The notes under the pieces were generated by a model. That model had not been told where the DNA came from. It was given only the letters and a program-made list of their open reading frames with translations, and did not search any database. DNA of 64,000 nt from a virus. Its lineage: Duplodnaviria > Caudoviricetes. The stretch is taken from IMG/VR virus record IMGVR_UViG_3300009095_000010, positions 32,001 to 96,000 of that record. The stretch is one strand, 5' to 3'. The position numbers and the translations under genes are program-made. Positions 1 to 64,000 of this stretch are shown here, piece by piece (positions within the stretch are counted from its first letter, which is position 1; every line of letters begins with the position of its first letter).

Positions 1-75
1 TTCCCTCGTCATTTGCTTTGGCCTCCAATTGATTTTCTTTTGGATTCCATTCAACTAGAGCTACGTCAGGTTCAG

Positions 76-642
76 TTAGAGTTTTTTTTTTAGATCGAAA
101 GCCATATCAAGATCAGGAACAGACATGTCATCCTTATCTTCTTTTGGAGATAGGAACATCTCTATAATATCAGATAAGCTTTCCTTATCATCTTCAGTAT
201 CCGCAACATCAGCTTCATCTTCATCATCAGCATTAGATGCATCTGCACATTCAGCACAGTCTGCATTACCGCAATCTTCATGATCGCCAGCCTGAACAAT
301 AACAGAAGCAAGAGCAGCCTTCTGCTCTTCAGTCTGTGCTTTTAGATACTGAGACAGACCTGTGCGCTCCTGGTAATCCTTTACCGCCTCTTCAACAGAA
401 GAGAACTTTGGCTTGGGTCCAGAAACAATAGCAGACATCATCTCATAAACAGATGGCCCAATATTGCGGTCACGAGAAACTTCGACAGCAGTCTTGGATG
501 CGTTTTTGATTTGATTATCAAACTTAGAAGCCTGTTCCTCAACAGCCATCTTTTCTGCAAGCGAATCCAACCAACTAACACGTTTGTTTGGTTCACGACT
601 AATCTCATCGGTTCTATAAAATGAATTATACTTGTTTCTCAT
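76..642 (-). CDS. hypothetical acidic protein (K-x-A motif cluster); may continue past an A10 run in the -1 frame
   Basis: ORF track 76..696. Better start is ATG 642 (SD AGAGG). CxxxxCxxC motif followed by a D/E-rich tract; ends LKKKL in an A10 run. Confidence 0.7.
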   Translation of the reverse strand: MRNKYNSFYRTDEISREPNKRVSWLDSLAEKMAVEEQASKFDNQIKNASKTAVEVSRDRNIGPSVYEMMSAIVSGPKPKFSSVEEAVKDYQERTGLSQYLKAQTEEQKAALASVIVQAGDHEDCGNADCAECADASNADDEDEADVADTEDDKESLSDIIEMFLSPKEDKDDMSVPDLDMAFDLKKKL

Positions 643-643
643 A

Positions 644-1495
644 TTATCCTCTGTACTGAGCTGACCAATCAAAGTTATCGTTACGCCAAATCTCAACTGG
701 TGTACCTGGAGGATATCCGCGATCCTGCATCATTGGGTAACCCATATCAGCGAGAAGCTGTGAAAGCTCGGCCTGTTCACGCTTGTCTAAACTATATTCC
801 TCAACCTGACGATGATACATATCTTCGATATCATGACCGGCCGAAACCATTCCATTGATACAAACACGAGCAATACGTGAAATCAAAAGAGGAACGGTAA
901 TAGTAATTCCATTGATTCTTGTAGCCTTTTGAGCGTTCTTTACAAGACCAGATTCCTCTGCCCAAGACTTGGATTTCTTACCCTTCTTGAACTTCTCTGT
1001 CCTGATCTTTTCTAGACGATCAATCAAACGTTCCAGACCATTTTCAATTTGCTCTCTTGCCTTCTCAGCTTGAGCCGAATCAATTTGATTCTTGTAGTCT
1101 GTACGCATTGCTTTTGTAATCTCTTTATCCAAAGCCTCAAAATAAGAGATGGCTTTTTCTAAACCAGTAGAGTCATAACCAGAGTGCTTAGGAATGTTAT
1201 CGAACATTTTCTGAAGCCAAGCAAGGAAGCCAGAAGGTTCCCACCTCCACATGTCAGGCTCGTCAGCATCAACCTCTACAGCTTGATCTTCATCGTTGGT
1301 TACAATGATTTCTTTTGCATCCGGAGCGCCTGGAATATCATCAAGAAAAAAGACAATTTCATCTGGTTCGTCACTAGATACTTCTATGTTATCACCAACC
1401 TCAAGAGGTGGAAATTCACCATCCATTACAGGCAGCAAAAACTCCCCGAGATTCAAATCTCCTATATCTGTATTCTGCGCATGTTTCTCTACCAT
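644..1495 (-). CDS. hypothetical protein, probable virion/head-associated
   Basis: 283 aa ORF with acidic N-terminus; motifs EKHAQ and VKNAQ; tightly coupled to neighbours. Confidence 0.7.
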   Translation of the reverse strand: MVEKHAQNTDIGDLNLGEFLLPVMDGEFPPLEVGDNIEVSSDEPDEIVFFLDDIPGAPDAKEIIVTNDEDQAVEVDADEPDMWRWEPSGFLAWLQKMFDNIPKHSGYDSTGLEKAISYFEALDKEITKAMRTDYKNQIDSAQAEKAREQIENGLERLIDRLEKIRTEKFKKGKKSKSWAEESGLVKNAQKATRINGITITVPLLISRIARVCINGMVSAGHDIEDMYHRQVEEYSLDKREQAELSQLLADMGYPMMQDRGYPPGTPVEIWRNDNFDWSAQYRG

Positions 1496-1519
1496 ACAAC
1501 CTCAATGTTGTTACAATAC

Positions 1520-2053
1520 TTATTCCGAAGTATTCGTATATTTTGGGCCTTTTACAATTTCATCTGCGGCCATTTTGATAAACTCAGCTATTGCTGCACC
1601 TTGTAATGAATATGTTCCGAAATAAAGATTCCTACTAACATTATAATCGGAATAGAATCCAACAGGATATGTATATAACCCATTGATTGAATCTGTGAAA
1701 ACCTTCGCGTAAAATGGGGATGTATTCAATGATTGAGCCGGGCCCTGGCCGGGAGCTGTATCATTATAGTTACACTCAACAGCCTCTTTTTCCTGAAGGA
1801 TATGTCCAGCATAGGGACATACCGAGGGCTCCTCAGTAGACCTGAGAAGATTCCAAGCCAGCAATTTAGTATTCGCAGAACCAATCTGCTCCTTCTCTTC
1901 ATCAGAAGCTTCTTCGCCCATAATATCCAGTGGAGCCATTCTTTCCACGTTCTTTCCCGCATACCTACAACCAAAAGGAATAGGTAGACCGAAAGGACAA
2001 GGAGAATCATTGTTCTTACGAATCTCTGCTAGCTTGAGATGAACCTTGGTCAT
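1520..2053 (-). CDS. hypothetical Cys-containing protein
   Basis: 177 aa; CPFGLPIPFGC...CPY...C; ATGA overlap with upstream gene. Confidence 0.7.
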   Translation of the reverse strand: MTKVHLKLAEIRKNNDSPCPFGLPIPFGCRYAGKNVERMAPLDIMGEEASDEEKEQIGSANTKLLAWNLLRSTEEPSVCPYAGHILQEKEAVECNYNDTAPGQGPAQSLNTSPFYAKVFTDSINGLYTYPVGFYSDYNVSRNLYFGTYSLQGAAIAEFIKMAADEIVKGPKYTNTSE

Positions 2054-2391
2054 TTCTTTGAGGCCTCAAAAAACACAGATGAAAATCTAGAAATCAAATC
2101 AATCTTACTCTCTGCGTACGTCTGAGTCTGAGAATTTCTATCAAGCTTCTCATTCTCTTTTTTCTTCTTGTTACGAAAGTCTTTTACAGATTTATACTTA
2201 TCCATACGGCCATGATACAAGCCCCCACCAGGAGATATCTCACTTGCCTCTTCGTTTGTATAATCATAGTTCCTAAAAAGAACATGCTTTCTAGTATCTC
2301 TATCCTGCCTCTCTTTTGGAGTGGCTGTATCTTTTTGTCCCTCGTCCTTATCAGGATCAGAGGTTCCTTGATAATAAGCTTTCTTTGTCAT
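2050..2391 (-). CDS. hypothetical protein
   Basis: 113 aa ORF with overlap coupling on both sides. Confidence 0.65.
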   Translation of the reverse strand: MTKKAYYQGTSDPDKDEGQKDTATPKERQDRDTRKHVLFRNYDYTNEEASEISPGGGLYHGRMDKYKSVKDFRNKKKKENEKLDRNSQTQTYAESKIDLISRFSSVFFEASKK

Positions 2392-3128
2392 AAAACGCCT
2401 CTTTGTTGTTGTAGAATTTTAGGAATCGCTACAACATTCCAAAGATTCATAGAGTTCATAAGAGCAATTGTTTTCTGCGGATCTTCCCTAGTAGCATCCG
2501 CAAGTTTTCTTCTAGCAAAACCAGCACTCACATCTTGTTTGATTTTATCAGGATGATTTCTAACCCACACAATAATATCCTTCTCTACCGCAAACCCAAG
2601 CTTTGCAGCTAGGTACACAACACGAACAACCCTTTTAGGATCATCTCTTAGAGTAATTCTTGGAGGTAGTGGGGTTCGAAGAATCTTTCTGGAAATATCA
2701 TCCAAAGCCAAACCTGTTGGGTCCACAATTTTTCTTAAATTCAAAGGAAGAATAAGAGTATTGCAAGTAAAGTCTCTACTAAATAACTCTCTCTGCATCT
2801 CTGTTGGTTCTTTTATACCAGCTTTGTTTAGAAAGTAGTCTACATCAGGAGAGTTATAATTAGATGAGAAATCATATTTGATACCCTCAATGTATAACTG
2901 AAAGTGACCATCAGGCATACGCATGGGGTTTATCTGAAAATGATTTGCACAAATCTCAGCAAGTTTATGAATAGAGTCATCACCTGATGTCAAATCCACA
3001 TCATTGATTTTTTCAATCCTATTCATAATTTTGTCGCGCGGAAGCCCACCTACTATATAGGGTTCAGAAAGGCTGTTATCTACAGCTAGCCTTTTGATTT
3101 GTAGAAGGGTATCCTTGAGAGTTCCCAT
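2388..3128 (-). CDS. class II tRNA nucleotidyltransferase / poly(A) polymerase family protein (head+neck only)
   Basis: Motifs YIVGGLPRD, DVDLT (catalytic DxD), SRDFTCN, DPTG and LRDDPKRVVR. Only 246 aa, with no HD/tail domain. Confidence 0.85.
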   Translation of the reverse strand: MGTLKDTLLQIKRLAVDNSLSEPYIVGGLPRDKIMNRIEKINDVDLTSGDDSIHKLAEICANHFQINPMRMPDGHFQLYIEGIKYDFSSNYNSPDVDYFLNKAGIKEPTEMQRELFSRDFTCNTLILPLNLRKIVDPTGLALDDISRKILRTPLPPRITLRDDPKRVVRVVYLAAKLGFAVEKDIIVWVRNHPDKIKQDVSAGFARRKLADATREDPQKTIALMNSMNLWNVVAIPKILQQQRGVL

Positions 3129-3131
3129 CTA

Positions 3132-5099
3132 TCACCTTGTCTGAATTGCTGGTTGTTTTTCTACGCGAGAGACAGGTTCCCTAATCTCAACCTCTGGTAC
3201 CTTTCCATCTGCGACAGGAGCTGTGTTAGGACCCGATTGACCTTGCTGCATCTTTGCAAGATCTTTCTGCTTACGCATTTCCTTACGTTGCTCTTCCTGG
3301 TCCTCTTCTTGTTGCAGCCTATTTCTAATACCAGCTGTAGCTGGGTTGTCTTGCCTTGGAGTATCAACCCACTCTGTAGCTGAAGGAACATTAACAGAAC
3401 CCTTGAGCTTACCAAGAATCTCTTCTAGACGATTGCCAATATACTGATTACCCTCAAGAGCCTTACCCATTGCTTCACCGAGCTGTGGGAAGAATGAAGC
3501 AAGTCCTAGACGGTCCATCATAATATCAAGGAATGCTAACTGTCTTGATATTTCACGTTGGTTGTAAATACTAACTAGCATCTCTAGTCTGCGAATAACA
3601 TTTTGAACTGTGATGCTATTTAGAGCCGCATCAATTACTTCATCTGTGTTGTCGTTAGGAATGACCTGTCCTTCTGGACCGTCAATCTCTACGCTTGCCG
3701 GCTTCGCAGGAGCTGCTGGCTTTAGCGGCTGCTGTCTTGGAGGTAGCTGAGCTTGCTTCCAAATACCCGAACCGATTTTGAGGTATTCATCAAAAGCAGA
3801 TGCAGCTTTACCATCTTCAGATAGTTCTGGTTCTTGAACTTCCTCTGAAACCGCAACCTCTGGTGCTGGTGAAGGAACTGGAGCCGGTTGTACTTGGTTT
3901 TGTGCCTCCTCTTGTTCCAACTTCTCTCTCTCTTCTGGAGTATCATCCTTGTCATTGACACCACGCTTGAGATTATCAAAGAACTCTCTGAGAAGTTCTT
4001 CTGTCTCCTTCTTATCTCCGGAAGGTGCTGGAGTTAGAGAATCCCCACCAGAATCATCTGTTGGACCACCAAACAACCCACCAGCGCCTCCGCCTGGAGG
4101 TGCTCCTAGTGGAGGAAGCTGAGCAATCTTGAAAAAGAAACCAGCAGCTTTATTCTTTCCCTGGAACCTAAGCTGGTTCGCTGTTCTAAAAATATGATCT
4201 TCAAATAGTGATGACTTTACAGTTAGTTTGTTTGCAGTCTGAATTCTTCTCTTCAAATCCTGTAGAAGCTTCAGCATCAACTCTTGATCTTCACCAGCAA
4301 ACAATTGACCGTCCATAGATGCAAGCATTTTCTCTGCGGAGTTCAAACGAGAAATAATCTTGGATCTCTGTGTCTCAATCTTATCACGCACATCACTAAC
4401 ATCGTTTGTAGATTGCGGAAGATTCTGTGGAAGTCCCGGAGGAACTCTGTTGTAACCAAAACCAGAAGGAGCTGGTAGGACAGCTTTCAAAGAATTCGCT
4501 GGCACCCCAGCCAACATCAATTCAGAATTGAATGAAGCTAGCTTTGGATATTTCTCTGGTGTTTTTTCTTTGTAGAATTTTACCCACTGATCATAATCCA
4601 TTTTTTCCCTTTTATCCCACGAACCCAAAACAATCTGTCGAGCCTCCTGCTCTGAATGACCTTTTGCTACCAATGAGTATATCTTATGAGTAGCAGATAC
4701 CCATCTGGTCAGGTCATATCTAGGAAGCTCTAGACGGCTGTTTGGTTGCGGGTAGGCAATTTTAGGTCTAATATCAAAAGGCATCATCTTCTTTAATGCC
4801 AAATCAATAGCTTCTATTAGCCCTAAAAGTGTATCTATTGGTATTTTTTCTTTGTTTCTAAACACTTCCGCAGCTATTGCTAGAGCGGTTTTATTATTTA
4901 GTACTATATCAAATATAGATTTAGCTACCTGTGGAACATGGTTTAATATCATGAAGAATTTGTTTTGGTCTTCATCATTATCAACACCAACAGATGACAT
5001 CGTCATATATTCTGATTCAAGATCTTTCTTAATATTATCTGGTAAGAGATCACAATAACTTGAATCTAATTGATTCTGAAGATGTTTACTCATCGTCAT
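3132..5099 (-). CDS. hypothetical large protein with P/Q/G-rich linkers, probable virion protein
   Basis: ORF track 3132..5165. SD GGAGG favours ATG 5099. Motifs PKIAY, PKLAS, FKIAQ, WKQAQ. Confidence 0.7.
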   Translation of the reverse strand: MTMSKHLQNQLDSSYCDLLPDNIKKDLESEYMTMSSVGVDNDEDQNKFFMILNHVPQVAKSIFDIVLNNKTALAIAAEVFRNKEKIPIDTLLGLIEAIDLALKKMMPFDIRPKIAYPQPNSRLELPRYDLTRWVSATHKIYSLVAKGHSEQEARQIVLGSWDKREKMDYDQWVKFYKEKTPEKYPKLASFNSELMLAGVPANSLKAVLPAPSGFGYNRVPPGLPQNLPQSTNDVSDVRDKIETQRSKIISRLNSAEKMLASMDGQLFAGEDQELMLKLLQDLKRRIQTANKLTVKSSLFEDHIFRTANQLRFQGKNKAAGFFFKIAQLPPLGAPPGGGAGGLFGGPTDDSGGDSLTPAPSGDKKETEELLREFFDNLKRGVNDKDDTPEEREKLEQEEAQNQVQPAPVPSPAPEVAVSEEVQEPELSEDGKAASAFDEYLKIGSGIWKQAQLPPRQQPLKPAAPAKPASVEIDGPEGQVIPNDNTDEVIDAALNSITVQNVIRRLEMLVSIYNQREISRQLAFLDIMMDRLGLASFFPQLGEAMGKALEGNQYIGNRLEEILGKLKGSVNVPSATEWVDTPRQDNPATAGIRNRLQQEEDQEEQRKEMRKQKDLAKMQQGQSGPNTAPVADGKVPEVEIREPVSRVEKQPAIQTR

Positions 5100-5880
5100 T
5101 GTTATCCTCCTCTTCATCAAAGACTTCTTCAGAAACCTCTCTATCAAAATCCTCAACCTTTTCATTGAGTTTAGCTAAAGATTCTTTTTCTCTTGTAATC
5201 TCTTTTTGTGTTGGTACAGGATTTATATCTTTAGGATTCAACCTTTGCATCTCTTCATTTAATAAGTCCATAAACAAAGAGGTATAATCCGGACCAAGAC
5301 GTTCAAGTACTCGGCGGATTGCTTCTTGAAAAGCAACGGATTGCTGCTCAACCATTTGAACAGTGTACGTGTGCTCTATACGTACATCAGGACGATCATT
5401 CTTGATCTTGTCCGCCTTCTCCAAAGCGGCCATTAAGAGTTCCATGTACTTTGTGAATATATAATCTGCCTTTCGAGTATCTTCAGGATCACCCTGAATC
5501 ATATCGAAAATCTGCTCAGCTCTCGTTTCAAGAATTGTAATAACGTTATTCAGTCTTTCTATGTAGTTAATCTCTTTATTAACTCCATCCAGAACACGTT
5601 CTTTCCAAGCACGATTGTCAAGAAGTGATTCCTTGATTTGCTTATCAAGTTTTGAATCTGTATCACGCTGAACAATTTTCTTTACGTAACCATGATGATC
5701 TGCATACGTATCCAAAAACTCCTGCAACGTTGTTGCAGGAATTCTTAGATGATTCTCGTCTGGTCCGGGGTATTTGTCCTTTAGATATTTAGATACGAGT
5801 TTAGAACTATCTCCGCTTACTAGCTTCGATATAATAGTTTCCTTCTCTGGATGATCTATAATTTTCTTGAAATCGGACAT
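5086..5880 (-). CDS. hypothetical helical protein
   Basis: 264 aa ORF with acidic tail. Confidence 0.7.
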   Translation of the reverse strand: MSDFKKIIDHPEKETIISKLVSGDSSKLVSKYLKDKYPGPDENHLRIPATTLQEFLDTYADHHGYVKKIVQRDTDSKLDKQIKESLLDNRAWKERVLDGVNKEINYIERLNNVITILETRAEQIFDMIQGDPEDTRKADYIFTKYMELLMAALEKADKIKNDRPDVRIEHTYTVQMVEQQSVAFQEAIRRVLERLGPDYTSLFMDLLNEEMQRLNPKDINPVPTQKEITREKESLAKLNEKVEDFDREVSEEVFDEEEDNNDDE

Positions 5881-5898
5881 TCATTGCCTTCTCTTAGA

Positions 5899-8800
5899 TT
5901 ACTGCATATCTGTCATGGACCTAAGACCAATCAAATCTTGATAAGGGTTCTTCCTTCCTTTCTGCTTTAAAATATCTGCCGTACTCTTGTTACCAATGAG
6001 TTCTTTATTTGGTGGGAAGAATCCTTCGGCTTCCATTGCTTCATCAATCTTTTTATTTGACTCAACCTGACGCGCCATAGATTCACGAACCCTATCTATA
6101 AAGAACTCTATAACTCCTGGCTTGATTTGTGCTCCTGGATACTTTTCAGAAACAACACTCATAACATCTTCTGCTGACTTTCCTTTGAGAGCCATGCTCC
6201 AAATCATACCCTGTAGATTCTTATTTGACTTCATCCATGAAATGATTGGCTTTAGGTATTCTACAGATATTGCTCGCCCAACTCCATTGGTTGCTGGGTT
6301 AGACATAACATCAATAATGTTATCATCTCTAACTCCATTACCAACCAGGTCAGCAATCTTAACCTTTACAGCATCAGATACATAAGGCATATCCTCTGGC
6401 TCACTAACAGTTATTTGAGCAAATTCTTTAGGAATCTCTGTACGCTCAAACGGATTCTGTTTCTTTGCATTTACATATGCTCTTAGGTATTCCTCAGGAT
6501 TTGTAAATAGAGTCTTAAAGTTTCCTGTATCTACAATAGGATCTGTTGAGTACTCAAGCGCTTTGCCTTTGTACTTACCATCTTCGCCTTTTCCAAGAGA
6601 CTTCCAAACACCATCCATTGAAGAGATAAGGTTATTGATACTTACCCTTCCTGCAATTACCTTCGCACTTGGAGGAACAAAGCCACGGTCTTTCATAAAC
6701 TCATCACGCTCTGGTGAATTCAAATCAGTTGGCCACTTAGAACCCTCTGACATTTCCAAGTCAGGTGGGAACTCTTTGTAAGCCTCAACCAAAGCTTCCA
6801 TATATGGCTGGCCCATATCCCAGATTGGAATAAGCTCTTCACCATTTTCATCTGTTGGAATATCAATCAATTTCTTTGGTGCTTCGTTCTTTTTCCTGAG
6901 TTCATTCTTTTTTCGTTCTTGCTTTACAACCGATGTCTTCTTTCCAAGACTCTCAAGCTTCTCGGCAAAATCTGTCAGTGTAGGAATTTCTTCTTTGAAA
7001 AATGAAGGAAGATTATTCTGTGTCAAAGCTCTATCGATTGTATTCTTGAATACAGCTGTACGTATATCTTTTAACATGTTTTCAGCTTCACGCGCTGAAC
7101 CAGATGATAGAACATAAGATCTCATCTTTGACATAACGTCTTCAGACAATGTATACTTTTCAATCTTTTCTTTGTACATCTTCAAAAGAATTGGATCTTC
7201 TGATTGTATCAAATCGCTAATATAGATAGCTTCGCTCTTGAGTTTTTCACCCTCTTCTCCACCAAGATTTTCTGCATACCTAAGTTTCTCATCTGCATCA
7301 CGAGTAGCGAAAACCTCAGCCAACATCATTGGATACTTCTCAAGAATTGCCGGCGTTTTCTCTTTCAAAAAGAACATTGTCTTTAGCTTCTCTTGAACAG
7401 GCAATGGAAGCTTATTGAATTGTGGCATTTCTTTTGTTGTACCAAACTCAAACTTATTGAACAGAGTTTTATACTTAGCAAACTGCTCTGGCCACATCTT
7501 AGCTATTTCACCATCAATCTTTTCAGCAGCTTCGTCTGTAATATTTACACCAGTACTTTCCATGTACTTAGGCCAGTTGACAACACTATTCTTAGTTGTT
7601 GGCTCACCTTCGAAACTTGCAACTTCATTTGGAGATGGCTCTTCGATCTTGCCAAGTTCTTCTACCTTTTCATGGACAGATTTCTTGTGCTTGTTCTTGT
7701 ACTCAAAAACATCTTTGTTAGTTACATAACCAAACTCTGTTGGTTTATAACCAGCATCATCACCCTCTGGAATGTCAGCCTTTTCATAAGCACCAACAAA
7801 ACCATTGTTCTTCATGATTTGGTTGATTCTTTCCATAGTCATAAGAAGCTTTTGCTTCTCTGTGTACTTCGGAGTTCCATCGCTGTTCTCTTTATTCAAC
7901 AGACGCATGAAGCTCCATCCTTTCTTCTTATCCATTACCTCTTCGAGAGCCATATCATATGCGCTACCCCAAAGACCTGGATTAGAAAATGGTGTTACAG
8001 GGCCTGTCTTTGGCTCCACTTCCTTCTTTAGAAATGATGGCTTAGACTCTGGCTTTACAGCTTCCTCAACCTTTGGCTCTTGAACTTCAGGAGCAGGTTG
8101 GACTTGTGGTGCCTTTGGAGAAAGGAAAGATGGAAAACCTGTTGGAGCCGGAGATATCTCTGGCTGAACGGCTAATTCCAAACCAGACTCCTGTGGTTCG
8201 TCCAGTTCGAGTTCAATATCTAAATTAGGATCTCCCTCAAATTCAAACTCTCTCAACTGACTTTCTTTTAGAATTTTAGCTAGAGAGTTGAGTTTAGAAT
8301 TTTTTTTTAATGGGCTAGAACTTCTAGCTACTTTTGCAAGTTGATTCTTATCAACCCCCATCCTAGCTAAAGCTTTGAGATGAGTAGATACCAAATCATC
8401 CCAACCTAGAGATCTTAGTTGAGGAAGAATGATCTCTTTAGCAATCTTTAATTCATCGCCAGGGTTATCAAACTTTGTTACAAAGTCAGAAGAAAGAACG
8501 TACTTGATTTGATAGTCATCAAGCCCTGCTTTTTTTGCTTTTGCAACGGCCCCTTTTAGCAGATGCGGGGCAAGCTCCTGTATGGTGCTCAACGCAACTG
8601 CAATGTTACTTGCCCCTTGTGCTTTTTTTAGATTACCAAAATTATCACCAGCTGCCTTTAGAATCTGATCTACCTTATCGCTAGATGCTCCCTTGTATTG
8701 ATCTAAAGAGTCTACAAGAATGTTAGCAACTTCTGTTGTTGATAGACCATCATCATAAGCGCAATCAAGCGCTCCTTCCAAAAGATCAGGAGCTGCATCG

Positions 8801-9609
8801 CGGCAAACCTGAATTGCTGCTGCAATCTGCTCGCCCATTGCATACTTCTTGAGGTGATTGAAATCATCACTAGCAAATCTATTGTTGATAGACTCACGAG
8901 TCTCAAACAAAGAAGCTCCCTGATTTCGAACATCACCGAAATCTCTTGTCTGATATTCTACAGCTCCACCAGGAACTTCATTACCCTTCTGTGTTTTGTA
9001 TCCAGCTTTGTAATCATAAATGATACCAGTCACAATATCCTGATAAACATGATCAGTGATACGTGTCATCTGTCCGCCTGGACGATCTGGTGGGTAACGT
9101 GTCTGAAGAGGTGCCTCAAGAGGAACATACTTCTTTACTTGCTGAGCCACTGCCTTTGCTTGCTCTTTCTGATTGTGCATAGCCGCATGAGCCTGAGCAG
9201 GCTTCTGATAAGCTTCCTCCCTTCTTAGCCTACGACGTTCTTCACGAAGACGAGTAATCTCATCATCATAAACTTTTCTAGATTCTAAAGCAGCAGTCTT
9301 TGGAGCTGCAATCGAAAGTAGAAGTTCGTCCAGAACAGATGCCTGCTTCTTGAGTAGCGGATCACCACTCTCATCAAAAGCAGAAGCGAGAGCAGCTATC
9401 TCATTGAGCTGCTGCTCAGTGATACTAAACTCTGCATGCTTATCCATGTCATCGGCAACTTCCTCCAATAACGTAGATGCAGCAGCAATTGCAGTAGCTA
9501 CTTTTTCAAAAACCTCTGGTCCTTTGCTTGAAGCTCGAACAAGCAAATCATCAGAGTTCTTCTCTAGTCTAGAAGCTAGAACTCTCAAATCTATTGAAAC
9601 AGACATCAT
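5899..9609 (-). CDS. hypothetical 1236-aa protein with internal repeats, probable virion/internal head protein
   Basis: Long ORF with SD AGGAG; many K-x-A motifs; repeated helical modules. Confidence 0.75.
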   Translation of the reverse strand: MMSVSIDLRVLASRLEKNSDDLLVRASSKGPEVFEKVATAIAAASTLLEEVADDMDKHAEFSITEQQLNEIAALASAFDESGDPLLKKQASVLDELLLSIAAPKTAALESRKVYDDEITRLREERRRLRREEAYQKPAQAHAAMHNQKEQAKAVAQQVKKYVPLEAPLQTRYPPDRPGGQMTRITDHVYQDIVTGIIYDYKAGYKTQKGNEVPGGAVEYQTRDFGDVRNQGASLFETRESINNRFASDDFNHLKKYAMGEQIAAAIQVCRDAAPDLLEGALDCAYDDGLSTTEVANILVDSLDQYKGASSDKVDQILKAAGDNFGNLKKAQGASNIAVALSTIQELAPHLLKGAVAKAKKAGLDDYQIKYVLSSDFVTKFDNPGDELKIAKEIILPQLRSLGWDDLVSTHLKALARMGVDKNQLAKVARSSSPLKKNSKLNSLAKILKESQLREFEFEGDPNLDIELELDEPQESGLELAVQPEISPAPTGFPSFLSPKAPQVQPAPEVQEPKVEEAVKPESKPSFLKKEVEPKTGPVTPFSNPGLWGSAYDMALEEVMDKKKGWSFMRLLNKENSDGTPKYTEKQKLLMTMERINQIMKNNGFVGAYEKADIPEGDDAGYKPTEFGYVTNKDVFEYKNKHKKSVHEKVEELGKIEEPSPNEVASFEGEPTTKNSVVNWPKYMESTGVNITDEAAEKIDGEIAKMWPEQFAKYKTLFNKFEFGTTKEMPQFNKLPLPVQEKLKTMFFLKEKTPAILEKYPMMLAEVFATRDADEKLRYAENLGGEEGEKLKSEAIYISDLIQSEDPILLKMYKEKIEKYTLSEDVMSKMRSYVLSSGSAREAENMLKDIRTAVFKNTIDRALTQNNLPSFFKEEIPTLTDFAEKLESLGKKTSVVKQERKKNELRKKNEAPKKLIDIPTDENGEELIPIWDMGQPYMEALVEAYKEFPPDLEMSEGSKWPTDLNSPERDEFMKDRGFVPPSAKVIAGRVSINNLISSMDGVWKSLGKGEDGKYKGKALEYSTDPIVDTGNFKTLFTNPEEYLRAYVNAKKQNPFERTEIPKEFAQITVSEPEDMPYVSDAVKVKIADLVGNGVRDDNIIDVMSNPATNGVGRAISVEYLKPIISWMKSNKNLQGMIWSMALKGKSAEDVMSVVSEKYPGAQIKPGVIEFFIDRVRESMARQVESNKKIDEAMEAEGFFPPNKELIGNKSTADILKQKGRKNPYQDLIGLRSMTDMQ

Positions 9610-9614
9610 TCTCC

Positions 9615-11150
9615 TTATGCGCCTTCTGGAAAGAAAATCTTATGAGTCATGAACTGTGGTGTGTCATGAACTGGTTGAGAAGCTAGACGCCGCATTGATT
9701 GATGCTCACTCTCATAAGGGTCTTGCTTGCCAGTCTCACAACCCATGTTCATCATCATATGAGCAATAGCAACTCTTTGTGCGTGTGGGTCAACCTCACC
9801 AAGAACATTGATTGCATCCTCAGCTCTGAGATAATTACCCTCAGCAACAGACTCTTTCACAACGTCAAGAAGCTCGGTTGGCTTCATTCCGTAGCAAGGA
9901 GATGCAGTTGCAAGCGCTCTCTTGTTTCCACCCAGGCCAGATTTTACAACCTCATCGATTGCACTCTTGCTAAATGCAGTTACCGCATCGTTAGCAAAAA
10001 CAACCTTTGGTGGCAGAATCATATTGCCAGTAACTTCAACAGGTACCTTGAGCCCAGTTCCAACACCGATAGCTACGGCATAGAAAACCTTACCCTCTTC
10101 AACGTCTGCAACCTTGACCTGTACTGAGCCATAGCCCATCTCAGAAAACTTGCGAACAAGCATAGAGCGGCCAGCCTCAACGACGCGGTCACCATGAATG
10201 AATCTTGCTATACCATCTGGCTTACCAAGAGTTTCAGCAAACTTGCTTTCTTCTGTGGCTGCCATCTTTGGCAGCTGAATATCAGCATGTGGATCTTCCA
10301 TCTGTGCATAGAGCAAAGAATTCTGATCGATTGCTGGTGTTCCAGTTTCAGAAGCGACCTTGATAGCTGCAAGCTCTACTTCGTTGACGATACTCTCTGA
10401 GCCCTTCTTGACACGTTCAAGCACATCGAGAAGTCTAGAACCATCTACACGGAAGGACTTTCCAGCTGTATTTATAATGTGTTTCTGGTAGGCTTGCTTA
10501 CCAAGATCCTCAAAGCCCGCTCTAGAAAGGAAGAGACTTGGAAGAATGGCCTTACCTTCTCTCAACTCTACAGGGATAAGAGCAAAAGCTGTTCCTTTTG
10601 GGGTTTCGTGAGAAGCCTGGACAATGATCAGATCTTGGCGACCGGCAAATGTAGTGATGTCCTTTGGCTCAATTCCAATTCCAATTAGCTGAGCATAAGC
10701 AGCTCTTTGTGCTTTTTGTGAATCAGTTGCACTGTAAATCTGCTCTCTAGGGGTTGCTGCAAAAGCACCACTTAGTGCATTAGAAAGAATTGGGTCTGCA
10801 AATTTAGCGTAGTCCCGATCCAGAGGCATTCCTTCATTGGAGTCACGAACAAATGTCTGTGGCTTGCGTTCAGCTTGCTTACCAAGCTCTTCAGCAAAAA
10901 CAGAAGAGAGCTTTGAATGAGACGCGCTGAATCGCTCAACAACCTGACGAAGCTCATCTTTGGAGATGAATGTTTGGTTAGAAGCCATCTTTGTTAGGAC
11001 CTGAGATGCGTTGATAAGAGCCGTATCTGTTGGTCTGGCTTGTGCTTCACGACGTGCCTTTGCAGCAACAATAGGAAGGGCAAGCTTTTCGTTTGCTTCG
11101 ACAGCAGCCGCTGCCTTTTGAATCAATGAACTAATCTCTTGAATATCCAT
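9615..11150 (-). CDS. hypothetical protein, probable structural protein
   Basis: ORF track 9615..11201, likely start MDIQE at 11150. Two similar units (ALIPVELREGKAILPSLF / LKVPVEVTGNMILPPKVV). Motifs KMAS, KVAS, RLAS. Confidence 0.7.
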   Translation of the reverse strand: MDIQEISSLIQKAAAAVEANEKLALPIVAAKARREAQARPTDTALINASQVLTKMASNQTFISKDELRQVVERFSASHSKLSSVFAEELGKQAERKPQTFVRDSNEGMPLDRDYAKFADPILSNALSGAFAATPREQIYSATDSQKAQRAAYAQLIGIGIEPKDITTFAGRQDLIIVQASHETPKGTAFALIPVELREGKAILPSLFLSRAGFEDLGKQAYQKHIINTAGKSFRVDGSRLLDVLERVKKGSESIVNEVELAAIKVASETGTPAIDQNSLLYAQMEDPHADIQLPKMAATEESKFAETLGKPDGIARFIHGDRVVEAGRSMLVRKFSEMGYGSVQVKVADVEEGKVFYAVAIGVGTGLKVPVEVTGNMILPPKVVFANDAVTAFSKSAIDEVVKSGLGGNKRALATASPCYGMKPTELLDVVKESVAEGNYLRAEDAINVLGEVDPHAQRVAIAHMMMNMGCETGKQDPYESEHQSMRRLASQPVHDTPQFMTHKIFFPEGA

Positions 11151-11160
11151 AACTTTTCCC

Positions 11161-11853
11161 TTATTTCCCACGCTTGATGTTTGTGTTTGCAGCATTAGCA
11201 ACCAATTGCTTTATGACCCCTTCAAGCTTGGCTCTTGATATCTGCTTCTCATCATAAAGATTTAATAACTCTGATACCATGCTATCCACCTCCGCATCGT
11301 CATAATCCATATTATGATTAGGTGCTTCTTGAGGAATTTCATGATCTTCATAAGCCTCAATACCATTAAAGTCAGCAACCTTCCTTAGCTCAGGAAAGCG
11401 CTGACAAATAAGTTCACGAGAACGACCCGCCACCTTGGAGAATATTTCTTTCTGAAGAGACTCATCATTTGCCAATTTCTTTGGTAACCACCTACGTGCA
11501 ATATTGAATTCAGTTTCCGGAATACCCATATCACTAGAAGACAGAGAAACAAGAGGTTCGCCTTTGTAATAAATGTGCATAGCACTCTTATCCGGAAGCG
11601 CATCCCAATCATTCTTTTCATTATTAGACTCTACAGCAAGACCGCCGTCCTCTCCATATAGAGCTACAATAACAGGACCATCGGAACCATCTTGAATCTT
11701 CCATAGCTGCTCGGTGTCTTCGTTATCTCTAAAACGAACTAGGTCATAAGCAACCTTTTCAATACGATTCTGAACATCTGCTAGACGATACGAGCGCTGA
11801 GGAAGTAACGTCTGAGAAAGATTATCAAAGTTAACTGTGAACTTATCCTTCAT
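11161..11853 (-). CDS. hypothetical protein
   Basis: 230 aa with SD GGAG; motifs EKVAY, SKVAG, RKVAD. Confidence 0.7.
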   Translation of the reverse strand: MKDKFTVNFDNLSQTLLPQRSYRLADVQNRIEKVAYDLVRFRDNEDTEQLWKIQDGSDGPVIVALYGEDGGLAVESNNEKNDWDALPDKSAMHIYYKGEPLVSLSSSDMGIPETEFNIARRWLPKKLANDESLQKEIFSKVAGRSRELICQRFPELRKVADFNGIEAYEDHEIPQEAPNHNMDYDDAEVDSMVSELLNLYDEKQISRAKLEGVIKQLVANAANTNIKRGK

Positions 11854-11866
11854 TGATTCTCCAAAT

Positions 11867-11874
11867 TATTTATA
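11867..11874 (-). promoter_or_regulatory. possible T4-late-type promoter element TATAAATA
   Basis: Exact TATAAATA 13 nt upstream of the first gene of the putative structural cluster. Single occurrence in AT-rich DNA. Confidence 0.25.
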
Positions 11875-11923
11875 GGGGTTGGCAAGCGTCTGCGCTAAAA
11901 TGATGCAAAAGTAGTGATAGAAC

Positions 11924-11962
11924 AAAAACAAAAGCCCACAGCACAAAATGCGTGGGTCTTTT
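11924..11962 (-). terminator. probable intrinsic terminator
   Basis: Imperfect stem AAAG-CCCAC..GCA/TGC..GTGGG-CTTT followed by a U-rich tract on the minus strand, downstream of the HTH gene. Confidence 0.5.
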
Positions 11963-11986
11963 CATTCCGCGCATACGAGCCAAGTC

Positions 11987-12424
11987 TCAATTATATAGAG
12001 CATGTATCTCAGCTATCTGCGCAATTATTGCCTGTATCTGGGGATCTTTATCTGCCAATCGTCTGAGTTTTTTCTTCGCACCGCCGTATATCTTTTTACC
12101 ATTTCGGTAATCACAATTACCATTTACGGACTTAGTAATAGAGCTTTGGTTTACATTTAACTGTTTAGCTATTTCTATCTGGGTGTATCCCCTAGCTAAA
12201 AGTTCAATAACCTGGAACTGGCGCTCAGTGAGGTGTTCTTTAGCTAATCTCCAAAATTCAAGCTTTAAATCATCTCTAAGGTCTAAAAGCTTTTCTCTAT
12301 CTTCTGGATTGTAATTTTCAACAAGCCCTTGAGCTTCTGAGAATTCAGCCATCATCTCACTTGAATATGGCTGTTCTGTATATAAATACTGGTATCCATT
12401 TGAACGATTAGATTTTTTTCCCAT
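11987..12424 (-). CDS. sigma-70 region 4 / LuxR-type HTH transcription factor
   Basis: LTERQFQVIELLARGYTQIEIAKQLNVNQSSITK. Confidence 0.75.
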   Translation of the reverse strand: MGKKSNRSNGYQYLYTEQPYSSEMMAEFSEAQGLVENYNPEDREKLLDLRDDLKLEFWRLAKEHLTERQFQVIELLARGYTQIEIAKQLNVNQSSITKSVNGNCDYRNGKKIYGGAKKKLRRLADKDPQIQAIIAQIAEIHALYN

Positions 12425-13226
12425 TCATTTCTCCGAAACTCTTCATTCTATCTATAACATACTTTACGTATGTTTTATCTTTAGAGTCTCGAAAAAATTC
12501 ATCAATATCTTTAAAGCCTTCAGGTGGGCTAATAACTTTTATATTTACGTAGTCTTTATACCTATCTTTTATTCTTTTCTTAGCTTTTTGACCAGCCTCA
12601 TCATTATCGTACATCAAGAAAATATTATTTGTATACCTATGTAGTTGAAACATTTGATATCTAGACAGATTAGCCCAACCAAAAGCAACAGTGTTCTTGA
12701 TTCCATGAGCATGCATAGAGATGCAATCAAACTGACCCTCAACCCCTATGACAAAATCGTTTTTAAGAATATCATTCTTAGCCTTATCCAAACCATAAAC
12801 GTACAACTCTTTCCGGCACCCAGCAGAGTACTTATACTTAGGAATCATATTCTCCTGACGCTCCTCTTCGGAAAGAAGACACCGTCCCAGAATAGCTACA
12901 ATATCTTGATGAGCATTACAAAAAGGCATTATTAAATTGTGCTCTGAGAAGTGCCCATGAGGAGCTGTGTCACCAAAGAACTTTGGGTAATAAAGATTCA
13001 TTAGCTTCAGCTCTTCTTTCTTTACCATTGAGGTAAGTTCTTTAAGAGCATCATCCTGAGGAAAGTATCCAAACCTCCACAGAATTTGATCATCCTTACT
13101 GAGGCGGGAATCTAGGTATCTTCTGGCTTTGGCCGCATGCTTAGATGTCAACAACAAATGTTGACATGCCTTCAGAATGTTTTTAAGTGACTTTTGTGTC
13201 TTTTTATGTTCCTGAAACGAGTTCAT
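12408..13226 (-). CDS. dnaG: DnaG-type primase catalytic core (TOPRIM), lacking the zinc-binding domain
   Basis: ARRYLDSR, FGYFP, LIMPF, GR, KYKYS, VEGQFDC, YDNDEAG, KDIDE. No N-terminal CHC2. Confidence 0.85.
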   Translation of the reverse strand: MNSFQEHKKTQKSLKNILKACQHLLLTSKHAAKARRYLDSRLSKDDQILWRFGYFPQDDALKELTSMVKKEELKLMNLYYPKFFGDTAPHGHFSEHNLIMPFCNAHQDIVAILGRCLLSEEERQENMIPKYKYSAGCRKELYVYGLDKAKNDILKNDFVIGVEGQFDCISMHAHGIKNTVAFGWANLSRYQMFQLHRYTNNIFLMYDNDEAGQKAKKRIKDRYKDYVNIKVISPPEGFKDIDEFFRDSKDKTYVKYVIDRMKSFGEMNGKKI

Positions 13227-13579
13227 TGTCCATTAGCTCTCCGCTGAGCTTGAAGGTTCACCTTAATCATCTGAGCAAAAGGTTTCGCCAGATTATCAAT
13301 TGGTTTCTCACAAAATGAGCACACCAAAGTGTTTCCTTCCTTATCCAATGACGGAGGCCCTTCCTTCTTACAATGGTTACATGTAACTGACCATGCAAGT
13401 TTCTTCTTCTCATTTCGTCTTACTTGTCCATTTGAAACAAGCTGACGCCTCATGAAAATAGAAATATTACCTACCGGCTTTGCACATTCTGTACAATACG
13501 CCGTCAAAGATTCTTTATCGACAACTGGCCGCATTTCTTTTCCGCAGCCTTTATTGTCACAAAATGATCTGAAATCCAC
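13223..13579 (-). CDS. double zinc-ribbon protein
   Basis: CDNKGC/CTEC and CNHC/CSFC; GTG start with SD AGGAG. Confidence 0.7.
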   Translation of the reverse strand: MDFRSFCDNKGCGKEMRPVVDKESLTAYCTECAKPVGNISIFMRRQLVSNGQVRRNEKKKLAWSVTCNHCKKEGPPSLDKEGNTLVCSFCEKPIDNLAKPFAQMIKVNLQAQRRANGQ

Positions 13580-13587
13580 TATATCTC

Positions 13588-14604
13588 CTAATCTTGTTTA
13601 CTTGAGATTTCTTCTTGGTTAGTTTGCTCCAAAACATTTATAATGTCATCTATATTTTCTGGATAGTTAACATTGATTAAAAATGAATGAACACCGTATG
13701 GTGGAACGCCAAATCCAGCAACCCTAACAGTATCTCTATGTTTTGTTCTTGGTTTGAACGAAAGAGTCTTCTCGCCCTTTATCGTTCTCAATTTCTTTTT
13801 GGTTCCTTTTAGAGCTTCCAATAAGCTAAGCTCAACTACTGATATAACATCCTTGCCATTCAATTGCATCTCTGTATCTGGTACAACGGAAATAATAACA
13901 GAAACATTACCAGAGACGTACTTTGAAAGATAGTTTCCCTTTCCTTTCAGGGAAAGCCTTGTTCCACTTTCTGCTCCCGGAGGGATTGCTACACTTACTT
14001 TTGTAGTGCTTTTTACCGATCCCGTACCATAACAAACTGTACAATTTACATTGACAGCATTGTATCCTGTGCCACTACATGATGTGCACGGCAGTTCACG
14101 ACCATCGCTCCCATATTTTCTCTTTCCATGCCCACTACACTTTTGGCACATAGTTTTATTCTCTGATATCTTTCCATCATCACAAGAATCACATTTAACA
14201 AATCTTTCAAAAGCAACTTCTTTTCGACCTCCTAAGACAGAGGTTTCAAAAGAAACCTCAACAGAAACTACAACTGGTGGAGGTCCAGCTTGTCTTGGCG
14301 TTCCAAAAGGATCTTTACCCCCAAAATTAACATTGAATACATCATTCATACGACGACGTAATTCGTCTGCTAAATGATCTCCATGATCATAATTATCATG
14401 GAATGGATTTGATGATGTACTTGATCCGTATTTTTCTAGGAACTGAAATGCTTCATTGATTTGTTTGAATTTTAATTCAGCTCCATCTGATTTGTTTTTA
14501 TCAGGATGATAAAGAACAGCTGCTTTTTTAAAAGCTTTCTTTATCTCATCCTTTGACGCTCCTAACGGAACACCTAGAATATTACACGCCTCATGAGTGT
14601 TCAT
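13588..14604 (-). CDS. dnaJ: chaperone DnaJ
   Basis: J domain with HPD; four CxxCxGxG-type repeats; C-terminal substrate domain (IPPGAESG, LSLLEALKG). Confidence 0.92.
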   Translation of the reverse strand: MNTHEACNILGVPLGASKDEIKKAFKKAAVLYHPDKNKSDGAELKFKQINEAFQFLEKYGSSTSSNPFHDNYDHGDHLADELRRRMNDVFNVNFGGKDPFGTPRQAGPPPVVVSVEVSFETSVLGGRKEVAFERFVKCDSCDDGKISENKTMCQKCSGHGKRKYGSDGRELPCTSCSGTGYNAVNVNCTVCYGTGSVKSTTKVSVAIPPGAESGTRLSLKGKGNYLSKYVSGNVSVIISVVPDTEMQLNGKDVISVVELSLLEALKGTKKKLRTIKGEKTLSFKPRTKHRDTVRVAGFGVPPYGVHSFLINVNYPENIDDIINVLEQTNQEEISSKQD

Positions 14605-14639
14605 ATCTTCCTATCATATCTAAAGAGCAGCGACCTCGA

Positions 14640-15821
14640 CTAGTAAAAGGTTGGTTCCACTTTATACTTTGAAAACAATAGTTCCAATTTCCGTGAGAAC
14701 CGTTTGGTGTAAGGAGGTACCTTCTGCTTTCCATCAATTACTTTTACCAATTTGTTATAAGATGATTTCATCAATCTTGGAGATTTTGGCTTTTCACTTG
14801 GATGTATATATCTTGTTCTTGATTCAAGTATATAATCAGCTATATTCCTAAGAACATTTGGACCATCAGAATAATCAATATTATTACGAGAAAAATTATT
14901 TTCAATTACACCAACAATTCGATTACATGTATTACATAAAGTTCCACGAACAAGACCACTACCAAAATGTTTTTTAGAGTGATAGTGATCAAGTGTTGGC
15001 ATAACAACTAATCTTTTACAAACAGGACACAAACCACTTTGCTTTTCTAATAATGAATTTCTTATAAATTGAACTTGAGAATGTAAAAGTTGATAATACC
15101 CATCATATTCATACAATTCTCTTCTACCACAAAAATCAATATCTCTTGGTAAGAAAAACCTTTTACTTTTATTATCTTGTTTAAATTGTCTTTCTAAAAT
15201 AGCAGATTCTAAATTAGTTGTATGAATTTCATCAATAACATCAAATTCAAAATCTGTATATTTTGAAAAATCATATCTCTGATATGATGTCAAAGAGGTA
15301 ATTCCTATTTTAATAAATTCAATTTTTGTTTGTTTATGTATTACTTTCAGTTTATAAAAAATACCAGGTTCCTGTCCTTTAGGGTTTTCTGTATAAAACT
15401 TAACAAAATCAAACCCAGAAATATCTTCTTTAATACATCCTGGACAAATTAAATTTTGACCATAAAGAACTTTTTTTGCCTGTATTAAAAATTCTCCATG
15501 CTTTGAACAAATTACAATTATTTCATTTCTAATATTTTCAAACTTTGATTTAGAAAAATCCATAAATGGATGTTTTGTTTGTGCTTTCAAACAAAATTCT
15601 TCTTTTGTAAGATTTTTATTTCTATAACAAACAGGACAAGAGTGACCTTTAGAACTTGATCTTATAAATGAAGATGGTTGAACTTCAAATAATATATTAT
15701 GATCTTTACATTTAATTTTAACTTTATGATAACTGTCTATATAAACAGTTTCACTATAATCAAATCTTCCAGGATATTTTCGTTCAGATTCCTGTACCCA
15801 AGCTTCAGTATTCCAAATCAT
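14640..15821 (-). CDS. AT-rich endonuclease: N-terminal Cys/His repeats + GIY-YIG-like segment + endonuclease VII domain
   Basis: FDYS..Y..KIKCKDH repeats; GIFYKL..FIKIGIT; QSGLCPVC..LDHYH..VRGTLCNTCN. Confidence 0.7.
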   Translation of the reverse strand: MIWNTEAWVQESERKYPGRFDYSETVYIDSYHKVKIKCKDHNILFEVQPSSFIRSSSKGHSCPVCYRNKNLTKEEFCLKAQTKHPFMDFSKSKFENIRNEIIVICSKHGEFLIQAKKVLYGQNLICPGCIKEDISGFDFVKFYTENPKGQEPGIFYKLKVIHKQTKIEFIKIGITSLTSYQRYDFSKYTDFEFDVIDEIHTTNLESAILERQFKQDNKSKRFFLPRDIDFCGRRELYEYDGYYQLLHSQVQFIRNSLLEKQSGLCPVCKRLVVMPTLDHYHSKKHFGSGLVRGTLCNTCNRIVGVIENNFSRNNIDYSDGPNVLRNIADYILESRTRYIHPSEKPKSPRLMKSSYNKLVKVIDGKQKVPPYTKRFSRKLELLFSKYKVEPTFY

Positions 15822-15841
15822 AATATCAAATATATCAAAAC

Positions 15842-15879
15842 AAAAAGAAGGGAAGAGTTTCTAAGAAACTCTTCCCTTC
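15842..15879 (-). terminator. intrinsic terminator
   Basis: Perfect 15-bp stem GAAGGGAAGAGTTTC-TAA-GAAACTCTTCCCTTC followed by a U tract on the minus strand, after the SSB gene. Confidence 0.85.
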
Positions 15880-15903
15880 AAAGCTAAGTAAAGAAAGCTG
15901 TGA

Positions 15904-16659
15904 TTACTCGTTTACAGCTGTATCTGTTTCTTCAGAATCCGCTGGACGCTGAAAAGAGTAATCGTCCTCTGCCGGCTCCTCCAGATCAGCCGAAGCGGCT
16001 GCTGTAGTAGTGACTGCGGAGGTTCCGTCCCATCCAAGCGCACGAAGACGCTTCTCAACAGTTTCAGGCTTTGGGCAAACAATCTGCCTGTTGATTATTT
16101 TATCGAGCACATCCTCTCCACCGATATCCGCAATCAGTGCAAGATCTGCCTCTGACATTGGATCGGTATCGTCAGCAACAACACTGTAGAAACCAGTGGC
16201 TGTTTTGCTCTTTGGATCAAACTTAATGGAGATATCAAAATCACGAGGTGTGACTTTTTTTCCTTCTGGACGCTTTGAATTCTTAACCTCCAGGTTGGTC
16301 TCAACCTGTTCAGCAGTCAGCTGGCTAAGATCAAGGATCTTGAGCCCGCCATCTGCACGGTCAATTACAACAACCATGTGACGCTCCTTACCCTCTTTGC
16401 CAAGATACTTCTTGACTGGGCAGTCCTCACCATAGGTGGGCCATGCGGTGCGAATACGGTCGCCATAACTTCTCTTGGAGCTTGGTCCCTTCCAACGAAC
16501 TTGGAAATAAGTTCCGATGTTTGAAACAATTCGAACGTTGTTGATTCCAGGCTGAAGCTTCATGAAGTCCAGTTTTGGAAGATCATCATCGTACTGACGC
16601 TTCTGTTTTGGGCTTGCGCCCCATGCTCTAATTCCTACTGATGATGTATTGTTACTCAT
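15904..16659 (-). CDS. gp32-like single-stranded DNA-binding protein
   Basis: FMKLQPGINNVRIV...CPV...LKIL...DFDISIK with acidic C-tail; next to recA. Confidence 0.7.
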   Translation of the reverse strand: MSNNTSSVGIRAWGASPKQKRQYDDDLPKLDFMKLQPGINNVRIVSNIGTYFQVRWKGPSSKRSYGDRIRTAWPTYGEDCPVKKYLGKEGKERHMVVVIDRADGGLKILDLSQLTAEQVETNLEVKNSKRPEGKKVTPRDFDISIKFDPKSKTATGFYSVVADDTDPMSEADLALIADIGGEDVLDKIINRQIVCPKPETVEKRLRALGWDGTSAVTTTAAASADLEEPAEDDYSFQRPADSEETDTAVNE

Positions 16660-16966
16660 ATTTTTCTCCTTGCGGTTTTTGGTATGTTGTGTTCTCTATG
16701 CGAATTATATTGTGCCACGGAATGATTCGGTTAACCGATTTTGGTTCCGTCTTTGCACTATTTGTTGTTGCATAAGGATCTTTTAATAATTGACCCGCTT
16801 GTGTTTTTGTTAATTGAAATCCCCTAAATTCAAGGGTGGCAGGGCCTTGATTCAAGGCCCTAGTTTTATAGTAAACTATGCCATCCTTTTCAGTAGAGTC
16901 ATTCGCTACTATTAGATATATCGGCTTACTATCAGATGGTTGCGATACTGGGGGTATTCCTACCAT
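16652..16966 (-). CDS. hypothetical protein
   Basis: 104 aa ORF in operon. Confidence 0.6.
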   Translation of the reverse strand: MVGIPPVSQPSDSKPIYLIVANDSTEKDGIVYYKTRALNQGPATLEFRGFQLTKTQAGQLLKDPYATTNSAKTEPKSVNRIIPWHNIIRIENTTYQKPQGEKYE

Positions 16967-16967
16967 T

Positions 16968-17939
16968 TTATTCCTCGTCTAACCCTTCGAGATCAGGGTC
17001 ATTTTTCTTAGTTTCTGAAGCAAGCTCAATACCAGAGGCGGTAACAACAAGATCCAATTCGGCTACACAATCATCACCTCCGAAAAGGTGATTCTTTTTA
17101 ACCCTTGCAACGGTCGTAATTCCGTACTTGATTTTCTGCTTGTTCCTAGTACGTGTGAGCGTAGCCTTCCTCGACATTTCTAAAATAAGGGAGCTAAGAT
17201 ATTCTAGTTCAGCTCCTCCTTTTTGCTTGAATCCAACAGAACCAATGTTGGCATACACCTGATTAATACATAGAACTCCAATGGTATAATTTCCATTAGT
17301 ATCTCTGAACTTTTCTATTAGTTGATTGAATCTACGAATGCCCCAGGAAACTTCCTTTGCTGTAACGCCTGGCTGCTTACTATAATCATCATTCTCTTCA
17401 TCTTCTGCGGAGTTAATAGAAGCTCCAACAGAGTCCCAAACAATGAGAATCTTTTGTTCAGGATTCATCTCTTTCGCTGCTTTGACATACGCAACAACCT
17501 GCTGAACACCTTCAAGGATGTTTCGGCTGGGAGCTACGGCCAATTGTGCAGGATCTCCACCCATGCGATCTCTATATCGCGCTGAATCGAACTTACCCTC
17601 GGAGTCCCAAAGGATAACCAGCACGCCTTGATCTTGTGCGGCCTTCATGACTAACATAGATGCAGTACTCTTTCCAGAGTCTGGTTTGCCAGCTATTTGA
17701 AAGATACGTCCAAAAGCAACGCCAAGAATACCCGTCAGCGGCTTCCAAAACTTATTAATTTCTGAAGAGCTGATGTAATCCTTTGGATCTTCTGAAAGAA
17801 CAATCTCATCACCTCTTCTCATACGAGCTGCGATGGCAGATTTTTTCTTATCAAATCGACCCTGTGCCTTAGCTACAAGCTCTGCAATATTTATTGTTGA
17901 TGATGCAGCTTCTTCTGCTGTTAATTTCTTCGATGGCAT
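16968..17939 (-). CDS. recA: RecA/UvsX recombinase
   Basis: Walker A GKPDSGKST; WDSE; IVWDSVG; INQVY; GG..LEY; KNHL. Confidence 0.9.
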   Translation of the reverse strand: MPSKKLTAEEAASSTINIAELVAKAQGRFDKKKSAIAARMRRGDEIVLSEDPKDYISSSEINKFWKPLTGILGVAFGRIFQIAGKPDSGKSTASMLVMKAAQDQGVLVILWDSEGKFDSARYRDRMGGDPAQLAVAPSRNILEGVQQVVAYVKAAKEMNPEQKILIVWDSVGASINSAEDEENDDYSKQPGVTAKEVSWGIRRFNQLIEKFRDTNGNYTIGVLCINQVYANIGSVGFKQKGGAELEYLSSLILEMSRKATLTRTRNKQKIKYGITTVARVKKNHLFGGDDCVAELDLVVTASGIELASETKKNDPDLEGLDEE

Positions 17940-18376
17940 TATACTCCTTTTTTAATCGACCGGAAAGTAAGGTGCGCTTCCTTGAGTAGAGCGTGAATGT
18001 TTGCCAAATGCTTATAATCTCGTTCGGCTATGTTTTGCTCTTGGGTGATGCGCTTTACTTCTGAGTCTATGGCTATGAGTTGTGATAGTGCACTTTCTGT
18101 TACCTTCTTTCCATCCGGTGGATTGGTCTTCAGGTTCGAGTAAGCTGTTGCCTTAGCAAAGTCTATATCACGCTTTAAAGCTCTTGACTTTAAATCAAAA
18201 GATGCAAGATCTGAAAGTAAAGCTGCCTGCGCCAGTAGGCATGAAGCAGCCACGCTATGTGCCTCATCCTCATCAAAGGTACCATTAGATAATGAGTCTA
18301 ATTGTTTCAACACCTTATGATACTTCTCTTCAAAGCCAGTTAAAAAATCATTTGTATTCTCATTTGGTTCCGTCAT
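17939..18376 (-). CDS. UvsY-like recombination mediator
   Basis: Coiled coil with KKVTESAL..I..DSEV; immediately upstream of recA. Confidence 0.5.
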   Translation of the reverse strand: MTEPNENTNDFLTGFEEKYHKVLKQLDSLSNGTFDEDEAHSVAASCLLAQAALLSDLASFDLKSRALKRDIDFAKATAYSNLKTNPPDGKKVTESALSQLIAIDSEVKRITQEQNIAERDYKHLANIHALLKEAHLTFRSIKKGV

Positions 18377-18791
18377 TATTCTCGCTCCTCTTGGAGTTTC
18401 CTTTTACAGAATTACCCTTGAGGTACTCGACTTCTTCTTTCAATAACTTAACCTTTTCTTGTAGAGAATCAAACTCTTTAAACTTATCTTTGAATTTTTC
18501 CTCTGCTTCAGATACAAGAGAATGAATCTGATCTTGAGCAAGTCTCAACTGCTGATTGACTTGTAGAGATATAAGAAAAGTAAAAACCTCTAATGAGGAA
18601 TATTTTTTATGAGGTGGCTTAACAAAAACAATAATACCATCCTCGTTTGTCTCAAAATGATCTTGAAAAAGATCTTTGCCCTGAAAATTAGGACGATCAT
18701 ACCCTTTACAAATATCGTTATAAAAACGAAATTCATCAGGTGTCATTAAAACTTTTTTATGGTCTATAATCCTAACAGTAGCCTTACTCAC
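18360..18791 (-). CDS. hypothetical protein
   Basis: 143 aa with C-terminal coiled coil. Confidence 0.6.
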   Translation of the reverse strand: MSKATVRIIDHKKVLMTPDEFRFYNDICKGYDRPNFQGKDLFQDHFETNEDGIIVFVKPPHKKYSSLEVFTFLISLQVNQQLRLAQDQIHSLVSEAEEKFKDKFKEFDSLQEKVKLLKEEVEYLKGNSVKGNSKRSENNDGTK

Positions 18792-19027
18792 TCAGACCTC
18801 TTAAAGATTCCCTTTCCCGCATTGAAATTTTCCTGAGCCCTTTCTTGTTTATACTTCTCTCTCATTACCTCATATGATTCCTGAGCATCAATTTTCTTCT
18901 GATCCTCCTCTTCATATTCTGCAACAACTTCTTCAAGCTCATCTTCGGTAATACCTTTAGACGCAAGTTTTTGAAGCTCTTCAAATTCTTTATTATCTAT
19001 TCCCTGACTAGATCTAATAACAACCAT
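18788..19027 (-). CDS. hypothetical acidic protein
   Basis: 79 aa ORF in operon. Confidence 0.55.
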   Translation of the reverse strand: MVVIRSSQGIDNKEFEELQKLASKGITEDELEEVVAEYEEEDQKKIDAQESYEVMREKYKQERAQENFNAGKGIFKRSE

Positions 19028-19030
19028 TAC

Positions 19031-19765
19031 TCACCTTCTAAATAATCCAGCTCCGCCACCAGTAATAGCATCTTGCGCTTTTAGTTTTTTGAATCTATCT
19101 CTCTGTAAATACTTTACCCCCTCTTGTGTTTGTGATAGAAGAATCTCTTCCTTGAGAGGTGTATCACCACCTTGTGACATCAGGTTAACAACCTCTCTAG
19201 GATCTATCGCTTGAGAAAGATCTGTAATTCCACCAACTGGATTGGATGCAAATGGATTTAAACCAGCAGCAGAAAGCTCCATGAGAGCTTTCTGGTCTTC
19301 TACATCTGGCATTGCTTTGGTTGTTGTATCATCCCCATAAGGATCGCCAGCATCGTGTATCATAGAAGCAAGCTCTGCTATCTTTCCATTTCCAGAATGC
19401 TTGAGCTTGGCTAGCTGCTCACCGCGAGCAACTAGATTGCCAGCATTGTTTCTCTTAATAAACTCATTATATGTAGGATCCACCTTGAGATTAGATTCAT
19501 CAATATGACCACCGCCCCCACCTTTACGATGGAACTTCTCAACGGGATCCGCAGTCCCCATCTTCTGAAACCTATAGTTAGATATAAGCCAACCAGCAAC
19601 GCCTTGAGGATCGTTAGGCATCTTCTGCATTGCTTCGGCTAACTCCTTCAAGAGAGTTTGTGTAGACTCTCCCATTATTTCCCCGCCGCATCCGGGACAT
19701 TCATTCCGCTGAATTGCATTTACCCACTCTGGAGGGATATTTGCACCACAAGACATACATCTCAT
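19031..19765 (-). CDS. hypothetical protein with N-terminal zinc ribbon
   Basis: CMSC...CPGC. Confidence 0.65.
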   Translation of the reverse strand: MRCMSCGANIPPEWVNAIQRNECPGCGGEIMGESTQTLLKELAEAMQKMPNDPQGVAGWLISNYRFQKMGTADPVEKFHRKGGGGGHIDESNLKVDPTYNEFIKRNNAGNLVARGEQLAKLKHSGNGKIAELASMIHDAGDPYGDDTTTKAMPDVEDQKALMELSAAGLNPFASNPVGGITDLSQAIDPREVVNLMSQGGDTPLKEEILLSQTQEGVKYLQRDRFKKLKAQDAITGGGAGLFRR

Positions 19766-19767
19766 AA

Positions 19768-21237
19768 TTATCCTATTTTATTTACTTGGAAACTGCAATC
19801 TTCTATATCAGGATCTTCTATAGATGAAAAACCATTATCTAAAGCTTCATCTTCAAGTTCCATCAATAACTCTTCTTTATTTAGAGTAGAAAGATCCTTT
19901 ATCTTTGTTGCCCTGGGCATCTTAACCTTTTTAGAAGATCTATCCTCCGGAAGACTTGGAGGCGCTTTGTAATCCAATATATCAGAAAGAACAAAAGATG
20001 TTGAATGTTCATTTTCCCATTGAAATGAACCAAGGAAACGAATAGCAATACCAGGCTCAATAGACTGCTTTCCATTGGAGAGTTCCTTTTCAATCCTGGT
20101 CTTCATGCCATCCCAAGCTTCTGGAAAACAAAGCATCGCCGCCTCATCTCCCCAAGGATCCTGAAGGGTAAGGCGAGCCATCTCTTGACCAAAGATAGGT
20201 GAGTCTTCTTTTTTTACTATAAAAGAAAAGACCGATGTCACCACCGCTTCAATGGGTCGGATCTTTTGGTTACCAAGATAGTGTGTATTTGCTTTTCGGT
20301 TTGTGCGCTCATCATCGCTTTTAAGTTCCCAGGGAAACATCTGCTGCAATGCCGCAAATGGTATTGTCTTGTTCTTGTCGAAGAATTTCGGGTACCGGTC
20401 GAATGTATTTCCACTTATTCCCTCACCCATATAGAAATCTTCTAGAGCAAAGAGTTCTTGTATGGTCCATGGCGTCTCTACCGGGAAAGGATATTGAAAC
20501 TGAGCAACATGATCTTTGACCCGCTGATCTTCCGGGTTAAGCTTTGGAGGATTGTGTCGGCCGTTTGAATTATACCAAAACATCCCAAGCTCATCCTCAC
20601 CCTTCTTATAACCATTTACCGCAGCCCATTCTTTGGTAATCTGACGTTCAAGACGACCCATATGATTTCTCAATTTGGCTCTGTAGTCTGATGCGTAATG
20701 AAACATTTGTTTCCGATCCATCTGAAACGAATCAAGCGAGCCAGATGCCGCCATGGCTTGAATACTAGGAGAGCGAACCTTCCTAGAATCAGTTCTATAA
20801 ATTAGATCTTGAAAAGAAACAAATGGACGTTTGTCTATCAATTCTGGAATTGCATCCTGCCCCATATACTTCAAAGAGTCTAAACCTGTCATTAGAGTAT
20901 TATCATCAACAATCTTCCATGATAAAGATGACGTGTTCAAATCGGGAGGAACAATCCTAACCTTCTTATTTCGAATCTCGGCTTTGATCTTGAGGATATT
21001 ATCTTTGGATGCCTTAGCATTCGAACGAACTTCGGATATCAAGTTCGCGACCAGGAACTCAATGGAATAATTAGCTTTGAGATAAGCTGTATGAAATGAA
21101 ATCATCGAATATAGAGTAGCGTGTGAGTTGCTCGTTAACATTCCATTGCTAAGGTAATATTGATGATCAGGATGCCTAACTTCAAGATCATATGTCTGAG
21201 CCTTTCCTATTGGAGTAACCGATTTGATGTTAGTCAT
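19768..21237 (-). CDS. dnaE: DNA polymerase III alpha C-terminal part, preceded by the C-half of a split intein
   Basis: IntC ..LTSN|SHATLYSMISFHTAYLKANY; PPDLNTS; HhH GLDSLKYMG; OB-fold MARLTLQD. Own SD (AAGGA) and ATG. Confidence 0.92.
   Translation of the reverse strand: MTNIKSVTPIGKAQTYDLEVRHPDHQYYLSNGMLTSNSHATLYSMISFHTAYLKANYSIEFLVANLISEVRSNAKASKDNILKIKAEIRNKKVRIVPPDLNTSSLSWKIVDDNTLMTGLDSLKYMGQDAIPELIDKRPFVSFQDLIYRTDSRKVRSPSIQAMAASGSLDSFQMDRKQMFHYASDYRAKLRNHMGRLERQITKEWAAVNGYKKGEDELGMFWYNSNGRHNPPKLNPEDQRVKDHVAQFQYPFPVETPWTIQELFALEDFYMGEGISGNTFDRYPKFFDKNKTIPFAALQQMFPWELKSDDERTNRKANTHYLGNQKIRPIEAVVTSVFSFIVKKEDSPIFGQEMARLTLQDPWGDEAAMLCFPEAWDGMKTRIEKELSNGKQSIEPGIAIRFLGSFQWENEHSTSFVLSDILDYKAPPSLPEDRSSKKVKMPRATKIKDLSTLNKEELLMELEDEALDNGFSSIEDPDIEDCSFQVNKIG
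21127..21237 (-). mobile_element. split intein C-fragment (37 aa)
   Basis: MTNIKSVTPIGKAQTYDLEV..HQYYLSNGMLTSN followed by Ser+1. Confidence 0.9.
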
Positions 21238-21386
21238 ATATTCCTTGGATCAAATAACTTTACATCATTGATGGCCTCGATTTTAAACAACTCACGCTGA
21301 TATGGAGTTTCAAAATTTACTGTAAACTTTTTATTTAGGCCGCACACATTTTCAAGAACAACTTCTTTTCTTTTATATTTAGTCAT
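21234..21386 (-). CDS. 50-aa ORF between endonuclease and dnaE-C
   Basis: Translated by hand: MTKYKRKEVVLENVCGLNKKFTVNFETPYQRELFKIEAINDVKLFDPRNI. Overlaps both neighbours. Confidence 0.45.
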   Translation of the reverse strand: MTKYKRKEVVLENVCGLNKKFTVNFETPYQRELFKIEAINDVKLFDPRNI

Positions 21387-22410
21387 ATAGCTCACCTATT
21401 TTATAAACCCCTCGTTTAGGATTGTTCAATATTTCAAACACTTTTTCCATACATTCTTTATTGAATCCATAATCAGACTTGCGATACGAAAATTGATCAT
21501 AAGATACTCGTATCAATATCCATCCGTGTCTTATAATATGCTCATCTAACAAACGATCCTTTTCTTGTACTGCTTCGAGCTGATTCAAGCCAGTTTGTTT
21601 AAAATGCAGTGGTCCATCAAACTCAACGTAAACCCGCTTAGACTTATCACCAATATCAACCTGTTTACGTTTCGACTTTGAAATAAACAATTCTGATTTA
21701 ACTATTTGATTTTGTTTAAAACTATAACCGTTTACATCTTTTAATAAATCAAACAACAATAGTTCTGGCTTACTTTTCCAAGAATCTTTCATTTGAAAGG
21801 TACATTTTTCATAAAACTCATCTGGATTTTCATCACGCCATTTCTTCAAATTAGCCGCGCGTTTCTCTTGAATATCTTTTCGAGCTGATGTTTTCTTTGC
21901 AGTATCAGATGCCTTTTGACGCATTGCATCTGTCTTATTCACATCAGACATCACCTGTGCTCGACGCTTTCGATCATCAGGAGAAGATAAAATGGATTCT
22001 CGAACAGCCTTACCCATTCGTTCTTTATAATCGGTTAGATCATCTCCACGTTCATTTGCTCGCGTAATCCAATTACCATTATCTTTTGCTGTTGATTCAT
22101 ATTTCAATCTCGAAGATTCACAGAGAACTTCACCATCATATTCTTCAGGTTGTACTCCATGAACCTCTCGCAAATGAGAAGCCAATCTCTTGGCGTGCCA
22201 CCCACATATCTTGCAAACTACAAAATCTTTACCTTCTGGTAAAAGATCATACTTAACCTTGCAATCTGTGATATGACTATCGGCTTTACTCAGGCCCCAG
22301 AAGTTCTTGTGACATCGCTTACAACAATAGACAGTCCGTCCTTTAGAATCTGATGTAACGGCAACATCTCTCCCGTCTCTATAGTTCTGAACTTGTGATT
22401 CATTGTGCAT
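21379..22410 (-). CDS. free-standing Vsr/DUF559-like homing endonuclease with zinc fingers
   Basis: CKRC..H..C; CKIC..HLREVH; NUMOD3-like basic repeats; SKPE..VDI..VEFDGPLHF..D..GWILIRV. Confidence 0.8.
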   Translation of the reverse strand: MHNESQVQNYRDGRDVAVTSDSKGRTVYCCKRCHKNFWGLSKADSHITDCKVKYDLLPEGKDFVVCKICGWHAKRLASHLREVHGVQPEEYDGEVLCESSRLKYESTAKDNGNWITRANERGDDLTDYKERMGKAVRESILSSPDDRKRRAQVMSDVNKTDAMRQKASDTAKKTSARKDIQEKRAANLKKWRDENPDEFYEKCTFQMKDSWKSKPELLLFDLLKDVNGYSFKQNQIVKSELFISKSKRKQVDIGDKSKRVYVEFDGPLHFKQTGLNQLEAVQEKDRLLDEHIIRHGWILIRVSYDQFSYRKSDYGFNKECMEKVFEILNNPKRGVYKIGELYD

Positions 22411-25046
22411 TTTACTCTCTCTCCAGTTTCAAGCTCAACCTCAACCACATCAAGCTCCCCATGATCATGATTACCAATCACTTCAATGTAGATATCCTGT
22501 CCAGTACCTTCGTCCCTAGAGCGGACGAACTCCCCATGTTGAATATCTTGAATTGGCTTGGTTGTTAGGTAAGATCCTTCTGGAGTGTATATATCAATGG
22601 GTTCTAAAAAGTACAAACAACGATTGAACCCATAGCCGCCGAACTGCGCAATAGTCTCATCCCAAACTCTTGTTGCAGTTTCTTCTGTGAGGCCCTTGTT
22701 CTTCACTGCCCCTTCAATGAATTCCTCTCTCCACTTCGCAACCTTCTCTGGATTCTTACCTTTCTCTTTGGTAAGTTTACGAAGCTTATCCGCATCGTGG
22801 AGATCCCATCCAGCAACATCTTGTGCCAGATACATTAAACTCTCTTCATACAAACCATATCCATACGTTGAGGCAAAAGCACGATGAAGAGTTGGATGCA
22901 TCAAAGATATCTTCTCATCTCCATTACGAACTTTGAGAAGATCAGGAATCGTATCTTTTGCTGCCGGACGCACAAGAGCAGAGACCAGGGCGATATCCTC
23001 TACCGATCTTGGCTTCACTTTCTTACAAACAGGAACAGCAGTGGATCCAAGTTGGAACACACCAAAGGTATCACCTTCACCAATAAGATGATAAGTCTTA
23101 TCATCAACAACTTCGTAATCGAAGGGCTCTCCTGGTAACGTCTTTCCCGTTTCCAAGATAAGCTTATATGTTTCACCAATAATGTCTAAAGTCTCCAAGC
23201 CAAGAGTATCAATCTTGACCAGACCATTTTCTTCAGCAAGTTCCTTGTCGTACTCCAGAACAAGCGCACCGTTTGCGTCACGACGAAGTGGAACCAATCC
23301 CTCTAAAGGCCTTTTAGAAACAACAATACCACCAGCGTGAGTTGACCACGCTCTTGGTAAACCACAAAGGTCCGCATACTCTTCAAGCTCTGGATATTGC
23401 TTTGCGTATTCTGCAAAGAGAGGAGCGTCCGTCAGAGCTTTCTTGATAGACTTTACATCATCAGGAAGTGAGTCTGCAATGTTGTTTCCAATCTCAGCAG
23501 CAACAGATCTTCCTTGACCACCAAATTCAAATACGCGAGCAATGTCTCTTGCATACACCTTCGGTGTGATGGTGTTGATATTAGAAACGTGAGCTACGTT
23601 TCCTTCACCATACTTGGAACGTAAGTAATCATGAAGCTTCGCTCTTCCTGATGGAGCAATATCATTATCAATATCCGGAAAGGCTTCTTTGTACTTGTTC
23701 AAGAAGCGAGCAAAGATAAGACCATAACGCTTGGGATATGCTTGGTGAATTCCGTTGACGTACGCCGTAAGAGAACCACCAACCGAACCACGACCAGGTC
23801 CGATGGCAATCATATTCTTTCGACACCAGTTGAGGAAGTCAGCGGTGATGAGCATGTAAGAGCTGAAGTTTCTGTACTCAAGAACGTCGAACTCTTCGAG
23901 CATTTGCTCTACACACTCATCGTAATCATCCTCTGGAACTTTTCCCTTTTCAATTTTCTTTTCTAGACCCTCAAGTGATCGATACCTATAAAACAAAGCA
24001 TCGTCTGCAATTTGGTCATCCATCACTTTGGTGGTTTTGAAACCCGTCTGACTAGCTCTCCACTTTTCAAAGTCAAGATAGTCTGGTTCGTCTTTATAGG
24101 GAAACTCGGGAAGCTGAGATTTTTCTCCAGTGCTTATCGCAGGATCAATCCAGTTAGGTTCTTCACACTGGTCTGCATAATACACAGTGTTTTCAAATAA
24201 AGATTCAACAAACTCTTCGCCCCACATTTTGATATGACGTTCAAAGTGTTGGTAAACCTGATCGGAGTTCTTGACATAGAACTCGTGCTTGTCATAACGC
24301 AAACGATTACCAGAAGTAATGGGCTGACCCGAGCCAATGCAAAGATAAGCATCATGTCTCTTATGGTCTTCCTTCTTGAGGTAATGAGCATCAGTAGCAA
24401 CTATACAACGTATACCAAGCTTCTGACCAATACTCTTGAGAGCCATATTGATCTTCTGCTGATTGACCGGACCAGAATACGGAGAATTTCTTCTTTGAAG
24501 ATTATGAGGCTGAAGCTCTAGAGCGAAGTTATCACCAAAGATGGTCTGCAATCTTTTGACCGCCTCTTCTGCTTCTTGTGGTTGATCGTTCATAATATAC
24601 TGGGAAACTAATCCGTTTCCACAAGCAGATGTACAAATCAAACCATCACTGAATTCTTCAAGCATCTTCCAATCCACACGCGGGACTGCTTTCTTGAAGA
24701 CTACAGAATACTTATCAAACCCTCTCTTGTTTAGCTTGAGAAGATTCTCATACCCAACAGCGTTCTTTGCTAAGAACACAAGATGACGGAAGTTTGAATC
24801 TTCTGCGTCATCAGAGTCATCTACGAAGTAACACTCACAACCAGCAATGAGTTTAATTTCGGCTTTCTTAGCTGCTTTAAAAGCCTCCCACACAGCAGAT
24901 AAAGAGCCGTGGTCTGTGATGGCCACGGCTGTCTGCCCAGCATCTTTGGTTGCTGAAATTAGATCTTTTGGAGAGATGATGGAATCTCCAATAGAACCGG
25001 TCGTATGGTTATGCAGACTTACGTATTTTCTCACTAAGCACCTCAT
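22290..25046 (-). CDS. dnaE: DNA polymerase III alpha N-terminal part (PHP + catalytic core) ending in the N-half of a split intein
   Basis: LHNHT, ITDHG, TDAHY, GPGRGSVGGSL, PDIDND, THAGG, KIDTLGL, GVFQ, GYGFNR|C. Start may be GTG 25034. Confidence 0.95.
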   Translation of the reverse strand: MRCLVRKYVSLHNHTTGSIGDSIISPKDLISATKDAGQTAVAITDHGSLSAVWEAFKAAKKAEIKLIAGCECYFVDDSDDAEDSNFRHLVFLAKNAVGYENLLKLNKRGFDKYSVVFKKAVPRVDWKMLEEFSDGLICTSACGNGLVSQYIMNDQPQEAEEAVKRLQTIFGDNFALELQPHNLQRRNSPYSGPVNQQKINMALKSIGQKLGIRCIVATDAHYLKKEDHKRHDAYLCIGSGQPITSGNRLRYDKHEFYVKNSDQVYQHFERHIKMWGEEFVESLFENTVYYADQCEEPNWIDPAISTGEKSQLPEFPYKDEPDYLDFEKWRASQTGFKTTKVMDDQIADDALFYRYRSLEGLEKKIEKGKVPEDDYDECVEQMLEEFDVLEYRNFSSYMLITADFLNWCRKNMIAIGPGRGSVGGSLTAYVNGIHQAYPKRYGLIFARFLNKYKEAFPDIDNDIAPSGRAKLHDYLRSKYGEGNVAHVSNINTITPKVYARDIARVFEFGGQGRSVAAEIGNNIADSLPDDVKSIKKALTDAPLFAEYAKQYPELEEYADLCGLPRAWSTHAGGIVVSKRPLEGLVPLRRDANGALVLEYDKELAEENGLVKIDTLGLETLDIIGETYKLILETGKTLPGEPFDYEVVDDKTYHLIGEGDTFGVFQLGSTAVPVCKKVKPRSVEDIALVSALVRPAAKDTIPDLLKVRNGDEKISLMHPTLHRAFASTYGYGLYEESLMYLAQDVAGWDLHDADKLRKLTKEKGKNPEKVAKWREEFIEGAVKNKGLTEETATRVWDETIAQFGGYGFNRCLYFLEPIDIYTPEGSYLTTKPIQDIQHGEFVRSRDEGTGQDIYIEVIGNHDHGELDVVEVELETGERVKCTMNHKFRTIETGEMLPLHQILKDGLSIVVSDVTRTSGA
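22293..22619 (-). mobile_element. split intein N-fragment (109 aa)
   Basis: CLYFLEPIDI..KPIQDI..GEFVRS..VKCTMNHKF (block B TxxH), then stop. Confidence 0.9.
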
Positions 25047-25395
25047 TAAGTAGATAGCTTGTCGCTATTCCCTTTGCCCAGTGATAAGTAGAATCCGAAC
25101 CCGAAACCCTCGACACCAAATCGGTATACATCTCAGCATCTGTTTCAACATCTAAATTGCAAACGATGATTAACAATCCTGCCAATACGATATCACACTC
25201 TGAATTATCTTCTTCTAGAAGGCTAACGCATTGGTTATGAAAAAACTTAGATGACTTCTTGCCATTCCTAACCAGCATAGTTATTGCAGGAAAGTCTTCA
25301 TGCGATCTTACAAAGCGTACAATACTAGAAAGTGTGGTTGGATCAAAGACATCCAAGTCTTCCATTAAGTTTTCTAAGTGATAAGCTATTCTCAT
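25009..25395 (-). CDS. hypothetical protein
   Basis: 128 aa ORF. Confidence 0.55.
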   Translation of the reverse strand: MRIAYHLENLMEDLDVFDPTTLSSIVRFVRSHEDFPAITMLVRNGKKSSKFFHNQCVSLLEEDNSECDIVLAGLLIIVCNLDVETDAEMYTDLVSRVSGSDSTYHWAKGIATSYLLNEVLSEKIRKSA

Positions 25396-25686
25396 TTACT
25401 CTCCGTTTGTTTGTTCAAATATCTTAAATGTATTCTCTAAGTTATCAACGAGCTGAGAGCAATTTGCGGAACCGCCACACCGAACCTGGACCCTAGCAGA
25501 TCCAAATGGTCCAGATGCGGTAAGTCCATCTTTCTGAACAAAGAAAACACCAACGCGAGTATAGTTTTCGGTTGTCCTATAACCAGCCTGTTTGAATGTC
25601 GCCAAAGACGTTTTGGAAAGGGGTACATCCAACTCAAAGACATACCCCTTTCCACCACAACAAGATTTAATCAACTGTCGCTTCAT
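25396..25686 (-). CDS. hypothetical Cys-containing protein
   Basis: 96 aa; SCCG...CGGSANC. Confidence 0.6.
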   Translation of the reverse strand: MKRQLIKSCCGGKGYVFELDVPLSKTSLATFKQAGYRTTENYTRVGVFFVQKDGLTASGPFGSARVQVRCGGSANCSQLVDNLENTFKIFEQTNGE

Positions 25687-26017
25687 CGTCTGTTCCTGTT
25701 GCTTTTTTCACAACAACACCACGAGAGTTCATTAGATAAACACAAAAATCTACCTTTGCCTTCTCGGCAGCAATTGTATCAGTGAAGAAGCTCTTATACT
25801 CTTTCAGTTCATCTTGAAGAGATTTTAGCTTAGCATCATTCCTCATATCAAATGATGTGTTTGACATGTTACGAACAGCTTTTATAAGATCTCTTTCAAG
25901 TTCATCTGTTTGTTTACCCTGTGCTGCATCTCTCCAAGTCTCAGATAAAAGATTCCAAGACTTATCGGGAAAACCATCAGGTGATGTTGATTTTGATTTA
26001 CGCGCTTTACGAGCCAT
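25667..26017 (-). CDS. hypothetical protein with basic N-terminus
   Basis: 116 aa ORF. Confidence 0.6.
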   Translation of the reverse strand: MARKARKSKSTSPDGFPDKSWNLLSETWRDAAQGKQTDELERDLIKAVRNMSNTSFDMRNDAKLKSLQDELKEYKSFFTDTIAAEKAKVDFCVYLMNSRGVVVKKATGTDDEATVD

Positions 26018-26032
26018 ATGTTTTCAATTTCC

Positions 26033-27316
26033 TTACTCAATAACTGTTGCTTGATCTGTAATCCACTGTAAAGTGAACTCATCTTTTATTGAATTGATCA
26101 AGCTAACAATATACGGTCTAGCTTGTGGGTTGTTGATAATTGCAGGATTCTGTCCTTGCGCTTGAAGATGTTGCACCAAATGATTTTGAGCTTCACCATC
26201 ATTCAAAACAGAATCTGGTTCACCTTCACGAACACTGTCAAGAATCAAGGACAGCCGAGTATTTTTCTCGGCTTGTTCCGAAATTCTATTCTTCTCAGTT
26301 TCATCAAGATCTTTGAAGAGCAAACCTGATTGCATAGCAATGTTTCGAGCTTCGCTTTCAACAATGAAATCTGGAACCTTGAATTTATTCGCTTCAACAA
26401 GCCTGATAGCAATTTGATTTCTTTTTTCCTGTTGAGCTGTTTTCTGAATAGAAGCCTTAGAAATTGTTCTAAGTTTATCCATCATCTCTTTCAAGCTATC
26501 AACGCCCATCATTTTTAGAAAGTCTTCATTAACAGGATGTGGCTTACGCTTCGTTCCCATATGAATAGTTACTGAAAATTTTGCTTGCTTCCCGAGCAGG
26601 GTATCGGGACCAGACTCAAACTTGAAATCAAACTCTTTTGTCTCTCCTGCCCTCATTCCTAAAAGATTGTCATCCCAACCACTCCAGCGGTCAGAGCCGA
26701 CCTGATACATCTCTCCCTCTACCAAAGATCCATCAAACGTTTCTCCTTCAATGGTTGCTTCAAATGACAGCGTGAGCTGATCCCCAATTTCAACAATATC
26801 ATCTTCTTCATATGGCTCTGTCTCACCAACACGAAGTCTTAGATTGAAAAGAGATTTTTCTGCAAGAGCTTCCTCATCAAGAGGACCAGTATCAGGTTTT
26901 GGAATCTCAAACCTCAAATCAGAAAGCTCAAACTCTGGTTTCTTTGTCAGTTCAACATCACATGAAAAAACATTTCCTTTGATTGAAATGTTACTGAAAG
27001 ATGGCTGACCAATTGGTTTGATATCTGTTTCAAAAACAATATCATCAATTGCCGCAGTTGCCATTTCACGAGCAATGAATTGATTAATTTGCGGACGAAG
27101 TCGAACTTTGATTGCACTATCAGGAGCTTTTCCTTTTCTAAATCCTGGTATTTGAATATTACGAAGATTAGATACAGCCTCTTCAAGTTTTTGACTTACA
27201 ATATCCGGATCTCCAATATAATGAACCTTTAGTTTGCAATAATCAGGCTCTTCAATATTTAAGATTGGATATTCTAATGTTTCTTTTTCTTCTTTTATAT
27301 TTGGCGCTTCATTCAT
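26033..27316 (-). CDS. tig: trigger factor (ribosome-associated chaperone/PPIase)
   Basis: Signature IPGFRKGKAP; FKBP domain (GDQLTLSF..IEGETFDG..GMRAGETKEF); C-domain VPDFIVESE; 427 aa. Confidence 0.92.
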   Translation of the reverse strand: MNEAPNIKEEKETLEYPILNIEEPDYCKLKVHYIGDPDIVSQKLEEAVSNLRNIQIPGFRKGKAPDSAIKVRLRPQINQFIAREMATAAIDDIVFETDIKPIGQPSFSNISIKGNVFSCDVELTKKPEFELSDLRFEIPKPDTGPLDEEALAEKSLFNLRLRVGETEPYEEDDIVEIGDQLTLSFEATIEGETFDGSLVEGEMYQVGSDRWSGWDDNLLGMRAGETKEFDFKFESGPDTLLGKQAKFSVTIHMGTKRKPHPVNEDFLKMMGVDSLKEMMDKLRTISKASIQKTAQQEKRNQIAIRLVEANKFKVPDFIVESEARNIAMQSGLLFKDLDETEKNRISEQAEKNTRLSLILDSVREGEPDSVLNDGEAQNHLVQHLQAQGQNPAIINNPQARPYIVSLINSIKDEFTLQWITDQATVIE

Positions 27317-27319
27317 GAC

Positions 27320-28162
27320 TTACCACTTCCTTACTCCAACAACTGGCTTTACTGCTTTTTGTTTCAACTTACCCTTCTTTATCAAGAAGTTCTTTCCCTC
27401 TTTACAATGATCTAAATAATCACAGTACATACAAAGGAACTGAGGGTTTGGTCTCCAAAGCTTTTCTTCACCAATTTGAGATGCATACCTCAAAAACTTC
27501 TCGGCCACAGACATGATTTCATCTCTTGTATATTCCTGTGTGATATAATCAAACGAATGTCGCAAAAGAATAAATGAAGCTCTTATCTTTTTTATTGATT
27601 CATCCTCAAGACATAAAGCATAGCAATATGTAATTAGTTGAAAGAAATCTTTCAGATACTTAGGATCCTTTGTCGTTTTATAATCTGCAACATGAATCAA
27701 CCCATCTGGATCAATCTGAATGCGGTCAATGAACCCATTGAGCAGAACAGTGTTGTTAATGTTGATGTAGAAAGGTTTCTCTACCTCAAGAACGTTTGGA
27801 AGACCTTCTTCTTCTAAAATCTGCTCATACTCATCTACAATACTCTGGGCTTCTTTATATTGTAAGCCGGTCATCTGATCGTTGTATTCTTCATAGGCAG
27901 CATCCCACGCATCAGAAAGAGCCAGCTTCCAGTCCTCTGCGCGAGACGGGTTGTTCAACAAGTCACGATGAAAATTTTCTAGAACTTGATGCAAGTACTT
28001 TCCGAAAATGTGAAAGTCCCGATCAATCCTTGGTAACTTGTCAATGTAACAAAACTTGAACTTCGCCTTACAATCATCAAACGTTTTCGACTTGCTGACA
28101 GATAGAGTGATGTCAACATTCGACATGTCTCTTTCAGGCAAGAGACTTGCTGTTATATTCAT
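27320..28162 (-). CDS. PD-(D/E)xK nuclease, RecB/Cas4-like, with 4-Cys cluster
   Basis: LSVS..F..C; G..LH..LE; GFIDRI..VADYKT; QL..Y; CMYCDY..HC. Confidence 0.85.
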   Translation of the reverse strand: MNITASLLPERDMSNVDITLSVSKSKTFDDCKAKFKFCYIDKLPRIDRDFHIFGKYLHQVLENFHRDLLNNPSRAEDWKLALSDAWDAAYEEYNDQMTGLQYKEAQSIVDEYEQILEEEGLPNVLEVEKPFYININNTVLLNGFIDRIQIDPDGLIHVADYKTTKDPKYLKDFFQLITYCYALCLEDESIKKIRASFILLRHSFDYITQEYTRDEIMSVAEKFLRYASQIGEEKLWRPNPQFLCMYCDYLDHCKEGKNFLIKKGKLKQKAVKPVVGVRKW

Positions 28163-28172
28163 ATTCTAATCC

Positions 28173-29159
28173 TTAAATAAGATGCCGATACTTAAACGGT
28201 ATCCACTTAAAGACCATACCAACGCCCTCTCCACGACTCGACCTTGTTACAATACCAGACATGTTTACTGTAGGATTCATTGAAGGAGAATAAGGTTCTT
28301 TAGATATAATCCAACGAGCTACACGGTTATCATAGTAATAGTAAGTCAATGAATTATCTGTTGGGTTGAAATGCGCTTTAAGAAAACCACCTTGAGGCGT
28401 AATGGTATCAACGTTCGTTAGGAGGGTTCCGTCTCTTGCCCTTGCAGGATCCTCAAGATCAAAGTATGGTCTATTGATTTTAGGAATATCAGGATCGTAT
28501 TGTTCTTCTCTTGAGTCTTGAAAAATAACAAGTGCTCTAGGATCAAACAAAGGACCAGCTGCATTTGTTGAAATGGTTTGTGTGTTGTCGTTTCTAGGCT
28601 TTACCCACAACACACGAGCTGGAAGAGTTCCCAAACCTCTTCCCATTTGTCCTATCTGATCGGTTTCTGAAAATAGAACTTGATATTTTTCATTTGGGTT
28701 TTGGTATCCAGCATATCCATCAAAACCATCATAGCCCGTTGGAACTCTTGGTCCTTGCTGGTTGTCAACAACCTGACCGGCTGTGTTACCAAAACGTTGT
28801 CCTGGACTGAATGCTTCTGCGGGCGAACCAAAAGGATAGGTTGCCTTTCCTGCGACATTATCAAGACCGTAAACTTTATCGTGTGGGTGTCTTCCAGGAA
28901 CAATATTTGTTTTGTACTGCTGGGAAATAACAGGTGATGTATCTACACCATCAGTTGCAAATGCTTTTAATACGACACTGCCACTATTAGTTGGCATCTC
29001 TATTGGGCCAACAGCAACAGATGATGATATTGAAGGATCTGATCCATCAAGAGTATAAAAAATCGTTGCTGGTACATTAGAATCAAGAGTAACGTTTGAA
29101 GGTATTCCAGCTAATAATTGCAGCGGCGATTCTTTTATTGTAATTGTAATTGTAGCCAT
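28173..29159 (-). CDS. protein with chitobiase/beta-hexosaminidase C-terminal (FN3-like) domain, probable virion protein
   Basis: ATIFYTLDGSDP...LKAFA. Confidence 0.65.
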   Translation of the reverse strand: MATITITIKESPLQLLAGIPSNVTLDSNVPATIFYTLDGSDPSISSSVAVGPIEMPTNSGSVVLKAFATDGVDTSPVISQQYKTNIVPGRHPHDKVYGLDNVAGKATYPFGSPAEAFSPGQRFGNTAGQVVDNQQGPRVPTGYDGFDGYAGYQNPNEKYQVLFSETDQIGQMGRGLGTLPARVLWVKPRNDNTQTISTNAAGPLFDPRALVIFQDSREEQYDPDIPKINRPYFDLEDPARARDGTLLTNVDTITPQGGFLKAHFNPTDNSLTYYYYDNRVARWIISKEPYSPSMNPTVNMSGIVTRSSRGEGVGMVFKWIPFKYRHLI

Positions 29160-29179
29160 GTACTTTAAATAAGCAATTA

Positions 29180-29491
29180 TTAGTGAACTATATCCAGAAA
29201 CCTTTTATTATTTTTGTAGTTCTTGTTCTTTCTTTTACTTTCTCGATAAATACAATGAGCTGCCCTTCGCAAAATTCTTCCTATAACGAAGTAGTTGCGA
29301 TTACCTGTGGTACGAAACAAAGCAAAAAATGCCTCGGATTGATCAAGCATCATCTCTTCAGGGTACTCAAGGTGTTTACGAGCTAACACGCCAGTTCTGA
29401 GAATGTGCTTGAAAAATTTCTCCGCCCCAACATCTTTAAGTAAGGTTTCGTACTCTTCTCGAATACGTTTGGTAACTCTCATAAGCATCAA
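29180..29491 (-). CDS. hypothetical basic protein
   Basis: 103 aa; SD AGGAG upstream of TTG/ATG. Confidence 0.6.
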   Translation of the reverse strand: MMLMRVTKRIREEYETLLKDVGAEKFFKHILRTGVLARKHLEYPEEMMLDQSEAFFALFRTTGNRNYFVIGRILRRAAHCIYRESKRKNKNYKNNKRFLDIVH

Positions 29492-29532
29492 CTGGTTACT
29501 TACTCTCCTATGCTGATACCAATTGATGCCTA
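29482..29532 (-). promoter_or_regulatory. 15-bp mRNA hairpin sequestering the start codon, with the SD in the loop
   Basis: UAGGCAUCAAUUGGU pairs with ACCAGUUGAUGCUUA. Both DNA mismatches are G-U pairs on the minus strand only. Confidence 0.55.
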
Positions 29533-29565
29533 TTTAGTTTATTTCAAAACGGTTTCTTTTTCTAT

Positions 29566-29696
29566 CTAACCATATAATTCTAAACAATAAGTAGCTCGAT
29601 CAATCAAACAACCATCAGCAGCTAACATTCCAGCCCAATAAAATGAAAGCTCATTATCTTTTGAAAAGAAAGATTCATTGAATGGTATTTTTTCAT
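29566..29696 (-). pseudogene. truncated, frameshifted LAGLIDADG endonuclease remnant
   Basis: ATG AAA AAA TAC, then a 1-nt shift into FNESFFSKDNELSFYWAGMLAADGCL, then an early stop. Confidence 0.6.
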
Positions 29697-30358
29697 AGTG
29701 AGTTAGCAAACCTATCAATAATACTTTGTAAGTCATCAAGTGTTCCTGTATTCTGAACAACAAGATCAAACTGGTCGTCTGGTATTGATTCCATTTCAAT
29801 TTCAGATTGATGCTTTCCAAAATCGCCTTGTAATCCAGCCCCAGGGCGAATCACTCGTACCAATTTACCACCAGCTTCTTTGATGAATTGAATTTCGTTT
29901 TTGAAACGAACATCAGCAATTACAACAGCTTTAACTTGCTCAGGGAATCCTTCGACTGTTTCAAACTCACCTTGTGGGTATTGTGAAATGTAAGGCTGCA
30001 ATCCAATAGATGGGGAGTAACACCACTCTTTCTTTGTTGTCAGAAGCACTGTTGAAATCTTAATTGCATACCGAATCCAAACATCATAATCCAAGGCGCG
30101 ACCACCCTCGGTACCAAGATGTTGTAATACTTTCCTTGCTGTAAGGAACTCGTCCCCAATTGGATACCTTTCATCTGGTCTGTTTCTATTTTCACTCGAA
30201 CCCCAGAGCTGTTCATCTGAAAAATCCCAAAGCTCTTTTGAAAATCGTTTGATGGGATCAGCTAGAGAAATCTTTATGAATCCATCTTTAGCCAATAACA
30301 TATCAGCTGCCGTGTCTTTACCCGAACCGGCTTGTCCGCTTATACCAATAATATTCAT
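29693..30358 (-). CDS. deoxynucleoside monophosphate kinase
   Basis: IIGISGQAGSGKDT; LADPIK; RKVLQHLGTE.GR; DVRFKNE; HQSE. Confidence 0.9.
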   Translation of the reverse strand: MNIIGISGQAGSGKDTAADMLLAKDGFIKISLADPIKRFSKELWDFSDEQLWGSSENRNRPDERYPIGDEFLTARKVLQHLGTEGGRALDYDVWIRYAIKISTVLLTTKKEWCYSPSIGLQPYISQYPQGEFETVEGFPEQVKAVVIADVRFKNEIQFIKEAGGKLVRVIRPGAGLQGDFGKHQSEIEMESIPDDQFDLVVQNTGTLDDLQSIIDRFANSL

Positions 30359-30402
30359 ATTACACCTACCTTGACGGCACGCTAAACCCCTGACGCTCTT
30401 TT

Positions 30403-30995
30403 TTAGAAATCCTTATACCTATGCGGTAACTCATTGATAAATATCCAGTGTGCAGATGCATATCCAAAATCACCTACAGGTGCTTTAGCAACCTCTTCTC
30501 CAGTAGCAAAACCACAGAATGAATATGTTCTATCATCCCAAAACTTAACTGCGGCATACTGATCTAGTTTTTTGAATTCACTAATCTTTACCAACATTCT
30601 ACAACGCTGTACATTACTATCTGGTGGAATGGCTTTAATCTCAATACTCTCTCCACACACCTCGGCATCCCAATCTGGAAGTTCAGATATATTTTCAGTA
30701 TAAAGTGGTACAAACTTAGACCACCTTTCTAATCCAATCTCTTTTACGCGCTCTCGAAATGCTATTTGTCCCAACGATCCGAAAATTTCATCAGCATATT
30801 CACCCTTGTTTGGGTCATACCAATGTTTTTTGACCCAAACCCTGCATGAAATTGTCTTCGGGCTTTCGCAGTTTCAATTGCTTCTTCAAACCAAATATCT
30901 TTGATAGTATGAATCAGAAATTTTTTACCCCTATAAACTATAAGATCCTGAACAAACGTTGGATTATATCTTTCATAGCTTTGTAATTCAGACAC
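30403..30995 (-). pseudogene. restriction-endonuclease-like protein split by a -1 frameshift at 30826-30831
   Basis: Joined reading ..GFGSKK-HWYDPNKGEYADEIFGSLGQIAF..PDWD..IEIK; GTG start 30995. Confidence 0.55.
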
Positions 30996-31728
30996 TTTTC
31001 TCTCTTTGAAAATTCCAATCACGCCAGCCGCCGTATCTAATTCGAGTGCTAAGAACACTTTCGATAAGCTCACCAACACCATCTGGAATACTTCTAGCAG
31101 GACCAGAGTAGCTATAAGTTCCATCCACTCCACAGTCCCAAGAGTTTTCTCCTTTACCCTGATGTGGGATTGGTTCCTCTAACTCAATGTCTATGCTCTT
31201 TTGAACCTTAGAAAACCATCTTGGACGAGACCAAGTATCCAAACACAGTTTAGCTTTAGCTTTGTAAGAACGCTCAGGCATAGGAACCTCTACATCCCTG
31301 GACTCAAGAACTTGTCGAGAGTACTTTGGCTTACCCAGCAGACCATCAATTACATTGATTGTAGTTGACCACCACTTAGGATCGTTTGAATCCCACTCCA
31401 TAGGATCTTTCCAAAGGTCAATCCAAATAGATCCGTCATGGACAGCGACACCTATGGTGCGTCCATTTCCATAACGTCTTTCTTTTCTTTTTGTTTTTTT
31501 CTGTATGAAATTAGATAGTTTGTAATTCTCATACGACAAATACAAACTAAACAAACCAACACCTACAGAAAACTGAACAGCCTCATCATGTGTACCAAGC
31601 TCAACTCTAAGCTGATAATTACCAGAAGGTACAGCCCACTCAGCTCTGAAAGAGCCCAACCAACATCTTCCGTGTTCCAAGTACTTCTTAGGAGTACTAT
31701 CATTTAAATCTTGATAATGAAATCTCAT
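30988..31728 (-). CDS. hypothetical Trp-rich protein
   Basis: ORF track 30988..31743; likely ATG 31728. Confidence 0.65.
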   Translation of the reverse strand: MRFHYQDLNDSTPKKYLEHGRCWLGSFRAEWAVPSGNYQLRVELGTHDEAVQFSVGVGLFSLYLSYENYKLSNFIQKKTKRKERRYGNGRTIGVAVHDGSIWIDLWKDPMEWDSNDPKWWSTTINVIDGLLGKPKYSRQVLESRDVEVPMPERSYKAKAKLCLDTWSRPRWFSKVQKSIDIELEEPIPHQGKGENSWDCGVDGTYSYSGPARSIPDGVGELIESVLSTRIRYGGWRDWNFQREKSV

Positions 31729-31729
31729 A

Positions 31730-33871
31730 TTACCACGTTCCAACTAATCTTGCTTCTGCTCCATCCTCTCCTTCTTCTACAAGGATTGCATGAGAGAACT
31801 TATCTTTTAAATCTTTGTTGTGCGTAATTACAAATATAGTAAAATCTTTTTGCCATTTACGTATGGCATCTGCGAACGCATCAACACCAGCATCATCTAG
31901 ATGAGAATCTACCTCATCAAACTCAAGCATACGAATATCAATACCTAGACGTTTCTGAATCACACGCGCAGTGCCTCGCTTAAAAGCAAGAGCAATATAT
32001 ACATGTTGTCCATGTGACAACTGAGCATAATCTCTCTCGACTCCGTTTCTCCTGTAAGTGAAATTCAGATCGGAATCAATTTGAACATCTAACTCAGGAC
32101 GTAACTCTTTTAGTGCAGAATTGGCCTCAAACTGAAGCTCATCTAGAACAGTTTGAATAATAAAGCTTGGAATGCCCCTATTACTAAAAGCATCAACTAC
32201 CATTTGTGATATTTTAAGTTCACGCCTAACTTTTTGAAGATCACTAGAAAGATCAGTTAACTTTTCTTTGTCTTTCTTTCTATTAGATATACGCTCTTCA
32301 AGCCCACCACGAACAGAGCTTAGACTTGAAACTCTGTTGTTCAGCTCGGTTATCGAATCTTGAAGTTGAGATATGCTTTGATTTAATTTGATAATCTTAT
32401 CATTTATTGCTGGCGCGTCTGATTTACCAGCAGATTCACGTAACGTTTCAAGATGTTCAGAAACTTCTTTAACTTGATTCTCATCACTGTTTAGTTTGTT
32501 GGTTGTTTCTTTTTGATCGTTGTACAATCTAGAGACATCTTCCATCCATGATTTCTGATTCTCTTTCATGTTTTTGATTTTGATTTCAAGCTGCTCAATA
32601 CGATTCGTACGCTCTCGCTCAGAGCGAAGAGTTGCGTCTAACCTCCCCTTCTTTTTTTTGCATTTATTAAGAGCATCTTCATAAAAATCAATATCAACCT
32701 GAAGCTTCTTGAGTTTTAAATTCACATCATCAGACATCTTCTGACGATACTCGGAAGTAATACTCTGATGACATGTCGGACATTCATCACTATCTGGAAG
32801 AGACTTTTGAGTCAGATTCATTTGTGCCTTGATACCAGCAAGAATCTCGGATCCTTTTACCTCATCACGGCTGACTTTATCTAGCTTTTCTTGTAGGTCT
32901 TTAACATCAACAATAGGCTCAATGGTAAGTTTATCCAAATCTCTTTGTGATGTTTCAATATTTAAAACACCATCGGATATTGAAAGCTCTTTTGTTTTTA
33001 TAAGCGCTGACAGATCGGTCAGCCGCTTATCGTGAGACTTGACATTCTCCTTCAACTTCTTGAGAATACTTTCCTTCTCGGATAATTTTTTATGTATATC
33101 GATATCCTGCTGACCTAAAGATTGCTTTAAATCATCTACAGCTAATCGCTTTTGCTTAAGCGAATCTTCTGCTACAAGAATTTGATTTTTATGATTCTCT
33201 ATAGATTCAGCAGTCTCTATTAAATCTAACTCAGCCTTCTTTATATCAACATCAGGATCTCCAATTACAGCAATAGATCCTTCAATAGAATCAATCTTTC
33301 TTTTAAGCGGCCTACGCTTATCAACAGCCATCTCTTCAAGCTTGGTGTATGTACTTAGGTTCAGCGGCTCTTTGAGAATCTCTTTACGCTTCTTAGGATC
33401 CTCAACAGAAGTGATTCCAGTTAGATCCGCCTGTCTAAAAAGAACAGAATATGTAAATGCTTTATGAGATATCTTGATCTTATTTCGTATCAGCGTATCT
33501 GTAGCTGTTGGAGTTCTTTCAGAGATTGATTCGAACTCATTGTTTATCTTCTTATACAGACGAACATCCGCTGAACCTGTTGCTGTTCTGTGTCTATAAA
33601 TACGATAGATTTCTCCAGCCAACTCGAAATCAAACTCAACAACGGCTTTTTTCTTACCGTCACGCACAATCTTATCCAACGTAGTTGCATGAGACTGATT
33701 GAACAAAGCATACTCTATAGCTCGAAAGATTGTTGTCTTACCAACGCCATTGGATATGCGATCATTCTTTTTGTTCTTACCAACAATCAAAACGCTCTGG
33801 AAATTGGTACAATCAATTTCCGTCTGGCGGTGATTCATGAAGTTCTTTAAGAAAACTCTTAGTGGTCTCAT
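31730..33871 (-). CDS. sbcC: SbcC/Rad50/gp46 ATPase
   Basis: NFMNH; SNGVGKTT; Q-loop; coiled coils; CPTC hook; LSHGQ; EFDE; ITH. Confidence 0.93.
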   Translation of the reverse strand: MRPLRVFLKNFMNHRQTEIDCTNFQSVLIVGKNKKNDRISNGVGKTTIFRAIEYALFNQSHATTLDKIVRDGKKKAVVEFDFELAGEIYRIYRHRTATGSADVRLYKKINNEFESISERTPTATDTLIRNKIKISHKAFTYSVLFRQADLTGITSVEDPKKRKEILKEPLNLSTYTKLEEMAVDKRRPLKRKIDSIEGSIAVIGDPDVDIKKAELDLIETAESIENHKNQILVAEDSLKQKRLAVDDLKQSLGQQDIDIHKKLSEKESILKKLKENVKSHDKRLTDLSALIKTKELSISDGVLNIETSQRDLDKLTIEPIVDVKDLQEKLDKVSRDEVKGSEILAGIKAQMNLTQKSLPDSDECPTCHQSITSEYRQKMSDDVNLKLKKLQVDIDFYEDALNKCKKKKGRLDATLRSERERTNRIEQLEIKIKNMKENQKSWMEDVSRLYNDQKETTNKLNSDENQVKEVSEHLETLRESAGKSDAPAINDKIIKLNQSISQLQDSITELNNRVSSLSSVRGGLEERISNRKKDKEKLTDLSSDLQKVRRELKISQMVVDAFSNRGIPSFIIQTVLDELQFEANSALKELRPELDVQIDSDLNFTYRRNGVERDYAQLSHGQHVYIALAFKRGTARVIQKRLGIDIRMLEFDEVDSHLDDAGVDAFADAIRKWQKDFTIFVITHNKDLKDKFSHAILVEEGEDGAEARLVGTW

Positions 33872-35079
33872 TGTAGATACTTATCCTCATAAGCTAAACG
33901 AACTTCATGAGCAGCTGCTTTGAATTCTTCGCGTTCCTGATCGTTTTCAAAATGGGCCCTTGTCTCGGCCCATTTGTTGATTGTATCTCCAATCTCCATT
34001 GTGTTATCAAACAAATCTTCAGGATTGATTTCTATTGATGATAGAGTTCTCACCTCCGAGAACCCACAGATATGATGAACGTTAAGATTGTTCAAGAGAT
34101 ATGAATGAACCTTATCCCTATCAACATTCTCTAATTCCGCCCCTGTAAGTTGAATATCTAAACGAACAAGATTGGACTTCAGATCTAGCTTCTTAGATAG
34201 AAGACAAAGTTCGTTTATTACAAACTCAGTTGACTCTTTGCCTGGAGGTACATCTATTTTGATTGGTCTCAGGTTTCTAGTTGGAATAGTCAACTCATGA
34301 AACTTAGGTGTTGCTTTTGAGTCTAAGGCAATGGCTATCTTGTTATGCTCAAGCTCTGTCTTAGAGAAATCAGATCTGTCTAGACTTCCAATATGAGCTA
34401 CATACGGGTTTTTCTGAAGTACTTGAGGGTGATGAATGTGACCCATCCAAACATAATCAAACCATGCAAACATCTCTGTTGGAACATAAAGTTCGTTTAA
34501 ATAATCAGAAATCTCATCACCAACAGAAAGAGATCCTTCTATGGCAAGATGACCAATACAAATCTTTGGCTTCTTGGAAGGTTCTTTAATTACAACCGAC
34601 AGCTCTTGTTCAAGCTTCTTGAGAGCATCTTCCTTAGAATCAACCTCATACATTCTCTTATCTCTAAAAGGAACAAGAACAATGGTAAAATCATCAAGCT
34701 CTATTCTTGTTACATTTTTATAAACAGTAGCTCCTTCAAGCTCCAATTCCGAAACCAAATCCAAAGCTGATACTACATACTGGCCGCTACGAAGAATATC
34801 ATGATTACCCATTACAATATGAACCTGTACGCCGCCACGCTCACACTTCTTGAGCCAACGCATAAAGATTCCAATAACAGCTGGGTGCGGTCTAAAATCT
34901 TGGTAAACATCACCTGTCAGTACAATATGTTTAATACTTCTTGACTTACATTCGTTATAAGCCCAATCCAATAAATCTACTTGATCTTGTATACGAGAAT
35001 TTAACTTTCCAAGCTCAGCTGGTTTGCCCATAGAAATTCCACGACCTATATGAAGATCACCCAGTATAAGTACACTCAT
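33868..35079 (-). CDS. sbcD: SbcD/Mre11/gp47 nuclease
   Basis: GDLH, TGD, GNHD, GH, GHIH, GS. Confidence 0.92.
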   Translation of the reverse strand: MSVLILGDLHIGRGISMGKPAELGKLNSRIQDQVDLLDWAYNECKSRSIKHIVLTGDVYQDFRPHPAVIGIFMRWLKKCERGGVQVHIVMGNHDILRSGQYVVSALDLVSELELEGATVYKNVTRIELDDFTIVLVPFRDKRMYEVDSKEDALKKLEQELSVVIKEPSKKPKICIGHLAIEGSLSVGDEISDYLNELYVPTEMFAWFDYVWMGHIHHPQVLQKNPYVAHIGSLDRSDFSKTELEHNKIAIALDSKATPKFHELTIPTRNLRPIKIDVPPGKESTEFVINELCLLSKKLDLKSNLVRLDIQLTGAELENVDRDKVHSYLLNNLNVHHICGFSEVRTLSSIEINPEDLFDNTMEIGDTINKWAETRAHFENDQEREEFKAAAHEVRLAYEDKYLQ

Positions 35080-35267
35080 TAACTATTTTCCTTGAAATAT
35101 TTATCAATCAAATCAATAATGAAAATTTCAGCATTATGCCTTTGACTGAGAATCTCTCTAACCCTATTGAGATGTTTGCACCAATTATTTTCTTCTAATA
35201 ATTTATCGTCAGCCATTTCAAATGTTTTGGTTACAAGTGAAACAAGTTCGTCTCTAGACATTTCCAT
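35079..35267 (-). CDS. hypothetical protein
   Basis: 62 aa, coupled to both neighbours. Confidence 0.5.
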   Translation of the reverse strand: MEMSRDELVSLVTKTFEMADDKLLEENNWCKHLNRVREILSQRHNAEIFIIDLIDKYFKENS

Positions 35268-35892
35268 TTATCAAATCCTTAACCCTATCAAATCTGTATC
35301 TAAGATCGTCAGCTTTGATTTGGTTTGATGGCATCTTCATCATGTAGAAATCAAGCCACCAAATAAGCTTCTCAATCTCTTGTAACTTTTTAGAATCATG
35401 TTTATGATTTTGAATTTGTTCCTGTAGAAACTTAGAACCATCTAAAAAAATCGGAGCTAGATCATCTTCATAATCTTCACCATAATCTTTTAAGTCTGTA
35501 GATACATCATCCCCGTATTGGGAAAGAATTCTTTCAGCAACAGAAGTTCTTGTTACGCCTTCGTAAGCAGCAATAAACTCAACTGCTCGACCAGTAAAGT
35601 TACAACCAAAACAATGGGCATGATCTCCAATAAAGTTATACCCAAATGATGGTGTCCTCTCCTTAGCGCCTTTATGAGACGGCAGAGGACATGTAATATT
35701 GTTACTCCAACTTGGTCTTTGATAGTTCTTATCTATTTTGAAACCATAGTGTCGAAGTATATCTAGTAACCTAACCTTCTTATTTGCGTTCTTTATGTGA
35801 GCAAACTTTTCATCAAAGTTTCCAGAACTTGAATCTTGGCTGTTACTACCGCTTCCGGTATTGGGTCCGGTTCTATTTGAAACTTTACGCAT
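35254..35892 (-). CDS. stand-alone CHC2 (primase-type) zinc-finger protein
   Basis: CPLPSH..ERTPSF..HCFGC..G..VEFI..YEG. Confidence 0.8.
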   Translation of the reverse strand: MRKVSNRTGPNTGSGSNSQDSSSGNFDEKFAHIKNANKKVRLLDILRHYGFKIDKNYQRPSWSNNITCPLPSHKGAKERTPSFGYNFIGDHAHCFGCNFTGRAVEFIAAYEGVTRTSVAERILSQYGDDVSTDLKDYGEDYEDDLAPIFLDGSKFLQEQIQNHKHDSKKLQEIEKLIWWLDFYMMKMPSNQIKADDLRYRFDRVKDLINGNV

Positions 35893-35972
35893 AGCCCTTT
35901 GTAAGAAAGCAAAGACTCCTTCTCTTCATTAATCATTTTGATTATTTTAGATCTGAGTTCGCTTCTTTCCAT
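35793..35972 (-). CDS. 59-aa ORF overlapping the CHC2 gene 5' end
   Basis: Translated by hand: MERSELRSKIIKMINEEKESLLSYKGLCVKFQIEPDPIPEAVVTAKIQVLETLMKSLLT. TAATG coupling with upstream gene. Confidence 0.5.
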   Translation of the reverse strand: MERSELRSKIIKMINEEKESLLSYKGLCVKFQIEPDPIPEAVVTAKIQVLETLMKSLLT

Positions 35973-36508
35973 TAGGAACCTGCGGGATGGGTCACACTCG
36001 ACGTGTTTCTTTTCTTTAGCTCACGCTTTAACTGTTCAAGTTCATACTCTAGAACATTTATTCTATCACGATAAATGAGAAGAACCTTGGTAACGGCACT
36101 AAGAAGAATAACAGATCCTTTTCCATTATCCTCTTCATTCTCATCGTTGTTTAAATCAAGAGCAAGTTGAATAATCTTTTGCCTGATTTCTCTCTCTACA
36201 TCATCACCAATACTTCCACGATTATGAGGGAGCGTTTTATCTTCCGACATCCTCATGTAGTTAGAGATTGTATCAAGGGTTGAATTTCCAGTATCAACAT
36301 GATACTTCACAGTCTGCTCTGCACGCTGCTCAAACCTGCGCATGTATTCTTCGCGCTCCTTCTTCTCTTGAGCAGCCTGTTCCGCAGCTTTGTTCTTTAG
36401 TTTAACTCCGCGAGTTGCGACAACTTCTTTATCAACATTCTGAAAACCCATTGATTTAGTTGGGTCTCTTGGAGCAACTACTGGTGGTTCAAATCTATTA
36501 CGAGGCAT
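35972..36508 (-). CDS. hypothetical protein
   Basis: ORF track to 36526; likely start MPRN. Confidence 0.65.
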   Translation of the reverse strand: MPRNRFEPPVVAPRDPTKSMGFQNVDKEVVATRGVKLKNKAAEQAAQEKKEREEYMRRFEQRAEQTVKYHVDTGNSTLDTISNYMRMSEDKTLPHNRGSIGDDVEREIRQKIIQLALDLNNDENEEDNGKGSVILLSAVTKVLLIYRDRINVLEYELEQLKRELKKRNTSSVTHPAGS

Positions 36509-36884
36509 CCTGTTCAATCTCCACAATCAATCTCTTCTCCCCGGGGACAAGAGGTTCATGTGGTCCTATAACATCTCCGCCAATTTTTGTTCGAACAGAA
36601 GATATTAAATCAGAAGCAAGAGACTCGATAACATCACCGATAGCTTTCGCATCTGCTGTTTTACCAAAATAATCTTGTGTTCTAATTGCCGCAGCCCAAA
36701 TCAAATTCTCTACATCCGCTTGTAAATCATCTGATGAATAAACATATTCCTCCAGGTCATCACGCAAAGGGTTATTATTTACCTGATGATTGATTTGACT
36801 CGCAACCTTATCAAACCCCTGAAAGCTTGCCTCTTGCGCCTGAGCCTCTAATCTCTTTTTAAGATTTTTCGAAATTGTTCGCAT
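36498..36884 (-). CDS. hypothetical protein
   Basis: 128 aa ORF. Confidence 0.65.
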   Translation of the reverse strand: MRTISKNLKKRLEAQAQEASFQGFDKVASQINHQVNNNPLRDDLEEYVYSSDDLQADVENLIWAAAIRTQDYFGKTADAKAIGDVIESLASDLISSVRTKIGGDVIGPHEPLVPGEKRLIVEIEQDAS

Positions 36885-37150
36885 TATTCATCTCCATAGA
36901 ATGGTGTTCCAGCCATCATCTCATCTACTTCCATATAACCATAATTGTGCGTGGACCTGTCCTTTGGACTAACATATCTCTGGCGTGGGCCATTCTGATT
37001 GAAAATTTTTGCCAAAGGAGTTTTAGAACTATCGATTTTGCCATCAAGAATCATCTCAATGATATGGAAAAGTCTTTGACGCCTCTCAGTTCTTAGGCGC
37101 TTTTCCATTTCGTTTTCAGCCTCTGATAGTTCCTTGTTTGGTTCACTCAT
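36884..37150 (-). CDS. hypothetical protein
   Basis: 88 aa ORF. Confidence 0.55.
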   Translation of the reverse strand: MSEPNKELSEAENEMEKRLRTERRQRLFHIIEMILDGKIDSSKTPLAKIFNQNGPRQRYVSPKDRSTHNYGYMEVDEMMAGTPFYGDE

Positions 37151-37164
37151 GCATTTATACTGCG

Positions 37165-37506
37165 TTATTCCACACGCCTAAAGCCACCCTTCTTGGGATC
37201 TCCATTAAGCTTAGGGTTTTCATTTCCGTAAGCTGCATTCTCTTTCTCTTTGAGAATTTCATCCATACAAGCAACAACAGCTTTGCCAATAGCATCTGGA
37301 GTCATACCCTGAATGACCCGATACTTAATATCTTGGTAAATGGCCGTCTTCTCTTCACTTGTTAGGGCAAAGGAAACCTTTTTAGGCTCTAGTAGTTCAT
37401 CTTTATCAACCGTAATTTGAAGGCCTTCTTCCGAGTACCCTCTGCGTTCCAAGTCTGTTAATTGGCCGGTTGCCAACCTCTGTACAATAGTTCCTTTTCC
37501 ACTCAT
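37165..37506 (-). CDS. hypothetical protein
   Basis: 113 aa ORF. Confidence 0.6.
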   Translation of the reverse strand: MSGKGTIVQRLATGQLTDLERRGYSEEGLQITVDKDELLEPKKVSFALTSEEKTAIYQDIKYRVIQGMTPDAIGKAVVACMDEILKEKENAAYGNENPKLNGDPKKGGFRRVE

Positions 37507-37745
37507 GCTATTCCTGATTGTGAATTAAAAGCATTGATTTGTTCCCGAATCAAGACTGGTGAGAATAACCTTTCAGCTTCCCTTGCTGATAAAACATACT
37601 CACTTGTTGCCATATCGATCTTGTTTTGGGTCTCCAGGGTCAGACCATCTGGCCCGGTTTTACCAAGCTCTTCCTCAAGAATATGCAGAGTTAACGCATT
37701 CACATAAAGATCGATTATAGATGGGTGAATAAAATAGAACTTCAT
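37503..37745 (-). CDS. hypothetical protein
   Basis: 80 aa, coupled. Confidence 0.55.
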   Translation of the reverse strand: MKFYFIHPSIIDLYVNALTLHILEEELGKTGPDGLTLETQNKIDMATSEYVLSAREAERLFSPVLIREQINAFNSQSGIA

Positions 37746-38203
37746 TATCCAAATTTCCTAGACCGCACTGAACTTAAACTAACCTTTCTTTCTTTTCTTT
37801 CAATCTCTTTTGTACCTCTAACAAAAGAAATCTCCTCTTCTTCTGATGGTTGTTTGTCCATATTATCCGGAACAAGGATCAGCTGTGCGTACATGCCACA
37901 GGGCTTATGCATGTGCATAAATCTTTCAATTAAATGATATTCATGATCAGTCCAAAGTCTTTTGAACTTTTGATCAAACTTGTCTTGCAGATTGTAAACC
38001 AAATGCCTAATAGCATTTTGATCCAGCATTGGCCTATCAAAAAGCTTTACAACATCTAAATAGTCTAAAACACCATCTATATTTACCAAAGAGTCATCAA
38101 GTTTCAGAATACGATTCTGAACAGAGGGACAGAGAACAAACCCATTCTCCGTCCTACCATAACAGCCTAATACTAGATAAGCATTTTCCTCCACTGATAC
38201 CAA
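37745..38203 (-). CDS. hypothetical protein
   Basis: 152 aa ORF. Confidence 0.6.
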   Translation of the reverse strand: MVSVEENAYLVLGCYGRTENGFVLCPSVQNRILKLDDSLVNIDGVLDYLDVVKLFDRPMLDQNAIRHLVYNLQDKFDQKFKRLWTDHEYHLIERFMHMHKPCGMYAQLILVPDNMDKQPSEEEEISFVRGTKEIERKERKVSLSSVRSRKFG

Positions 38204-38221
38204 CGCAATTCATCGTCTTAA

Positions 38222-38533
38222 TTAGTCCTTTGGAACAATCCTGACGACAGTATACAACGACTGTTGATTTATCTCAAATCTCTCTCCGGCCCCTAATCGA
38301 ACTCTATTTAAAGATTCTTCTAGAGCAGGAAGAACCGCTGCTGACTTCAATGTTAGATGTAAAGAATCGGGAACAGCAACTTCCAATTTCTGCTCCCTCT
38401 TTACATGATCTGAAACCACTTGATTGGGCAGGGCATAAATTTCGATAGGAGCGTTCTTAATCTTCTCCCAAATTTTGGCTGCCTTTGTTTGTTCCGCAAC
38501 CTTATCTACATCTGCGCTTTTTCTTGCTACCAT
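38222..38533 (-). CDS. hypothetical protein
   Basis: 103 aa; SD AGGAG. Confidence 0.65.
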   Translation of the reverse strand: MVARKSADVDKVAEQTKAAKIWEKIKNAPIEIYALPNQVVSDHVKREQKLEVAVPDSLHLTLKSAAVLPALEESLNRVRLGAGERFEINQQSLYTVVRIVPKD

Positions 38534-38557
38534 AATCTTACTTCTCCTAAAATATTT

Positions 38558-38851
38558 TTAAGCAGCTATCTCTTTGGTCACATCCCTGAGAGATTTCTTC
38601 AAGGCATCTACCATAACACTGCCAACTAATCGGGTGACTTCCTCACCGTCCCTGAATACTATAACAGTAGGTACGCTTCTGATCTTATAATCTTTTGCCA
38701 GATCTGGATTATCATCTACATCAACTTCTTGAAAACTAACTGTTGGGAAATCAGGCTCTACTCTTTTGAGTGTTTTGTTCAAAACCTTACATGGAGCACA
38801 CCATGTTGCGGCAAATTTCACAAGACTAATTCCGTTATTGATATTCAGCAT
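38558..38851 (-). CDS. trxA: thioredoxin
   Basis: FAATWCAPCK, VDVD, SVPT. Confidence 0.92.
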   Translation of the reverse strand: MLNINNGISLVKFAATWCAPCKVLNKTLKRVEPDFPTVSFQEVDVDDNPDLAKDYKIRSVPTVIVFRDGEEVTRLVGSVMVDALKKSLRDVTKEIAA

Positions 38852-38924
38852 TAAACTCTCCTTAGTATATAAGATATTCTTTCATTATAAAGTCTTGCAA
38901 AAAACTTGCTAACATAAGAAAATA

Positions 38925-38960
38925 TAAGACCTATAGCTATTTAAATAGCTATAGGTCTTA
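38925..38960. repeat. perfect 36-bp palindrome (terminator or protein-binding site)
   Basis: TAAGACCTATAGCTATTT-AAATAGCTATAGGTCTTA. Confidence 0.85.
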
Positions 38961-39191
38961 GTTAATTTCTTCTCGCTGTGATTCTACGGCTTTTCTTAGA
39001 GCTTCCTGAGTTTGTTTTATAAATTCCTCGCTAAGCTCAGTGGTTTTTTTAACCGCTTCATCTTCCGTGATGATTCCCTTTTCTAGCAAGAGTGTTTCAA
39101 GTGTGGTGATGCGAAGAGCCAGTGTTGCAATAACCTGGCTTTGATTTGATATAATCTCCTCAAATGGATCCTTTTTCTTACCTTCACTCAT
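38958..39191 (-). CDS. hypothetical protein
   Basis: 77 aa; SD AGGAG. Confidence 0.6.
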   Translation of the reverse strand: MSEGKKKDPFEEIISNQSQVIATLALRITTLETLLLEKGIITEDEAVKKTTELSEEFIKQTQEALRKAVESQREEIN

Positions 39192-39281
39192 ACCTTCGCT
39201 CCTTTCGTTCTAGAACCGAGATAATGCCTATATCGATGTTGATTGTTTTTCTGCTATGATATTGCATACATCCAAGCGTAC

Positions 39282-39716
39282 TCATCGAACAGCGACATCT
39301 GGCAACAGCACACCTTTTAGATGGTCCAGTTCATGTTGAGCTATGACTGCTAAAAAATCAGTCAGTATGAATCTATATGGCCAAACCAAGTTGTTCTCTA
39401 CAAGTATCTCTTGGTATCGAAGTGTTCTCTCAAACCTATCGGGGTAGCTCAAACATCCCTCGCCCTCAAATTCAAATTGATTGTAAGACTTTGTAATGGA
39501 AGCATTGACCAAATCAATTTTGATAGACTTATCTGGTCGAATAATACACATCTGCTTCCCAATACCAATTTGAGGGCAAGCCAAACCAACACCAGGCCTT
39601 CCCTGGCTTGCAGACCACTCCAAGGCTCGTTCAAGCTTGGCTCTTAGGTCATCTACCTCTTCTGGTAAGACAGGCTCACAGGTGATTCTCAGAGCCTCTT
39701 CATCCGTGATAATCAC
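39282..39716 (-). CDS. def: peptide deformylase
   Basis: GVGLACPQIG, EGCLS, QHELDHLKG; short C-terminus. Confidence 0.93.
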   Translation of the reverse strand: MIITDEEALRITCEPVLPEEVDDLRAKLERALEWSASQGRPGVGLACPQIGIGKQMCIIRPDKSIKIDLVNASITKSYNQFEFEGEGCLSYPDRFERTLRYQEILVENNLVWPYRFILTDFLAVIAQHELDHLKGVLLPDVAVR

Positions 39717-40290
39717 TAGCTACTTCCACTTTCTGCTCTGACTTAATCAATATAGCTGTCATGTTTCTACCACTCATAGCAGGTTCAGTATCAACTCTCG
39801 CCGATATCATACTTGCAAACTTACCAATTTGTTCAGCTCCAATGTTTTTATGAGCCATCTCTCTACCCCTAAACATAATGGTAACCTTAAGTCTATTACC
39901 TTCATCTACAAACTCTTGTAGTTGACGTGCTTTGGTTTTCAAATCATTCTCATCTGTTCCGGGCCTGAACTTAACTTCTTTTATCTTTACAGCATTTTCA
40001 CGCTGTTTCTTTTTAGCAACCTTCTCCCGCTTTTCTTGTTCGTATTTGTACTTTCCTAAATCAAGAATTTTACAAGTACTAGGCTTATCCCCTCTACCTT
40101 GAGAAATCAAAACCAGATCAAGACTCACCGCTCTAGCCATATCAAGAGCGTCCTTGGTATCTACCAATCCAATATTGTTATTTTCATGATCTATTACATA
40201 TACTTTAGGCTCTTTAATAAACCTTCCATAAACATATTTATAATGATCTTTATTTATTGGCCTTCTTCGCTGTGGGTATCTCAAAGTAAT
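39700..40290 (-). CDS. infC: translation initiation factor IF-3 (AUU at 40290 or UUG at 40284 start)
   Basis: LDLVLI..CKILDLGKYKYE..KKKQ..IKEVKFRP.T..ND..K..KVTIMFRGRE. Confidence 0.93.
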   Translation of the reverse strand: MTLRYPQRRRPINKDHYKYVYGRFIKEPKVYVIDHENNNIGLVDTKDALDMARAVSLDLVLISQGRGDKPSTCKILDLGKYKYEQEKREKVAKKKQRENAVKIKEVKFRPGTDENDLKTKARQLQEFVDEGNRLKVTIMFRGREMAHKNIGAEQIGKFASMISARVDTEPAMSGRNMTAILIKSEQKVEVASDYHG

Positions 40291-40297
40291 TAATCTC

Positions 40298-40618
40298 CTA
40301 ACAAATGTTTAAAACAAATCCGTTGATACGTCTCGGAATAATACGCATCTCTGTGATCAAAAAAGGCCAGCGTCTATCTAGTTCATCTAGAGTTCTTTGC
40401 AGACCAGTAGTAACTTTCATATTTCCAATGAACAAAGAACCTTCATCAAAAGATTCTTCTTTAAGAGTTGACTGAATCTCACCGAGCGTTCTTATAGCTA
40501 TCGCCAACGCTTCTTGGCGGCTTTCAATATCATCAAAGAATTCATCCGTTACTGAGAAGATTCCATCATCTTCTTTGACAAAATACTTTTTAGATTTCGA
40601 TGACTGTTGTCGCTTCAT
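40298..40618 (-). CDS. hypothetical protein
   Basis: 106 aa ORF. Confidence 0.55.
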   Translation of the reverse strand: MKRQQSSKSKKYFVKEDDGIFSVTDEFFDDIESRQEALAIAIRTLGEIQSTLKEESFDEGSLFIGNMKVTTGLQRTLDELDRRWPFLITEMRIIPRRINGFVLNIC

Positions 40619-40748
40619 AATTTAGATCTATTTCTACGATACCTTTTGGCTCGTCTTTATCTTTCTTTTTGAAAGACTCATAGAAAATCGAATAGTCCTC
40701 AGCATACAGATACTCTTGAACAAATTCTTTTTTGCGATTGTCAGACAT
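40590..40748 (-). CDS. 52-aa hypothetical protein
   Basis: Strong SD AGGAGG + ATG; MSDNRKKEFVQEYLYAEDYS.. (translated by hand). Confidence 0.5.
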   Translation of the reverse strand: MSDNRKKEFVQEYLYAEDYSIFYESFKKKDKDEPKGIVEIDLNYEATTVIEI

Positions 40749-40762
40749 ACAACCTCCTTAAA

Positions 40763-41086
40763 TCAATTCAGGATTATGCCTTCATGCAACTGTTCGTGCA
40801 AATCTATATCAATACTATAAAGTCTTTTCTCTAGTGCCTTTAAAATTTTCTGCTCTTGCCGGGAAATAAAGCTGCAATCTATATTCAAAAAACCCATAAA
40901 TTGTGATACAGATATAACTTTACTGTTATTTATCCTAGATAAGGCAAGATCAATCTCATAAGCCCAAGCTTCTGGTATGTGTTGGAACTTTATATGAGGA
41001 AACCTATTCTGCAATAAATTCATATCATCATAGATGAAATCATGTCTATTATTAAAAATCTCACTAAATTGGATAAAGGAAATCAT
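40763..41086 (-). CDS. hypothetical protein
   Basis: 107 aa ORF. Confidence 0.55.
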   Translation of the reverse strand: MISFIQFSEIFNNRHDFIYDDMNLLQNRFPHIKFQHIPEAWAYEIDLALSRINNSKVISVSQFMGFLNIDCSFISRQEQKILKALEKRLYSIDIDLHEQLHEGIILN

Positions 41087-41103
41087 GCATCGAGACCTAA
41101 TCG

Positions 41104-41751
41104 TTAGGCCACTCTCGACCTGTAAGTGGGCTCGATTATACGTTTGGAGTTTATACTCTTTATCATCTGAATCTTAGATTCAAACGGAACAAGTAACTTT
41201 AACCTCAATGCCTTTGGAGGCTCCCTCATAGAAGAGGCTGGCCAAAGCCCGCCATATGGCTTCATCCAATTAGGAATATCATCTGGAGAAATGTTTGCAG
41301 ACCATTTTACATCACTGTTCATTCCTCCGTGTTGACCAACAGAGTTGGCACGAATGACTCTTTTAGGAACCAACCAGCACATCAAGTCACCGTCTGGTAA
41401 GTATCCTAAAAGGAAAGCATATGAATATTGTTGGTCTCTAATCTGTTGAAATTTGAAGTGATGATCTCCATTAGGAGTATACCACAATTTAGATGTCTTA
41501 ACCTCAATAAGAGTGTCAAGAACATCCATATCACTTTCAGAGTTCTTTGTATGTTTGACCAAACTACGGAGCCTAGGAAGCTCTCTCTTCAACATTTGGT
41601 CATAGATCTGAATGGATAAATTCTCTCCAAACTTCCCTCTTCGACGGGAGCTTTCCTTTAGAACAGGCTCCCAGACTGAGCCGGCATAAAGATCTAATTG
41701 CGGAGATAAACTATCAAAAGCATTTTTGATAAGCGGTTTTATTGCTGACAT
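41104..41751 (-). CDS. restriction-endonuclease-like PD-(D/E)xK protein
   Basis: GKFGE..SDMD..IEVKTS..FQQIR; adjacent to the MTase. Confidence 0.6.
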   Translation of the reverse strand: MSAIKPLIKNAFDSLSPQLDLYAGSVWEPVLKESSRRRGKFGENLSIQIYDQMLKRELPRLRSLVKHTKNSESDMDVLDTLIEVKTSKLWYTPNGDHHFKFQQIRDQQYSYAFLLGYLPDGDLMCWLVPKRVIRANSVGQHGGMNSDVKWSANISPDDIPNWMKPYGGLWPASSMREPPKALRLKLLVPFESKIQMIKSINSKRIIEPTYRSRVA

Positions 41752-41813
41752 TCAAAATCTTTCTGCCGTATGGCTTCAGATCAGAACGCTGCGCTCGATA
41801 ACACTCTCGACGT

Positions 41814-43631
41814 TTAGGTTTTAAACACTGCCGAAAATGTCTCAAACCTTTTCTTCATAACCTCAATAGCCTGGGGATTCTCATCAACCAAAAGACAATG
41901 ACGATTGTGTAGGTATGCAGCGTGCCCAAACGATCCAGAACCGGCAAAAAAATCAAGCGTAAAATCACCTGGAGAAGAATGAATCTTTACAATTCTTTCA
42001 AGGATACCCAAAGGTTTCTGTGTGGGATATCCAGTCTTTTCTTTTCCGTTTGTTGGAACAATGGTATGCCACCAACAATTACCACACACCACTGGATATC
42101 CATTACGTCTAACAACTAATGTATGATATGGCTCAACTGTAGCACAATAAACATATCCATCGTACTTTGTATGTGATAAATGACGATCTCTCCAAATACT
42201 GCTTTCATTAGCAACTCTCCTATACACAGTATATTTTGGATAGTTTGAATGGATAATACGATTATTGTAAACCCTATCAGGGGATGGTTCAGTAATTGTT
42301 ATCGAGCTATTATACCCAAGCTTAAATAGTAATTCTTGAACCTGATCAGCCAATATTGGTGAGGTTGTAAAATACGAAATTTGATCTTGATTATTTTCAA
42401 GACCAGCAACTATAGAACCATCCCCACCAACAAGACCATCATATAAAGCCTGCAAATAGGGTCGATCTAATTCAAGAAATTCTTTTGGTATGTATTTTTC
42501 GTGAGAAAATCCAAGTTGAGAAAGGTATAACGCTAATATTTTACCAGAAATAACATAACTATTATTATTATAATGCCACTTAAACCCCAAACGATTTAAG
42601 AGAAGTTCTATTCTTAATTTTTGATTCGGTTTTGTTTGAGATATGTTTGTCTCATATCTCATTTCACTACGTCTTTTTTGTTTGTTTCTCTGAACATTTC
42701 GTATTGTTACACTGCCCTCAGAAATATACCATCCAAGAAATTCACACCAATCAATCATATTAAGATTGTTGAACTTCTTTGTTTTTTTAGAAGAATCTTT
42801 TGGTAAGTTATATGTATTCTGAACTTTGCCAACCCAACAAGTTTTATTTAATAATGTAAAATATTGCGAAGAATCAAGATCACAAGCATGTACAAAATCA
42901 TATTTGTCTGCATGTTTCTTTTTTACGTACATATTATGGTTTGGAGTTACCAACAAATCTACTGTTTTAGATTTTATCTTTATCATATCACCATTATGAT
43001 ATCTTGTGTGTAAGGCTGTTGGTTTTGTGTAAATCAGATTATTTTCAGGTGAAACAGAAGCAAGATCATCATCTAACGTAACTGTAGAAAACCTTTTCCA
43101 ACCTTGGCTGGTTAAAACATCAGTATCATCTGAATAACAATCTGTCGGCGTCTTCCCTCTTTCAGCCTTTTCTTTTCCAACCAATCCAGGTGCCATGTAA
43201 GGAATTCTTTCCATTTCATCAAAATTGAATGTATAGTTTTTATTATTCTTTACGTACCATAAAATATTATCATGTTTAGATGACCACTTGGATTTAGATC
43301 TTCCGCCATAATCATAAGCCCAGATAATTTCATTCATGAAGTTATCTCTTCCGAATATTTTATCTGTCCAAACTTTTACGTAATGAGCTTCATGCCAATC
43401 AAGGTGAATAAACAAACTCCCAGAATCAGAAAGCAGTCGATATGCCTCCTGAATTCTGGGAACAATAAACTCTTCAAAGTTGTTACCAAAAGAATCTTTA
43501 TATTCTTTTTCGCCACGGGCTTGTTTCTTGCCCGTATTGAAAGGCGGATCTATATAAATTAATTTGAAATAACCATCAGGTAGTGATGGTAGAGAGGTAT
43601 TGTTATTGGCATGAACTATCTCTAAGACCAT
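41814..43631 (-). CDS. N4-C/N6-A DNA methyltransferase (beta class) containing an intein
   Basis: YIDPPF, NEIIW, YPTQKP, LDFFAGSGS. Confidence 0.9.
   Translation of the reverse strand: MVLEIVHANNNTSLPSLPDGYFKLIYIDPPFNTGKKQARGEKEYKDSFGNNFEEFIVPRIQEAYRLLSDSGSLFIHLDWHEAHYVKVWTDKIFGRDNFMNEIIWAYDYGGRSKSKWSSKHDNILWYVKNNKNYTFNFDEMERIPYMAPGLVGKEKAERGKTPTDCYSDDTDVLTSQGWKRFSTVTLDDDLASVSPENNLIYTKPTALHTRYHNGDMIKIKSKTVDLLVTPNHNMYVKKKHADKYDFVHACDLDSSQYFTLLNKTCWVGKVQNTYNLPKDSSKKTKKFNNLNMIDWCEFLGWYISEGSVTIRNVQRNKQKRRSEMRYETNISQTKPNQKLRIELLLNRLGFKWHYNNNSYVISGKILALYLSQLGFSHEKYIPKEFLELDRPYLQALYDGLVGGDGSIVAGLENNQDQISYFTTSPILADQVQELLFKLGYNSSITITEPSPDRVYNNRIIHSNYPKYTVYRRVANESSIWRDRHLSHTKYDGYVYCATVEPYHTLVVRRNGYPVVCGNCWWHTIVPTNGKEKTGYPTQKPLGILERIVKIHSSPGDFTLDFFAGSGSFGHAAYLHNRHCLLVDENPQAIEVMKKRFETFSAVFKT
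42078..43139 (-). mobile_element. 354-aa intein with LAGLIDADG endonuclease
   Basis: TPTD|CYSDDTDVLT..VTPNH..FLGWYISEG..LVGGDG..VYCATV..VCGN|CWW. Confidence 0.9.
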
Positions 43632-43643
43632 GCCATATCTATA

Positions 43644-43874
43644 TCAACTCAACTTAACACTTTCTAACCAACCTTGTGATGGTGTAAAAGTTACGGTCTT
43701 ACCGCATTTTATACAGGTTGCTTCTCCCAGTGGCAATCTCATTGGGTTACCCATAAGATCCACATGGGTGCCCATTTCTAAATGGACCGAGCCCCAAAAA
43801 TGCTCCTTTGGTAACAAAGCAACAGCATCATTGATGAGTGCTGCATCCAATGGTTTGTTTGGTTTCAAATCCAT
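43644..43874 (-). CDS. hypothetical zinc-ribbon-like protein
   Basis: 76 aa; H..CIKC. Confidence 0.45.
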   Translation of the reverse strand: MDLKPNKPLDAALINDAVALLPKEHFWGSVHLEMGTHVDLMGNPMRLPLGEATCIKCGKTVTFTPSQGWLESVKLS

Positions 43875-43878
43875 TTAT

Positions 43879-44340
43879 TTACTTTCCGGTGCTTCCAAAA
43901 CCACCAACCCCGCGCTCAGATGAACCAAGCTCTTGTACCTCTACCATCTCTGCACGAGAAACGGGAGTAATGATTAACTGAGCAATCCGATCACCCTTCT
44001 TGATTTCAAACGGTTTGCCACCAAGATTAATTAATATTACTCCGACATCTCCACGATAATCTGAGTCCACCGTTCCTGGGGAGTTCAGGACAGTAATTCC
44101 ATGTTTGATGGCAAGTCCAGACCTGGGCCTAACCTGTGCTTCGTATCCTTGTGGAAGTTCAATTGCAATTCCTGACTTGATAAGTTTATAATTGTTTCTA
44201 ATAGGAAGTCCTAATAAGCTACTAGCGCAAGAAATGACAGCGTCTTCGTCTGCGAAAAGATCCATACCAGCAGCTTCTGCTGATTTGTATTCTGGAACAA
44301 TTGCAGTCTCTGTTAGCTTCTTGAATTTTACTTGTACCAT
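43879..44340 (-). CDS. dut: dUTPase
   Basis: AGMDL, RPRSG, GTVDSDYRG, GDRIAQ, RGVGGFGSTG. Confidence 0.95.
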   Translation of the reverse strand: MVQVKFKKLTETAIVPEYKSAEAAGMDLFADEDAVISCASSLLGLPIRNNYKLIKSGIAIELPQGYEAQVRPRSGLAIKHGITVLNSPGTVDSDYRGDVGVILINLGGKPFEIKKGDRIAQLIITPVSRAEMVEVQELGSSERGVGGFGSTGK

Positions 44341-44358
44341 TTTCTTTCATCTTTCTTT

Positions 44359-44544
44359 TTAGTCAAGAAGATTTTGTTCTAGCTCTCGCCAGGCGTCTAT
44401 GCTCTTGACTGATATGAAAGCCCTTACTTGAAAAAGCATCTGCTCTCGACCTATCACTCCTCTATCAGCTAATGTTTCAACAAGTTTTATAGCTCTGTTT
44501 GCACGCTCTTCATTAGACATTATCCTGCTCATCGCTATCTCCAT
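44359..44544 (-). CDS. hypothetical protein
   Basis: 61 aa, overlap-coupled. Confidence 0.5.
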   Translation of the reverse strand: MEIAMSRIMSNEERANRAIKLVETLADRGVIGREQMLFQVRAFISVKSIDAWRELEQNLLD

Positions 44545-44935
44545 ATCTAGTTTTAAGATCTTCTAATATGAACTTAACTACATCATCTCTTTCTGCTTGC
44601 TGAAGCATTCGCTTAGATGCTGAGGTAACAACAGCCTCACCATTAGCAACCTTAATGAAAGCCTCTGCTATTACTTTATACTCTTCAAACTGCTCTTCAG
44701 TATTCTTTCCTTTTCCATACTTCTCATGAAAATCTTCATGGTGGAAAGTGCAAAGAGCCACGCCATTCTCAACATCATATCTTTGGTCTGGATAGTCAGC
44801 CCAAGCATTTAGGTGATGAGAGTGTAACGCAACCCCGCGCCTTCCGCAAATTGTACAAGTGTAATGATCTCTTCGCTTTACTTCTTGTGCCCAGCGTATG
44901 TAGCCATAATCATCCATCCGGTTATAGATTGCCAA
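44513..44935 (-). CDS. HNH endonuclease
   Basis: RDHYTCTIC..HSHH..NGVALCTFHH..FH; likely TTG start 44935. Confidence 0.8.
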   Translation of the reverse strand: MAIYNRMDDYGYIRWAQEVKRRDHYTCTICGRRGVALHSHHLNAWADYPDQRYDVENGVALCTFHHEDFHEKYGKGKNTEEQFEEYKVIAEAFIKVANGEAVVTSASKRMLQQAERDDVVKFILEDLKTRYGDSDEQDNV

Positions 44936-45833
44936 ATTCACTCTCCCAAATTGAAATAACATTGTAACCAGCAGATTTTAATATTTCTTGTTTGTTTATT
45001 GTTTTTTGATATAAAAACCCATATGTTTTACCAATAACAGGATTTATGTCTTTTGGATTATATATTTTTAAATTTCCATGCCAAAAATCACCATTAAACT
45101 CATATACTGTTTTTGTTATATTGTCAAAACCATCTACTATAAATCTTCTTCCGTTTATATGTAATGTTACTTGTCTATCCTTTAAAGGGATTCCCAATGA
45201 ATTCAACCATTGTATTTCAGATTTGGATACAGACGAAACACTACATTTTGGACATGATTGACCATTCAAATGATTTGTTGGTGTTTGTTCAAACTCACCA
45301 TGTTGTTTACAAATTATTTTTACTTTAGTATGAGAATTTAAATAAACAACTAAACTATAATCATACAGGTTATTATGAATTATATTTGCCCTATTTATAA
45401 ACTCTTCTTTAGTTAAACATAATGTTTTTGTTCTCTTAGCAACTCCACACGCTACACAACCCTTACTATTTAAATGACCGTTTGGTGTTTGTTCAAACAC
45501 TCCATGTACATTACAAATTATCTTTATTTTTGAATGTGCTGTTGTATATTCAACAAAATTATAATTATATTTGTTACCATGAATATTTTCGGCTTTATTA
45601 ATAAATGATACTTTATTTAATCTACGATTACATCCACGAAATTTACCTGCACAAAACTTACAGCCATGTCCAGATAAATGATGATCTGGTCTTTGTTTAA
45701 AGATTCCGTGTATTGGACAAGTTATAACAATATGCTTCTTATATGATTTATATATAGTTAAAGAATAATTATATTTATAAGAGTGTTTATCGTTTGCTTT
45801 AGCAATAAATTCTTGTGGAGTAAGTTTTGCCAT
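44922..45833 (-). CDS. AT-rich homing endonuclease (three Cys/His repeats + Vsr-like domain)
   Basis: Three copies of FI.KA..H..Y.YS..Y..I.C..HG.F.Q.P..HL.G..C..C; VDG..VYEFNGDFWHG..GYNVISIWE. Confidence 0.8.
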   Translation of the reverse strand: MAKLTPQEFIAKANDKHSYKYNYSLTIYKSYKKHIVITCPIHGIFKQRPDHHLSGHGCKFCAGKFRGCNRRLNKVSFINKAENIHGNKYNYNFVEYTTAHSKIKIICNVHGVFEQTPNGHLNSKGCVACGVAKRTKTLCLTKEEFINRANIIHNNLYDYSLVVYLNSHTKVKIICKQHGEFEQTPTNHLNGQSCPKCSVSSVSKSEIQWLNSLGIPLKDRQVTLHINGRRFIVDGFDNITKTVYEFNGDFWHGNLKIYNPKDINPVIGKTYGFLYQKTINKQEILKSAGYNVISIWESEFGNL

Positions 45834-45834
45834 T

Positions 45835-46089
45835 TTATTTCTCAAGAAGGTTTTTAATTTGAAGGAGTCGTCTTTCTGGATTACCAGAAGTTGCTTTCGC
45901 AATGAATGCAATCTCTTCCAAAATATCAGCAGCGCTCTTGAGAGAACCCTCTACGGTTCTGCTATGGCATTTGTCACAAATAGATATAGCTCCCAGAGAA
46001 AAAAGATGCACAACCTTGAGACCATCGTGATATTCTTCACCACAGGCCTGACAATTGACAAATGTTTCAAAGCTTTTGATACCGGACAT
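45835..46089 (-). CDS. zinc-finger hypothetical protein
   Basis: CQAC...CDKC. Confidence 0.55.
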   Translation of the reverse strand: MSGIKSFETFVNCQACGEEYHDGLKVVHLFSLGAISICDKCHSRTVEGSLKSAADILEEIAFIAKATSGNPERRLLQIKNLLEK

Positions 46090-46125
46090 GTTACACCATC
46101 ATGACAAAGGAATATGCAAATATTC

Positions 46126-46830
46126 CTATATCACTAAAGGAATGGCTGGTATCCCTACCTCACTAAGCATTTCTTGAGAAAGCTTAAAATCATCTGTCCA
46201 CCTAGGATTATCAGAACTAAGGTAAAAAACTTTAGTTATTTGAGATTGTATTATTGCTTTTGTACAAGATGTACATGGATACAAAGTCACATATAAATCC
46301 GAATTTTTCGTCTTAACTCCGATTCTAGCTGCGTTTAAAATAGCGTTTTCTTCAGCATGACAAACCCAACTGTATTTCAAAGGACGCTGATGACGTTCTT
46401 CTACATCATCGTTCACCCCTCTGGGAAAACCATTATAACCAGTTGAAAGTATTACTTTATCACGAACAATAACAGCGCCTACTTTTGTAGATCGATCTTT
46501 AGATCTACTAGCAGTAAGGCTCGCAAGATGCATAAAATATTCATCCCATGATCTTTTTGAGTTAGCTATTAAATATTGTGCCGCAAATGTAGCTTTATCA
46601 TTAAGTAAACCAATTGCTTGATTACATCTATGACAAAGCAAACCGCGCACCTTACCAGAAACATGATCATGATCTACACAAAAGCTGTGATCTTCAGGAA
46701 ATTGTTTCTTTTTACATATTGCACAAACATTTCCTTGGTTAGTCAACATTGTATTAAAATCATTTAATGTAATACCATACTTTGATTCTAATGTATATAA
46801 TCTCCTTCTTGCTTTTTCCTTCTCTGTCAA
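46126..46830 (-). CDS. endonuclease VII domain fused to dCMP deaminase
   Basis: KYGIT..QGNVCAIC..VDHDH..VRGLLCHRCN, then WDEYFM..SKD..VGAVIV..GYNGFPRG..HAEENA..PCTSC. Confidence 0.85.
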   Translation of the reverse strand: MTEKEKARRRLYTLESKYGITLNDFNTMLTNQGNVCAICKKKQFPEDHSFCVDHDHVSGKVRGLLCHRCNQAIGLLNDKATFAAQYLIANSKRSWDEYFMHLASLTASRSKDRSTKVGAVIVRDKVILSTGYNGFPRGVNDDVEERHQRPLKYSWVCHAEENAILNAARIGVKTKNSDLYVTLYPCTSCTKAIIQSQITKVFYLSSDNPRWTDDFKLSQEMLSEVGIPAIPLVI

Positions 46831-47024
46831 ATTGTATCCCGGATGATTTTTGAAAAAATTCTCTTTATTTTTTCAATCCTACACTTCTTACAAATAGTTT
46901 CTGTTCCAGGAGTTTTTTTAAGAGTATATAAATTACCACAAACAGAGCACGTACAGGTAATAGACTTATGATTACCTGTACGCACTCTTGGCTGTTTGTC
47001 TTTAGAGCCTTTAGGTCGACTCAT
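46827..47024 (-). CDS. AT-hook-like + zinc ribbon; probably the frameshifted 5' part of the downstream fusion gene
   Basis: RPKGSKDK; CSVC..CKKC. One extra A at 46868-46873 joins it to the downstream frame. Confidence 0.5.
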   Translation of the reverse strand: MSRPKGSKDKQPRVRTGNHKSITCTCSVCGNLYTLKKTPGTETICKKCRIEKIKRIFSKIIRDTI

Positions 47025-47569
47025 GAGGCTGCCCTCTGATCGTGCTCATGAGCGTGCTCCCTTGCCCTTCTCTCAACATTTGGGAAGTATACTTCCCAAT
47101 CATCATGAACTGTTTGCATAACAGCATACTCCAAACCCAAAGAATCTGGTGGGGCTTTAGCAGGACGCAAAAGCTTTAGACCAGCCTCCTCAGGAGTTCT
47201 ATCTGCTTTTGCAGCATTCACCTTTAGAGATGCAGTAACACAATTCTCCCATGTAGACTTGCCACCCCTAGACTTGGGAATGACATGATCAACTGTAAGC
47301 TGTGTTGGCGGAAGGATTATACCCGTGTATTGACAGGTGTAAAAATCCCTACGAAACACACCTCTGAAATTGAACCTCGGAAGCAATGGCTTTTTACGAA
47401 CGTAGTGATTAAGAACAATTATAGATGGGTAATCCAAGTCTCCATGAAAAGATTCACCCTTCCATGTAGAAACAACCGTTGCCTTCTCTTTCACAACAAG
47501 TCGTGCCATTCTTCTGTGTCCAATAAAAGAAATAGGCTTATATTGTTTATCAAGTAGTAAAGTTCTCAT
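47021..47569 (-). CDS. HNH endonuclease (McrA-like)
   Basis: VFRRDFYTCQYTG..TVDHVIPKSRGG..WENCV..N..K. Confidence 0.88.
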   Translation of the reverse strand: MRTLLLDKQYKPISFIGHRRMARLVVKEKATVVSTWKGESFHGDLDYPSIIVLNHYVRKKPLLPRFNFRGVFRRDFYTCQYTGIILPPTQLTVDHVIPKSRGGKSTWENCVTASLKVNAAKADRTPEEAGLKLLRPAKAPPDSLGLEYAVMQTVHDDWEVYFPNVERRAREHAHEHDQRAAS

Positions 47570-48107
47570 GACTTAAATATGGTAATTTGTTTAATCTTTT
47601 TTTCAAAAAATTTACTACAATTTCTAGTTCTTGTATTGTTGAAGATCTTTTGATTCGATTACACCTCCAACAGATAAACCTTACGTTATCTTTGGTGTAA
47701 CCTTTTTCTGAATCTAAACGATCCGCTGATGGAATTCTATCATTTTTATTATTTACAAAACCTGATTCATATTCAAATTTTTTATTACAAATCGGACAAT
47801 ACTTATCTAATATTTCTTTTTTTATATTATCAACAGTAAAATATTCAGAATCAAAATCATCTTTTCTTTTTTGCATCAAATGTCTTATTGATTCTGCCCT
47901 CCATTTAACTATATCTTTTTTAGCCCGTTCAGAATAATATCTTTTTTCTTTTTCAGAATCATATTTATTCCTTCTAGATTTGTTTGCTATAGGTTTATAT
48001 TTATCAGCATATTCTTTTTTACACTGAATACACCTATACCTTTCTCCAGACTTAATAGAAGAATCTTTTACTTTTATTTTTTCAATATCATGAATTTTGC
48101 ATTTCAT
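47550..48107 (-). CDS. AT-rich HNH-like endonuclease
   Basis: CPIC..PSADRLDSEKGYTKDNVRFICWRCN..K. Confidence 0.75.
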   Translation of the reverse strand: MKCKIHDIEKIKVKDSSIKSGERYRCIQCKKEYADKYKPIANKSRRNKYDSEKEKRYYSERAKKDIVKWRAESIRHLMQKRKDDFDSEYFTVDNIKKEILDKYCPICNKKFEYESGFVNNKNDRIPSADRLDSEKGYTKDNVRFICWRCNRIKRSSTIQELEIVVNFLKKRLNKLPYLSHENFTT

Positions 48108-48627
48108 TTTTCATCCACAATAATATTGCATTTAATTCTTCTAGACTTGCATTTGATTTTATTACATTACACTTCCAACACAATAAAGCAATGTTAGATA
48201 TAACATATCCATTCTCTGGAATTAACCTATCTATTGATGGAGATAAATTATAAACACTATCTTTATATGATAGATCCAGTTTAACATTACAACATTCACA
48301 TTTTTTATTTTTTTGTATAATAAAATTATACAAAAAATCAGTTGTAATATCTTTATTTATTTCTTTAGATCTTTTTAGTATTCCTTTTCTAAGGATTCTA
48401 GCAGTTTTTAGTATCAACTTATCTCTAAGATCTTTTTTATTTTCAACCTGTGGTGGTTTATAATAATAGCTAGTATTTTTTCCTGTTCTTTTCTTCCACT
48501 CTGCTTTTTGCTTATTTGTACATACCTTACAAACATGAGTTAAATAACCAACACAATTTTTACTGGATGTAAAATTTTCTTTATTTAATAGGTATATCTT
48601 TCCACACTTTGTACATTTTCTGGTCAT
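48088..48627 (-). CDS. AT-rich HNH-like endonuclease
   Basis: CTKC..CKVC; CECC..PSIDRLIPENGY..NIALLCWKCN..K. Confidence 0.75.
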   Translation of the reverse strand: MTRKCTKCGKIYLLNKENFTSSKNCVGYLTHVCKVCTNKQKAEWKKRTGKNTSYYYKPPQVENKKDLRDKLILKTARILRKGILKRSKEINKDITTDFLYNFIIQKNKKCECCNVKLDLSYKDSVYNLSPSIDRLIPENGYVISNIALLCWKCNVIKSNASLEELNAILLWMKNEMQNS

Positions 48628-49363
48628 TACAAATATATATAGAGTTATTAGTTCCCGGGGAAGATATTTCTTTTAATTTTTTCAATTTTTCAATTGAATC
48701 TTTAATATCCTCATTTTTTGATATATCCAAACCGTTACCTATACAGGTCCATCCTGGTACTTGGCGTCTAGCAAAAAGCTCAAGCTTGCTATCCGATAAG
48801 TCCGGAAACATTTTTTCCAGCATCTTATGTAGTAGATCTGGCTTTATAGAATGTTTGGTGGCCGGAAAGAAATGAACAGATCTTTGCGATTTGTCCTTCA
48901 GATGATTATATATTTTTCCGCGAACACCGACCAAAAGTATTTCGTGGGTCTGTCGAAACAGACGACCCATACCAAAAGCCAGAATATTACTTATACTAAA
49001 CTTCGATATTACATCATCAAGACAAACACGCAAGCCTTTTTCTGGTATTTTTTTCAATACCAGTAGAATATCTTTTTGAAAAGACTTCAATGGATTCTTC
49101 TTTGTCTTTACCCACACATGCGTTTGGGTTTGTCTATATCCCCAAGACTTCATGACATCAAGACCTTCAGAAAGCAAAGATGAAGGAACCCAAAGTAAAA
49201 GGATAGAATCTTCTTCTGCGATATCTTTGACTGGAAGATTCTTCAAATCTTCATTCGTCATTGTATCGTAATTTGAAGAAGCTCCTCTCTTCACCTTGGA
49301 CATGGTCAAAGTATCGCCAAAATCCCATGGACAATCAGCTAATATAACTCTAAATTTAGCCAT
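48581..49363 (-). CDS. MT-A70 family N6-adenine methyltransferase
   Basis: VILADCPW, Y.TM, LLLWV, WG, WVK, E.LLVG.RG, HS.KP, LELFAR. Confidence 0.88.
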   Translation of the reverse strand: MAKFRVILADCPWDFGDTLTMSKVKRGASSNYDTMTNEDLKNLPVKDIAEEDSILLLWVPSSLLSEGLDVMKSWGYRQTQTHVWVKTKKNPLKSFQKDILLVLKKIPEKGLRVCLDDVISKFSISNILAFGMGRLFRQTHEILLVGVRGKIYNHLKDKSQRSVHFFPATKHSIKPDLLHKMLEKMFPDLSDSKLELFARRQVPGWTCIGNGLDISKNEDIKDSIEKLKKLKEISSPGTNNSIYICNDQKMYKVWKDIPIK

Positions 49364-49378
49364 TTTTATTTCTCAACA

Positions 49379-49654
49379 TCATTCCTTGGAATCATTTTTT
49401 TCAAGAGAACGGTCACAAGATTCAATAGCCGCAACAGCAAGAGCAGCTACTTTGATCATGTTGTATCTGAAGTTTCTCAACTTAGATGTAAACAAACCTT
49501 TAGACCGAACAAAGTCAGAGGTACTTTGACCGAGATAGTAAATTATAAAAGAAACCCAAGCATAAGAATCATGCGTATCATCATGATCTGCTCCGCCCCA
49601 CTTCTTATCTTGATGTTTACGTTCCTCTTCTATCTCTTTTAGAATATCAATCAT
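49379..49654 (-). CDS. MazG-like all-alpha NTP pyrophosphatase-like protein
   Basis: EER..QD.KWG...IKVAALAVAAIE. Confidence 0.55.
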   Translation of the reverse strand: MIDILKEIEEERKHQDKKWGGADHDDTHDSYAWVSFIIYYLGQSTSDFVRSKGLFTSKLRNFRYNMIKVAALAVAAIESCDRSLEKNDSKE

Positions 49655-49992
49655 TTTATGCTTTCTATATCATTTATGATATTATCTATTTTAGCTATAG
49701 ATAGTTCTATTTTTTTAGACTCAAGCTCTTTAAGCTTTTCTTGATGAAGCTTTCTAAGAACAAATTGACGCTTCATATCGGAGAGCGAGTACTTACTCCT
49801 TGGTTTCTTTGCATCGAAATCCATTGATTCTGATAGAGTCTCTATTGGTAAAGAGTGAAACCAAGAAAGAACCTCTTCATTGGAGCCATTAAAGATGTAG
49901 TGCTCATGTTCCTGAATAATAGCCTGCAAGTCTAAATTCAGATCGTTGACACACCTTTCTAACTCTCTAACTTCAGCGTTCCTCAACTTCAT
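49651..49992 (-). CDS. hypothetical protein
   Basis: 113 aa ORF. Confidence 0.55.
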   Translation of the reverse strand: MKLRNAEVRELERCVNDLNLDLQAIIQEHEHYIFNGSNEEVLSWFHSLPIETLSESMDFDAKKPRSKYSLSDMKRQFVLRKLHQEKLKELESKKIELSIAKIDNIINDIESIK

Positions 49993-50401
49993 AGCCTAAC
50001 TCTCGAAGGAACTCGGCTGCATGGGTTCTGTAGCTTGTGTGACCACCACGCTCCCAGGAAAGAAGGGTATCCCCTTCTTCGAAACCTACTAGTTGTTTAA
50101 TAGTGAGACCCGTCTTCTCAGCCTCTTTTTCTAAAGCTTCCTTGAAATCATTGAGTCTTTGTTTGTATCCGGATACAAAATCATCACCAGCTTTCTTGAT
50201 AAGCTCTGCGTCATCCCCAGCTGCTTTCTTTGCTTTGTGATAATCCCAATACACATCCTCTGGCGAAAGCCAATCATGACAAATCTCACAATCATAACCG
50301 CACTCCTCTTGAAGATTGTTTGGTTTAGATGGAGAGATTCCAATTTTTCTACCAGGACCATGAACTTCCGGTTCCCAAAATGATGCTGTATAAATCTTCA
50401 T
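49973..50401 (-). CDS. DUF488-like protein
   Basis: MKIYTAS..IGIS..P..LSP..Y..TLLSWE..HTSYR..A.FL. Confidence 0.5.
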   Translation of the reverse strand: MKIYTASFWEPEVHGPGRKIGISPSKPNNLQEECGYDCEICHDWLSPEDVYWDYHKAKKAAGDDAELIKKAGDDFVSGYKQRLNDFKEALEKEAEKTGLTIKQLVGFEEGDTLLSWERGGHTSYRTHAAEFLRELGYEVEER

Positions 50402-50423
50402 ATAAAATCTTTCTCTTTTGATA

Positions 50424-50540
50424 TAATAAAGGACAGAGTCTCCTCTGTCCTTTATTACGGCTTTCTAAGCCAACCCTCGACCGGGTTTAACTTACCTCTT
50501 CACAAGGAAGAGGTAGTTGCTTGCTTTGTTTTGAAAACAA
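50424..50540 (-). ncRNA. candidate structured RNA: five tandem hairpins ending in a terminator-like 15-bp stem
   Basis: Stems at 50424-50457, 50459-50471, 50472-50487, 50489-50518 and 50526-50540 fill most of the intergenic gap. Confidence 0.35.
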
Positions 50541-50555
50541 GACTATCACCACCCT

Positions 50556-51242
50556 TCATATAGTGTCCGCCTCATTTAATGTAAGCGGAGTTAACTCCAT
50601 CGGTTTATCCGATGGAGGGACATTTATTCGATAAGTTGTATCTATTGATTCCTTTCCAGAATCGGCAGGGAATCTTTTCAATACATGTACTTGATATTCT
50701 CCAGGGGAGAGCGCCATCAACCATCGACCTTTTGGGTTTGTTCTAGTCTGATTTATCAACATACCAGTTTGATCTAGAACTTCTACAGATGCAAGAAACA
50801 AAGGCTGACCATCTTCTCTATATAAGATTTGAGATACAGATGCTTTGACACTTGACTTTGCTCCGCGCTGTCCTCGGGAAGCCCCCCTAGAAGAAGCTTC
50901 AATCATATCGTCACCATCAGGATCTGGAGGTAGAGTCGATGGCCTTGCCTCAATAACAGATTCATTACGGGCAGGTTCCCTCTCAACATCTAAACCATGT
51001 TGCTTTGCAAGATCAGCAAACCTACTAGTCTTATCTCTATGATCAAAATTGTCTTTATTAATAGGACCAGTTACCTTGGATGGTTTTGGAGTTTCTGGCT
51101 GAAGCTTTGGTGTTTGATTGTTGATGTTATTCAACAACACCTTTAAAAGATTTTCAACATTAGCAAACCGCTTAGATAAAGTTTCTACTTTGGTTTCTAG
51201 TCCAAGTAAAATATCTGTTGCTGATCTTTTATCTTCAGTCAT
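50556..51242 (-). CDS. hypothetical protein with C-terminal carboxypeptidase-regulatory-like beta domain
   Basis: Coiled coil, disordered linker, then DGQPL..ASV.V..TRTNPKGRW..LSPGEY.V. Confidence 0.6.
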   Translation of the reverse strand: MTEDKRSATDILLGLETKVETLSKRFANVENLLKVLLNNINNQTPKLQPETPKPSKVTGPINKDNFDHRDKTSRFADLAKQHGLDVEREPARNESVIEARPSTLPPDPDGDDMIEASSRGASRGQRGAKSSVKASVSQILYREDGQPLFLASVEVLDQTGMLINQTRTNPKGRWLMALSPGEYQVHVLKRFPADSGKESIDTTYRINVPPSDKPMELTPLTLNEADTI

Positions 51243-51282
51243 TTTTCAAAGCCATATAATCTACTGTTGCGTTTTCAAGATA

Positions 51283-52308
51283 TCAATCACCTAAAATTAT
51301 ACCAAAATCTATTGGTACTCTTTTAATTACCTGAACTCTGGTAACTTCTATATTATTACCAAGAATAAGTTTTGAAAGAATATCTCTTGCTGAGATTGCA
51401 TCCTGCGCTGTACTGTAAAGTTTATCATCTACAAGTATTGCAAAGAACCCTTCTTGCAGGGAGGATATCTTTGCCGTTTGAGTAGGATAATACCCTTTAT
51501 CATTATCATCTGAACTAGAGCGATCTTCACTGGATGTGAATTCTTCCTCCGACTCATCTTCTATTTCAAGAGAGTCTTTCTTTGCTTGTATTTCAAGCTT
51601 GATATTTTCAACAGCGTAGTTGACAATCTCTCCAACCACTCGCCTCTCTTCGGTTGGAATATTTTTAAATTCTTTCAACAGAGTTGTGAGGTCACTACTC
51701 TTCCCAAAGATTTTAGATCTAACCTCATCAAGATCATCCAATGATGGCGCTGAATAGATAGATGCCAAAGCATCCTCTTCAATCATGGAGAGAATTCTCT
51801 CGAACTTCTGGCGAATTTCCGAGCCCTCTTCTGTTTTTAGATCTGCAAAAGGATCTGCTCCTTGTAGAGACTCTACATCTACTTCATCATTGTTATCAAT
51901 AATAACATCATCAACAGATTCTTTTTTTCTGGAAGGCCCAGTAACCTCTGGGGCATACCAAGTATGCTCTTTCTGACCTACCGCAACGAAGTTCGCTCTT
52001 GGTGGAAAGAATCCATCATCATCTCCTACTGATGGTAGAGGAGAGCCTTTCTTAGGTATACCTGTAGGAACCTTTACATTCTGTGATGGCAGTGACGCCT
52101 TTACCTGCACAGGTTCGTTAGGAATGTCTTCCATTACAGGAATATCTCCTTTGTTCTTTGGCGTGGGAGAAACTTTTGGAATACCAAACTCATCATGTAG
52201 AAGAGATCTTCCTCCCTCTTTTGGTTCGAGATCCAAACGCTGATATTCTGGAGGTTGTCGCTTCGCCTCTAATATCCGCCTAACTCTATTGCCTTTTTTA
52301 TCATCCAT
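51283..52308 (-). CDS. protein with an isolated PheRS-alpha N-terminal (tRNA-binding coiled-coil) domain
   Basis: About 51565-51795: ALASIYSAPSLDDLDEVRSKIFGKSSDLTTLLKEFKNIPTEERRVVGEIVN. No class II synthetase motifs. Confidence 0.7.
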   Translation of the reverse strand: MDDKKGNRVRRILEAKRQPPEYQRLDLEPKEGGRSLLHDEFGIPKVSPTPKNKGDIPVMEDIPNEPVQVKASLPSQNVKVPTGIPKKGSPLPSVGDDDGFFPPRANFVAVGQKEHTWYAPEVTGPSRKKESVDDVIIDNNDEVDVESLQGADPFADLKTEEGSEIRQKFERILSMIEEDALASIYSAPSLDDLDEVRSKIFGKSSDLTTLLKEFKNIPTEERRVVGEIVNYAVENIKLEIQAKKDSLEIEDESEEEFTSSEDRSSSDDNDKGYYPTQTAKISSLQEGFFAILVDDKLYSTAQDAISARDILSKLILGNNIEVTRVQVIKRVPIDFGIILGD

Positions 52309-52636
52309 CAAAAGCTCCCACTGAGCGCTCATCTTTACTAATCTTTTTTTGCGCCTTTCTTTTCTGACGACGATCCCATTCGCCAGACTTCATCATGCGC
52401 TCTCGCATTTCAGTCATAAGCCTACGATCCCTAGCTTCTCTGCGTTTGCGGCGCTTTTTTTCGCTAGGCTTCTCATAAGACATCTTTTCTTTTACTTGAC
52501 CAACAACACGTTCCTTTTGGAACAAAGTTTTGAACTTTCTAAAAGCATATTCAAAATCTTCTCTGGAGGAGCCCTCTACGACTACCTCTATTGGTCTAAC
52601 CTTATGTTTTACATCATATAACTCTGGTGCTGGCAT
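52301..52636 (-). CDS. rpsU: ribosomal protein bS21 with extensions
   Basis: IEVVV..FEYAFRKFK..E.VV..VK..YEKPSEKKRRKRREA. Confidence 0.88.
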   Translation of the reverse strand: MPAPELYDVKHKVRPIEVVVEGSSREDFEYAFRKFKTLFQKERVVGQVKEKMSYEKPSEKKRRKRREARDRRLMTEMRERMMKSGEWDRRQKRKAQKKISKDERSVGAFDG

Positions 52637-53946
52637 TAGAATAATTCCTCTCTATCATCTGTCAGGTCTCTTTTTTTAGATTCGAAATCAGAATCTGCTG
52701 AGTCTTTTTCTTCAGAAACTTGTTTCAGAGACAACAATACATCTTCTTCATTTGGGATTTCTCGACCTTCTGGAATTGCAATAAACACAGCATTGAAGTA
52801 AATCTCTTGCAGATGAGCATACGTAAAATTCTTCTTAACAGTTTTATTTGCAATAACATCAATGCTGTTTGATGTTAATATATCACCAAAATACTTCGTT
52901 AGATACTTTTTACTATGTTCTAAATCAGGAAGTGGAAACTCAAAAAAGCGATCAAATCTACGTGGACGGCTCTTTAAGTTCTGCTCTAGATCTGAGAAGT
53001 CATTTCCCGTAACAACCGTTAGGATACCGTCACGTTTCACAACACCATCCAAAAGCTGGAGGAAGTGACGAGTATCTACGGTTCTCATCATCTCTTGCAA
53101 ATCCTCAAAGAAGAGAAGGGATGGGGCGTGTTCTTCGGCGTACTCAAAGGCATCTTCCAAGAGTTCATCTGGAGATGAGTGTCCAGGCTGAATAGTGACC
53201 GGCTTGAACTCCTTGTACTGAGACATAAGTAAGCGCAGAACGCTTGTTTTCCCACAACCACGCTCGCCCCAAAATCCAATACCTCGTCTCCAAGGCACTT
53301 TGAGTTTTTGATAAATGGATTTGGACTGAAGGAACCCTTCAACAGTTGTTACAATCTTCTTCTTTAAATCATCTGGTAAGAAGATATCATCCCAAGTCAT
53401 ATCAGAACTGTAAGGTATTGGTGCCCCACCAATCACTTCAATCTCTTGAGTCTCGCGCTCACGTTTCTTTTGCCAATCCTCAAACTCATTTCTGAAGTTC
53501 ACATATTTCTCAAAAGAAGATGACTGAACAAGAACGAAAAAAGAAACCTCATCTTCGTTTTGATTTCCTTTGTGAAACAATCCGCAATGAAAGAACTTAA
53601 GTTCATCAATAGTTATTTCATAGATACCAATACCAACGAAGTGTTCATCTTTATGATCGGACTGCCACGATGTAATACCATCAGAGTGTATTGCTTTTAC
53701 TTTAGCACCCTTCTCTTCTGCATACTGAAGGAAGGTGCCATCAATAGAAATTTTGTTATGAACAAAAGGTATCCAATCTTCTTGTGATGTTTCTCGAATA
53801 ACATTCATTTGAGCCCATCTCATAAGCTCAACAAAGCTACCCTCAGGTCTAATTATTTTATTATCGTATGCAGAATAAATATTATTAAGTCTTGCAATAC
53901 TAAGATGTTCTTGTTTGGAAATTTCCTTTTCAGAAAGGCGTGTCAT
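52636..53946 (-). CDS. AAA+ ATPase (classical AAA clade, no protease domain)
   Basis: WDDIFL; RRGIGFWGERGCGKT; LLFFED; LDG; SRH RPRRFDRFFEFPLP. Confidence 0.85.
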   Translation of the reverse strand: MTRLSEKEISKQEHLSIARLNNIYSAYDNKIIRPEGSFVELMRWAQMNVIRETSQEDWIPFVHNKISIDGTFLQYAEEKGAKVKAIHSDGITSWQSDHKDEHFVGIGIYEITIDELKFFHCGLFHKGNQNEDEVSFFVLVQSSSFEKYVNFRNEFEDWQKKRERETQEIEVIGGAPIPYSSDMTWDDIFLPDDLKKKIVTTVEGFLQSKSIYQKLKVPWRRGIGFWGERGCGKTSVLRLLMSQYKEFKPVTIQPGHSSPDELLEDAFEYAEEHAPSLLFFEDLQEMMRTVDTRHFLQLLDGVVKRDGILTVVTGNDFSDLEQNLKSRPRRFDRFFEFPLPDLEHSKKYLTKYFGDILTSNSIDVIANKTVKKNFTYAHLQEIYFNAVFIAIPEGREIPNEEDVLLSLKQVSEEKDSADSDFESKKRDLTDDREELF

Positions 53947-54114
53947 GATTATTCTTTCTATTTTCCTTTATCTTTTTTGATATTGGTGATCGATCTAGAA
54001 GCTGCTCTGAACATAAACAAACCATCTTCTTTCTAAGAGGTGAAGTGGTCGTTATAAGTGATGTTCTAAAAGCACGGGGCCGGGTTAGTATACCAGACAA
54101 AGTATTATCTAATT

Positions 54115-56253
54115 TCATTTCAGAACCTGTTCAACTTTCTTTGAATAAACAGGTGGTGTAACTTTCTTTGGATCCAACCAATTCAAGTTAGCGTTCTCTG
54201 GAAGCTCCTCGACATGTTTACAATTTGGATATCCCATACATGCAAGTTTCATTTTATCAGACATCAACGTTGCATATAGCTCATCGCCACAGTCAGGACA
54301 CTTCTTTCCAAAAGGGATCTTTCTCTTACCTTTACACCTTGGATATTCTGAACATGAATAAAATGGACCAAACTTTCCATCTGGTCTTGGTACCATTCCA
54401 GAACCACACTCTGGACAGATTACATCCGAATCAATCTTAGCTTTCTGTGTTTTTTGAACAGCCTTTCCATCTTCAATAGAGATGTTGGCGATTCCATCAC
54501 AACCACCTTTATACTTCACACACCCAGCAAAGAATCCATATTTGGATTTTCTAACAACAGTTTCTGCGCCACACTTTGGACAAGGGATATCTGTTACCAT
54601 TCCCTGCAAGCCGCGAGCCTTTTGAAACTCTTCTTTGAACGAATTAAAGAAATTAGACATCATCGAAACATAGTCAAGCTTGCCTTCTGCAATTTGATCT
54701 AATTGCTTTTCCATATCAGCTGTGTACATATAATCCATAAAGGTAAAATTACCCTTCAGATCTTCAACAACCTTTCGTCCAAGATCGGTAGGAATAAATC
54801 CCTTAGCCGTATTCTTTACGTACTTACGAACAGAGATACGAGAAATAATGGATGCATAAGTACTGGGACGACCTATCTCTTTACGTTCTAACTCAGCAAT
54901 CAAAGAAGCCTCGCCATATCTGGGTGGAGGTTTTGTTTGTGACTTTTCAAGCTTTACCTTGGGAGGGGTCAGGACAACATCATCATTTATAGAAAGATTT
55001 GGTAAGATTACATCCTTATCCTTTTTGAGGAATGGTTTTGCAATAGACATCCAACCTTCTTCTTTTTGAATCTTTCCTTCAGCAACAAGAATGTGATTGG
55101 TAGATGTCTGAACAGATACCTTAACAACATCAAAAACAGCTGGGTTCATTTGAGAGGAAACGAACATACACCAAATCAAATTGTATATTTTTTTCTCATC
55201 ACCATCTAGAGCTATAGTATCCGGATGAGCCAATATGTTGGATGGGCGAATAGCTTCATGCGCATCCTGAGCGGCATCTTTATTCTTAAACTCGTTAGGT
55301 AATTTAGGAATGGTAAAGCCCTTTTCAGTTAGGTATTGCCTAAGAGCTGTTATAGATTCAACGCTGTTTCTTGTAGAATCTGTACGAATATATGTAACAT
55401 GACCACCCTCATAAAGCTTCTGAGCAGCCGCCATTGTGCTCTCAGCTTTGATCTTCAGCTTGGTAGATGCTTCTTGCTGAAGCATTGATGTAGTCAATGG
55501 AGGCGGAGCTTTTCTTATGTTCTGCTTGGTTTGAATATCAGAAATTTTGTACGTACATGAATCAAGATCTTTTTTGATTTGTACAGCCTCATCCTCTTCC
55601 GTAATCCTTGTTGGATATTTCGCAGTAAAGCTAATAGGATCTCCATCCTTTAAAAGAGTTGTTGAGATATTGAAAAACACTTCTGGTACAAAAATATCAA
55701 TCTCATCTTCCCTATCAACAATCATTCGAAGGGTAACGGACTGAACACGACCCGCACTCAACTTATCTCCAAGCTTATGAGAGAGATAAGGAGATACCAT
55801 AAACCCAACAATTCGATCTAATACACGGCGAGCTTGTTGTGCATCAAACAAATCTTGGTTGAATTCACGAGGATTTTCTATAGCTTTAAGAATTGCGCTT
55901 CTGGTAATTTCATTGAACTCAATTCTTTTCATAGGCTTCTGTAAGTCTTTGAGTTGAGAAACAACATGAAAAGCTATTGCCTCACCTTCCCTATCAGCAT
56001 CGGATGCTATAAAGATTTCATCTACAGACCTAGCAGCATCTATGATTGCTCTTATCTTATCTTTCTTATCTGGTAAGACTTCATATTTTGGGGTGAAGTT
56101 ATTCTGAATATCAACTCCAATATCACCACCTTTACCACTAGCAAGATCAATAATGTGACCAACCGTAGGACGAACGGTATACCCGGCCCCAAGGATCTTA
56201 CTAATGGTCTTTACTTTTCCCGGTGATTCTACAACAACAAGAGCATTAGTCAT
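54115..56253 (-). CDS. topA: DNA topoisomerase I (type IA) with C4 zinc ribbons
   Basis: VVESPGK, DADREGE, SAGRVQ, VTYIRTDS, QDAHEAIRP, GRPSTY, three zinc ribbons. Confidence 0.96.
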   Translation of the reverse strand: MTNALVVVESPGKVKTISKILGAGYTVRPTVGHIIDLASGKGGDIGVDIQNNFTPKYEVLPDKKDKIRAIIDAARSVDEIFIASDADREGEAIAFHVVSQLKDLQKPMKRIEFNEITRSAILKAIENPREFNQDLFDAQQARRVLDRIVGFMVSPYLSHKLGDKLSAGRVQSVTLRMIVDREDEIDIFVPEVFFNISTTLLKDGDPISFTAKYPTRITEEDEAVQIKKDLDSCTYKISDIQTKQNIRKAPPPLTTSMLQQEASTKLKIKAESTMAAAQKLYEGGHVTYIRTDSTRNSVESITALRQYLTEKGFTIPKLPNEFKNKDAAQDAHEAIRPSNILAHPDTIALDGDEKKIYNLIWCMFVSSQMNPAVFDVVKVSVQTSTNHILVAEGKIQKEEGWMSIAKPFLKKDKDVILPNLSINDDVVLTPPKVKLEKSQTKPPPRYGEASLIAELERKEIGRPSTYASIISRISVRKYVKNTAKGFIPTDLGRKVVEDLKGNFTFMDYMYTADMEKQLDQIAEGKLDYVSMMSNFFNSFKEEFQKARGLQGMVTDIPCPKCGAETVVRKSKYGFFAGCVKYKGGCDGIANISIEDGKAVQKTQKAKIDSDVICPECGSGMVPRPDGKFGPFYSCSEYPRCKGKRKIPFGKKCPDCGDELYATLMSDKMKLACMGYPNCKHVEELPENANLNWLDPKKVTPPVYSKKVEQVLK

Positions 56254-56431
56254 GCTCTTTGTTCACGGACTTCAGGGCTTCCTCGACCCCAATCCTACGA
56301 ACTAGCCAATCAATACGGTTGGCAATGTTCTTGTATATCTCTCGGTCTTCTTCGTTTCTACATGAGAAAGACTTCAAAACACACTCATCAGAAACTTCCT
56401 TTAAGATATTTGATGCAAACTTCCTGAACAT
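56246..56431 (-). CDS. hypothetical protein
   Basis: 61 aa, coupled to topA. Confidence 0.5.
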   Translation of the reverse strand: MFRKFASNILKEVSDECVLKSFSCRNEEDREIYKNIANRIDWLVRRIGVEEALKSVNKEHD

Positions 56432-56440
56432 AAATCTATA

Positions 56441-57220
56441 TTAGGTTATTGATTCTTTCACTAGCCTTTTCTTATTTTTGCGAGCGGAGAACCCAGTTTT
56501 GGAATTCATTTCAAAGACATATAATCTCTCGGCTTTACTTCCATCTAGCATCATGAACTTATCCCAGATGAATGGTAAACCATCATGCTCTCCATTATGT
56601 CCAGTTACAATAGTCTTATCCCATGGACATGGAGCTTTGTTCTCAAACACATTCCACATATTGTAGTACACACTCCTATCCCATGCCAAAAGCTTGGGGC
56701 TCTGGTACTCTAGGGGAATAAACGGATCGCACCCGCCATGGACAAAAACGTACTTCTCCGTTTCATAAAACGGAGATAAGGTACGAAAAAAATCCATATG
56801 CTCTTCAGGAATGAATCTAGGAATGTTATCTCTTCTAATCAAATATGGATTCTGTATCTCAGAACCAGCCCTTTCCAAGTACCCAATAAGAGTTTCTTCC
56901 CCTCCATTTTGCATCCATATTTTGTACCTATCTACGGGAGCTTGAAGATCACAAGCCTCTAAAATAAGCATTTCGTGATTACCAAGGAGAGTAATTATTT
57001 GATTTGGATATTCTTTTTTCAACCTAATGATTTGATCAACAACACGGTGGGAATCTATTCTCCTATCTATGTAGTCCCCAAGAAAAACTATCTTGTCCTC
57101 GTGACCGCCTGTTGTTCTGAGCGGGAGGATTCTTTTTAGAATCAAATCTAATTGTTTGTACATCCCGTGTATATCCGGTATTACATATAAACAATTATCT
57201 GATGGTCTCCATTTGCTCAA
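56441..57220 (-). CDS. Ser/Thr protein phosphatase-like metallophosphoesterase
   Basis: DIHG, GDYIDR, GNHE, FVHGG, GH. Confidence 0.9.
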   Translation of the reverse strand: MSKWRPSDNCLYVIPDIHGMYKQLDLILKRILPLRTTGGHEDKIVFLGDYIDRRIDSHRVVDQIIRLKKEYPNQIITLLGNHEMLILEACDLQAPVDRYKIWMQNGGEETLIGYLERAGSEIQNPYLIRRDNIPRFIPEEHMDFFRTLSPFYETEKYVFVHGGCDPFIPLEYQSPKLLAWDRSVYYNMWNVFENKAPCPWDKTIVTGHNGEHDGLPFIWDKFMMLDGSKAERLYVFEMNSKTGFSARKNKKRLVKESIT

Positions 57221-58118
57221 AACTACCTAACCTTTCTTTATTTGTAACCTTATCTAAAAACAATGTTGTTGGCCTGAATACATACCATACCCTTCTGTAC
57301 GGTGTCCTATTGGCTTCAGATTTCAGCCAACGCTTGGCTGACATGCTGGCATTACCAACTATTTCCCAATCACCCTTCTCCATATCTAATGAGTATACAA
57401 AGAAAGAATGCCAATGTTCGTGTTTCTTATCCCAAGGTGTTGGTCCGTTGATGAAAACTATATCACCTAATGATAGGTCAAACTCATTAAATAACAATTG
57501 TAATTGATTGAAGTCCTTTAATCTAACACCATCTCGCTCCTTTGAATACAAAATCTCAAAGTATTCTGGGTTGGACTTCATTACATGAATAAGATCAGGC
57601 ACCCTTCTTGGGTACTTTTCATATGATTTTATAAAGTTAGTAAAGGAACTCTCTGAATCATAGCGTTTGTTATCAACCCACCACGAACCGCCAAGCCTAT
57701 CAAACGCATCAACAATAACATCTGCGCAGACCTGTGGAGGAATAGCGTGCCCCTCGTTCGAACGAACGTAATACCATTCGCCCCTGTACCCAAACTTTCC
57801 CCTTCCTTTTCTCCAAGAAACTTGCCAAAGTTCTCTAAGCTTGCCATCTTCCTGCCCTACCTCAACCCTAGGCTCGTCAAAAGGCAATTTCTCTTCAATG
57901 AATGAATCCAAAATGGATTTCAAACCAGATACAAGTAGTGGTCTTGGTAAAACCTCTTGTTCAAGATCCTCTAAAGATACCGGCTTCGGTTCTACCAAAA
58001 CATCAGCGTCTATGACAACTGGTTGAATATTTTTTACCTGAGCTTCATTTTCAGGTAGAGGATCCTGATTACAGGACAGTAAACACAACACACATAGTAT
58101 ATATATACAATTCTTCAT
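57195..58118 (-). CDS. lipoprotein with putative Cys-His (papain-like/NlpC-P60-like) domain
   Basis: Lipobox LLSC; QVCADVI..GDIVFI..HWHSFFV. Confidence 0.55.
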   Translation of the reverse strand: MKNCIYILCVLCLLSCNQDPLPENEAQVKNIQPVVIDADVLVEPKPVSLEDLEQEVLPRPLLVSGLKSILDSFIEEKLPFDEPRVEVGQEDGKLRELWQVSWRKGRGKFGYRGEWYYVRSNEGHAIPPQVCADVIVDAFDRLGGSWWVDNKRYDSESSFTNFIKSYEKYPRRVPDLIHVMKSNPEYFEILYSKERDGVRLKDFNQLQLLFNEFDLSLGDIVFINGPTPWDKKHEHWHSFFVYSLDMEKGDWEIVGNASMSAKRWLKSEANRTPYRRVWYVFRPTTLFLDKVTNKERLGSFEQMETIR

Positions 58119-58127
58119 AAGTTTTAT

Positions 58128-59366
58128 ATGAGTAACATTACATTATCAAATGATCAAGAGATTGCTTTTAAGAAGATTTCTCAGTGGCTTGCAGAAGGCA
58201 AAAGAATCGGAAGCGATCATAAAAACCCAATGCTATTAACGTTAGGTGGTTTTGCTGGCACTGGTAAGTCAACATTAGTTGCTTATATAGTAAAACATTT
58301 TGATAAAGCTATTCGGTTTGCTTTCTGCGCTCTTTCCGGTCGTGCCGCTTCCGTACTAGGACGAAAGCTTCAAGACCAAGGTCTTCATTTCGGAACTGAT
58401 GGTCATTATTGTGGTACGATTCACCGGCTCATCTATCGACCAATAGAGAATGATCAAGGTGAAATTATTCACTGGTCAAGGAAAGAAGTTATAGATTTTG
58501 ATGTCATAGTACTTGATGAAGCATCTATGGTTTCAGAGGATGTATATAAAGACATATCAAGATATAGAGTTCCTGTTCTAGCTGTTGGTGATCATGGACA
58601 ACTACCACCAATCCAGGGAAGGTTCTCGTTAATGCGGAAACCAGATCTGAAACTTGAAAAGATTCACAGACAAGCAGAAGATAATCCAATCATTAATCTA
58701 TCTATACAAATAAGAAAGTATGGAAAAATTCCTAACGACTATAAAGATAATAATCATGTAAGTATTATAAACAAGTCACAATACATATCATTACTTCAAA
58801 GCGTCTACAAAAAAGGAGACGATCCTGAGAAATCTTTAGATACAGCTGTTCTTTGTTACAAGAATGCAACAAGAACTCGTCTAAATATAATGATTAGAAA
58901 TATGCTATTTGGATCTATTGGATCCGTACCACTCAGAAATGATTTAGTTATCTGCCTAAAGAATGATACTAAAAACAGAAAGGTCCCGTTGTACAATGGG
59001 TATCGTGGGTATCTAACGTCTGCGGTTGATGAGTGTGATGATTTTTATGAAGGTGGCATCAAGTTCCCATTTGAAGGATTTGAAACTAACTTGGATAACA
59101 TATTAAAATACCAATTCGGATATAGTAAAACATTCAGCTCTTTCTCAGAGCTTGAAGCCTTTGGTATGAAGGTGAAGCACTGGTCTGATGTTGGTCTTCT
59201 ATTTGATTTTGGATACGCCATGACTGTTCATAAAGCCCAGGGATCACAAATGGACAACGTAATTGTTTTCAATGAAAGACCCGCACCCGTAAGTGATGAG
59301 GATTACAAACGATGGATTTACACCGCAGTGACACGCTCCTCTAATAAGTTGACAATAATCAAATGA
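58128..59366 (+). CDS. RecD/Dda-like SF1B helicase
   Basis: LSNDQ, GFAGTGKST, TIHRLIY, DEASMV, GDHGQLPP, IHRQ, YAMTVHKAQGS, YTAVTR. Confidence 0.93.
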   Translation: MSNITLSNDQEIAFKKISQWLAEGKRIGSDHKNPMLLTLGGFAGTGKSTLVAYIVKHFDKAIRFAFCALSGRAASVLGRKLQDQGLHFGTDGHYCGTIHRLIYRPIENDQGEIIHWSRKEVIDFDVIVLDEASMVSEDVYKDISRYRVPVLAVGDHGQLPPIQGRFSLMRKPDLKLEKIHRQAEDNPIINLSIQIRKYGKIPNDYKDNNHVSIINKSQYISLLQSVYKKGDDPEKSLDTAVLCYKNATRTRLNIMIRNMLFGSIGSVPLRNDLVICLKNDTKNRKVPLYNGYRGYLTSAVDECDDFYEGGIKFPFEGFETNLDNILKYQFGYSKTFSSFSELEAFGMKVKHWSDVGLLFDFGYAMTVHKAQGSQMDNVIVFNERPAPVSDEDYKRWIYTAVTRSSNKLTIIK

Positions 59367-59561
59367 ATGAAACTTCATTTTATTTCAACAACAATAAAAA
59401 AATACTTAGATGAAGATACCGTAAGTATTCGAAATTATTTGTTATATAAAAACAGTATGTCAAATACATTTTTATTTCTAATTGGTCTTGACATAACAAA
59501 CCCTATATACATATTAGCTCCCAACGGGGAAGTCCCCAAGGAGGAATATGATTCAACTTAG
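59367..59561 (+). CDS. hypothetical protein
   Basis: 64 aa between helicase and Hsp20. Confidence 0.4.
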   Translation: MKLHFISTTIKKYLDEDTVSIRNYLLYKNSMSNTFLFLIGLDITNPIYILAPNGEVPKEEYDST

Positions 59562-59949
59562 AAAAAGATACACTGAACCATTTGATATATTTAATTACAT
59601 GATATCTGACCTGCTAGATCCAGATCTTGGCAAGAAGGTCGATGGAGCAGCTTTACAATCAAGGGTTGACGTTCAAGACGAAAACTATTCTGTAACCCTA
59701 GAAGTTCCAGGTTTTGATGAGTCTGAAATAGATATAGAAGTCCGTGACGGACTTTTGTATATCAAAGCAGAACATGATGAAAAGTCAGAACATCAACACT
59801 TTTATAAGAAGGTCAATCGATCTTGGACTCTACCGAGGGGTGTGAAATCTGAAGAGATTCAGGCTAAACTAAAGAACGGTATCCTTACAGTTCTCGTACC
59901 AAAGAGAGAGGTTACAGAACATAAGAAAGTAAAATTGCTTTCTGGATAA
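59548..59949 (+). CDS. small heat-shock protein (Hsp20)
   Basis: EVPGF..IDIEV..L.IKAE..RSWTLP..AKLKNGILTV.VPK; SD GGAGG. Confidence 0.9.
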   Translation: MIQLRKRYTEPFDIFNYMISDLLDPDLGKKVDGAALQSRVDVQDENYSVTLEVPGFDESEIDIEVRDGLLYIKAEHDEKSEHQHFYKKVNRSWTLPRGVKSEEIQAKLKNGILTVLVPKREVTEHKKVKLLSG

Positions 59950-59975
59950 TAGACTTAATATTAAACAAAGAGAGT

Positions 59976-60302
59976 TCATTCAAATTTTTCACCGGCAATA
60001 CTCTCATCTTGGTAATAGAAGCGCTGAGCACAAAATGTACAATTGTCTATACGTGACAGCATAAAAGAATCGCCGCGCCTAACAAGCAAGATACCTATGT
60101 TGCAAACGGGACAGATTGATCTGAATGGACTCTCTTCGATCTTTTCAAGATCTTTATGAAGAACATATTGAAGTGGTTCTTTAATATTACGCTACAAATT
60201 CTTTGAAAAGAATAGATAGAACTTCTTCCTTATTACCAACCCTCTGATCTTCGGTCAGCTGTTTCAAAATGCGATTCGTTCAATTAATATAGTGCGATCC
60301 AT
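59976..60302 (-). pseudogene. zinc-ribbon protein with two frameshifts
   Basis: Translated by hand: MDRTILIERIAF/LKQLTEDQ..FVA/NIKEPL..CPVC..CTFC..KFE. Confidence 0.5.
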
Positions 60303-60704
60303 TCACAAAGTCATATATTCATCTATCCATGGCATAATAAGATTATGATCTGTAATTAAATCTTGATACCCTCTCATAAAATATGTCATATTTTCTACAG
60401 ATTTTGTATAGATAAGCACTGGTTTTTTCATGGCTACAGCCATCCCAAGCTCAACCAACGCACCAGAAACAACTCTTTCTGGATAGTACAAAACATAAAG
60501 AGAACTTTTCTGTAGAGATTCTAGAACAATTTGAAAGGCTTCATCATACGGTGGATACTGATTTTCATCAGACCATAAACGTAAACCACAAAAAACCTTT
60601 CCATGTTTTCTTTCTATTTCGTTGATAATTTCATCAATGAAATAATCGTGTTTATGATCTTGCATCACAACACTAAAGAATACAGAATAATTAGTAAATG
60701 TCAT
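60303..60704 (-). CDS. nucleoside 2-deoxyribosyltransferase-like protein
   Basis: SGALVELGMAVAMKKPV. Confidence 0.65.
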   Translation of the reverse strand: MTFTNYSVFFSVVMQDHKHDYFIDEIINEIERKHGKVFCGLRLWSDENQYPPYDEAFQIVLESLQKSSLYVLYYPERVVSGALVELGMAVAMKKPVLIYTKSVENMTYFMRGYQDLITDHNLIMPWIDEYMTL

Positions 60705-61180
60705 GTGTTTATTAAACGAATACCACGCTCATCAACAATATGCCCACCACACTTTAAAATATTAATTGTATCGATTAGTTTTGTATACCCAGGATCATCC
60801 TTTGATTCGTACCATGTATCAGCACAACCTGAATTTACATAATTAGAATACCATTCTAGTTTACGTTTTTCAATTTCATCTCTACTTTGTGCAGGTTCAA
60901 TACCACAATTGATCAATGAACACCCACCATTTGTTGTTTGAAATAAAATGTCATAAAGAATAAAACCACCATACATTTGTATGTATAATGGTTCTATTTT
61001 AGAAACTATACCATTGAAACCAGAACAATCATTAATCATATTACCAATAGATAGATTAAACTTATTTCTATTATCATAGAAATATCTAATACTAAATTTC
61101 TTAACATGCTTTGTAGCGATTCTGTTTTTAATATTTCCATACCAAAAAGGTACACCAAATATATATGGAATATGATTCAT
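60701..61180 (-). CDS. hypothetical AT-rich protein
   Basis: 159 aa with ATGA coupling. Confidence 0.55.
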   Translation of the reverse strand: MNHIPYIFGVPFWYGNIKNRIATKHVKKFSIRYFYDNRNKFNLSIGNMINDCSGFNGIVSKIEPLYIQMYGGFILYDILFQTTNGGCSLINCGIEPAQSRDEIEKRKLEWYSNYVNSGCADTWYESKDDPGYTKLIDTINILKCGGHIVDERGIRLINT

Positions 61181-62358
61181 TTATTAATTCCATTAAATTC
61201 AAGAATTAATTCTCTTATTAAATTATCCCAAAAAAACATATCAGGAATTTTTGGAAAAGATGTTTTCTTTACCAATTCATCAAGAGCTTTATCTTCCAAC
61301 TCTGCAAACTCAATGATTTGTTCATAAGTCCAAGCTCCTGCTCGAATTGCAAGAAGTTCTTCTGCATCTGGCCTTTTGACATGAACTTTTCCTGTTGTAA
61401 GAATCTCACGAGCCATCCTGAGAAGTCGTACCAAATGACTAGCGTGTTTAACGTCAAATCCGAACTTCTTTTCAAGCTCAGCACGTTTCTCATTTCGTTG
61501 AGCTAACCACGTTTGGTATTGATCCCACTCACGCTTGGCAGTCCTGTATTGCTTCTCTTTGACAAGAACCTGAATGAAGTTCTCAGAGAAGCCCTGTTCC
61601 TTTGCAGCTCCCCAATACAAAGCATCTTCGGTTGATTCAAACTTCATCCCATCTCCCACAGGATAGGGAATATCTACCTGAAGAGAACCCCAAATAGCTC
61701 TCATTGCTTTTGACATTGCAGAGACCAACTCAATCTTAACATCCTCTGGAAGATGGGTTTGATCGATAACAAACTCATCAACTTCTTTTTGGATAAGCGC
61801 ATTAGCTGCACCAATCTGGTCCTGAGAAATCAAAGTATACTCAGGCAATCCAAACTCTTCACGAGTTGGTTTGTGAGTTGGAGGATTATCTAGCCAATGT
61901 TTGTGGCGTTTGATTCTATTGAGTTGAGATACAGCATACCCACAAAACCTTGCCTTCACTTGTTTTGAAAGCAGCTTGTCCCTATTGTCTAAAACAGTTT
62001 GCATAATAGGTTTACAGATTACAAACTCAGACTCATCAGTAAAGAGCAGCTCCATTACTGACGGATTGTTCCTGCAAGCAAGCCTAATAAACTTGGTGAA
62101 TTCCATTACCTGCATATCAGGAACGGCCTCAAATCCAACATCTTCAGTTCTTGGATCGTCTTTCAGAAGACCAACAGGAAAATACTTATATGTATCTGGT
62201 CCAACTGCTTGTTCAAACTTATCAAGAAGACCAATGTAATTAGAAATAGGAGGTATACAAATCCCTCTGTAATCATAATCAGAAGTCGGTGTAGCCATGC
62301 CGTAAGCATGGCTACCACTCATGGCTAAAAAAATAGTTTCATTATATAGATTTTTCAT
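61177..62358 (-). CDS. Pol-beta superfamily nucleotidyltransferase (YcgL/RlaP-like)
   Basis: GSHAYGMATPTSDYDYRG; NP..ELL; K.A.HLVRLL; LL.IR.G. Confidence 0.85.
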   Translation of the reverse strand: MKNLYNETIFLAMSGSHAYGMATPTSDYDYRGICIPPISNYIGLLDKFEQAVGPDTYKYFPVGLLKDDPRTEDVGFEAVPDMQVMEFTKFIRLACRNNPSVMELLFTDESEFVICKPIMQTVLDNRDKLLSKQVKARFCGYAVSQLNRIKRHKHWLDNPPTHKPTREEFGLPEYTLISQDQIGAANALIQKEVDEFVIDQTHLPEDVKIELVSAMSKAMRAIWGSLQVDIPYPVGDGMKFESTEDALYWGAAKEQGFSENFIQVLVKEKQYRTAKREWDQYQTWLAQRNEKRAELEKKFGFDVKHASHLVRLLRMAREILTTGKVHVKRPDAEELLAIRAGAWTYEQIIEFAELEDKALDELVKKTSFPKIPDMFFWDNLIRELILEFNGINK

Positions 62359-62367
62359 TGTGAACCA

Positions 62368-62798
62368 TCAATATGACATGTAACCGTATGTATAAATCTG
62401 AACATCTTTCTCTGTGATGTCTTGTCCAAATGCTTTTACACGCCTAATTACTTCAGCAACAGCTTCGGAAACGGTTTGAAACCCAACCCCTTTAGCTGTT
62501 CCGTATACAGATCTGTTAGAACCACTATAAGAAATTGATACTCCAATTGCTGGGTTGTTGTATTTGGTTTCATAACTTTGAAAACATTCTGTTTTAAATA
62601 TAACAGAATCAAAAACATCGCTAAACTCAAAATCTGGATCTATGTATTTAAATAGGTTCTTTGCATTATCTGTAAGAATATACTTACTCTTTGGAATGAA
62701 TTTGTTTCCACAATCTGCGTAGGAATATCTTTCTTGAGAATATCCTCAACAAGATCTTTCATTGGCTGAAACAAGTCTAACTTCTTAGGTGTAGTCAT
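62368..62798 (-). pseudogene. hypothetical protein broken by a -1 frameshift near 62730
   Basis: MTTPKK..ILKK, then a long -1 frame RYSYADCGNKF..YGYMSY; SD AAGGA. Confidence 0.55.
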
Positions 62799-62800
62799 GA

Positions 62801-62875
62801 TTAATCCTTATCATCCGATAATGAAATCGGCCCGGCCTTCTTGGTTCGGAACGCTTCCTCTGTAGCTTCATTGTT
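62801..62875 (-). repeat. displaced alternative 3' end of the lemA-like gene
   Basis: Encodes NEATEEAFRTKKAGPISLSDDKD*, versus the current end [18 protein letters not shown]. Confidence 0.75.
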
Positions 62876-62888
62876 ATATACTAAAATC

Positions 62889-63353
62889 ATGACATGCTCT
62901 TTGTGTAAAGAAAATAAACCACTAAAAACACATAAAAACAGAAAATACTCTTGGTGTAATGAGTGTTACACTCTAAAACGAAGACAATATAGTTGCAAAC
63001 ACTCAATAAAAAATAAAGAAAAAATTAAAGAATCCAATGATATTTACAGAAAAAACAATCGTAAAAAATGTTTAGAGTCTAGCTCTAAATGCAATTTAAC
63101 ACTGAAAAAACAAATGATAGAGGCATATGGTGGAGATTGTCAATGTTGTGGTGAAAAACGCATAGAGTTTCTAACCCTTTAACATAAGAACAGAGATGGC
63201 TCAGCCCACAGATTACAAGTTGGTGGCTCTTGGAAAGTTTATAGGCAACTAAGAAATTTGGGATGGCCCAAAGATAATTATACCGTTTTATGTATGAATT
63301 GTAATTGGGCAACCAGACATGGAAAACCTTGTCCACATACTATAACTGAATAG
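62889..63353 (+). pseudogene. HNH homing endonuclease with in-frame TAA at 63180
   Basis: YGGDCQCCGE..FLTL*HKNRDG..YTVLCMNCN..CPH. Confidence 0.75.
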
Positions 63354-63894
63354 GTTCTGCTTTTTTTGTATTGAATGCATCTTCTGTAGCTTTGTTTATA
63401 ACAATATCGAACTTGGAGATATCTTTCTTCGGAAAACCCATGAAGCTCGCGATGAAATTACCAGGGAACATTTCCAACTTATTCATGTAAACTTGCTTTT
63501 TATCCAAGAGCATCTTCTGATCTGCTTCAAAAGAATCACGCCCAGATTCCATTGCTCGCTGAAGGTTCTTATACATTGAAGCGTCAAAGTTCGGATTATG
63601 CTCTTGGATGAATTGAAACATCGCCTGAGAACCATTTGCTCCGTAACGACCACTGATCGCAGAGTCATAGACCTTCTGAAGGTCTTTGGTGTACATCGAA
63701 GGAACCTGCGCCATTTCTTTGATCTTGTTGAAGTAGTTGGCGTAGTTGTTCTGGTTCTGTTTGTATTGAGCTTCCAGGCCATTTTCCTGGCGAACACAAT
63801 CATTGTTGAACCCAATCACAGCAGCACAACCACCAACACCAAAAAGTCCAAAGAGTACAAGCACGCCAATGATTATCATTGTTGATGTTTTCAT
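63340..63894 (-). CDS. LemA-like membrane-anchored protein
   Basis: N-terminal TM helix, coiled coils, Y..L..FPGNFIA.F.GF. Confidence 0.7.
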
Positions 63895-63905
63895 TTTATT
63901 TCCTT

Positions 63906-64000
63906 TTAGAATCTACGGCGTCTATTGTATCGACCGTAAAGTGAATTCGTTTCTGTTCCGAATATGTCCTTGAAGTGGAACAATATTGCTAATCCAATTG
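63906..64000 (-). CDS. 3' end of a membrane protein (partial)
   Basis: ..[22 protein letters not shown] running in from the window edge. Confidence 0.45.

Follow-up and report, generated by a model that had tools for sequence, protein, structure and literature searches.

What does the tRNA-touching arm of a bacterial phenylalanyl-tRNA synthetase (PheRS) do inside a phage protein that is not a synthetase? The question is raised by a minus-strand gene of a giant soil phage, here called X (51283..52308), in a window of 64,000 nucleotides that comprises bases 32001-96000 of a 124,337-bp IMG/VR virus record. The record was rated 29% complete by CheckV, which implies a genome of ∼430 kb, and ∼94% of its ORFs lie on the minus strand.

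Layout of X and homology of its arm

The longest ORF over gene X spans 51283..52332 on the minus strand (349 aa). The true start is likely M9 (ATG, 52308), because a GGGAG sequence is located 6 nt upstream of this codon and the database copy of the protein has a length of 341 aa. The gene would then occupy 51283-52308 and encode 341 aa with a pI of 4.65 and a net charge of -22. Four parts, all on the minus strand, follow one another in the protein: an N-terminal region (51838..52308, residues 9-165 of the ORF) with the best-conserved short motifs of the family (PEYQRLD.EP..GG.SLLHDE.G.PK, F.PP..NFV.VG...H.W and DNN..VD.E.LQG), a coiled-coil arm of the PheS alpha N-terminal (alpha1) type (51535..51831, residues 168-266), an acidic linker rich in Ser, Asp and Glu (51463..51534, residues 267-290), and a C-terminal beta-beta-alpha-beta domain (51286..51462) with a conserved KR.PIDFG tail at its end. 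The AlphaFold2 model had pLDDT values of 85-95 over residues 170-265 and was also confident for the small domain at residues 297-345. Elsewhere the values were low, including the N-terminal region, and they fell below 50 in the linker. The original prediction had called the flanks of the arm disordered. The low model confidence agrees with this, but the family alignment placed its invariant or nearly invariant columns in the N-terminal region and the C-terminal tail, while the arm was moderately conserved. As conservation within the family is strongest in the motifs of the flanks, these are not plain disordered filler despite the low model confidence.

The PheS N-terminal pattern had been noticed by eye at ∼51565-51795, and this placement was correct. 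In a Pfam scan the domain PF02912 (Phe_tRNA-synt_N) matched residues 197-260 of X (nt 51553-51744) with an E-value of 2e-14 and 53.8 bits, against a Pfam cut-off of 22.3 bits, and it was the sole match at E-values up to 1. A PDB profile search with 27 family members returned PheRS alpha chains only, always over their residues ∼3-90 (4p71_C at 1.9e-8, 6oz5_A, 3pco_A and 1b70_A), from species that included E. coli, T. thermophilus and A. baumannii. When the X model was searched against the PDB with Foldseek, ranks 1-19 among the matches listed were PheRS alpha chains throughout. The best superpositions, 7ka0_A and 7k98_A, had an rmsd of 2.0 Å over 90 columns (E ∼1e-3) and placed the arm on the PheRS alpha chain of M. 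tuberculosis. In the model the arm (residues 168-266) forms a hairpin of one helix, two short helices and one long helix. A PHROG of unknown function, phrog_19793, also matched X, and its first 89 positions match the arm. These results support the assignment of the arm as a true PheS alpha N-terminal domain within an otherwise unrelated, non-enzymatic phage protein.

No catalytic synthetase core accompanies the arm, in agreement with the first description of the gene. The class II core domain PF01409 (tRNA-synt_2d) was absent from the X ORF, from the contig and from three related phage records, one of which is 100% complete, and the positive control of this search was found in 14/14 genomes. 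No phage pheS or pheT was found on the contig or in the three related records, and no tRNA genes were found on the contig.

The remainder of X gave no clear match. Scans of X with Pfam, PHROG, NCBIfam and PADLOC gave nothing beyond PF02912 and phrog_19793, and the PADLOC scan for defense and counter-defense systems had no match for X, for the downstream gene Y or for the short form of X described below. For the fold of the X core, the best E-value was 0.5 in Foldseek against the PDB and 0.05 in BFVD, the best Z-score in a wide VIA-align search was 4.2, to unrelated folds, and the viral structure library had no match for X. When the C-terminal domain was compared with DUF5678 (PF18929) in the ESM Atlas, the TM-score by target was 0.51 over 53 residues, and there was no Pfam match.

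Crystal structures of the M. tuberculosis PheRS-tRNA complex give a reference for the residues of the arm. In this complex the alpha1 domain touches the D-loop and T-loop of the tRNA: Arg45, Arg56 and Asp37 bond G19/U20 of tRNA-Phe, and Asn64, Ala57 and Arg45 bond C56/G57. The number of such contacts is small and they differ between crystals, and most of the tRNA affinity and specificity of PheRS comes from the anticodon domain of the beta subunit (PMC8136816). Using the offset to E. coli numbering, the Arg of the P.EER motif and the Asn of the G..(I/V)N motif probably correspond to M. tuberculosis Arg56 and Asn64. Across the X arms the signature residues were kept at Gly34 (79%), Lys35 (54%), Gly37 (85%), Arg54 (61%), Gly58 (79%) and Asn62 (67%), compared with 95-100% at these positions in real PheS. 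The conservation of individual columns in X arms and real PheS was correlated (Spearman 0.39, p 1e-4). The X of this phage reads GKSSDLT, PTEER and G..VN, with the Arg and the Asn kept and a Ser in place of the second Gly of GKxG. It retains the head residues Arg29, Lys35, Lys44, Arg54 and Asn62 and has no basic residues at columns 36 and 65.

From PheS to the X arms, basic residues fell from 96% to 21% at column 36 (K/R), from 98% to 54% at column 44 and from 100% to 8% at column 65. The net charge of the head was +1.1 in X arms and +3.6 in PheS, a loss of ∼2.5 positive charges, the distal helix had -6.0 compared with -1.8, and the whole arm had -7.0 compared with -0.2. At the base of the second helix the X arms have also gained a patch, L-E-F-x-A-K-E-x-E-L (Lys 90%, Glu 85-87%), that is not conserved in PheS. 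Judged from these substitution patterns, the arm is under selection, in part PheS-like, though a different one from that acting in PheRS.

The X family and the origin of the arm

X has 45 full-length relatives. In an exhaustive profile search, which covered 1.84 billion representatives, 43 proteins had E<1e-30 and the count rose to 87 with E<1e-10. The matches down to ∼E 1e-9 included many proteins of 180-290 aa that aligned at the N- and C-terminal parts only. The remaining proteins in the best 150 matches were N-terminal fragments of real PheS, and as none of the best 150 (down to E ∼5e-9) was longer than 393 aa, there were no fused forms of X among them. The family is recognized by its N-terminal motifs together with the C-terminal KR..IDFG domain, both of which occur in the X of the window, and it was found on huge-phage contigs only.

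Most X proteins (180-280 aa) carry no PheS arm and have a short acidic linker in its place. PF02912 was detected at E<0.01 in 32/84 family members. An HMM built from real PheS fragments matched 39/84, all of which have at least 281 aa, and no shorter member. In the short forms the middle of the protein is an acidic or Gln-rich linker of 15-60 residues. A model of the short form, based on 84 sequences, was confident for the C-terminal beta-beta-alpha-beta domain only; stretches of its N-terminal region had pLDDT values of 80-90 without regular structure. Pfam and PADLOC scans of the short form gave no matches, and a PDB profile search gave only a non-significant match to Q-beta A1. As most relatives of X lack the arm, the core job of the family is independent of the chemistry of the tRNA arm.

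A maximum-likelihood tree was calculated after the columns of the arm and the linker had been taken out, and thus from the N- and C-terminal parts alone. A single clade (46 rows, SH-aLRT 86) contained 38 arm-bearing proteins and 8 with a degenerate helical insert, and one more arm-bearing row was placed just outside this clade, in an unresolved fork. Every arm-less row fell outside the clade. Because a tree without the arm columns groups nearly all arm-bearers in one clade, the PheS arm was probably grafted into X in one event. The simplest history is that a bacterial PheS arm was captured once into the linker of an existing phage protein, with later divergence and, along some lines, decay. 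Two proteins elsewhere in the tree, P0091 and P0109, carry a separate insert that is barely PheS-like (E 0.05-0.09) and sit on a long branch.

Two candidate relatives outside the huge phages were rejected. The sole cultured-phage match to X was in unannotated DNA of Pseudomonas phage SC_8_H2H8_2017 (MT121966.1, 1-5224), with an annotated IF-3 gene ∼760 nt upstream of the match. Since this layout resembles the bacterial infC...pheS operon, the match is most likely genuine host PheS. The record starts with the IF-3 gene followed by the PheS-like stretch, and this looks like a prophage-derived record with host DNA at one end. The only match in bacterial genomes, a 349-aa ORF in a Candidatus Scatovivens MAG, aligned with X over the arm only and is most likely an ordinary PheS.

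Linkage of X to phage bS21 and the surrounding genes

In the window, X is preceded by a gene for phage ribosomal protein bS21 (52301..52636, minus strand; 111 aa, pI 10.2, net charge +14), which was identified by PF01165 (5e-12) and by a TIGR00030 match above the cut-off. The stop of the bS21 gene overlaps the start of X. Upstream of bS21 is a classical AAA+ ATPase of the PAN/CDC48/FtsH-like type (52636..53946, minus strand), whose stop overlaps the bS21 start, and TopA (54115-56253, minus strand) is at the head of the TopA-AAA+-bS21-X-Y order. Gene Y (50556..51242, minus strand) encodes an N-terminal helix and a C-terminal CarboxypepD_reg/transthyretin-like beta domain; the helix is conserved (ATDILL..E.K...L) and is followed by a variable Pro-rich linker. 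Y was downstream of X in nearly all related loci, and the AAA+ ATPase was present in most, though not all, of them.

The linkage between bS21 and X was strict. bS21 was directly upstream of X in 18/18 loci in which X was found (14 long-form and 4 short-form), in most of them with a stop/start overlap of 4-11 nt. The reverse search started from 76 IMG/VR phage bS21 loci. X was directly behind bS21 in 42/42 loci with the closest bS21, one of these X genes being seen only at a sensitive search setting. All 42 had the TopA...Y context, and the arm was present only in the four nearest to the window. In the remaining 34 loci, whose bS21 is more distant, X, Y and TopA were absent, and no frame contained an X-family ORF. 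Altogether, the bS21-X pair occurred without exception across ∼55 contigs of this bS21 lineage. In one locus (L102) three genes, of which two are encoded on the opposite strand, have come between X and Y, and bS21 and X are still joined; the genes for the AAA protein, g142 and the methylase occur in only part of the X loci. A tblastn search with phage bS21 and short-form X against 50,697 phage records, a megablast search with the operon and viral scans with two sub-alignments of short-form X returned no matches or loci. A promoter and terminator scan found nothing above shuffled sequences inside the operon.

The whole TopA-(AAA)-S21-X-Y-(MTase) block is collinear across this phage lineage, and overlaps also join AAA to bS21 and X to Y. 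As collinearity extends over the whole block and phages pack their genes tightly, the linkage of bS21 and X alone does not prove a functional pair. X was the fastest-evolving gene of the block, with 32-46% identity compared with 56-77% for bS21. Among the best-conserved genes of the block, together with TopA, was that of a 142-aa protein (49973-50401, minus strand), which had 66-80% identity in the long-form X loci, 58% in L018 and 45% in L021, and no Pfam, PHROG or NCBIfam match. The phage bS21 itself has a C-terminal extension past the normal S21 end (K.GEWDRRQK...) that was conserved in 15 long-form X loci; it was present in L021, a phage with an arm-less X, and absent in L019.

Further genes on the contig bear on the setting of X. 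A trigger factor homolog is encoded at 26033-27316 (minus strand; Trigger_N 5e-19, FKBP_C, Trigger_C) and a peptide deformylase at 39291-39707 (minus strand; PF01327, 6.5e-24). Trigger factor is a ribosome-associated chaperone and unusual in phages, and peptide deformylase is likewise ribosome-associated. A deformylase gene was also present in 3/4 related huge-phage records; in L019 it is located ∼2 kb downstream of the S21-X-Y genes. A translation-related setting of X is supported by bS21 directly upstream and by the trigger factor and deformylase on the same contig. The contig also encodes DNA polymerase III alpha over two ORFs (19768-25046, minus strand), with the PHP, core and finger parts in 22290-25046 and HHH_6 in 19768-21237, and a DNA methylase (N6_N4_Mtase, 41814-43631, minus strand) that is split by an intein, which itself carries a LAGLIDADG endonuclease domain. 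In L019, a complete relative of 472 kb, a pair of neighboring ClpP-like genes was identified by eye, together with a DksA-type zinc-finger gene, at 315-1556, ∼2-3 kb upstream of the TopA-S21-X block.

Proposed role of X and comparison with known systems

We propose, with a probability of roughly 40%, that X acts together with phage bS21 in ribosome reprogramming and that the arm is an added RNA-contacting or spacer element. In one large lineage of huge phages, X would be a constant partner encoded downstream of phage bS21, non-enzymatic and strongly acidic. Its ancestral form would have joined the conserved N-terminal peptide motifs through a short acidic linker to the small C-terminal beta-beta-alpha-beta domain, and in the clade of this phage the linker would have been replaced once by the coiled-coil arm of bacterial PheRS alpha. 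On the small ribosomal subunit of the host, X could work alongside phage bS21, as an acidic escort or loader of the very basic bS21 or as a co-factor bound beside it, and the PheS-derived arm would be a rigid extension that possibly still touches an RNA elbow, of tRNA or of rRNA. We infer the contact between bS21 and X, the binding of X to the ribosome and the binding of RNA by the arm; the opposite net charges of the two proteins (-22 and +14) were counted in favor of their pairing. Against the proposal stand the missing homology or fold match of the X core to any ribosome factor, the many X proteins without an arm, the loss of basic head residues from the arm, the Ser in the GKxG motif of this protein, the fast evolution of X and the collinear block, in which the adjacency of bS21 and X may be inherited gene order. 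A more specific version, in which bS21 and X form a two-protein ribosome-remodeling unit, with X beside bS21 on the 30S platform and the arm gripping the elbow of a ribosome-bound tRNA (in the E/P site or the initiator), is unlikely in our estimate.

In the main rival to a partnership with bS21, the arm is no more than a stiff, acidic coiled-coil spacer in place of a flexible acidic linker, the job of X has nothing to do with translation (for example in DNA metabolism, near TopA and the methylase, or in assembly) and its position behind bS21 is frozen synteny. We consider this doubtful but a serious contender. The acidic linker of arm-less X proteins fits a spacer, as do the strongly acidic turn of the arm itself, the basic residues lost from its head and its newly conserved base patch, and the collinear block with TopA, methylase and HNH genes as neighbors fits frozen synteny. 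The PheS-specific Gly, Arg and Asn of the head, however, are still consensus after long divergence, which a plain spacer would not require, even if the glycines may be structural, and the bS21-X pair stays joined in L102 despite the displaced Y and also in loci that differ in AAA, g142 and methylase. Another possibility, in which X, together with Y, serves in the virion or its assembly, for example in scaffolding or decoration, would account for short conserved motifs in a low-confidence chain with a small domain and for the transthyretin-like beta domain of Y, a kind common in surface proteins; in another phage group, moreover, bS21 has head genes around it and shows late expression (PMC9723584). 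As the X operon sits among replication and DNA-modification genes, and X has neither a match in the viral structure library nor a PHROG of known function, we hold this to be very unlikely.

The remaining explanations take the PheRS origin of the arm more literally, and they go back to the original prediction of a non-enzymatic tRNA binder, decoy or PheRS modulator. Both are weakened by the arm-less orthologs in the same operon slot, by the less basic head and by the lack of a defense or pheST context. That X is a free tRNA binder, acting as a decoy for tRNA-Phe or for tRNA elbows, as a shield or as a recruiter, would agree with the true homology and fold of the alpha1 domain, with the five head residues retained in this phage and with the D-loop and T-loop contacts of alpha1 in PheRS. 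Yet in PheRS itself these contacts are few and variable and the beta subunit provides most of the tRNA affinity (PMC8136816), and we regard a free tRNA binder as quite unlikely. Its suggested use as a shield against anticodon nucleases found no backing: the PADLOC scan showed no defense or counter-defense signature and the contig has no tRNA gene. Modulation of host PheRS, for example if X were to dock onto it or to vie with the PheRS arm for tRNA-Phe, has only the domain origin in its favor. To our knowledge the arm does not mediate contacts between PheRS subunits, no phage pheS or pheT was found, and the core X family works without the arm; of all readings we consider this one the most improbable.

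Should the bS21-X unit be real, X would be a virus-invented accessory ribosomal protein made in part from an aminoacyl-tRNA synthetase. Phage-encoded bS21 is widespread, and one large lineage of huge phages links it strictly to X. Provided that X binds to bS21 or to the 30S subunit, the mode of action of phage bS21 becomes testable with two small proteins, and the orthologs with and without the captured tRNA arm of PheRS constitute a natural experiment.

Several known systems resemble the bS21-X pair in part. In Francisella, rpsU is followed by yqeY, the two genes are co-regulated and possibly translationally coupled, and YqeY is a stand-alone protein with GatB/GlnRS-type tRNA-related domains (PMC13374519). 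The rpsU-yqeY arrangement of Francisella and Bacillota is like bS21-X in that bS21 is followed by a stand-alone, non-enzymatic protein with a domain of tRNA-enzyme type. YqeY is built of GatB/GlnRS-type domains, whereas the X core consists of peptide motifs and the beta-beta-alpha-beta domain; no sequence relation was found, and the YqeY domain GatB_Yqey (PF09424) had no match in X (E up to 1) or in the 84 family members (E<0.01). Among huge phages, the bS21 neighbor bS21_CN (Chen et al., 2022, PMC9723584; Mizuno et al., 2019, PMC6375957) is likewise a lineage-specific hypothetical protein that tracks bS21. By its description it is set apart from X: it belongs to another phage group and lies in a context of head genes on the opposite strand. 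In eukaryotes, Tsr2 is a dedicated carrier for eS26 (PMC4161973, PMC6131548) that shields this one ribosomal protein and hands it over to the small subunit. An acidic X and a basic bS21 might act in a similar way, a likeness drawn by analogy only.

The closest relative of the arm is the alpha1 domain of bacterial PheRS (PF02912; 7ka0, 4p71, 6oz5, 1b70), with which it is homologous in sequence and fold, sharing the hairpin and, with the changes in its head given above, the signature motifs GK..LT, P.EER and G..(I/V)N. In PheRS the domain is N-terminal, whereas in X it is internal and has neither a catalytic core nor a beta-subunit partner, its head is less basic, its stalk is strongly acidic and its base carries a conserved patch of its own. 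The first description of the gene knew of no phage protein with this architecture, and a full-text literature search for PF02912 and Phe_tRNA-synt_N likewise returned nothing on a phage or non-synthetase use of the domain; the studies of phage bS21 that were consulted deal with different gene contexts. As far as found in this search, X is the first case of a PheS alpha1 arm outside a synthetase. Phage bS21 is known, and so are free-standing or appended RNA-binding modules derived from synthetases; new is the presence of the PheS alpha1 arm in a phage protein family that is linked to bS21, which adds the arm of X to the list of such modules.
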